A stretch of DNA of 64,000 bases from the human T2T-CHM13v2.0 reference genome, Homo sapiens: NCBI RefSeq assembly GCF_009914755.1, contig NC_060946.1, one strand, 5' to 3'. Positions 1 through 64,000 of the stretch are shown here, piece after piece; position 1 is the stretch's first letter, and each line of letters starts with the position of its first letter. The notes beneath the pieces were generated by a model. It saw nothing but the letters and a program-made list of their open reading frames with translations, was not told the origin of the DNA and did no database searches. The position numbers were made by a program, and so were the translations under genes.

Positions 1-20
1 ATAGATTATTGTAAAAATCC

Positions 21-665
<645 letters not shown>

Positions 666-694
666 ATTACCTCATGGCTTGCTTTCTTTTCTAG

Positions 695-983
695 GCTCCA
701 CATAAACACGGTTTCCTTGAAGGCCGCCATGCAGAGCTGTGCTTCCTGGACGTGATTCCCTTTTGGAAGCTGGACCTGGACCAGGACTACAGGGTTACCT
801 GCTTCACCTCCTGGAGCCCCTGCTTCAGCTGTGCCCAGGAAATGGCTAAATTCATTTCAAAAAACAAACACGTGAGCCTGTGCATCTTCACTGCCCGCAT
901 CTATGATGATCAAGGAAGATGTCAGGAGGGGCTGCGCACCCTGGCCGAGGCTGGGGCCAAAATTTCAATAATGACATACAGTG
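695..983 (+). CDS. APOBEC3G: APOBEC3G exon 6: catalytic C-terminal Z1 deaminase domain (residues 246-342)
   Basis: ttctag|GCT acceptor and AGTG|gtgaga donor. Translates [19 protein letters not shown]...[12 protein letters not shown]...[13 protein letters not shown]...IMTYS, with HAE (728-736) and PCxxC intact. Codon 275 is CAG (Q). Confidence 0.98.
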
Positions 984-1293
984 GTGAGAATGGAAGCCTG
1001 GAGTAGGATGGGGTCAGCCAGGGCAGGAGAGGGCCCCGGGAAGTTACTAGAAAGTGGGGAGGGTCGGCATCCCTGTGGGAAAGGCCTTGATCCTCTGCCT
1101 GCAGAGGCGATGGCTGCACTCTGGACCTGACTTTGGGGTCGACGGGAAGAGAGAGGCCAGGCCAGGAGATGTGGACCTGGGGAGGGCGGGGAGGGTGGCT
1201 GGAAGTGGAAGCAGAACTTGGGGCTTCCAGAAAAAATGAGAACTGGGCTGGCCCAGATTCCAATAGGAAAGAAGTGCCTGATGAAGGAGCTAA

Positions 1294-2160
<867 letters not shown>

Positions 2161-2945
2161 ATGTTTCCCTGTGTGATTGTATCATGAATTGCAAGTGTTT
2201 CCATAAACACTAGCAAATGTGTAGATGTCTTTCCTTGTGTAGCGGACCTGTAGCCGGGAAAGGTCACACGACATCCCTCTGGAGCCAGAAAACTCAGCTA
2301 AACCTCACAGGAGAGGAACCTAAATGCAGACCCCACCCTCACTCACAGAGCCCCGCCCACTCTCACTCACAGAGCCCCGGGCGCTGATTGGAAGGGACAG
2401 GCCCAGCAGTAAGAGGACAGCCAGCAGCCAGTCTCCCTGTTGGAAAGGAACCACACACGTGCAGTCAGGGGCCCTCGGGAGCAGCCCTGTGTCCACCCCT
2501 TCCTGAGTCCACCTCCTAGAGAGGGAGCCCAGGGAAGGCCATGGCTGAGACCCAGGACAGGCCCAGTCAGGGGAAGGAGCCCAGGGAGCGGGCAGGTGTC
2601 CAGGCTGGGCCCAGAGAGAGGGCTGGGAAGAGGAGCAGCCCAGGAGGCAGAGCCCAGCCACAGAGGGGAGGGGAGCTGAGTCCCAGGGACAGGAGGCTCC
2701 AGAGGCAGAGACGGAGCCCAGGGCTAGGGCGGCAGGTGTCAGGGCTGTGGCTTCAGCTTGGTGTCTGTCCCGGGTGTTCTGCATTGGTTCCCGACTCTGG
2801 GATGTGTTATTTATGTGCCTGATTACAGCAGGTGGCTCCCACCTCACGATTTCTGGAAAGTCCTCAGAAGCTGCGTATAAGACCAAGAAGGGGCCTCACA
2901 CGCAGCTGCTCCTGGGCAGAAACGACTCACTGTTTCCCTGGCCTA

Positions 2946-3108
2946 GACACACACAACACGCACACACAATACTCGCACTACACACAACACACACACAACA
3001 CACACAATACTCACACGACACACAATACACACATACAAGACACACAAAAACACACATGCACGTACACAACACACACAACACACGTGCACACACACACACA
3101 CACACACA
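2946..3108. repeat. Degenerate (CA)n microsatellite
   Basis: CA-rich run ending in pure (CA)n. Confidence 0.95.
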
Positions 3109-4349
3109 GTGACAGAGACTTGACAATAAGAAACCTCCTCCAGGTGCCCCAGAGCTCTCCTGGGATGGGAACTGGACACAGCCCCATGACACTGCTGAGA
3201 CCTGGGCTGGGAACTGAGAGCCTGTGGTCCCTCTGGGCTGTAGGGAGGCGGGCCCCCACAGTGGTGGCAGAGCCGGGACCCCGGACACAGCAGCATGGAC
3301 TCCAAACCCAAGCGGAACCTCCATTCTGGTCCCAGGCTGCACAGCCCAGCACCTGCCCAGGGTCCCTCTGCCCTGCCTTCTCCCTCAATAGTCTGGACCC
3401 CAGCTGCGTGCCTGCCTTGTCCCCCCCTTACAGGGGACCAGGGTGAATCTCAGGTGAAGCCTGCACCTGTGAAGGAGGCCATTCTCCCTGCTCCCATCCC
3501 TGCCACCCACATGGGGAACCAGCTCCTTCTTGTCCCCGGGGACTTTTCCTGGGCTCTGGTGGAAACTCCAGCGGGATATGGGGTCTTACATTTTCCCTCA
3601 ATGTTGCAGAGGCTGAAATGGGGGCGGGGCTGTCACTCCCCAGGAGCTGACCCCTGTCACCTGTGCTTAGAAGTGTCTCCGGGAGGCACAGTGTTTTATC
3701 AGTGTTATCTACAAGCATTTTACAGTGTAGTTTGTTTTTTTTGTTGTTGTTTGTTTTTGTTTTTTTTGAGACAGAGTCTCGCTGTGTCACCCAGGCTGGA
3801 GTGCAGTGGCGCGATCTCAGCTCACTGAAACCTCCGCCTCGCAAGTTCCAGGATTCTCCTGCCTCCACCTCTCGAGTAGCTAGGATTATAGGTGTGCACC
3901 ACCACACCCAGCTAATTTTTGTAGTTTTAGTAAAGATGGGGTTTCACCACTTTGGTCCAGGATGGTCTCAAATTCCTGACCTCAAGCGATCTGCCCGCCT
4001 GACGTCCCAAAGTGCTTGGATTACAGGCGTTAGCCACCGTGCCCAGCCGTGAGTGCTAGTTTTAGATCGGATCCCAGGCCCCAGGCTGTGTCTGTCATGG
4101 GCAATCATGATGAACTTTTGTTGCGCTGTGCTCTGGGAAAAGCTGGACATTTTGCCACCCACTCCACTCCACTCCACGTAGCAAACAAAACAAACCCATC
4201 AGGATCCCAGCATGGAGGGCCATGCAGTCTAATGATGGTTGGACAGACTGGCAGAGGCAGCCCCGAGCTGTTCCTGGGTAAGACCAAGGGAATAAGACCA
4301 TGATTCCGGTCAGTTCTTGGTGAATGTCATCCCCCTACCCCACCCTCAG

Positions 4350-4486
4350 AACAAATACAGATTTTCAAAATCTACCACTTTTTTCTTTCAAATTTTCTAC
4401 CCATGGAAGAATGAATGACCATCCGGAGACAGCAGGGAAGGTTATTGCTTAATCAAGATGCTGGTGTGTTTCAGGGAGCTGGCCAG
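4350..4486 (+). pseudogene. Probable decayed first domain-coding exon of the Z2 APOBEC3 relic
   Basis: C-rich tract then cag|A. Fragments TTFFFQ and TIRRQQGRLLLNQDAGVFQG resemble A3C TFYFQF and A3B/D VKIKRGRSNLLWDTGVFRGQ. Frameshifted, and the donor is unclear. Confidence 0.45.
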
Positions 4487-5613
4487 GGTGGAGTAGGCTT
4501 GTGGCCACGTTCCCTGGGTGGGAAGACTGAGATGGAGGTGGGCGTGGTCCAGGGACTGTCAGGAGCAGGGCTGGGGGAGACGACCTGGCACAGGGCCGTG
4601 CCTGCACACAGAGCAACAACGCCCACCATCAGGTCTGCCCTGTGCCAATCAGAAAATTCTGGACAGAGACTGTGACCCTCTGTGTCACTCTGGGGCAGGG
4701 GGTAATGGTTCCACACACTTCTATGGGGACCTGGAGAGTGGAGACCAGAGCACTGGTGGGCAGGCAGGCGAGCCTGGGTCTAAGAGCCCACTGTGCCTGC
4801 CACTGTCCCGTACCTCGGCACGTCACCTCCCCTGAAACCTCTCTTTACTCATCTGTAAAGTGGGGGCAATTATACCTCCCTCTCAACTGTGCACTTGGAG
4901 GGCAGTGAGGGCTGGATTTGGGACAGACCTGGTACGCACCAGGCGTTGGGCAAGTCTGAGTCTCCTCCTCTCCCTGAGTCAAGCTGCCTGACGTGATGGC
5001 AGTCTTCCTGCCCACAAGTTCTGGTCCAGCCCCTCCACCCAGGAAGCCCTCGGGGAGGTGATGCCACCGGCAGCGCTGTGGTTTTGGCACCCACAGGCAT
5101 AGGATGGGCTGCCGTGGAAGGTGCCTGCTGTCCCTCAGGGTCTGTACCTCAGCCACCCTCCAGGGTGGGGCCCTATCCTCCTCCCACTGCCTTCTCCGGC
5201 CCTCACCACCCCGGGCAGGCACTGCTTCCCAGAGAGCCACCCGGGTCAGGAGTAAAGTGGCCTCTGTGGTCAAAGTCTGAAAAAGTTGCCCCCACACCTG
5301 CCTAACGGTGCACAGGGCTTTCTGGGGGGGTAGGGAGGAGGCAGGCAAGACTCTGGCACCTTTTCTGAGTCACATCCCTTCTACCGGGGCCCTGAGCCTG
5401 CAGGACGGAAGGATGTGGCCTTGCCTGTCAGAGGGTTCTGAGAACACGGAAGGCTCCTGAGTCCTCGAAGGGCATCCTCAGTGGGAGAGTGGCCCTGAGC
5501 AGAGAGGAGCGTAAGGGGCAAGGCACACCCCTTGAGAGGTCGGTGTCAGCAGCAAGCCCGTTTGCCTGTAGACATCTGTCTCCACTCTTTATTTATACAT
5601 ATTTTTTGAGTAA

Positions 5614-5721
<108 letters not shown>

Positions 5722-5757
5722 TGAGACTTCAGGCGTGCGTCACCACACCCAGCTAAT

Positions 5758-5794
<37 letters not shown>

Positions 5795-5942
5795 TGTTTA
5801 GTAGGGATGGGGTTTTTCCATGTTGCCCCAGCTGGTCTTGAACTTCTAGGCTCAGGCAATCCTCCTGCCTCAGCCTCCCGAGGTGCTGGGATCACAGGTG
5901 TGAGCCGCCACTGGCAGGCATCTCCTCAACTTGACATTGCAG

Positions 5943-6214
5943 TGAGAAAGGGCAAAAGTAGCCGGTCTCACAGAGCAGACATGTGCTTCCCGTCCTGACC
6001 TGCAACGTGCTGCCTCCTTACAAGTGCTACCAGATCACCTGGTTCATATCCCGGAGCCCCAGCCCGGACCATGTGGTGAAAGTGGCCGAGTACAACAAAG
6101 TGAAGCTGAGCATCTTCATTGCCCGCCTCTACCACGACTGTGACCCGGGATTCCAGCACGGGCTTCGCAGACTGCAGGACACAGAGGCACGCGTGCACAT
6201 CATGTCTTCTAAGG
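5943..6214 (+). pseudogene. Z2-type APOBEC3 pseudo-exon (zinc-binding exon)
   Basis: HRADMCFPS* then a frameshift to CNVLPPYKCYQITWFISRSPSPDHVVKVAE----YNKVKLSIFIARLYHDCDPGFQHGLRRLQDTEARVHIMSSK. Aligns with A3B/D/F N-terminal domain [41 protein letters not shown]...ARLYY...ARVTIM. Phase-1 donor AAGG|gtgaga. The 5' boundary is approximate. Confidence 0.9.
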
Positions 6215-6425
6215 GTGAGAGGTTGGGGCCTGAGGGGTGTGTGTGGGGGAGGGACAGCATGAGGGGCAGGGGAGTCTGGGATGCCATTGGGACGATGTCC
6301 CAGGAGAGCCTGCAGGGACTGAGCCAGCACTGACAGCCAGGAGATCACACCTAGGAGGGGCAGGCCCAGGGTCAGGGGAGAGAGGTCTGCCGGGCCTGAC
6401 TTCTTTCTCCCCTCTTTTATCTCAG

Positions 6426-6530
6426 AATTTGAACACTGTTGAGAAGACTGTGTACAAGAGAGATGTGCCATGTCAGCCTTGCAAGGGACAGCGTGAAAAC
6501 TACCCATCTCCGGTCACCAAGTTGCAGGGT
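6426..6530 (+). pseudogene. Z2-type APOBEC3 pseudo-exon (domain-terminal exon)
   Basis: Pyrimidine tract then ctcag|AA TTT GAA CAC TGT TGA (EFEHC*), frameshifting to VYKRDVPCQPCKGQRENYPSPVTKLQ. Homologous to the EF.CW..FV....PF.PW.GL..N exon; compare A3G exon 7 in this window. Confidence 0.85.
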
Positions 6531-6892
6531 AGCCTCACAGCTGATGCCCTCGCTCCTCTCGGCTCCTGCTCAGCCTCCTGATGCCTTCCCTCTGTCCTGG
6601 ATCAGATTCACCCCTGCCTGGGCCTTCTGAGCTGCTCCTGCCCTGAGTACCACCCCTCAGTGCCCCCCACCTCACTGCCTCTTCCCCACTTTCCTGACCC
6701 TGCCTGTGAGAGGCTGCTTTCTGCCTCCATAGCAACCTCTATCCACCCCCCAGTCTCCTTCCTCCCATCCTGGGGGCCCCTAGCCTGGCTCCTTCCATCT
6801 CCTCATCATACCTAAATCTTGTCATTGAACTGATATAAATAGGTAGTAGAAATATACATAAGTGTGAAAGTTAAGTTTTGAGAAACACCTTT

Positions 6893-11409
<4,517 letters not shown>

Positions 11410-11630
11410 TTTGTTCTTTTGTAAACTATACCTGGGGAGGGAGTTGAGTCTGGCTGTACCTGGAGAGGGAATTGGGGGTGGGAGGATGGGAGGTGAGCCA
11501 CCTCCATCAGACTTCCCCTGCCAAGCCCGAGGAAATAGAGAAAGAAAGGAGCCTGAGGGATCTGAAGCACCCCAGGGCCCTCCCACTCCAGTCCCACAAA
11601 AGGAAGAGGGTGGAGCCACCCTCATCAAGC

Positions 11631-11700
11631 AGTGACTTTTTGTGACTTTTGGGAGAGCTGACCTTTTGTGACTTTTGGGAGAGCTGCCAAAAGTGAAACT
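11631..11700 (+). promoter_or_regulatory. APOBEC3H: APOBEC3H promoter/TSS region with a 26-bp tandem duplication and an IRF/ISRE-like element (AAAAGTGAAACT, 11689-11700)
   Basis: Motif matches the IRF consensus AAANNGAAA and lies in the upstream part of non-coding exon 1. Confidence 0.7.
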
Positions 11701-11762
11701 TAGTGCCTCAGACAAGCAGGGGCAAGTCTGCTAAGGAAGCTGTGGCCAGAAGCACAGATCAG
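11640..11762 (+). other. APOBEC3H: APOBEC3H non-coding exon 1 (5' end approximate)
   Basis: Ends CACAGATCAG|gtactg like other A3 exon-1 donors; contains no ATG. Confidence 0.8.
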
Positions 11763-13358
11763 GTACTGCCGCCCACTCTGTCCACTGGGCCCTCTGCTGC
11801 CACTTCCTGCCTGGCAGCCCTTCTGTGCCTCAGCCCTGGCCTCCCGCTGCCCCAGCCCCAGCCCTGGGCTCCTTCTCCTCTGGCTCCCCTGCCATCCCCA
11901 CTCCCACCCAGGCTCTTTGCCCTGCTGTGTGGTCACCCCACTGCTGCTTCTGAACGGGCCGCCTCCCCGGCCTGCACCAGCCCAAGACCCCTGCTGAGAC
12001 TCTCCCCTAAGAGTCATGGCTGGGCTAGTGCTCCCCACCTTGGGAGGGTGCTCTCTCTGTGTGCTTCCTGCCATTCCTGGGCTCTGGAACTGGGAGAACT
12101 GAACTAAAGGATGATGGGAGCAATCTGGAATTTTGTTCACAGTGCTTTGATGAACTTTGTGTAAGATTACTTTGTTTCAATACAAAGTCTTAGGAGAGGG
12201 TGTGGGGAGGCAATGATCTCTGAAGCACAAGGCAAATCATCTCTTCCAAGGATGTCTCCACTGTGGGCAGAGGAGGATGCAGATGACCCTGAACACACAC
12301 TCCTCCTCCATGATCAGTATTCACATTCACCGTTTATAATGACACCAGTAACACGGAATATACGGAAAAACTCAATGATCAGGAGAAATGCTTTTATTTT
12401 AAAATTTAGGAAGAAGAGAGCCTGGTTCCCAAAGGCTCCCTCCTGCAGGGCCCGTGATGCAGAGGCTGGCAGGGCTGGCCAGGAAAGTGGCCCAGCTCCA
12501 TGGCCTGGGCAGGTTACCCCACCTCTCTGCACCTCTGGCCCCTCCTCTGTAAGATGAGAATGGCCCCTGCAGGCCTAGGGCAGCCTCACGTGAGCTCAGA
12601 TCCTCTCAGCACTTAGAAGAGTGGCCTGGGCCTGGGGATGGAAGTGCTACCCTGATTTTTTGTTTCGTTTTGTTTTTTTGAGAAGGGGTGTCTCAGTCTG
12701 TTGCCCAGGCTGGAGCGCAATCTCGGCTCACTACAAGCTCCACCTCCTGGGTTCACGCCATTTTCCTGCCTGGCCAGGCAAAATGGCTCATGCCTGTAAT
12801 CCCAACACTTTGGGAAGCTGAGAGGGGAGGATCATCACTAAAGGCCAGGAGTTCCAAACCAGCCTGGGCAACACAGGGAGACCCCCTTATCTACTAAAAC
12901 TAAAAAAATAAAATAAAATAACATGAATAGGTAAAATGCCAGGAATTAATTGAACTGAAATATTAAGAGCTCTTATTTTGAAGGGGAGAATTTTATTCAC
13001 TTTTCTTATTTTTAATGGGTTAGAGGATGGGTGGCAGAAATACTGGGAGGATGGGAGATCCATCCCTGGAAAGACCAGAGCTAGGGCCCTGAGCTGGGAG
13101 AGGTCACCCCGGCCCTGCTGCCCCTGCCAGCATCTCCTTCTCTTCTCCTCTCCCTGGTCTTCCTGCTTGGGAAAGCTGCAGAAATTCTCAGGACTTGGAG
13201 GCTTGAAATGCTCAGGGGTTTTCCAGAAAGCAGAATAGAAAGTAGATGGGCAACCATCAATCAGACAGGCCAAAGAAAAGGAGCTCAGGCCCTCGGGGAG
13301 ACAGGAGGTGAGCGCATGGGTCACAATCCTGGCGGGGCGCGGTGGCTCACGCCTATAA

Positions 13359-13475
<117 letters not shown>

Positions 13476-13529
13476 TGAAGGAGGGCGCTTGTAATTCCAG
13501 CTACTTGGGAGGCTGAGGCAGGAGAATTA

Positions 13530-13682
<153 letters not shown>

Positions 13683-14269
13683 TCACAATTCAGGAGAGCA
13701 AAATCTATGTAATTTCTTCAGCCAAAAATGTGTCACAACACTCCCTTGGTGACAACAGCTTTTCTGTTCACTCAACTGTGTTCTGTGCAGACAAACTTGT
13801 CAAACACACACCTGAGCAAAGAGCACAGTGCTGGAGGAAGCCCCAGTTTCCACCCCATCACTCCCCAAGGGGAAGGGTTCTGGTATTGGACATGTAGGGG
13901 TCGAGAGGCCTGTGGACCTCAAGGAAGGGGTGTCCAACTGCAGCTGGAAAGAGGGATCTGGGACTCAGGCCAGAGGCGTGTGAGCAGCTCAGAGCAGGTC
14001 TGAGCCCAGGGGAGCCAGAAAGGCACACCCACAGTTCTCAGGCAGGGGATCCCCACCCAACCCAGGAAGAATAGTGACGAGGTCGGGGCATCCCCATGCA
14101 AAGAGCCTCAGCTGTGGGCAGCAGCCGGTGCCCTCCCAGGTGGGAGGATGGGAGATAGCAGACAAGGTGGGAGGGAGCACTCCCCTCCTCCTGCCCTCCT
14201 GCCAGCCCTTCCTTCCCCTGCTCCACTGCAGTCCTCCTGGCCAACAACTAAAGGGGAGACCCTCCCTCA

Positions 14270-14847
<578 letters not shown>

Positions 14848-15655
14848 GTGCCACACGGGCTCTCTGGGCACAGGGCCGGCAGGGGCTAACCCCATCTGAT
14901 GTGTGCAGAAAATACATGAAATGCCTGCCTATAAATTTCTCAATTTTTGATGTAACACCCTCTGTGTTTTCGTAACCCTTGGTGCCTGCCTGGGTTTTGG
15001 CTTAGCTGGATCTGAGTGGCCCAGTTTCCCTAGGACACTCCCATTCTTTCCCGTCCCCGGACCTCTGAAGAGGCCAGCCCTTCTGTAGAATGCTCCTTCT
15101 GCCCCTCTCATTTACTCATTCTCCCGATCTCAGCTCAGTCACTATTTCGGGAAAGCCAAGGTGCCGTGCCACGGTCCGAGTGCAACTCCATCACACCCCT
15201 GTCCTCTCCGCTCTATTGCCAGCCCCTACCTGCCCTGCCTCTCCGCCTCCCCGCCCCCCGCCCCGGCTCTCACCTGCTCTTTAGGATCATCCCGGGTTGG
15301 ACACAGCCTCCTAGGTGGGTGTCCAAAGGCAGGGTCCACAGAGCTTCGGGACTGGGGCGTGGAGGTGTTGTCTCCTCCTCTGGACACAGGGATCTTTGTC
15401 CAATTTACAGAAAGATGTGGAAGTCCTGGGACAGATGAATTAACACACGGGTGCGTGAGTGCAGGGCTGTATAAACCAGGGAAGGCAGGAAGCGGGTGCT
15501 TGCCCTGCACTAGGCCAGGCCACGCACTAGAAAGTTCACCGGACAGACCCCTCTGCCCCCCCATCCCCGCCCCCGTCCCGGCCCCCGCCCCCAGTCACAT
15601 GACTCCTGGCCTCTCTCTTCTCCCCTCCCTTCTCTCTGTTTGGGACCCTCCCCAG

Positions 15656-15923
15656 AAAAAGTGCCATGCAGAAATTTGCTTTATTAACGAGATCAAGTCC
15701 ATGGGACTGGACGAAACGCAGTGCTACCAAGTCACCTGTTACCTCACGTGGAGCCCCTGCTCCTCCTGTGCCTGGGAGCTGGTTGACTTCATCAAGGCTC
15801 ACGACCATCTGAACCTGCGCATCTTCGCCTCCCGCCTGTACTACCACTGGTGCAAGCCCCAGCAGGACGGGCTGCGGCTTCTGTGTGGATCCCAGGTCCC
15901 GGTGGAGGTCATGGGCTTCCCAG
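15656..15923 (+). CDS. APOBEC3H: APOBEC3H exon 3 (Z3 zinc motif HAE...TWSPCSSC)
   Basis: cccag|AAA AAG TGC CAT GCA GAA; R105 CGC at 15818; D121 GAC at 15866; CCAG|gtagga donor. Confidence 0.98.
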
Positions 15924-16274
15924 GTAGGAAAGAGGCTTTGCAGTTATAAGAGTGCAAACCCCCGGGGGCACAGGCTTGGCAGGGGCTGGGGGTTGGGGGT
16001 TGGGGGTTGGAGGAGGTTGGCGGGGGGCGGGGGCGGGTTGGAGGAGGTTGGCGGGGGGTGGGGGGGTGGCGGGGAGCGGGGGGTCTGTGGGAGGCCAGGA
16101 AGGAAGGATTGTGGCTCAGTCAAGGCCCAAGATCTGACACCACCCGGGAGGGAGAATTCCCCGGACAGAGCAATGTCCAGGGAGAGGAAGAGAAGAGAGG
16201 GGAAAGGAAGCAAGAGCTCCTGGCACTGCAGCTGCTGCCCCTGGGGCCTGGCTGGTTTCCCTCTTCCCTCTCAG

Positions 16275-17868
<1,594 letters not shown>

Positions 17869-18030
17869 CTAAGATGCTCTTGTCACCTCCGTGTTTTTCT
17901 CCAGGCCTTCTTGGCCCTTCTGGTGCCAGTTCTTTTCTCTTCCTAATGATCTCATCCTCACCTCTCCCTCCCTTCCTCCCTGTGGTGTCTCACCAGTTGG
18001 TACCTCCTAACTTCTCTCTTTCCCTCTCAG

Positions 18031-18039
18031 CAGTCCTGA
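18031..18039 (+). CDS. APOBEC3H: APOBEC3H exon 5 coding part: NAGNAG acceptor giving SV183 (QS-stop) or SV182 (S-stop)
   Basis: ctaac branch-like site, pyrimidine tract, ctcag|cag|TCC TGA. Confidence 0.93.
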   Translation, partial: QS

Positions 18040-18325
18040 AGTGTGGATGTTTTAGAGAATGACTTAAGAAGTTTGCAGCTTGGACCCGTATCCCACTCAC
18101 TATCAAGAAGCAACTCAAGATGACTTTCCCTGGGGCATGTCAGTTGCCTCATAGCCTGCTGGTCCTGTAAGCAAGCACTAAGCTCCACAGTGCCAGTTCC
18201 TTGCCCCAACCTGGCCCCATCCAAGTACAGAAGACCTTTCTTTCCTCCTTTTTCCATATTGCTTTCTGTTCTAAGTGGGTGAATAATTTTATAATTGAAA
18301 AAATAAAGATAAAGTCTGTAAATCC
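18040..18325 (+). terminator. APOBEC3H: APOBEC3H 3' UTR, AATAAA at 18302-18307
   Basis: Canonical hexamer about 260 nt after the stop, immediately before an Alu array. Confidence 0.8.
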
Positions 18326-18463
18326 AGCCGGGTACGGTGGCTCACGCCTGTAATCCTAGCACTTTGGGAGGCTGAGATGCTCGGCCAATAAATTTCTATT
18401 GTTTATGAATCACCCAGTCTGTGGTATTTTGTTATAGGACATATGGACTAAGATACTGAGTTA

Positions 18464-18781
<318 letters not shown>

Positions 18782-18784
18782 TCA

Positions 18785-24367
<5,583 letters not shown>

Positions 24368-24722
24368 CTGTACCGAGCTTAATACCTGGGTGATGAATTA
24401 ATCTGTACAAAAACCCCCATGTCACAAGTTCATTGTCGATAAAAAGAGTAAAACTCTGTAAAATATTTGAAGAGATTTATTCTGAGCATAATATGAGTGA
24501 CCATGGCCCATGACACAGCCCTCAGGAGGTCCTAAGAACATGCGCCCAGAGTGGTCAGGGCGCAGATTGGTTTTATGCATTTCGGGAAGGAATGAGACAT
24601 CAATCAAATACATTTGAGAAATACATTGGGCTGGACGCGGTGGCTCACGCCTGTAATCCCAGCACTCTGGAGGGCTGAGGCGGGTGGATCACAAGGTCAG
24701 GAGATCGAGATGATCCTGGCTA

Positions 24723-24969
<247 letters not shown>

Positions 24970-25018
24970 TCAAAGGTAGGAGGGCTTCCAGGCTATGATA
25001 AATTTAAACATTTTCTGG

Positions 25019-25636
25019 TGAAGCAGGGGTTAAAAGAGAAAAACAAGTTTCCTCTTGCTAGGCTGACCCACTCCAAGACCTGGTGATAGGCAGCAGAGCT
25101 CTGGCAAAGATTTGATAACTATCTGCAAAACCAGAGCCCTCAAAGGATGTGCTCCAGAGCCCCCTCCCCTCCCAGTTATGGGCAAGGACGAGAAAACAGG
25201 TTCTTCTCCTATCCCAGCTCCCCACTCCCCTCTTAGTAACCCTTCCTTAGTGAAACTCAAGGTTACTTTACAAAGTTTTACGGATTCCTGTTTCTCCTCT
25301 GTGTAACATAACAAGGTCATCAGACATGCTCAGGTAAGACATGTACCAGCTGTAAATCCTGCCTTAGTTTGGTAAGTTCCTGTTTTTTCCTCAGGTTGCA
25401 AAACCTGTCACTGTATGATTAACTGCCTTTGTTCTGCCTCTGTAAGTCCGCTTGCCTGCCTTGTAAGCTTTGTGCAACTAGATGGCCAACCCCCTCAGTT
25501 GTATGTATAAAAGTCAAGCCCCGTCTTTGTTCAGGGCTCAGCCTTTCGGATGCGAATCTGCTGAGCCGGTGCACACTTTAATAAAATCCTCCTGTTTCAC
25601 CCATTTGGTCTCTTTGGTCCTTTGATTCCTACAACA
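25019..25636 (+). mobile_element. Solo LTR (LTR22/HML-5-like)
   Basis: TG...CA termini, tataaaa and aataaa, flanks ctgg/ctag. Family assignment tentative. Confidence 0.6.
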
Positions 25637-25653
25637 CTAGTTGACGATTTGCT

Positions 25654-26166
25654 TGTGATACCCTACCTTGTTTAACCTGAGTAACTCTCTCCTAGCAGAG
25701 AGAGAGCCGGACAGACTCCATTTTAGTTTCTTCACTTGCAGCCTCCCTTAAGGCATAACTAGTGTAAACCGACTCACAGCACGTCCAGGAATGCACCTAC
25801 TGAGAAGATATTGAGGCAAGCTGCACTAGCAGCTCCTGGGGACGCGCGTGGTGGATGGCACCCAAAACCCCTGCATTTATCTCTTCGTGATAGTTTAGGC
25901 CCCTGCACCTGGAACTGTTTATTTTTTGTAACTGCATTTGTAACCAATTAATTTTTTTAACTTTTTGCCAGTTCTGCTTCTGTAAAAATTGCCTCAGCTA
26001 AACTTCCCCCTCCCCTGTTTAGACCATGGTATAAAAACAAAACTAGCCCCTTCCTCAGGGCTGAGAGAATTTTGAGCGTTAGCTGCCTCTCGGTCGCCGG
26101 CTAATAAAGGACTCCTTAATTTGTCTCAAAGTGTGGCATTTCTCTATAACTCGCTTGGTTGCAACA
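25654..26166 (+). mobile_element. Solo LTR (LTR6/HERVS71-like)
   Basis: TGT...AACA termini, TATA and AATAAA; the 3' half is similar to 28547-29216. Confidence 0.65.
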
Positions 26167-26224
26167 GCTGAGCTGTCTAAAGACCTGGGATCACTAGGAT
26201 CATAGAAAAGAAATGTTCGGGTTA

Positions 26225-26506
<282 letters not shown>

Positions 26507-27471
26507 TCAGATTTTTTTTTGAGATGGAGTCTCGCACTGTCGCCAGGCTGGAGTGCAATGGTATGATCTCGGCTTACTGCAACCTCCGCCTCCTGGGTAC
26601 AAGCAATTCTCCTGCCTCTCAGCCTCCCGAGTAGCTGGGATTACAGGCACCCACCACCATGCCCGGCTAATTTTTTGTATTTTTAGTAGAGACGGGATTT
26701 CTTTATGTGGGCCAAGCCGGTCTCAAACTCCTGACTTCGTGATCCACCCACCTCGGCCTCCCAAAGTGCTGGGATTACAGGTGTGAGCCACCACGCCTGG
26801 CCCTATTCAGATTTTTTAAAGGTGCTAGACTCCTAGTTAATCTGTTTAGGATTGGGAGGGCCTGGAAGAAAAAGATCTAGCTACATTAATAGAGATTCTT
26901 TACAGTTGCAAATTTTCCCCCACAAAGGACAGCTTTGCAGGGCCATTTCAAGATATGGCAAAGAAACATGTTTTAAGATAAAATATTTTTATTTTCTTCC
27001 TTGTCTCGTAATGCTATGCCAGAGTCAGGTTGGAAAGTGAGTCACGATATGTAGGGTTAAATAAAACCCATCTAGTGAGAATTTATGATTTGTAGGGCAT
27101 GACTCCTCAGATCCCTTAGATAGGAATTTGAGCAAAACAAAAAAATCACAGTGTAGTCCTCATCACCCATGTAACAAACCATTCGTTGTCCCCCTGTACC
27201 TATAATCAAAGTTTAAAAAATAAAATAAAGTATTTTTGAAAAGAAAATGCAGTATATACAAACAGTAGAATATTAGGAGATTCTATCATGTGCTACAAAG
27301 TAGGTGGTATGTACACATAGTAGAATATTATTCAGCCTTGAAAAAGGAGATTCTGTCATACCTATAATATGTTTATAATAAAAGTTTTAAAATATACCCC
27401 TGTACCTATAATAAAAGTTTAAAAAATAAAATAAAGTGTTTTTTGTTTTGTTTTTGTTTTTGTTGTTTTGA

Positions 27472-27656
<185 letters not shown>

Positions 27657-27673
27657 TAGCCAGGATAGTCTCA

Positions 27674-27811
<138 letters not shown>

Positions 27812-28546
27812 TTAGAAGATTCTGTCATATGCTACAAAGTAGGTGGTATATACACATAGTAGAATATTATTCAGCCTTGAAAAAGGAGATTCTGTCATGC
27901 ACTACAAAATAGGTAAACCTGGAGGACACTATACCAGGTGAAATAAGCCAGTCACAAAAAGACTAATACTGCATGATCCCACCTCCTTGAGATATCTACA
28001 ACAGTCAAACTCAAGGAAACAGAATGTAGAACAAGGGCTATCTGGGGCTAGGGGAGGGGGAAACTGAGAGTTGTCATTCAATGAGTATAGAGTTTCAGTT
28101 TTGCAAGATGAAAAAGCTCCAGAGATCTGTCACCAAACAATGTAAGTATAGTTAACAACACTGGGCCAGATGAGGTGGCTCATGCCTGTAATCCCAGCCT
28201 CCCTGAGGAGGGCGAATCGCTTGAGCTCAGGAGTTCAAGACAAGCCTGGGCAACATGGTGAAACTTGTCTCTACCAAAAATAGAAAAAAAAAAAAAAAAG
28301 CCGGGCATGGTGGCGCATGCCTGTCATCTGAGCTACATGGGAAGCTGAAGTGGAAGGATTGGTGGACCTAGGAGGTGGAGGTTGCATTGAGCCGAGATCG
28401 CACCACTGCATGACACAGTGAGACCCTATCTTCAAAAAAAAAAAAAAAAAAAACCCACTGAACTGTACACTTAAAAATGGTTAAGAAGCCAGATGTAGTG
28501 GCTCACACCTATATTCCCAGCACTTCCCAGAATTTATGGTTTGTAG

Positions 28547-29216
28547 TGTAATGCCTAACTTTGTTTTTTACTAACCTTATTTTAACCTTGTTTTTACTAA
28601 CCCTATTTTTAAATGTTCCCTTTTTGTCTCCTTAATTACCTAGCCTTGTTTCCCATATGAATAGACTCTCCCTTAGCGGGGAAAGCCGACGAACTCCATC
28701 TGGCCCCTTGATTTACAAGACGTTAAGGGCTCCTTACCCGACCCCCTTCGTCAAGGAGTTAACCTGTGTAAGCTGATCCTCAGCATTTCAAAGGAGCTCA
28801 ATGAACTGATAAGGTACTAGAACAAACAATGTATGAAGTTCCCAGGATTTTGCTCAAAAAGATAACAACATAAAGCCTTGAGTCTGTGTCCGGCATAGCA
28901 TCCATATCTAACTCTTATGAAGGATTTAGAGCCCCGCACCTGGTTCCGTTGCTTTTTTTGTAACCATTTGTCTTTTAAATTGTTTATTTCTCTGTAACCA
29001 TTTGTTTTTTGATTCTTGCGTGTTTTTACTTCTGTAGAATTATTGCATTTGAGCTCCCCTCCCCTTCCTAAACCAAGCTATAAAAGTAAATCAAGCCCCT
29101 TCCTCGGGGCCGAGAGAATTTTGAGCGTTAGCTGTCTCTTTGGCCACCGGCTTAAATAAAGGACTCTTAATTCGTCTCAAAGTGTGGCGTTTTCTCTAAC
29201 TCGCTCAGGTATAACA
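28547..29216 (+). mobile_element. Solo LTR (LTR6/HERVS71-like) inserted in a MER4 fragment
   Basis: Perfect 4-bp TSD gtag at 28543-28546 and 29217-29220; TGT...AACA termini. Confidence 0.75.
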
Positions 29217-29806
29217 GTAGGGCATGACTCTTCAGACCCCTTAGATAGGAATTTGCACAAGCTGAAAAGATCAGAGCTTAGCCCACACAAAGTAGATGAA
29301 TAGGAGAAAAGGCATACTAATTTATTAACATGTCCATGAGGGAGAATGACAGAGGGAGCACTCCAACCCCACAAAGAGCTGTAGCAGTTCATATACCATC
29401 TTGAGGTTACAGAAAGATTTGGGGCTTGGATCCTGGCAAAACAGGCTATGGGAAAGGGAGAAGAGGAGGCCTGGCTGGCAAAGGTGGTCTTGTTATGTAG
29501 ATGAAACCTCACAGATAGCAGTCCTCGGAGGAAAAAGATGGTAAATGTTTCTTTCAGAGTTTTAGGGTGTCAGAATCTCAGTTCCTCTTTCCTAGATCTG
29601 GACAAGGGAGGGCCTGGGAGAAAACCAGGCTGCAGCAATGCAGATTTTCTACAGATGCAAATCTCCCCCACAAAAGACCGCTTTTGCCGGGCGCGGTGGC
29701 TCAAGCCTATCTGTAATCCCAGCACTTTGAGAGGCCGAGGTGGGCGGATCACCTGGGGTTAGGAGTTCAAGACCAGCCTGGTCAACACGGGGAAACTCCA
29801 TCTCTA

Positions 29807-30040
<234 letters not shown>

Positions 30041-30168
30041 TCAAAATATATCAGAGAAGGATATTTTGATTACCTTTACTAGCCTTTCAGGTCTCAGAAG
30101 CAGATAGATGATGATGGATAGATGGATGGATAGATGAATGGATGGATGGATAGATAGATAGGTAGATA

Positions 30169-31310
30169 TGAGGACTAAGCTCTGCTTTTTTTTTTTTTTT
30201 AATCTTGCCCAAATTCCTATCTAAGGGGTCTGGGGAGTCATGCCCTATAAACCATAAATTCTCATCAGATGAGTTTTATTTAACCCTCTGTTTCATGACT
30301 TACTTTCCAATATGATCGCTGAAGGGGTTCACCTTGCCCACTGCCTAGACAGAGCTGATTTATATCAAGACACAGCAATTGCAATAGAGAAAGAGTAATT
30401 CACGCAGAGCAGGCTGTGCAGGAGACTGGAATTTTATTATTACTCAAATCAGTCTCACGGAAAACTTGGGGATCAGAGGTGGTTTTTTGTTTTTTGGTTT
30501 TTGGTTTTTTTTAGAAGGAGACTTGCTGTCATCCAGACTGGAGTGTTACCAGTGGTGACAGTCTAGCACCTTTTAAAGGTCTGATAGGAAACATTTGTCA
30601 TCTCTTGTCTCTAAGGGCAGCCACTATGAGACTTCAAAAGAGACTTGGTCTTCACAGTCTTTTATTTTATTTTATTTTATTTATTTTTGAGACACAGTCT
30701 AGTTTTGTCACCCAGGCTAGAGTGCAGTGGACCTCTGCTCACTGCAACCTCCCGCCTCCTCGGTTTGAGAGATTCTCCTGCCTCAGCCTCCCGAGTGGCT
30801 GGGATTACAGGCGTGCCACCGTGCCTGGCTGATTTTTATATTTTTAGTAGAGATGGGGTTTCGCTGTGTTGGTCAGGCTGGTCTCAAACTCCTGACCTCA
30901 GGTGATCCATCCGCCTTGGCCTCCCAAAGTGCTAGGATTACAGGTGTGAGCCACTGCGCCCAGCCACAATCTTTTATCTTAACCTCAACATTTTCTTTCT
31001 GTTGATCCCAGGTCTTTAGACAAACTAAACCGACTGTCAAGCAGAAAATGTTTAAATTTACCTATAGCCTGGAAGCCCCCTGACTTCGAATTGTCCTGCC
31101 TTTCTGGACCAAACCAATATATGTCTCGAATGTATTTGATTGATGTCTCATGCCTTCTTAAATATATATAAAACCAAGTTGCACCCCAGCCACCTTGGGC
31201 ACATGTTCTCAGGACCTCCTGAAGGCTGTGTCATGGGCCATGCTTACTCATATTTGGCTCAGAATAAATCTATTCAAATATTTTATAGAGTTTGACTCTT
31301 TTCGTTGACA
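30169..31310 (+). mobile_element. MER4-family solo LTR containing a MER51-like fragment and an Alu, inserted in a GATA/GGAT microsatellite
   Basis: tgaggactaagctctg...ttttcgttgaca with TSD gata at 30165-30168 and 31311-31314. Confidence 0.8.
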
Positions 31311-31398
31311 GATAGACAGACAGATACTGGCATAGGAATAGACAGGCAAATCTAAGACTTTTAATCTCTCTCTTTTTTTTTTTTTTTTTTTGAGATAG

Positions 31399-31605
<207 letters not shown>

Positions 31606-31912
31606 TGAGGTGATCTACCTGCCTCAGCCTCCCACAGTGCTGGGATTACAGACGTGAGCCATCATGCCCGGCCTTGATCTCTTAATTAAAACATCAATTT
31701 GCTGGAATAACAGGATGTATTTTTCTTTTATCATGCAGGACGGAGATGAGTAAAATCTCAGTAATCCTCTTCAGGGTTGACACAGCCCCCTTTTTTAAGT
31801 ATTTAAGTGCTTAAGGAATATACAAAGATGTTGATTACAACATTATTACCAGGAAATATGGCTATCAATTAGAACCGAAGGCTTCTTCTCAAAGGTTAAG
31901 ACTATTTTCATA

Positions 31913-32210
31913 TTGAGGTAGTTCAGCAGGGCTGGTTTCACAAGTTACAGATCACAAGGACCCCCTGATAAAACAGGATGCGGTAAAGAGGCCCGGACCA
32001 AACCTGCCAAAACCTCTGATCATCCTCACCGCTCATTATATGCTAATTAAAATTAATTCTTGTGCTAAAAGACGCTACCGCTACCACCAGTGACTTGACA
32101 GTTTTACAAATGCCATGGCAACATCTATACATTACCCTGTATGGTCCGAAACGGGAAAGAGTCCTCAGTTCGGGGAATCCCCCACCCGCTGCCCAGAAAA
32201 TTCATGAGTA
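31913..32210 (+). mobile_element. MER41-family LTR fragment
   Basis: ctgataaaacaggatgcggtaaag...tttacaaatgccatggcaac...ttaccctgtatggtc matches the recalled MER41 consensus. Confidence 0.65.
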
Positions 32211-32928
32211 ATTGAATGAATAACTGTTGATAACCTTCAAGTCATGTTCAACAGTAAGCAGGCTTCCAAAGCAATCCACCTTGGGAGCTGTAACCCAGCC
32301 TATGCTATAACAACCATAAGATGTTGGTTACTTATTTTCTTCTCTGTTCTTTTCTTCCTCCACATGTGGTCATTGAAGTAGAGGGTGTTCACCAATTCAC
32401 TAGTAATTGATTAACGTCACATTCTGCCCCCTGGAGGCTGCCTGCAAGATTCATGAACTTGTTTTGCTTCTGAAGAATGAAGATCCTGAGGTCATGCGAC
32501 CTCCTTGGCGATGTCCAGAAGTTTGATTGACGAAGGGACGCAAACAGCTTTGATCATGGGGGAATCTCACCTCCCGCCCTACCCACCTTACAAAGGAAGG
32601 TCAGATTCGAGAGTTTGGGTCTCCCATCCTCAGGCCGTGGCCAAATTGAATAAACCTTTCTCTGCTCCTAAGCGCCCACGTGTCAGTGCTTGGCTTACAG
32701 CGTGTCAGGTACTCAAACCTACCCTTTGGGGTTCTGCAACAGTCTTTTGACTCGATGGTAACATTGCGTCTCCAACTAAAGAATCTTATCATAAATTTCT
32801 CAAATGATTGATGTACTGATCAGTGTGTAACCTGCAGACACTAAATAGGACACTGATTTCTTTTAAGGTGAGCTGAAGTCTGAAGTTCGACTGATTGTCT
32901 TGTGTGTAGGCATTCTTATCCTGTATGA

Positions 32929-33354
<426 letters not shown>

Positions 33355-33816
33355 TAAAAAAAACCTTGTGACAGACTCTGAAATACCCCCAACCTTGTTG
33401 GTGTGTCTTCCTGGGTCGATCATCACATTTGGCTTCCAATAAACCTTTATCAAATTATTTCTGCCTCAATAGCCTTAATTTCGGTGGACACTCTGGACTG
33501 CTTAATAAATGGTGCTGGCACAACTGGCTATCCATCTGGAAGAAAATTGAGTCCTTTTTCATACCATATGCAAAAATAAATTCCAGATGGCTCAGAGCTT
33601 CAATGTAAAAAATTAAAATCTTAGAAAAAAATCCAGAAGACATGTACAAAACAGAAATTAGGAAAATCCTTATAATTAAAAGAGAGAATCCAGAGACCTT
33701 CAACAAAAATATAGATCTATTTGATTACATAAAATCTAAAATGTCTGTATGGGAAAAGATACAAATAGACAACTAGGCCAGGCATGGTGGCTCACACCTG
33801 TAATCCTAACACTTTA

Positions 33817-34258
<442 letters not shown>

Positions 34259-34261
34259 TGA

Positions 34262-34366
<105 letters not shown>

Positions 34367-34542
34367 TGAGTATCTGGGATTACAGGCATGCGCCACCAAG
34401 CCCGGCTAATTTTGTATTTTTAGCAGAGACGGGGTTTCTCCATGTTGGTCAGGCTGGTCTCAAACTCCTGACCTCAGGTGATCCACTCACCTCGCCTTCC
34501 CAAAGTGCTGGGATTACAGGCATGAGCCACCGCGACCGGCCC

Positions 34543-34925
34543 TTTCTTCTTTTTTTTTTAATGGGAGAAGGAGCCAATGCAATGGCTACTCTTTATTGGA
34601 AAGAAGAAACTTTGCAGCACATTTTGGGTAACTTGGTGCAGGTGCTCAGTACGTCAGCTGGCGGGGCACCAGCTTGTAATGGGTTCCATAGCTGGGGCAT
34701 CACTGGGTCTCGCCTTTGTGCAGCCCAAAGCAGGTGATGGTACTGTTGTCCTCTACGCAGATGCAGCCCACTCTTCTCTTGTTGGTGATGGAGAGGACTA
34801 AATTAGGGTCTTCTTTGGTGCCTGAAGCTGCCTTTAGGGGTAGTATATTATATGGGTCCGGTCCCTCCCTTGCAGCCATGATGACCTCCCTCTCCAACGC
34901 AGTTGCCTGCTTGTCATCAGTAGTG
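34543..34925 (-). pseudogene. COX5BP7: 5'-truncated processed pseudogene of cytochrome c oxidase subunit 5B (probably COX5BP7)
   Basis: Minus strand translates [90 protein letters not shown], against COX5B TDEEQATGLERE...[24 protein letters not shown]...LHKGEAQRCPRCGAHYKLVP. Intronless, AATAAA at 34592-34597, A-tail remnant. The pseudogene number is recalled. Confidence 0.9.
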
Positions 34926-35083
34926 CGATGCTGTTTGCAGGGTAAATAAATTGGAAATAAAGTGAATTCCCACTGGTGGATGAATGTGTAATTTATGGTA
35001 CATTCACACCATTGACTAGTATGCAGCCAAAATTTCTACAAGAAATTATTGAGAAAAGGGACAGAATGATGTGTATAATCATG

Positions 35084-35476
35084 TGTGATGGTTAATACTA
35101 AGAGTCAACTTGATGGGATTGAAGGATGTAAAGTACTGATCCTGGGTGTGTCTGTAAGGGTGCTGCCAAAGGAGATTAACATTTGAGTCAGTGGGCTGGG
35201 AAAGGCAGACCCACCTTTAATCTGGGTGGGCACCATTTAATCAGCTGCCAGTGAGGCCAGAATATAAAGCAGGCAGAATAACGTGAAAAGTCCAGACTGG
35301 CTTAGCCTCTTAGCCTACATCTTTCTCTCATGCTGGATGCTTCCTGCCCTCGAACATCAGACTCCAAGTTCTTCAGCTTTGGGACTTGGACTGGCTTTCT
35401 TACTCTTTAGCTTGCAGATGGACTATTGTGGGACCTTGTGATTGTGTGAGTTAATACTCCTTAATAAACTCCCCTT

Positions 35477-35521
<45 letters not shown>

Positions 35522-35599
35522 CTTATTAGATAGATAGATAGATCGACAGATAGATAGATAGATCCTATTAGTTCTGGCCCTCTAGAGAATCCTAATACA
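35084..35599 (+). mobile_element. MLT2A (ERVL) solo LTR with internal (GATA)n array at 35478-35562
   Basis: tgtgatggttaatact...cctaataca with 5-bp TSD tcatg/tcacg. Confidence 0.85.
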
Positions 35600-35820
35600 T
35601 CACGTGATGTTGTTTTTATAAAACAATGAAAAAACCTACATATGCTCATGCACAAGTACCTATGTTCCTTTGAAATTCTATGATCATGGAGAATATTTCT
35701 TGTATTCCAAGATCATTTACATGAGTTATCTGAAGAGCCGTGTGAAGTGGGAGAGAAGAAACAAGGGATGTGGGGAGCAGGGAGCAGTAAACCAAAAAGA
35801 AGGCCGGGCAAGGTGGCTCA

Positions 35821-36171
<351 letters not shown>

Positions 36172-36194
36172 TCATTTAAGTGAGAGAAAGAGAT

Positions 36195-36246
36195 TGTGTG
36201 TGTGTGTGTGTGCGTGTGTGTGTGTGTGTGTGCGTGTGTGTGTGTG
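36195..36246. repeat. (TG)n microsatellite
   Basis: Read directly. Confidence 0.95.
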
Positions 36247-36378
36247 TAATATAGAGAAATTCTTAGTGGTCAGTAAAACAACAACATATTTAGGTAGGAT
36301 GATGTAAAAAGTCAAGTCAGAGGTATTTATATACTTAGAAATGCTTTTCTGCTCTGCCACCAAAAATAATAATAACTA

Positions 36379-36585
<207 letters not shown>

Positions 36586-37013
36586 TCATTTTCCTCCACT
36601 CTGACAGGTACCCCAGTAAGCACCTCTATGACAAAAAGAAACTTAGTCCCGGATGCCACAAATAAACATTGTTATCATGATTTAAAGAGACACAGCCTGA
36701 CGACGAAAGGTCTCCGTTTAAATCTCCTTGGTTTGTGCAACTCTGTAAAGAATCAATCATTAGATTGCTCAGATCCCGCCATCTCGATCAATCTGAAATA
36801 CTGTATTTGTGTGTGTCTGGCCTGCTAGTTAAGATGTCTGGAGTGTTCAAAAGAATCAGTCTAGATTTATAATACTAGATTTATAATTAATCAAATTAAT
36901 AATGTTTAAATGCTTAAGGAAAATTGATTTTCAGAGTTATATTACTTGAATAAATTGAGCAATAAAGTACCAATGTTAATGAGTATTCCTCTCCATACAC
37001 AAAAATATCTTGA

Positions 37014-37175
<162 letters not shown>

Positions 37176-37930
37176 TGAGTAGCTGGGACTATAGGCACCC
37201 GCCACCACGCCTGGCTAATTTTTTGTATTTTTAGTAGAGACAGGGTTTCACCGTGTTAGCCAGGATTGGTCTTGATCTCCTGACCTCGTGATCCGCCCAC
37301 CTCGGCCTCCCAAAGTGCTGGGCTAACAGGCGTGAGCCACAGCGCCCGGCCATTTTTACTTAAAATTAAGATCACCTGCAAGTAACTGAAGCCTCAAAGC
37401 CAGAGGCCAAAACCAGACAGAAGCAGGCCCTCTGAGGATGGCCATGCATTTGTTCACCTTACAACCCCAGGTGAACCGGACATGCACAGTGTCAGCTGGA
37501 TGATCAGACAGACAGGGGAAAAGTGAGCCCCCAAATGGACAGGTGAGAGGCATAGGCTCTTCCTCTCTGGCAAAGCGCTCTCCCTCCAGCAAGGCAGGGA
37601 CGATGGCCTGCACTCCCGCTGGCCTGACTGCCCTGGCCTGGCCATCAACCGGAACCTGGCCCTCCTTCTCCAGAGGAGACCTCCCCGCATCCCCCCAGCC
37701 ACATGGCTTCCTTGAAAGATTCCCACCCCCTGTCTGTGGTGGGCAGGGACCCAAATCCCACCACACCCTCCCAAAGTCAGAATGGACCCGGTGAGGCCAG
37801 GCGAGATGGCTCACACCTGTAATCCCAGCACTTGGGAGGCTGAAGCGGGCAGATCGCTTGAGCTCAGGAGTTTGAGACCAGCCCGGGCAACATGGTGAAT
37901 CCCCATCTCTACCAAAAATACAAAAAACTA

Positions 37931-38074
<144 letters not shown>

Positions 38075-39569
38075 TCAATAAATAAATAAATTAATTAATA
38101 AGAACGGATCCAGTGAGGTGAGAAAGCACCGAAGCCACTGGAGGAGGCCAGCAGAGGAGCACAAGGAGGAAGGAGGCAGGGGGTGCAGGGGCAGGCGGGG
38201 CTCAGAGCCATCGGATTCCATCTAAAAGGCAGGGCCCAAAGGTGCAGTCAAGAGGAGGACAGGGAGGTCCTGGGGGTCCGGGGGTGGGGCAGCTTCTTCC
38301 CCGCTTTCCCATGGGATTTATTTTCAGGACAGCTGGGCAATTTGGGGAGCCGGGAAGGCTGCACCTGCCCCACCCCAGGCCAGCCGGGCGGCCTCCCTCC
38401 CCTGCTCCACCTTCTTGGGGTGCTGCTCTTCCTCTCCCTCTCCCTCTCATGGCACCCGGCCCTTGGGGCCTGCTTCCTCTGTGCCTCCTCCCTCTCAGGA
38501 CAGTGGAAGAGGCGTCCGCCTTCCCCTGACCCCAGCGACCGCCGTCCCCTCCTCTCCCCTAGTGCCTGCATTCCTTCCTCTTTCCTTCTGCAGCTTTTCT
38601 CTCTTGCCCCCTCCCCTCCAGCTTCACAGGAACTTTCCCGCGCCTGCTTTCCTTCGTGCTGTATGGCTTTTCTTTCCAGGAGGCATCCGGACTGAACAGT
38701 GAAGCGGCCAGGGATGGGGGGGTGCGGAGGGGGTCGGGGAGGGGGGCGGGGGAGGGCAGTGAAGCTGGGAGGTGGGCGGTGAAGCGTGGGGGACTGTGAA
38801 GCGGGGCGCTGACAGGGGATCTCCAGGCAATGAGCTCTCCCGGGGCACCGGCCAGAAGCCACGCCTTCCAGGAATGGACCACGGACCGGCCTCAGATGGC
38901 TAGCTGTGGCCACCTGCCCAGGCGAGCTACAGGGAAGAAGACGGTGGCTTCCAAGTGTGCCCCCAGCCTTTTCAGGGCCTGTAAGGTCCACGGTTCTCAT
39001 CATCATGTTTAAGATGTTGTCTTCCCGCTCTCATGTTCTCACAACGAACTGCGGAATTTTCCAGAGGCTGCATGCCATGCAATACTGCAACAGGTTTTTA
39101 CGCAGGAGATATGATAATCCACCTAACTATTAAGCCAAACAAAAAAGAGGCAACGGGGCGTGGGGGGGACACGGCGGGGAGTAAAGCAACGCCAACTCTC
39201 CTCACTGAATCTTTCTGTTTTGGAAAATATATTTTTCATAAAATGTGTTACTTATGTTAATAGGTAATGGCTTCAGGCCCAGTGCGGTGGCTCACATCTG
39301 TAATCCCAGCACTTTGGGAGGCTCAGGTGGATCACCTGAGGTCGGGAGTTTGAGACCAGCCTGGCCAACATGGCGAAACCCCATCTCTACTAAAAACACA
39401 AAAATTAGCTGGGTGTGGTGGTGGGCACCTGTATTCCCAGCTACTCGGGAGGCTGAGGCAGGAGAATGGCTTGAATCCAGGAGGCAGAGTTTGCAGCCGA
39501 GATCACGCCACCGCACTCCAGCCTGGGCAACAGAGCAAGGCTGTCTCCAAAAAAAAAACAAAACAAAAA

Positions 39570-39571
<2 letters not shown>

Positions 39572-39620
<49 letters not shown>
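39572..39620. repeat. (TA)n microsatellite at an Alu tail, between oppositely oriented Alus
   Basis: Read directly. Confidence 0.95.
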
Positions 39621-39625
<5 letters not shown>

Positions 39626-39650
39626 AATTTAAAAATATCTAATTCATTAA

Positions 39651-39980
<330 letters not shown>

Positions 39981-40689
39981 TGATAAATATTGATAGCTAT
40001 AACCCACATACACAAAAGCTCTCTGGGGTTCTTAACAGTTTTTAAGAATGTATATGGATTCAGCAACCAAAAAGTTTGAGAACTGCTGTAGAAGGATTAG
40101 TCATGAGGTGTCTGGTGCCAGATACAGGTTCAAGTCTCTGCTCTGCTACGTCCTAGCCATGTAGCCTTGAGTAACTAACCGCAGCCTCTCTAACCACTTG
40201 TCTCCACTCACAGAAACAGGTGCAACAATAGTACCTACCTCAGAGAGTCGTTGTCAGCATGCAGGTAACAACATACACAAGAGCTATACTGAGCACGTGT
40301 ACCAGGGCAATTCTGAGACTTTTCTTGTTTTTCGTTTTTTCCTTTGAGACAGGATCTCACTCTGTCACCTGGGCTGGAGTGCAATGGCATGATCATAGCT
40401 CACTACAGTCATGACCTCCTGGACTCAAGCAATCCTCCTGCTTCAGCCTCCCATGTAGCTGGGACTAGAGGTGCCACCACACCCAGCTAATTTTTTCTCA
40501 TTTTTCATAGAGACGGGGTCTCGCTATGTTGCCCAGGCTGCTTTCCAACTCCAGGCCTTAAGTGATCCACCTGCTTTGGCCTCCCAAAGTGCTGGGATTA
40601 CAGGCTTGAGCCACCACACCCAGCCATGACATGTTCTTGGGGATTCAGAACTTGGGTTAAGGCTTAAAGCTAAAGACAAAGCATGCTGA

Positions 40690-41031
<342 letters not shown>

Positions 41032-41806
41032 CTAAAGGGAACCACCAAGGAGTTGCCAGCAATCGACTAGAGCCAGACTCTACCCCCAGTGCAGGAAACT
41101 AGGACGAGGCAGAATCAGCCCTCATGTTACCACCTATGAGCATACACATGTGCGTGCATGCGTGCGCACACACATACACGAGCGTGCTATAGGAAAACAG
41201 CAAGAGTGACGCCACCTTGAAGCGTAACCGCCAGGAGGACTGGTGTCTGACCCTTGCATAACAATGTGTCCTGCAGCAAGGTCTTTAAACAATGCCCATC
41301 GCACAGATGACCCCTTGTAAAGATGCTTATCCAGCCTCCCCAGTGCTCATGAGTCTTGACAACAAAGTCTGAAGACATGACCAGCTACACGTTTCACCCT
41401 AAAAGCTTGCTATATAAAGAACACTTTCTGGAGGGCGGCTACGGGGATCTGCCATCTCTCAGCTGCCGGAGACACGGCCTCTGTTCTTAAGTCCCCATTA
41501 AATGTTTCTTTCTCAGAAACTGGATTTGTCAGCCTCTGTCTTTGGTCTCTTGCCTCCCTTGGTCTTGGGGGCAGGCATGCATAAATCTACCCACCACCAA
41601 ACACAGGCACATCGCCTTCTTCCTCCTCTGACCCTTCCCCCACCCGTGGCTTTATCTACCACTATGTGCCCAGGCCCCAGCATCTGCATCCCAGCAAGTG
41701 TGGGGTAGCACTGAGGATGGTGGAGTCTGGGTGAGTGGCGCATGAGGGTCTTTATATTGCTGCCTCTACTTCTGCATGTTTGAATTTTTTCATAATAAAA
41801 AGTTTA

Positions 41807-42633
41807 GGCCAGGCACAGTGGCTCACGCCTGTAATCCCAGAACTTTGGGAGGCCAAGGTGGGTGGATCATGAGGTCAGGAGTTCAAGACCAGTCTGGCCA
41901 AGATGGTGAAACCATCTCTCTACTAAAAATACAAAAATTAGCCGGGCGTGGTGGCATGCGCCTGTAATCCCAGCTACTAGGGAGGCTCAGGCAGAGAATT
42001 GCTTGAACCTGGGAGGCAGAGGTTGCAGTGAGCCAAGATCGTGCCACTGCACTCCAGCCTGGGCAACAGAGCAAGACTCTGTCTCAAAAAAAACAGGGTG
42101 GGCGCAGTGGTCACACCTGTATTCCCAGCACTTTGGGAGGCTGAGGCGGGTGGATCACGACGTCTGAAGTTAGAGACTAGCCTGACCAACATGGTAAAAC
42201 CCCGTCTCTACTAAAAATACAGGCATGGTGGTGCGTGCCTGTAATTCCAGCTACTCAGGAGGCTGAGGCGGGAGAATCGCTTGAACCTGGAAGGCAGAGG
42301 TTGTAGTGAGCCGAGATCACGCCATTGCACTTCAGCCTGGATGACAGAGGGAGATTCCGTCTCAAAAAAAAAAAAAAAAAAAAGGCTGGGCACAGTGGCT
42401 TGTGCCTGTAATCCCAGCACTTTGGGAGTCCCAGGCGGGTGGATCACGAGGTCAGGAGATTGAGGCCATCCTGGCTAACATGGTGAAATCCCGTCCCTAC
42501 TAAAAAAAATACAAAAAATTAGCTGGGTGTGGTGGCAGGCACCTGTAGTCCCAGCTACTCAGGAGGCTGAGGCAGGAGAATGGCATGAACCCGGGAGGTG
42601 GAGTTGCAGTGAGCTGAAATCGTGCCACTGCAC
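41807..42633 (+). mobile_element. Three head-to-tail sense Alus
   Basis: Each Alu begins right after the previous A tail. Confidence 0.9.
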
Positions 42634-42714
42634 GATTCTACCAAATGTGTTTTTCTCCCCTAAGCTTCAGAACTGTTTGTGAACTGCTTGTGGGACCACT
42701 CTACCTCAACACCT

Positions 42715-43800
42715 GTATCATGGACTGAATGTCTGTGTGTGTGTCCACCCTCTCATCACCCACCGCAAATTCTTATGTTGAAGCCTTAGGCCCCAGTGTG
42801 ACGTTATTTGGAGGTGGGGCCTTTGAGAGGTCTTTAGATTTACTTGAGGCCATGAGGGTGGGGCCCCCATGATGGTATTAGCATTCTTAGAAGAAAAGAA
42901 AGAGACATCAAAGCATCCTCTCTCTGCCAGGTAAAGACACAGTGAGAAGGTGACCCTCGCCAGATACTGTATCTGCCGGCATCTTGGTCTTGGACTTCCC
43001 GGCCCCCAGAACTGTGAGAAATGAATATCTGTGTTCTGGTGTATGACACTGTGTTAGAGCTGCCTGTACTGCCAACCCACACACACTCTGAACTCAGTGA
43101 AACCAGCCCGGCCACGCCTTCCTCTGCCAGGTGTTTCCACTTGCTCAGCTCTCACCCTGCCATCCTCATCTCTGCCTTTAGCCATGGCCAGGGTCCAGTC
43201 TTCACTTTCTGCCTAGTGGGTAATTTGGATGCCAGGTGGGGGTGCCTTGGCCTCTGCATGGACCCAGCTGAGAAGTGCACGAAGTCAACACGCCAGAGCA
43301 GCTTCAGTAATGGGATGGGAAGGATGGGAGAGTGGCTATAGATTCCTATCCCCAGTTGGACGGACAATTTCGGGAGGCGTTTCGAACCCTTCCCCGAAAG
43401 TCCAGGTGGAATCAAACTCCTGTTCCCACAGCACCCACCTCAATAATGTGCCCTTACCCTGGCTTTCCCTCCTCCCCTGGCCCTGTCTCCACTCTTGCTT
43501 CCTAGAACCCCCTCCCAAATAAACTACCTGCACCCAAGTCCCTGCCTTAGACTCTGTTCTCATGGACGCTGCATCAGCTTGCTACGGCTGCCGTAATAAG
43601 CTCCCACAGACCAGGAAGCTTAAACAACAGAAATGTATCCTTTCACAGTTGTGGAGGCTGAAGTCCAGGATCAAAGGTCAGCAGGGTTGGTTCCTTCTGA
43701 GCTTGGAGAGAAGGCTCTGATGTAGGCCTCTCTTCCTGGCTTATGGATGGCATCTCTGTCTTCACACAGTCATCTCACAGCATGTGTTTGTGTCCAATAT
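42715..43800. mobile_element. MaLR (MLT1-type) LTR fragments: about 42715-43040 (+) and about 43570-43800 (-)
   Basis: tggactgaatgt...gttgaagcc...ggggcctttgagagg and gcttaaacaacagaaat...aagtccaggatcaa motifs. Confidence 0.65.
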
Positions 43801-44760
43801 CCCCCTCCCCCCTTTTTTTTTTTTTTTCGAGATGGAGTCTCCAGGCTGGAGTGCAGTGGCGATCTTGGCTCACTGCAACCTCCACCTCTTGGGTTCAAGA
43901 GATTCTCCTGCCTCAGCCTCCAGAGTAGCTGTGATTATAGGTGCCCGGCTAATTTTTGCATTTTTAGTAGAGACAGGGTTTCACCATATAGGTCAGGCTG
44001 GTCTCAAACTCCTGACCTCAGGTGATCCGCTCACCTCAGCCTCCCCAAGTGCTGGGATTATAGGCATGAGCCATTGTGCCAGGTCCCAGGCATATTCTTG
44101 ATCCCTCACTTTCATCAATTCAGTGGCCACATCTTGACGCTTCCACCACCTAAACCTATCCCCAGTCTTTCTGTTTCTCTTTCACTGACATGTCCACAGT
44201 TGCGGCCACCATCCCCTTCCACCTGCATGGCTACAACAGACTGTTTAACTCTTCTCCCCACCATCAGCCCTGCCTGCTCCAGCCTAGCCTCTGTCCTGCA
44301 GCCCATGATGCACTGAAATGCAGACGTGCTCCCAGGACTTGCCCTTGGCTCTGACCACCTGTCTCAACGTTCAGATGTGTGTGCTAAGCTTGGCTGAACA
44401 CACAGTAGGTGAGCGTTAGCCCCATGACAGTCCTGCGATCCGGAATCTGCCGTTGCAGAGACCTGCGATGCTCACCCCTCCAAGGTTCTGGAATAAAGGA
44501 CTCTTGGGGAGAAGCAGATAAAAGGTGCCAGAAGCACTTCCAGGCCTCTGACGACACACTACGGACCATGGTGATGGCCTCACCCAGAGACACCCGCAGT
44601 TTCCTGTTCCCGTCACCTCAGTGAATTCTCTGTCCATCTGGGGTCTCAGCGAAGGGAAAGACTTGTCCGAGATCATGGCCGGTGACCAGCAGACCTGGGA
44701 CCTAAACCCCAGGCATTGCCAGGGGCTGAAGCTCTTTCTTCAGCACAGTGGGGACACCAC

Positions 44761-45122
44761 TGTCTGGCCTCTGAGCTGCAGCTCAGCCATTGTAACCCCT
44801 GTGACCTGCACATATACATCCAGATGGCCTGCAGGTCCATTATGGCTTGTTCCTGCCCTGCCCCAACTGATCGACCTGGTGACCTTCTTCCGGACAATGA
44901 GTATTATGATCTCCCCAACAGGCACCTTGTGACCCCCTCCCCTGCTGACAATAGCTAACCACCTTTCACTGTAACTTTCCACTGCTTACCCCAGTCCTAT
45001 AAAACTGCCCCACCCCTATCTCCCTTGGCTGACTCTTTTTGGACTCAGCCCACTTGCACCCAAGTGAAATAAACAGCCTTGTTGCTCGCACAAAGTCTGT
45101 TGGTGGACGGATGCACTTGACA
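44761..45122 (+). mobile_element. HERV-H (LTR7-family) solo LTR
   Basis: tgtctggcctctgagc...gtgacctgcac...catccagatggcc; TATAAAA at 44998; aaataaacagccttgttgctc; perfect 5-bp TSD accac (44756-44760, 45123-45127). Confidence 0.85.
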
Positions 45123-45154
45123 ACCACCAGAAGGAATGATCAAATGCCCAGGAA

Positions 45155-48100
45155 TTTTCTTTTTTTTAAATCATCTTTAATGTATTTTTAATAATTTTTT
45201 TGCCTCATTTACCAGATAAATCATCTAAATAAATAGATGCTATACAGTCTCTTACCAATGTCAGTACAAAAATAAAACCGCGCTCTACATCCACTCTGAC
45301 TCTCCCAGCACACACACACTCAGCAAAGGCATGTGCTTGGAATCAACTCGTGCCCCCGACCCCTCCCAGATACATTCATTTAGTCTGAACAAAGCTCGAA
45401 GCTCATTCTGTGCAAAGGAAGCGCTCTTGTGCTGAGACCTGGTGGCCGCAGCTGGCCACTTCGAAAGCAAAAGCTAAACCACCTCACAGAAGCACAGCGC
45501 CTGCCCCCAGAACAAGGGGACAGGAGGAGCTTGGCAACGAGGTCATCACCCGAACAGCAGTGACAGTCCTGCATTCCAGGCGGCTGTGCCAGGGGTGGGG
45601 GTACCTCCTCCGCACCCCCCACCACAAAAGGAAAAGTGCCCACGGGTCTCTACATTCAAAGCGGGTGGGGGCTGGGGGAAAGAAAGGCAGATGGGCAAAT
45701 GCTTTCTAAACCCTCCCCCCACCCCCAAGAGTACTGGCCTTTTAAGAGGGCTGCGGGGGTGGAGGTCACTGTCTGCCTTGCTCTACTGGGCCACTCTGGG
45801 CTGGAAGGAGGCCTGCACGGCCACAGCCGTAGGTGACCTCATAGAGGTCACCTGTCCTGGAGGATGGTCCTAACGGCCCACAGCCTTTTCCCCCAGGGAG
45901 CTGGCTCACTACAGCCCATGAGCCACCTGGCTGCCCTGAGCTGGGCACCTCAGGCCCACCTGTCCCAGGTCACACCCCTGGAGTTCAGCTCTCCCTGAGC
46001 CACGGAGTTCCCCATGGGCCATAAAGGGCTGAGTAAGAGGAAAGATGTGTCCTGCTGCTGCAGACAAAAGCAACTGCAGCACCCACACAGAAAGCCCCGT
46101 GAATCCACAGACCCACAGATTGCGCAAATAGTTCTTTGAAAGTGACCAGGAAGCAGGAAAAAGGTCCCATGTCCCCTGGGGGATGGGGAGCTTGACTTCT
46201 GCTGGAAGCTGCCAGCCATGTTCCAAAGTCATGGGCCAAAACATTCAACTAGAGACCCCCCACAACCCTCTATCATCTTTACCTCCACTGGGCACCCCTC
46301 TCCTGGAAGAGTTCCCTCTGAACCCCAAGCTTCCCCTTCCCCTCCACAGGGCTCCACAGCTGGAGATGGGTGGTGATTCCTGCCGCTCCTTGTCCAGACC
46401 CACCCCACGTATTCCTCTAGATTCCATTCCCTGGGCTGGAGGTGAATCAGGTCATCCCGGAGGGGACTGTCCCCCAATGGAAGCACTGAATTGACCGTGG
46501 ACAACTAAAGATCGAGGAGGAAGGAAAGAGAGACTCAGGGATCTGGGAAGCCTGTCAACAGAGCACCCCATGCAGAAAGGGCTGCAGGCTGTCTTTGGTT
46601 TGGGAACCAGGGAAGAAGGGATTTGGGGAAAGAATCACCCTCTCCTTGCCTCAGTAGACTCTGTGACTTCCTGAGGACACAGAGCAGAGCTGCGAGGAGG
46701 GCGGGCAGGTCTCAAACTTGCTGGCCGCACTCCACTCTTGGTGTGTGTTACCCTGACTCTGACAGCCAAGGAAAGACAGGGGAGCCGGCCTTTTCCATGC
46801 TCCCCTTGGGCCCCCCAGTCTGGTTTTGTCTCCCCTACAGGACTGGAAGAGAGGGAGAAGTCACTCCTCACTGGCAGGGAAGCCACGGGCCCCCAGGACA
46901 CCTTGTACAAACCAGAAAACAAGTGCACCTTGCCAGGGGTGGGCTGGGGCAAAGCCTGCCCATCACACAGCACAGCCTGACCTCAGAGAGGCACGGCAGA
47001 GGTCCCTCCACAGGAATACAGCTCAGCCCCAGCTGTGGCATTTAGGTTGGATGGGGAGGGGATGCAGAATGGAAGGAGGAAGGGGCTTAGGAGTCAAGGG
47101 CTGCCCTGAGAACGTGGTGGGACACTCCCTCCCTCCCTGACTGCCCACACCTGGGTTGGCTGAGTTGGAGGGGAGGGCAGAAAAAGAGGGGAATTGGAAG
47201 GGCTGAAAAGTCACCTGAGTCAGAAAGAACAAGAACCCCTCACGGGAGGAAGGACAGGGTCCAGACGTCTCAAAGCCTGTGCTGATACATCACACAACTT
47301 AGCAGACGCCTGCACACCCGCAGCCTGGCCCGGTGCAGCCGAGAAACCACATCTGTATGCCTGGAGCATGGGGTGCCATCGCACCTGTGCCAGACCCCTG
47401 CCCTCCGCTGAAAGCCGCAAGCAGGTAGCAAGGTGCATGCAAGGTGGGGTGAGTGCAGGTGTGGTGGTGAGGTCTTTTGTGCTGTGAATCACCCCACGTT
47501 CGCCTGGCCAGGGTTTCTAACCCAGGTTCGCAAGGCCCATGTGGACACGTCTGCAGCCACACATGCTTTCACGGGGCACATGGGAACGTACACGCGAAGG
47601 GTAATGCGTGCACACCTGTGCAGCCAGGTGTGCATGAGCGTTTCTGCACAGGCCAGGTGATGAGGGGAGGGCAGAGCTCTCAGCAGAAGGGTCTCAGCGG
47701 CGCCTCCTCCCTGGGAAGGATAGAAGCCTCTCTGAAGGGGAAGGGACTCGCCCCAAGTAACCTCAACCCTTCCTCCTGCCCCTTCCTCCCGCCCCACTCA
47801 CTTTTGGTCAAAACCAGCCTCCACAGCCCACCGCAAAGCCAGAGAGGAGAGTTCAAGGTAAAGACCCAATTGAAACAAGAGAAAAGGGGAAAACCAGCCA
47901 ACCAGGCTGGGGTGGCCACTCAAGGGAGAGGGTTTGGGCCTTCCAATGCTCCTTTAACTCCCAGAACCAGCTGCTGCGTCACTAGAGGAGAATGATAATG
48001 GTGGTGTCCCGGGCAGGTGATCCTGTCCCCATCCTGCCCTGGGGGTGGTACCCCAACTCCCAGAGCAACTCTCTCCATCCCCAGCCTGAGGCCTCGTGGT

Positions 48101-48273
48101 AAACGTCCCTCAGAGAAAGGGCAGGTGGTGGGAGAGTAGTGGGATCTTCTCCCCTTTTGCTGCTCGGTATTTTTTTAAATAAAATAATTACCCCGCCCCC
48201 AACCCATCCCTATCTCTGGAAGTCCCACCCCAAGCCCAAAAGAAAACAGTTTAAGAAGAGTAAAAACGGTGAT
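45155..48273 (-). other. CBX7: CBX7 3' UTR (about 3.1 kb); ATTAAA signals at 45176-45181 and 45187-45192
   Basis: Repeat-free stretch after the stop, ending in an AT-rich block with poly(A) hexamers. End approximate. Confidence 0.75.
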
Positions 48274-48431
48274 TCAGAACTTCCCACTGCGGTCTCGGAA
48301 GAAGCCCTCAGCTGCCTGGGCCTCGCGGAAGGTGACGGTGATGGAGTTGGCGGTGATGTCGGTCACGGTCACCTCACTTGAGGGGAGCGCAGGTGTCCAG
48401 GGAGGGGGCCCCTCGGCCAGGTCGGCATCTG
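48274..48431 (-). CDS. CBX7: CBX7 exon 6 coding part (Pc/C-box)
   Basis: ctgcag|CA GAT GCC...; ADADLAEGPPPWTPALPSSEVTVTDITANSITVTFREAQAAEGFFRDRSGKF-stop. Confidence 0.97.
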
Positions 48432-48783
48432 CTGCAGCGTCAGACACACAGATGGGGGCAGCGTTGACAAGGTGGGAAGCCATGCAGACCACCCAACCCG
48501 ACCCCAACTACAGCTCCTCCTCTCTGTGTCTTCAGTCAGCTCAGGGCCTCACACAGGGCTGGACACTTGGGAGGAGGGCACTGGGTGCATCCTCCCCACC
48601 TAGACAAGAGCTCAGCCAGAGCGGGACGACAGGAGGAGCCCTGGGCTAGTGTTGGGCCCTGAGCCCAGACCCGACTGGCCCCACAAAGCACTACAGGCCC
48701 TCTTTGGACATTGAACCAGCTGGACCTTATGACCCATAGGGCCCTTTCCAGCTCTGAGGGTCTCTGGGCTGGGGCCGCCTTAC

Positions 48784-49135
48784 CCTCCTCTTCAGGGGGC
48801 TGCGCAGCAGGCTCCCACTCGCCAGCCGCCTGCAGGACGTCTGGGGCCGGTGGCTCCTGCAGGAAGAGCTCCCGTCGATGGCTGTGGCTCTCCAGGTTGG
48901 GCCCGCGGGGCGGGAACTTCTTGCGCGAGAGCCGCAGGTACTTGTGGGCCTTTCGGGGCTTGCGGAGCGGGAAGGGCAGGGTGGGCACCAAGGGGCCCTT
49001 GTCCACCAGCTCAGGTGCCCCCGCCTTGACCACCCCCTCAGGGCTCCCGCTGCCGAGTGGGCACGTCAGGGAGAAGCAGAGCTTCTCCTTGCCCTTGGCC
49101 TTGTGGGAGCTCCGCAGGTCCATGCTGTACAGCCG
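48784..49135 (-). CDS. CBX7: CBX7 exon 5 (R83-E199)
   Basis: ccgcag|CGG CTG TAC...GAG G|gtaagg; 352 nt, phases consistent with neighbouring exons. Confidence 0.96.
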
Positions 49136-50231
49136 CTGCGGGGGCAAGCCAGGGCAGCGCGGGTCAGCCCCACCCTCCCACCCGCCACACCTTTGCTCAT
49201 GCTGTTCCTCCCACCCGGAATGCCCTTCCCATGCCACGTCTACCCACTCAACTCCTTCCCATGCCACGGCTGGCCATCACCCCACCCCACCCCAGCCCAG
49301 AGAGTGCGCCCCGGGCAACCCCAGGGTCGGCCAGCTCAGCCCTGCCTCTGGGCCCCACAGAGCACTCGCGTCCCAGCGTTTACTCCTTTGATACCCAGCA
49401 GAGAAGCATACAAGAAGGACAAACTGAAAACTGGCCAAGAGAAACAAATCTGGATGCATTAAAGAGTTAGCCTTCGTTTTAGGAAAGGCATCTTTGCTTG
49501 CCAGAGCACCTCCAAAACTGACACTGCCAGCTCACCCGGGAGATGGTGCAGGCAGAGGGCCAAGGTGTGCTCTTGGAGTTGCTTGGGGCAAAGCCAGGCC
49601 AGCAGCACACACAGCCCCGGATGCCCATGCTATCCAGCCAAAGGGACAGGGCTCCACCTGGCCTGCAGATGCACCCCGACCCCTCCAGGGGGCTCCTGGG
49701 CTCTGTGATTGCAGCCCGCTCTGCTGATTGCCCGCGACACATCTGGAGCTGGAGGGCAAGTCTGTCCACCCCTGGAGTTTGTAATGTCGGGATTTATCTT
49801 ATTTACTTGGGGAGAATTTACATGAATCTACAAAAGATTCATGGTGCCAAGATGTTGGGAGACTCTGGATCACTGGGACAGTACCTTCTCCTGCCACCTG
49901 CTACCAGAGGTCAGGAGCTCCCAGGAAGATAGTGCAGCCATCAGATGGGACCTGTGAGGTCAAACACCTCCAAGCTGAGGGAAGGGATGACACACGCAGG
50001 TCCCACTCACAGTCGTGCCTGTTAACGGCATCACATGTCCCCAGGTGCCGGCTGCTGCAGTGATGGGAGGAGGGCTAAACTGGGAGGGGACTGGGAAAAT
50101 ACTGCAGTGGCTGGGAGGCACATCTGGTAGGCAGCTGACTCAAAACCCACTCCTCCCAGCGGGCTCACAGGCCATCAGAAGCCTAGTATGGGCCAGGCAC
50201 AGTGGCTCACGCCTGTAATCCCAACACTTTA

Positions 50232-50510
<279 letters not shown>

Positions 50511-51505
50511 CTACCATTCTGCAAGGCAGGGTCTTCTACGTCCTTGGCAACCTCATCACGAGAGAACTACAGCTACTAAAGGGACGCGGGTGCCAACAGT
50601 CAGGTCCTGGGTAAGCTACCGGCCTCCCTGGGCCTCAGTTTCTTTCTCAGCGAAACAATGAAGAGACTGTAGGAGCCAGCCTCCGAGGAGGGCCCCAACC
50701 ACACCCACCTCCTGGAATTCACACCTATGCGCCGTCCATTCCCACACCCAGTGCTGTGTTGTGTGACTTCCCAGGCTAGGGCATAAAAGACACTGTGCCT
50801 TCTTCCCTGCTCTCTCTCTCAGGTCACCCACTCTGGGAAGCTGGTGGCTGCACTGTAAGGACACTCAAGCAACCCTCTGGAGAGGTCCACATGGTGAGGA
50901 CCAGTCCCTGTCAACGTCCAGCCCTGACTCGCTGGCACGTGAGCAGCCCCCTCGGAGGCAGATCCCGCAGCCCTGGTCGAGCCTGCAGATGACTGCAGCC
51001 CAGCCAACACCTTGACTGCAGCCCAGACTAGAACCACTGAAGAACCAGCTAGCACAATTCCAAATTCCTGACCCCCAGAAGCCATGTGAAATAATCAATG
51101 TTTATTGCTTTGAGTTGCCATGTTAGAGGGGAAGAGATAACGAACACACCTGCCCTGTAGGCTTAGTATGTGGATGGAGTATATTCATCTGTGAGGCACA
51201 CTGGGCAGACAGCCTGGCACACAGACGTCCGGGAGATGTTACTTCCCTTCCTAGGCTCAATTCATGCCAAACCCAATGGAACATGCCCACTGCATGAAGG
51301 GAGGCCCACCCCCTCTGGCGAAAGCCTCCATGGGTTTTAATCAGGAGTGGCCAAGGACGCTTGACATGGACCACATACAAGTGGACCAAGAATCCTGACT
51401 TTCTGGCTTCCAATATCCTGCCTGGTGGGTCTTATTACATTAAGGAGAGCGGGTATTCTCTTCATACCCATTTTACAGGTGAAGAGGCTTACCTACAACC
51501 ACACA

Positions 51506-52066
<561 letters not shown>

Positions 52067-52301
52067 TGACTGCACTGCTCCAAGATCCACGTCCCTGTCA
52101 CTGCAAAGCACTGAGGTCAGGAAAGGCCCCCAAGACCTACGACGTGGGTACTCCGGGATGCTGCAGAGACTTGGGTCCCCAACTGACTGAAGGCTGGAAC
52201 AGGAGGCCCACTCAAAAATGACACACTTCTAGGGGTCTGACATTCCAAGGCTGTAGTTCTACAATTCTAAGATTCTGTTTCTGGCTGGGCGCGGTGGCTC
52301 A

Positions 52302-52595
<294 letters not shown>

Positions 52596-53017
52596 TTAGA
52601 TTCTGAAACTCCAGCCTCTCATGTTTCCTCAATTCTCAAGTTTATGTTTCTGAGATTCTCAGTGATAATTTTGTGTTTAGGGATTCTGAGCATCGAAAGG
52701 CTCAAAGCTTTCAGGGCTTCCTTACAGCAAGATTCTAAGCTTTGAGAATTCTAGGATTCCACTGGCCATATGCCTACTCCCCCTCCCAGGTGGCACCGCC
52801 CACCCAGGCTGTCTTCCCCGGGCACCAGCCCCACACGCAGGCTTTTCCCAATTCCTCCCATCAAAACTTACCCAAGTGCCCCACCCCACAGTGCCCTGGG
52901 TGGTACAGGCGAGGGGACACAGATCAGCTCAATCAGCCAGTGCAAATGCACCAAGGGGCAGAGGGGGACTTGGGGTTGGGCAGGGGGAGAAAGGAGGCAC
53001 AAAGGCAGGCTGGTTAC

Positions 53018-53084
53018 CTGCAGCAGAAGCCGCTTGGGTTTCGGACCTCTCTTCCTATACCCCGATGCTCGGTCTCTCTCCTCC
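53018..53084 (-). CDS. CBX7: CBX7 exon 4 (AT-hook-like RKRGPKPK)
   Basis: ccccag|G GAG GAG AGA...CTG CAG|gtaacc; 67 nt; EERDRASGYRKRGPKPKRLLLQ. Confidence 0.97.
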
Positions 53085-53921
53085 CTGGGGTGTGAAGCAG
53101 GTGGCAGAAGAAAAGGAAACACTGGTGACATCTAAGGGAAGGGAAGGCATCCGCTTCGCCCGCCCTCTGCTGTCTGTCAGGGAGGGGACACTCCCCACAG
53201 GCCTGCCCACCAATCCTCCCCATTGCCTGGCTGGGGCCATAACAACGGGGTCAGATGTTCAACTCCCAGGGCCAAGGTCTTCCCATCTGACAAACGTGGA
53301 GGGCAACTGCTGAGGGGGGACTTGCAGCATCTCCAAAAACAGTGGGTCCTTAAGGGGCTCCAGGGCCATGTGCGGGCTCTGCTCTACGTGCTCCTAAGGA
53401 CCCCCTAAAAACGTGGCTCAGTTTTTCCTCCTAGGGGAGTGATACAGAAGCCTGTCAATCCAATTTACCTTGAATGTCCCAGGAGAGCTGATGGGAATGG
53501 CTAGTCCCTCTGCAAGTAAAGCTCTGCACAGACTCCCCCGAATTTGGGATCTCTGTGAACCTGGGAGAGCGGACCGGCTCCTACCCTGTCTGTCCCATCT
53601 TGTCGGGGGACAGGATGAAAACCAGCCTGTTCTGAGTGCCCAGCAGATGCCTTCCCATGTATCAAAAACACAAAGCACAACTCAGGCCGGGTGCGGTGGC
53701 TCACGCCTGTAATCCCAGCAGTTTGGGAGGCTGAGGTGGGTGGATCACTTAAGCTCAGGAGTTTGAGACCAGCCTGGGTGACATGGCAAAACCCCATTTA
53801 CCAGCCAGGCACGGTGGCTCACGCCCGTAATCCCAGCACTTTGGGAGGCTGAGGCGGGCAGATTACAAGGTCAGGAGATCGAGACCATCCAGGCTAACAC
53901 AGTGAAACCCTGTCTCTACTA

Positions 53922-54350
<429 letters not shown>

Positions 54351-55753
54351 CTACACATGACACATAAGACAACACAACCAGAGACTCCAAACAACTGCCA
54401 AAAGTAATGAGGAGATTCAGTCATTTCATCCTGCCTCCCACTTCAGTTCTTTCCATCCACACTCTCTGCAGCCCCCAGTACAGAGGTCACGTGGACAACA
54501 GAAAGAATGTGGAGGCCTCGTGTGACCTTGGGCCAGGCTCTTACTCTGAGCTTAGCACATACCAATGAACCCCACGGCACCTATTGCAAATGTCTGACCA
54601 TCCACTGAGCATCCATCCCCAGCAGGACACCAACGGACCAAAGGGAAAGTGTCCCTGGTGGAGGACTAGAATCCGGGCCTTTGATACCTGTCCACTGCTC
54701 TCCTTACCACGCTCCATGGGATTCCCAAGTGTCGCACCCTGTTGGACCAAGGCCCCACCACACACCTGGGAGGCAGAAAGAAACCCTGGGATGGGGACAC
54801 CCTGATTTTAAAAGGAAAGAACAATAAAATTTGTCTTTTGAATCCATGGCAGGAAATCTCCTGGAGAAGGAGCCAGAAGAACCCAGCAGCGAGGGGCAGT
54901 GGAAAAGCCCCCACCTGGAGGTGGCAGCCCTGGCCAGGTCCTTGCTCTGAGGCTCCAGGTAAGAGCCTCAGTTTCCTTCTCTGTCAAACAAAACCCTCAT
55001 TCCTGCCTCAGGAGGTTGCCATAGGGGCCAAATACAAATGATTTTGTGAAATGGTCCCAAGCCGCACAAGGCAGGCGGGCTGGGAGAGGCAGGGGACCTG
55101 GGCTGCCTGCTGGTGGGGGGGGCGGCCAGAGAGGGCACACAGAACTGTTAGGGTGTGCCCAGCTTCCCTGAGGGGCCCTGGCAGAGGTGGGAGACTGTGC
55201 CTGGGCCACTTGGACAGGAGGTGGCAGGGGGACAGGCCAGAACTCAGAAATCCCAGCCCCAAAGCCCACGCTCCTGCCCAGCCTTCCTTGAGCTTCGTCA
55301 GACACTCCTTCCTGCCCTAAGAGGTCCTCTAGAGACACCGTCTCTGATCTGTCACCCCCGCACAACTGGCAGTGCCGCCTCCTAGCACACAGGGCATCTT
55401 TGTGAAGCATTTTAACATTCTTCACTGGAACAGAAACCTCTTACGGCCCCTCTGAGGTTTCACCCTGGGAAATGGGTGTACTCTTCAGGGTGGCCCATTT
55501 GACAGCAGAGAGACTGAGGCCCGGGTGGGTAAAGGAAGTGACCGAGATCACCCAACAACAGGAAAGGGCCCCAGGGTCCTCAGCTGCCCTGGGACTCAGT
55601 GCCCACCATTTTCACCCAGCTGCAGGCTGGGCTGGCCTGCCCCATCGGACACCCCTGCCCTGCCCCAACAACCCCTGCCAAGCCAGCAGCAGGCTCCTGG
55701 GAAGCCTCTGAGCCGGCCCTAAGCCCCACCCGGCGGTGCCGAGGACACCGTAC

Positions 55754-55819
55754 TTCTCCTCGTAGGCCATGACGAGGCGGGGGTCCAAGATGTGCTCTTC
55801 TGGCTCCCACGTGCTGTAC
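55754..55819 (-). CDS. CBX7: CBX7 exon 3 (C-terminal half of the chromodomain); exons 1-2 lie beyond the window
   Basis: ccccag|G TAC AGC ACG TGG GAG...GAG AA|gtacgg; [21 protein letters not shown]. Confidence 0.97.
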
Positions 55820-55930
55820 CTGGGGAGAGGAATGAAAGGTCAGAGTTGGGGCTGGGCGCGGTGGCTCATGCCTGTAATCCCAGCACTTTGGGAGGCCGAG
55901 GCGGGCAAATCACCTGAGGTCAGGAGTTCA

Positions 55931-56254
<324 letters not shown>

Positions 56255-57148
56255 CTACTTCAAGGACAGACCCAGCCTGGGCCTCCTGAGGGCTCCAGCA
56301 ACACCAGAGCTGTCCTGGTTCATATCACTCTACAATGTGACTGGGTCCAACTCCTTGTTAGACTCCACAATCACTAGAGACCCTCGGGTGCCAGGAGGAG
56401 AGAGGGCGCCTGTAAGCCCCACACCAGGCAAGAGAGGATGAAAAGGAGCCAGGGCTCTGGGGACAGGCTCACGGCCTGGGTTCAAGTCCATCTCTGCCCC
56501 TAGCTAGCTGTGCGACCTTGAGCAACTTCCTGAACAGCTCTGTGCCTCAATGTCCCCCTCTGTAAAGGACTCTTGTGCTGATGAGATGTGTCTTCCAAGT
56601 GTTTAGAGGGTGTTACAAGAGTAACAGCGTGCCTGATGTGTCGTCAGCGCACTGTGTTTGCTGCTGTTGCTGTTCCTCCCCGCCCTCCAAACCCCATCCC
56701 CATCCCCAGCATAGTCTCCCTCTTCAGTGCACCCCACCCAGGCCACAGCCAGGTCTGAAGTTCCCTTGTCTCTGGGCCTGGTACACAGCAGGTATTTGGT
56801 AAATGTCTAGCGGCTGAATGGTTCAGCAGGCCTAGCGCAGGCCCCCGGGTAATGCTACAGGGTATCTTCTACCCTCGCCACCCAGCCAGGGAGCACCCTC
56901 CTGCTGGGGCAGACCCTGTGATGTCAGCGCAGCGGCTCCAGAGCTCACCTATCTGTGGAACCACCGTGGTGACACCCACCACACCCTCGTTCCACTAGCA
57001 CTCCTGTTTACTTCGTATCTGCCTTTAGAGGAGCTTTTTTGGTTTAAATTATTTTAAAAGCAAACTATGACTTCCATAAATGGAAAAACCAGTATCACTC
57101 ACCATCGACGCAAACATAAAAACTTTTCCATTAAAAACAATATATGTA

Positions 57149-58323
<1,175 letters not shown>

Positions 58324-59199
58324 TGTATAAAACATACAGACAAAAGCAAAGCGATGCCCTATGGTCCTGGCCAGAGGCTCTGCTAGGTAAGACGGAAGGC
58401 AATGGGCGTTAGCGAGGGGTTAAAAGGCAGAAAGAGCCTGGGAGAGCCCCTGCCCTGCCGCCTCCCAATCCCTAGAGCTGAGGCCTCTACCTTACAGTAT
58501 CCCGGGAACTACCTAACGCTAGTTCAGTCCCAAAATGCTGCCCAACGACAGAATGCTCGCCTCCTTGCTTCCTCTAACACTCTGGCACACCCACTTGGTG
58601 TCGGGCCTCTATGGGCTCGCAGTGAAGCCCTGAGCCTGGGCTGCCCCTTCCCATGTGCCCCCTGCCAGCCGGCCCTCCCTCCCTTTGGGTGCCCCATCCC
58701 TCCAGTCAACTCCTAGCCGACCCTTAAGAGTCAGGTATTTGTAGCCTTCCCTGACATCCCTCCCAGGCTGTCCCACTGCCAGCAGGACGAGCCTGCCCCT
58801 CCTCCACCCTCCTTACAGCTATACCTAGCCTTGGCCATAATCACTAATGGACCAGGAAACACCCTGGCGCGCAGAGCCACCGCAAAGTGGCCCGCTCAGG
58901 CCCGCCCGGGGCTCTGGGAAGGGCTGGGGAGCCCCTGCAGAATGCCGAAAGCGAAACTACAGCAGAAGCCACGAGAGGCTGGCAGACACTCTAACCCTTC
59001 CTCCCCCCGGAAAAGGCTGAATCTCCTCACTCTAACTGGTAGGAAGGGGAATTTCGTGCTCCTCTCTCCACAGCGTGCTCCTCCACACCGCCCTGCCCAT
59101 TGCTTGCTGATGTCCCTGCTGTGTGGATCCTGGCAGGTCCCAACCCTTCTCTGAACTTCAGTTTCCTCATCTCAAGAATAATGACCACTACAGTAACAG

Positions 59200-60510
59200 C
59201 AGGTGTGCGGCCGGGACCGCCAGGACCGCACCCATCCTCAAAAGGCGCTGGCGAGGTAGGTGCTTAGTTCTTACCCCCATTTTACAGATGGAGAAACTGA
59301 GACACGGAGGTTGGGCAGCCAGCCCAGCGTCACTGAGCCAGTCAGTGGCCGGCCCGTGTTGGCTCTCGGCCACACTCCGCCTTCAGGCTCCTCCCAGGCC
59401 ACCGCGTCTGGGACCCCCGACTGTGCAGCCCGCGGGAGGGGGCGTCGCCCCCTCTCCAGTCCTCAGTGTCCGACCGCAGGGCGCGGCGCACAGTGAGCGC
59501 CCCGAAAGGCTCGGCTGGATGCAGAAGGGGTGGTTGCCGGCCCGGGCAGCTGGGTCTGAGATAACAGGGTCGCACTTGGCTGCCGAGTGCAGCCCCAAGT
59601 GGGGGGCAGGGGCGGCACCAGCATCTTAATTGTTTGGACCCAGCCGGTAAGGAGGACGCCGCGCCGCACCGCGCCGCGCCCTCCGCAGTGCAGGAGCCCA
59701 GAGGCGCCAAGGGGAACGCGCTTCCGAAGAGCCGGGCGCTGGCAACCCAGGAGCGCGCCACTAGCGTGGGCGCCGCGGATCGAAGGGATTAGACCCCACG
59801 ACCATCGGAGACCCTCGGGTGCCTGGAGGAAAGCGGGCTCCCGCAAGTCCCAGGACACCCTTCCCACACCAGGGGAGGGAGAGTGGAAAGGAGCCAGGGC
59901 TCTGGGGACACGCTCGTTGCCTGGGCTGCGCGGACCGCGGCGTGGACACCGGGGGACTGCGGGGGTCTGCACTGGGCTCGCGGCGCCGGCGGGGCGGGAA
60001 CCGATCACCCCGTGGGAGGGGGCGGAGCGCCAGGCCCCGCCCCCGCCGGCCGCGCGCACGCACGCACGGGGAGGGGCGCGCGCCGGGATTACCGGCAAAC
60101 CGAGGGGGCGGGGGCGGGGGCGGGGACAGGGACGGCGCGCGCCGGCTCCGAGATAAACACGGCCACGTGACCTCCCCGCCCCGCCCCACGGCCGGGTAAA
60201 CAAGCCCCGGCCGCCCAGCCAAAGCCCCGCCGCGCAGGGCTCGCCCTGCTGCGGTGAGGGCACGCAGTGGGAAGGGGCGCAGCGGGTGCAGGACCCCCGC
60301 CGGCCTTTCCCGGGGGGTCGGGGGAAGCGGGGTTTGGAGGCGCTGCTGAGCTGTGACGCAGGCGGCCTTGGGGCAGGTGGAACCACCCGGAACCCCGCAG
60401 AGCCAGGCCAACCCCCAAGCCCCAGTCCCCACTCCGATTTAAAGCTGCTGCACAGAAGACACAGCACGGGCTCTGGTCCAGACTGCGGGGTGCGGCCTCG
60501 TTCAGGAGAC
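59200..60510. promoter_or_regulatory. Intragenic CpG island in CBX7 intron 2
   Basis: Very high GC and CpG density, multiple GGGGCGGGG boxes, CACGTG (60164-60169), GTAAACAA (60196-60203). Confidence 0.85.
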
Positions 60511-61469
60511 GCCACCGCTCTGGGGCCTCATCCTAAAGTGGGCCCACCAGTAACCCCAGTCGTATAGGGCTGTAGTGAAGATTAGATGTGTTAAGCCACG
60601 GAAAGCATTTCGATCAGTGTGGTACACAGTGAAGGCAAATAAGCCTGAGTTAAATCAATGAAAAGCCCAGGAAGCGTAAAAGTCTGCGGCTCCTAACTCC
60701 AGTCTCCCCAGCCTGGGTGGAGACAGCTCCCACTCTGCCCCTGGCAGGGTGTTAATGAATCTTGTCTTGTCTCAGGCAATCTTCAGCAGGGCCCTGTGAG
60801 GTTAGGGCCTCATTTTTATAGGTGGGGAAAGTGAGGCACAGAGAGGTTGAGGGCTTTGCCCTGGGTCACACAGCTGTAAACCTTCAGAGGTGGAAAGCCT
60901 CAGCACTTCTCACTGAACTGGCCAAAAGGCCAGCAGGCAAGAGTCCTAGTCATCTCTAGTGGAGTTGCCTGTGTATCAGGCAGCCCGTAGTTCACATCTG
61001 CCCAGCTCTATGACCCTGGGCAAGGCCTCATTTGCTGTAGGCTTCTGTCTCTCCATCTGTAAAATGGGTTGCTATGAGTGGTTCAAAGAGTCAATGCCTG
61101 ATTCATAATAGGGGCTTATTGACAGCCTGGCCATGGCTGTGACCACTGACATCATTCCTAAAACTCCATAGGGCCACTCCTTCCAAAACGATGGAGAACC
61201 ATTCACAAGTGGGGAAGAGAGGAAGTCATTCTGGAAGGGGGAACAGCAGGGCCCTGGACAGGCTGAAATGTTATCTGGAGGCCTCAGGCACAGCTGGCAC
61301 CTGTACCTGATAATGTCACATTCCCTGTCCCGGGCCCCGAGCCCCTCCCTGTGCCATTTGCTGTGCTTTCCAGAAGAAGTAAGAGAGCCCCTCTGCCACA
61401 CTTGTTTGCTGGGGAGATAAAACAGGCAAGGCATGTAGTGGTTTAGCCTAGGCCTGGCACAAAGTGTCC

Positions 61470-61502
<33 letters not shown>

Positions 61503-64000
61503 TGGGGGACGGCGTCTCACTGTGTTGCCCAGGCTGGAGTGCAGTGGCACGATTCTCCTGTCTCAGCCTCCCAAGTAGCTGGGATTACAGGCGCACATCA
61601 CCATGCCTGGCTAATTTTTTATGCTTTTGGTAGAGACGGGGTTTTTGCCATGTTGGCCAGGCTGGTCTGGAACTCCTGACCTCAAGTGATCCGCCCACCT
61701 CAGTCTCCCAAAATGCTGGGATTACGGGCATGAACCACCATGCCCATCCCAGAGTGTCCATTTAAATCATGGTTCCTGTTACTGTTACTGAGAAGAATGT
61801 AAGTCTCCCCACCTACAGGGCAGATGCTGAGCAGGAGAATCACTACCCCACCCAGGCCGGCACTGCCCAGCCAAGGCTCCCAGGCCTGGAGGACACAGCC
61901 TGCCTAACTCCCCACCCCCCACCCTCTTTCTCAGCTTTTTCTCCAAGCAGGGCCCCCGAGGAGGGGAAGACAGAGCTGGCTCCCCTGCTTCTCCCCCAGA
62001 GTGAACCTCTGTTTCCCCCAAGTGAGGTGGGGATGGTTAGCAGCCATACCTGCCTCACTCCCAGACCGTGGTGGCACTGTGGATGGCATGAAGTGGGCAC
62101 CACAGTGCATGGGGTTGGCAGTTATATTTTTTTAAGGACCAACCCTCTCTGGGCCTCAGTTTCCCCATCTGAAAAATCAGAGGACTGGCCTAAATGATTT
62201 CTAAGGATACTTTGCACTCCTGAGAAGAATGGAATCCCTTAGGTCCCTTTCCTGACTGGGGAAAACAAAAAGAACAGCTAGGCTATCTATCTAACTTAAT
62301 CTTAAAACCAAATGTTTACTAAAGCACTTGGACTGGGCTGAACATGCATTCGCTCAATTACATCCACCCTCTCACCCTCACAGTAGCCTGCAAAGGAGGC
62401 TTCACCATCTCAACTCGAAGATGAGGAAGCAGAGACCCAGCCATGGTGGGGCCCTGTCCCAGGGCTCATGCCTGTCGGGTGGGCAGCCAGGCCTAGAACC
62501 CAGGACCAAAGTGGAGGGGGGTGAGAAGAGGCAGCCATGAGGGCCCATCTGGTGGCCTCAGCATGTTAAGAAACAAATGGGTCCCCAGGCTAGGGGCACA
62601 GCGCAACAGAAGCATCGAGGGCCTCTGCTCTGGGAGCCTCGTTCCTTCCCTCCTGACGAGCTGCAGTGGGCAGATGGATTCACATCCAGGATCAATCAAA
62701 GTGGGGGAAGGAACTTTTCATTCATAACGGCCTCTGTTTACAGAAGAGAATCTTCCAAAGAGTGGAGTCTCCAGAGGAGGAAAAATAGCCAATAGTGTCC
62801 TGAAGGCTAACAGCTGGTGGCCACAGCTTCCTGGTGCGAAGCGAGAGAGGCAGGGGTGTGCGCGCCCAGGGAGGCGGTGCTCCTGCTGCCCACTCTGGGC
62901 ATCGTCACTCCCTTTACTGCCCCCTTCACTCAGGCTGGAAGCCCACCTTCTAGCAGCTGGGTGTGGCGGGGGAGGGATTCTCCTTCAGCCCTCAGAATAT
63001 TCGGGAAGGGAGAACTGAAGTGGGGGTTGGTGTGAGGGGTGGAGTGTATTCTCGGCCTGCCAGCTCCCAACCCCTGTCATCAGGATATCCACAGGTCACC
63101 CAGAACATGTGCCCAGGCCTTTCATCCGATAGGGCCACCAAGCCTGTGAGATGAGTGCAGGGCCTGGGTTTCTGAACCCATTTTGCAGAGAGGGAAGCTG
63201 AGGCACTGTGGGCTGTCTTCCTCTCTGCTGTCTCTCCCCACCATCACCCCAGAATGCCCACAGGACCCCATACCAGGTCAGCCCCCACCAGCACAGCAAA
63301 AAGTCCCTGCCCGACAGCAGCAGCTCTGGGCAGAGGGGGTTTCCAGGAGTCAGTCTCCGGGAGGCGGGGCAGGGGGTGGGGCACCCACAGACCAATGGGG
63401 AGGCCCCACGACTAGCTCATTCCCTCCCCCTCCCAACAACTCCCTGCTGGAGGGCATTGGTGGGTTCCTGATGGGGCCTCAGCAGGAGAGGTGGAGAAGC
63501 TGGGAGGTCTCAGATACAGCTCCCTGCCTCCCAACTCCGAGATGGGAGGCTGGGAAGGCACAGAGGAGACACCTGAAAAGGAGAAGGCCTAGTTCAAGTC
63601 CCAACTCTGCCTCCACTTGCTGTGTGACCTAAGGCAAGCTGCTTACCCTCTCTGAGCCTGTTTCCTCACCTTGAGAGCGCCTGATCACACCTACCTTACA
63701 AAGCTGTATGGGAACCTGCTCTATAGACTGGAAAGTGCCGTCTAGAGGTGAGGGGGATTCAGGCTCTGCCCCTGGCCACATAGCACTGAGGACTCATGCA
63801 GCACTGTGCTTAAAGCAGCTGGGGTCCCCTCCTCCTGTCCAGCAGCCATCTCCAGTAGCCCGGATGCTGGGCCTTCACCTCCCAGTTGCCAAGAAAAGCC
63901 ACAGGGAGGGGAGGAGGGAGAGCAGAAGCTCCAACTAGCAGAGGAGCTCAACACTCAGGAGGGCAGGGTGAGAAGAGAAGCTGGAGACCCACCTTGACCC

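What the first reader, a model, noticed from the sequence alone, without database searches (positions are those of the whole stretch)
5943..6530. Fossil additional APOBEC3 unit: an intron-containing Z2 deaminase relic between APOBEC3G and APOBEC3H
Seen: two consecutive pseudo-exons separated by a 211-bp intron with an intact GT donor (6215) and AG acceptor (6425), in the same phase-1 arrangement as A3G exons 6/7. The central 71 codons (6001-6213) are stop-free. All catalytic residues are destroyed: HAE to RAD, SWxPCxxC to SRSPSPDH, two Trp codons to TGA (5996, 6440), two frameshifts and a 4-codon deletion. Knowledge: LPPYKCYQITWF is Z2-like (A3B/D/F N-terminal domain [12 protein letters not shown]), and rodents, artiodactyls and cats have a Z2 directly upstream of Z3, expressed as Z2-Z3 proteins. 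Inference: this is the dead syntenic Z2 partner of A3H rather than a retrocopy. Its loop-7 region (RLYHDCDPGFQHGLRRL) differs from the human Z2 domains I recall, suggesting an old independent lineage that could be reconstructed. I cannot tell whether it has been described before.
Basis: partly seen in the sequence, partly recalled or inferred. Interest (0 to 1): 0.9.

Follow-up and report, generated by a model that had tools for sequence, protein, structure and literature searches.

The report
Dead APOBEC3 Z2 domain beside APOBEC3H
Between the antiviral genes APOBEC3G and APOBEC3H lies the decayed, 5'-truncated remnant of an extra APOBEC3 deaminase domain that still keeps its intron; it appears to be a very old copy sitting where other mammals keep their working Z2 gene.

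Summary
Window 5972-6214 and 6426-~6537 are two decayed exons of an APOBEC3 Z2 deaminase domain, separated by a homologous 211-nt GT..AG intron in phase 1.

- **Not a retrocopy.** Collinear DNA homology to all seven living human Z2 units runs through exon, intron, exon and 3' flank to about 7190.
- **Dead.** HAE reads RAD, both zinc cysteines are lost, and there are two TGA stops, two frameshifts and a 12-nt deletion.
- **5'-truncated.** No exon 1 or exon 2 relic exists.
- **Old.** Its noncoding divergence from every human Z2 (K 0.36-0.53) matches the deepest living Z2 split, against 0.08 for the A3D/A3F duplicates. It nests in no living subgroup.
- **Long dead.** Its exons changed at the noncoding rate. 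Key lesions are shared with gibbon and unnamed primate contigs.
- **Position.** It lies 9.7 kb upstream of the A3H Z3 exon. The functional Z2 lies 6.7-10.0 kb upstream of Z3 in six of six non-primates read.
- **Annotation.** RefSeq calls it only a lncRNA. Two A3 domain catalogues omit it.

The "ancestral partner of A3H" reading is plausible but unproven.

The parts
5972..6214 (+). Relic of the zinc-motif exon of an A3 Z2 domain, equivalent to exon 3 of A3C or exon 3/6 of the double-domain genes. Lesions: RAD for HAE at 5972-5980; TGA for Trp at 5996-5998; a net 4-nt loss after 5998 (frameshift); SRSPSPDH at 6049-6072 (Trp to Arg, Cys to Ser, Cys to His); a 12-nt deletion between 6091 and 6092. 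Weak homology may reach back to about 5958.
6215..6425 (+). Retained intron of 211 nt, GT..AG, phase 1. It aligns along its length with the corresponding intron of all 7 human Z2 units.
   Evidence: K2P 0.26-0.33 to the six A3B/C/D/F units, 0.55 to A3G-N
6426..6537 (+). Relic of the following exon (116 nt in the paralogues). Lesions: TGA for Trp at 6440-6442; a 2-nt deletion between 6448 and 6449 (frameshift). The ancestral donor or stop site was removed by a 17-nt deletion between 6537 and 6538. The lncRNA uses a new donor at 6529-6530.
6538..7190 (+). 3' flank of the unit. It is collinear with the sequence downstream of the paralogous exon in all Z2 units to 6821. From 6851 to 7150-7188 it matches only the terminal-type units (A3C, A3D-C, A3F-C 3'UTR/flank; 71-77% identity).
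5590..5922 (-). Antisense Alu abutting the 5' edge of the relic. Upstream of it (4054-5581) the sequence is single-copy in the genome and unrelated to any A3 gene region fetched. The unit's exons 1-2 and intron 2 are missing.
5387..7269 (+). RefSeq predicted lncRNA LOC101927202. Its exons 2 and 3 (5943-6214, 6426-6528) are the relic exons and it uses the ancestral intron. Exon 1 (5387-5538) has no similarity to A3 first exons. The last exon (6948-7269) lies partly (6948 to about 7190) in the homologous 3' flank.
   Evidence: Hub annotation. A spliced MSSK|EFEHC contig-derived peptide from another, unnamed primate record (P0067).

Best explanation
This is a 5'-truncated, unprocessed pseudogene of one APOBEC3 Z2 deaminase-domain unit. 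It keeps most of the zinc-motif exon, its phase-1 intron, the next exon and about 650 nt of 3' flank.

**What is shown**
- It arose by genomic (DNA-level) duplication within the A3 array, not by retrocopying.
- It is a fourth human Z2 lineage, as deep as the split between the A3B/D/F N-terminal type and the A3C/A3D-C/A3F-C type.
- It cannot make a deaminase: the catalytic Glu, the zinc His and both zinc Cys are gone, and the frame is broken four times.
- Two lesions, the second zinc Cys to His and the change of the first zinc Cys, are already present in gibbon. The frameshift after HAE is shared with three unnamed primate contigs.

**What is inferred**
- It lost its 5' exons and its function early, because its exons have since changed at the noncoding rate.
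- It is the leftover of the Z2 that stood directly upstream of Z3 (A3H) in the ancestral Z1-Z2-Z3 array. That makes it the physical trace of one of the early 'single-domain deletions' that models of the locus require.

Today it acts only as raw material. Its ancestral intron and some new splice sites are used by a predicted polyadenylated lncRNA, LOC101927202.
For: - **Family.** Pfam gave 10 of 10 AID/APOBEC families. The PDB search gave 51 of 51 APOBEC/AID chains.
- **Z2 class, protein scores.** Single Z2 domains score 42.8-48.9 bits, against A3H 32.0 and A3A 31.1. Within full-length A3G, the Z2 half scores 31-32 bits against 14-18 for the Z1 half. Profiles built here from 63 Z2, 19 Z1 and 11 Z3 domains favour Z2 in 6 of 6 relic-lineage sequences, for example human 91.4 / 66.2 / 48.7 bits.
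- **Z2 class, DNA.** Long blastn alignments (5975 to about 6820-6832) were found with A3C, A3D-N, A3D-C, A3F-N and A3F-C, a shorter one (to 6457) with A3B-N, and a split one with A3G-N. No Z1 or Z3 unit gave one.
- **Unprocessed.** Exon, intron, exon and flank are collinear with the paralogues.
- **Age.** Noncoding K2P is 0.36-0.38 to the C-type and 0.40-0.42 to A3F-N/A3D-N. N-type against C-type is 0.40-0.45 (0.51-0.57 with A3B-N). A3D/A3F duplicates are 0.08.
- **Trees.** The N-type clade (100/99) and the C-type clade (100/96) exclude the relic. The relic plus five orthologue pieces form a 100/100 clade.
- **Neutral decay.** Lineage-specific changes are 14/72, 16/70 and 22/78 at codon positions 1, 2 and 3, against 44/224 in noncoding DNA. 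Living lineages show 24/192 (N) and 22/190 (C) in coding DNA, against 39/219 and 32/212 in noncoding DNA.
- **Truncation.** The exon-2 profile scores at most 1.8 bits in 2160-5960. Forty shuffles gave a median of 2.9 and a maximum of 7.0. The A3C control scored 67.1. Searches also found nothing.
- **Shared lesions.**
- **Position.** The relic is 9.7 kb from the A3H Z3 exon on the same strand. In 6 of 6 non-primate species read with both domains on one scaffold, the distance is 6.7-10.0 kb.
- **Fit to the published model.** LaRue 2008 needs early single-domain deletions to reach a Z1-Z3 adjacency (section 12 read).
Against: - The protein tree is weak, with only 125 columns. The relic sits beside the N-type at 93/87 (not starred).
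- Forcing the relic with the C-type gave a higher likelihood (p-AU 0.795).
- Even forcing it with Z1 was not rejected (lnL 1.1 lower, p-AU 0.479). The tree alone therefore does not type it. Z2 typing rests on the profiles and the noncoding homology.
- DNA signals are mosaic. 5975-6091 is nearer the N-type, while 6215-6290 and 6601-6680 are nearer the C-type. The noncoding tree joins the relic with the C-type only as an unrooted split.
- No non-human genome was aligned, so positional orthology with non-primate A3Z2 is unproven.
- Only one orthologue (gibbon) is named.
- The lncRNA is a predicted model, and no RNA-seq data were seen.
Confidence: 0.8

Rival explanations
1. An old Z2 copy, but not the ancestral neighbour of Z3. 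On this reading a duplicated terminal-type Z2 unit (kin of A3C/A3D-C/A3F-C) was placed between A3G and A3H by a later unequal crossover and then decayed.
For: The noncoding tree puts the relic on the C-type side of a 100/100 split. Its 3' flank beyond 6851 matches only C-type units. Forcing relic plus C-type is not rejected.
Against: - Tandem unequal crossover keeps the rightmost copy attached to the original Z2-Z3 spacer, and the 9.7 kb spacing fits that of other mammals.
- The split is unrooted. It fits equally well with N-terminal units being the derived group.
- The relic is as far from the C-type (0.36-0.38) as the N-type nearly is (0.40-0.45).
Confidence: 0.25
2. A recent duplicate of an A3B/A3D/A3F N-terminal domain that decayed fast. 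This is suggested by LPPYKCYQITWF against [12 protein letters not shown].
For: The relic is nearest the N-type in 5975-6091 (0.19-0.22 differences per site, against 0.26-0.35 to the C-type). It is sister to the N-type at 93/87 in the protein tree. Best tblastn identity, 50%, is to A3F-N and A3B-N.
Against: - Noncoding divergence from N-type units is 0.40-0.53, against 0.08-0.20 among the N-type units themselves.
- The N-type clade excludes the relic at 100/99.
- The intron start and the flank are more C-like.
- Lesions are shared with gibbon.
Confidence: 0.03
3. A functional non-coding gene. On this reading the relic exons are kept because lncRNA LOC101927202 (or read-through from A3G) regulates A3G or A3H.
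For: - A RefSeq model has four spliced exons ending about 12 nt after an AATAAA at about 7253 (hub annotation; sequence).
- The ancestral intron's splice sites are intact.
- A spliced MSSK|EFEHC peptide comes from an unnamed primate contig (P0067).
- The acceptor at 6024/6025 is used both by a human alternative transcript and by the gibbon model (hub annotation).
Against: - The exons changed at or above the noncoding rate.
- Indels hit the ancestral donor.
- The first exon is unrelated to A3 genes.
- No paper mentions the locus name.
- No expression data were seen.
Confidence: 0.07
4. A processed retrocopy of an A3 mRNA that happened to land in the locus.
For: Processed A3 copies exist on chromosomes 4 and 12 (Ito Dataset S3 rows 569 and 584; A3I in Yang 2020, passages).
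Against: A homologous intron is retained, with homologous flanks beyond the exons.
Confidence: 0.01

Closest known systems
Human A3 Z2 domains (A3B-N, A3C, A3D-N/C, A3F-N/C, A3G-N)
   Same: Same exon-intron-exon layout and phase. Collinear DNA homology covers about 0.85-1.2 kb. Motif skeleton is shared: xAE...SWSPxxxC (W kept in gibbon), RLY, EFxxCW.
   Different: Only 41-50% amino-acid identity. Loop 7 reads YHDCDPGFQHG. All catalytic and zinc residues are lost, there are stops and frameshifts, and exons 1-2 are missing.
The single A3Z2 gene next to A3Z3 in non-primate mammals (seal, fur seal, baiji, camel, elephant, squirrel in Ito 2020 Dataset S3; expressed as Z2-Z3 in several orders according to LaRue 2008 and McDonnell 2021 passages)
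   Same: Same order, strand and distance relative to Z3: 6.7-10.0 kb against 9.7 kb here.
   Different: Those genes are intact. Orthology of the spacer DNA was not tested here.
Processed A3 pseudogenes and retrocopies (A3I on chr4, copy on chr12)
   Same: Dead A3-derived sequences in the human genome.
   Different: Those are intronless, lie outside the locus and are A3G/Z1-like. This one keeps its intron and lies inside the array.
Duplicated, pseudogenized A3Z3 copies of carnivores (Ito 2020)
   Same: Pseudogenized Z-domain copies (A3Z3) catalogued in the same survey.
   Different: Different Z class and different order. Those are catalogued, while this one is absent from the same catalogue.

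Membership tests
AID/APOBEC deaminase superfamily | Significant sequence match to family profiles | tested here: met
   PF18782 7.2e-17, PF08210 3.9e-12, PF18771 (APOBEC3) 4.2e-11; 51 of 51 PDB hits are APOBEC/AID.
APOBEC3 Z2 class | Scores best with Z2 rather than Z1 or Z3 profiles | tested here: met
   6 of 6 relic-lineage sequences favour Z2, 15-25 bits over Z1 and 28-43 over Z3. Classes were assigned by best human hit, and the Z2 set is the largest.
APOBEC3 Z2 class | Class motifs: SW-S/T-PC (not the TWSPC of Z3) and RLY (not the RIY of Z1). The motif definitions are recalled from the LaRue 2009 nomenclature. They were checked against the sequences extracted. | tested here: met
   The relic has ARLYH. 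It reads ISRSPS in human and ISWSPS in gibbon. Human A3G-C has ARIY and A3H has TWSPC.
APOBEC3 Z2 class | Monophyly with Z2 in a tree | tested here: inconclusive
   One search places it among Z2 domains, but Z1 sequences nest inside Z2 in that tree. The AU test does not reject relic plus Z1 (p 0.479).
APOBEC3 Z2 class | Noncoding (intron and flank) homology to Z2 units only | tested here: met
   long alignments with 7 of 7 Z2 units and 0 of 4 Z1/Z3 units.
Active cytidine deaminase | H-x-E and P-C-x2-4-C zinc/catalytic residues in an open frame | tested here: not met
   RAD, SPSPDH, TGA at 5996 and 6440, and two frameshifts.
Unprocessed (duplicated) pseudogene | Retains intron(s) and flanks homologous to the parent gene family, within the array | tested here: met
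Processed pseudogene / retrocopy | Intronless, flanks unrelated to the parent | tested here: not met
Positional orthologue of non-primate A3Z2 | Same order, strand and distance relative to Z3 | tested here: met
   6 of 6 species at 6.7-10.0 kb; human relic at 9.7 kb.
Positional orthologue of non-primate A3Z2 | Orthologous spacer DNA and a tree placing it as the direct heir | not testable with these tools
   No non-human mammalian genome is held. Sequences from the paper's supplement could not be entered.

The most novel reading that the evidence does not exclude
The relic is the founder locus. On this reading it is the direct positional heir of the single ancestral A3Z2 gene that partnered A3Z3, and every working human Z2 domain descends from copies of it. 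The true human array would then be Z1-Z2-Z1-(Z2)6-Z1-psiZ2-Z3. An intact or less decayed orthologue, a fourth Z2 lineage with its own loop 7, may survive in some non-catarrhine primate, where it would count as an unrecognised A3 gene.
Probability: 0.3. Interest if true: 0.6.

Novelty: new member of a known kind. Interest (0 to 1): 0.4.

Why it matters
The APOBEC3 array is one of the most studied antiviral loci. Its history is usually modelled from eleven Z domains: Z1-Z2-Z1-(Z2)6-Z1-Z3 in LaRue 2008, and eleven chr22 rows in Ito 2020. A twelfth, dead Z2 exactly between the last Z1 and Z3 has three consequences.

- It gives physical evidence for the ancestral Z1-Z2-Z3 order inside the human genome.
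- It turns a postulated clean deletion into a datable partial deletion.
- It adds a deep Z2 lineage as a reference point for rooting the primate Z2 radiation.

It also explains what the 'uncharacterized' lncRNA LOC101927202 is made of, and why a gibbon RefSeq 'A3G' model has 566 residues. It does not change what is known about A3 function.

Tried and rejected
**Searches for the missing 5' part**
- tblastn of 63 A3 proteins against 2160-11662 gave only chance-level hits. One example is 3568-3720 at E 0.17-0.023, expected by chance with 63 queries.
- The exon-2 profile search was negative.
- blastn of 2160-5960 against whole A3A/B/C/D/F/G/H gene regions found only Alus and a Z1-flank block.
- 4054-5581 is single-copy in the genome.

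**Tree tests**
- AU tests for relic plus A3G-N, relic plus Z3, the three living groups without the relic, and all four groups together did not finish in the time allowed. They are not reported as results.

**Orthologue searches**
- Two 'longer' searches for named orthologues in other species returned only the gibbon model.
- The 'near' search gave five unnamed ORFs.

**Other ORFs and scans**
- The antisense ORF 5971-6513 and the ORFs 5396-5995 and 6875-7261 have no Pfam match.
- The bacterial-type promoter/terminator scan is irrelevant to a human locus.

**Literature**
- 'LOC101927202' returned 0 papers.
- The phrase searches 'APOBEC3 pseudogene', 'pseudo-APOBEC3' and 'APOBEC3-like pseudogene' had 0 occurrences in the 30 of 99 papers listed. 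The few 'A3 pseudogene' occurrences were in unrelated plant and surfactant-protein papers.
- The clone names AL022318, CTA-150C2 and RP4-742C19 appear in 11 papers, none about this by title or abstract.
- Münk 2012 has no 'pseudogen', 'remnant' or 'degenerat'.
- Moraes 2022 has none.
- McDonnell 2021 mentions only carnivore Z3.
- Yang 2020's A3I is the chr4 retrocopy.
- Uriu et al. 2021 (J Virol) is not held and may bear on novelty. The same holds for GENCODE/Ensembl pseudogene tracks and Ito's SI appendix PDF, none of which I could see.

Full report
**Observation.**
- 6001-6213 translates to 71 codons without a stop: CNVLPPYKCYQITWFISRSPSPDHVVKVAEYNKVKLSIFIARLYHDCDPGFQHGLRRLQDTEARVHIMSSK.
- The upstream frame reads ...SHRADMCFPS* with TGA at 5996.
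- GT lies at 6215-16 and AG at 6424-25.
- The split codon G|AA is followed by FEHC*, with TGA at 6440. A shifted frame continues ...VYKRDVPCQPCKGQRENYPSPVTKLQG.
- The 71-residue piece hits 10 of 10 AID/APOBEC Pfam families, best 7.2e-17. All 51 of 51 matching PDB sequences are APOBEC or AID.

**Z class.**
- In PDB, single Z2 domains score highest: A3F-NTD 48.9 bits, A3B-NTD 48.2, A3F-CTD 44.0, A3C 42.8. A3H scores 32.0 and A3A 31.1. Inside full-length A3G, the Z2 half scores 31-32 bits and the Z1 half 14-18.
- In the T2T genome the peptide finds itself, the seven Z2 exons (41-50% identity), AICDA, A3B-C and A3A. This makes 11 matches.
- Profiles that I built from 63 Z2, 19 Z1 and 11 Z3 domains favour Z2 for the human relic (91.4 / 66.2 / 48.7 bits) and for all five orthologue pieces, 6 of 6 in total.
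- Most tellingly, blastn gives alignments running from 5975 through the intron into the 3' flank (to about 6820-6832) with five Z2 units, a shorter one (to 6457) with A3B-N, and a split one with A3G-N. No Z1 or Z3 unit gave one.

**Anatomy.** A MAFFT alignment of 5900-7300 with the seven Z2 units is collinear from about 5965 to 6821.
- The intron is homologous along its length.
- From 6851 to 7150-7188, homology continues only with the A3C, A3D-C and A3F-C downstream regions.
- This is therefore a genomic duplicate and not a retrocopy.
- The alignment fixes the lesions: a net 4-nt loss after 5998, a 12-nt loss at 6091/6092, a 2-nt loss at 6448/6449, and a 17-nt loss at 6537/6538. The last one removed the ancestral donor/stop site.
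- The lncRNA's donor at 6529 is therefore new.
- Its acceptor at 5942/5943 lies in 43 nt that I could not align, next to an antisense Alu (5590-5922).

**Missing 5' half.** No earlier exon survives.
- tblastn with 63 A3 proteins over 2160-11662 gave nothing above chance outside the relic.
- blastn against whole A3 gene regions found nothing in 4054-5581. That stretch is single-copy in the genome.
- A profile of 37 exon-2-encoded segments scored at most 1.8 bits. Forty shuffles gave a median of 2.9 and a maximum of 7.0. The true A3C exon 2 scored 67.1.
- An exon of the same age should still be visible, because the relic itself scores about 90 bits. The 5' part was therefore deleted, not merely eroded.

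**Age.**
- Noncoding K2P distances (intron plus flank, about 470-500 sites) are 0.36-0.38 to the C-type and 0.40-0.42 to A3F-N/A3D-N. N-type against C-type is 0.40-0.45, and higher with A3B-N. The A3D/A3F duplicates are only 0.08.
- DNA trees are star-like for exon plus intron. With the flank included, they give an unrooted split of relic plus C-type against N-type plus A3G-N (100/100).
- The signal along the sequence is mosaic.
- The careful protein tree (74 rows, 125 columns; 30 of 104 rows dropped beforehand, mostly Z1/Z3 and odd rows) gives a 100/100 clade for the relic and its five orthologue pieces, on a long stem (0.70).
- The same tree gives clades that exclude the relic for the N-type (100/99), the C-type (100/96) and A3G-N (100/99). 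A sister link to the N-type is unstarred at 93/87.
- AU tests show how little the tree resolves. Relic plus C-type is not rejected, and that constrained tree even had the higher likelihood (p 0.795). Relic plus Z1 is not rejected either (p 0.479). Four further tests did not finish.
- I therefore claim only a separate, deep Z2 lineage and not a recent A3B/D/F copy.

**Time of death.**
- Changes private to the relic number 14/72, 16/70 and 22/78 at codon positions 1, 2 and 3, against 44/224 in its noncoding DNA. The living N and C lineages show 24/192 and 22/190 in coding DNA, against 39/219 and 32/212 in noncoding DNA.
- No constraint is visible over the relic's whole private branch, so it probably died soon after it arose.
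- A 566-residue RefSeq model named APOBEC-3G of Nomascus leucogenys is a read-through that includes the relic. It keeps SWSPSPDH and FLAK. The Cys losses therefore predate the human-gibbon split, while the Trp-to-Arg change and the 12-nt deletion came later.
- Unnamed contig ORFs P0004, P0014, P0066 and P0067 are further orthologues at 75-90% identity.
- All four that cover the zinc motif (gibbon, P0004, P0066, P0067) share Cys-to-His. P0004, P0066 and P0067 start in the same shifted frame, so the frameshift after HAE is shared.
- P0067 reads MSSK|EFEHC and then stops. This is the spliced junction, and its end is consistent with a stop at the position of the human TGA.

**Position and the literature.**
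- In Ito 2020 Dataset S3 I read parts 6, 23 and 24 of 56. Six of six non-primate species with Z2 and Z3 on one scaffold have Z2 6.7-10.0 kb upstream of Z3 on the same strand: Weddell seal, baiji, elephant, ground squirrel, fur seal and Bactrian camel. The relic is 9.7 kb upstream of the A3H Z3 exon.
- The same table lists 11 human chr22 domains. None lies between A3G-C (hg19 39482313-565) and A3H (39497238-511), where the relic would fall at about 39.4876 Mb.
- LaRue 2008 (section 12 read) writes the human array as Z1-Z2-Z1-(Z2)6-Z1-Z3. [quoted passage not shown]
- The relic fits such a deletion that was only partial. This link is my inference, and I could not see their Figure 7.
- Searches for prior description found nothing. 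Passages from five other papers were also negative.
- Uriu 2021 was not available, and I could not see GENCODE. Novelty is therefore likely but not certain.

**Verdict.** This is a real, ordinary-in-kind but overlooked unprocessed pseudogene: a twelfth, dead Z domain in the human A3 array. It is of moderate interest for reconstructing the history of the locus.

Noticed in passing
window 2178-3645: The 1.5 kb just downstream of the A3G poly(A) site is about 90% identical to the stretch downstream of A3A. Its first kilobase (to about 3155) is also about 90% identical to the A3B downstream DNA, which was fetched only about 1.4 kb past the A3B gene end. The Z1 duplication or conversion block therefore extends well past the genes. 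It ends just before an Alu at 3732-4050.
   Followed up: partly
P0003 (RefSeq model, Nomascus leucogenys 'APOBEC-3G', 566 aa): The model is A3G read through into non-A3 exons (human 3240-3338 and 3436-3610) and then into the relic through the internal acceptor at human 6024/6025. It is almost certainly a gene-prediction artefact.
   Followed up: partly
P0068 (unnamed contig ORF, 132 aa): An A3C/A3D-C-like zinc exon runs into intron sequence whose last 26 residues are identical to the translation of the relic's intron (human 6255-6333). The units share a 22-nt identical intron stretch at 6250-6271. This is probably an assembly chimera. Gene conversion in that species is not excluded.
   Followed up: no
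window 10810-10889 and 11525-11618: Short matches of 72-74% identity. 10810-10889 matches the segment spanning the annotated A3G start. 11525-11618 matches DNA just upstream of the annotated A3C and A3B starts and lies ahead of the A3H start at 11663. This may be a shared promoter element.
   Followed up: no
window 5971-6513, minus strand: A 181-codon open frame lies antisense to the relic exons and intron. It has no Pfam match and is probably a by-product of the GC-rich sequence.
   Followed up: partly
window 15656-15923, 16275-16399 (A3H exons): The A3H allele in this assembly reads ...NLRIFASRLYYHWCKPQQDGL... and ...RRLDRIK.... From memory, these residues correspond to the stable, active haplotype class. 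I did not check this.
   Followed up: no
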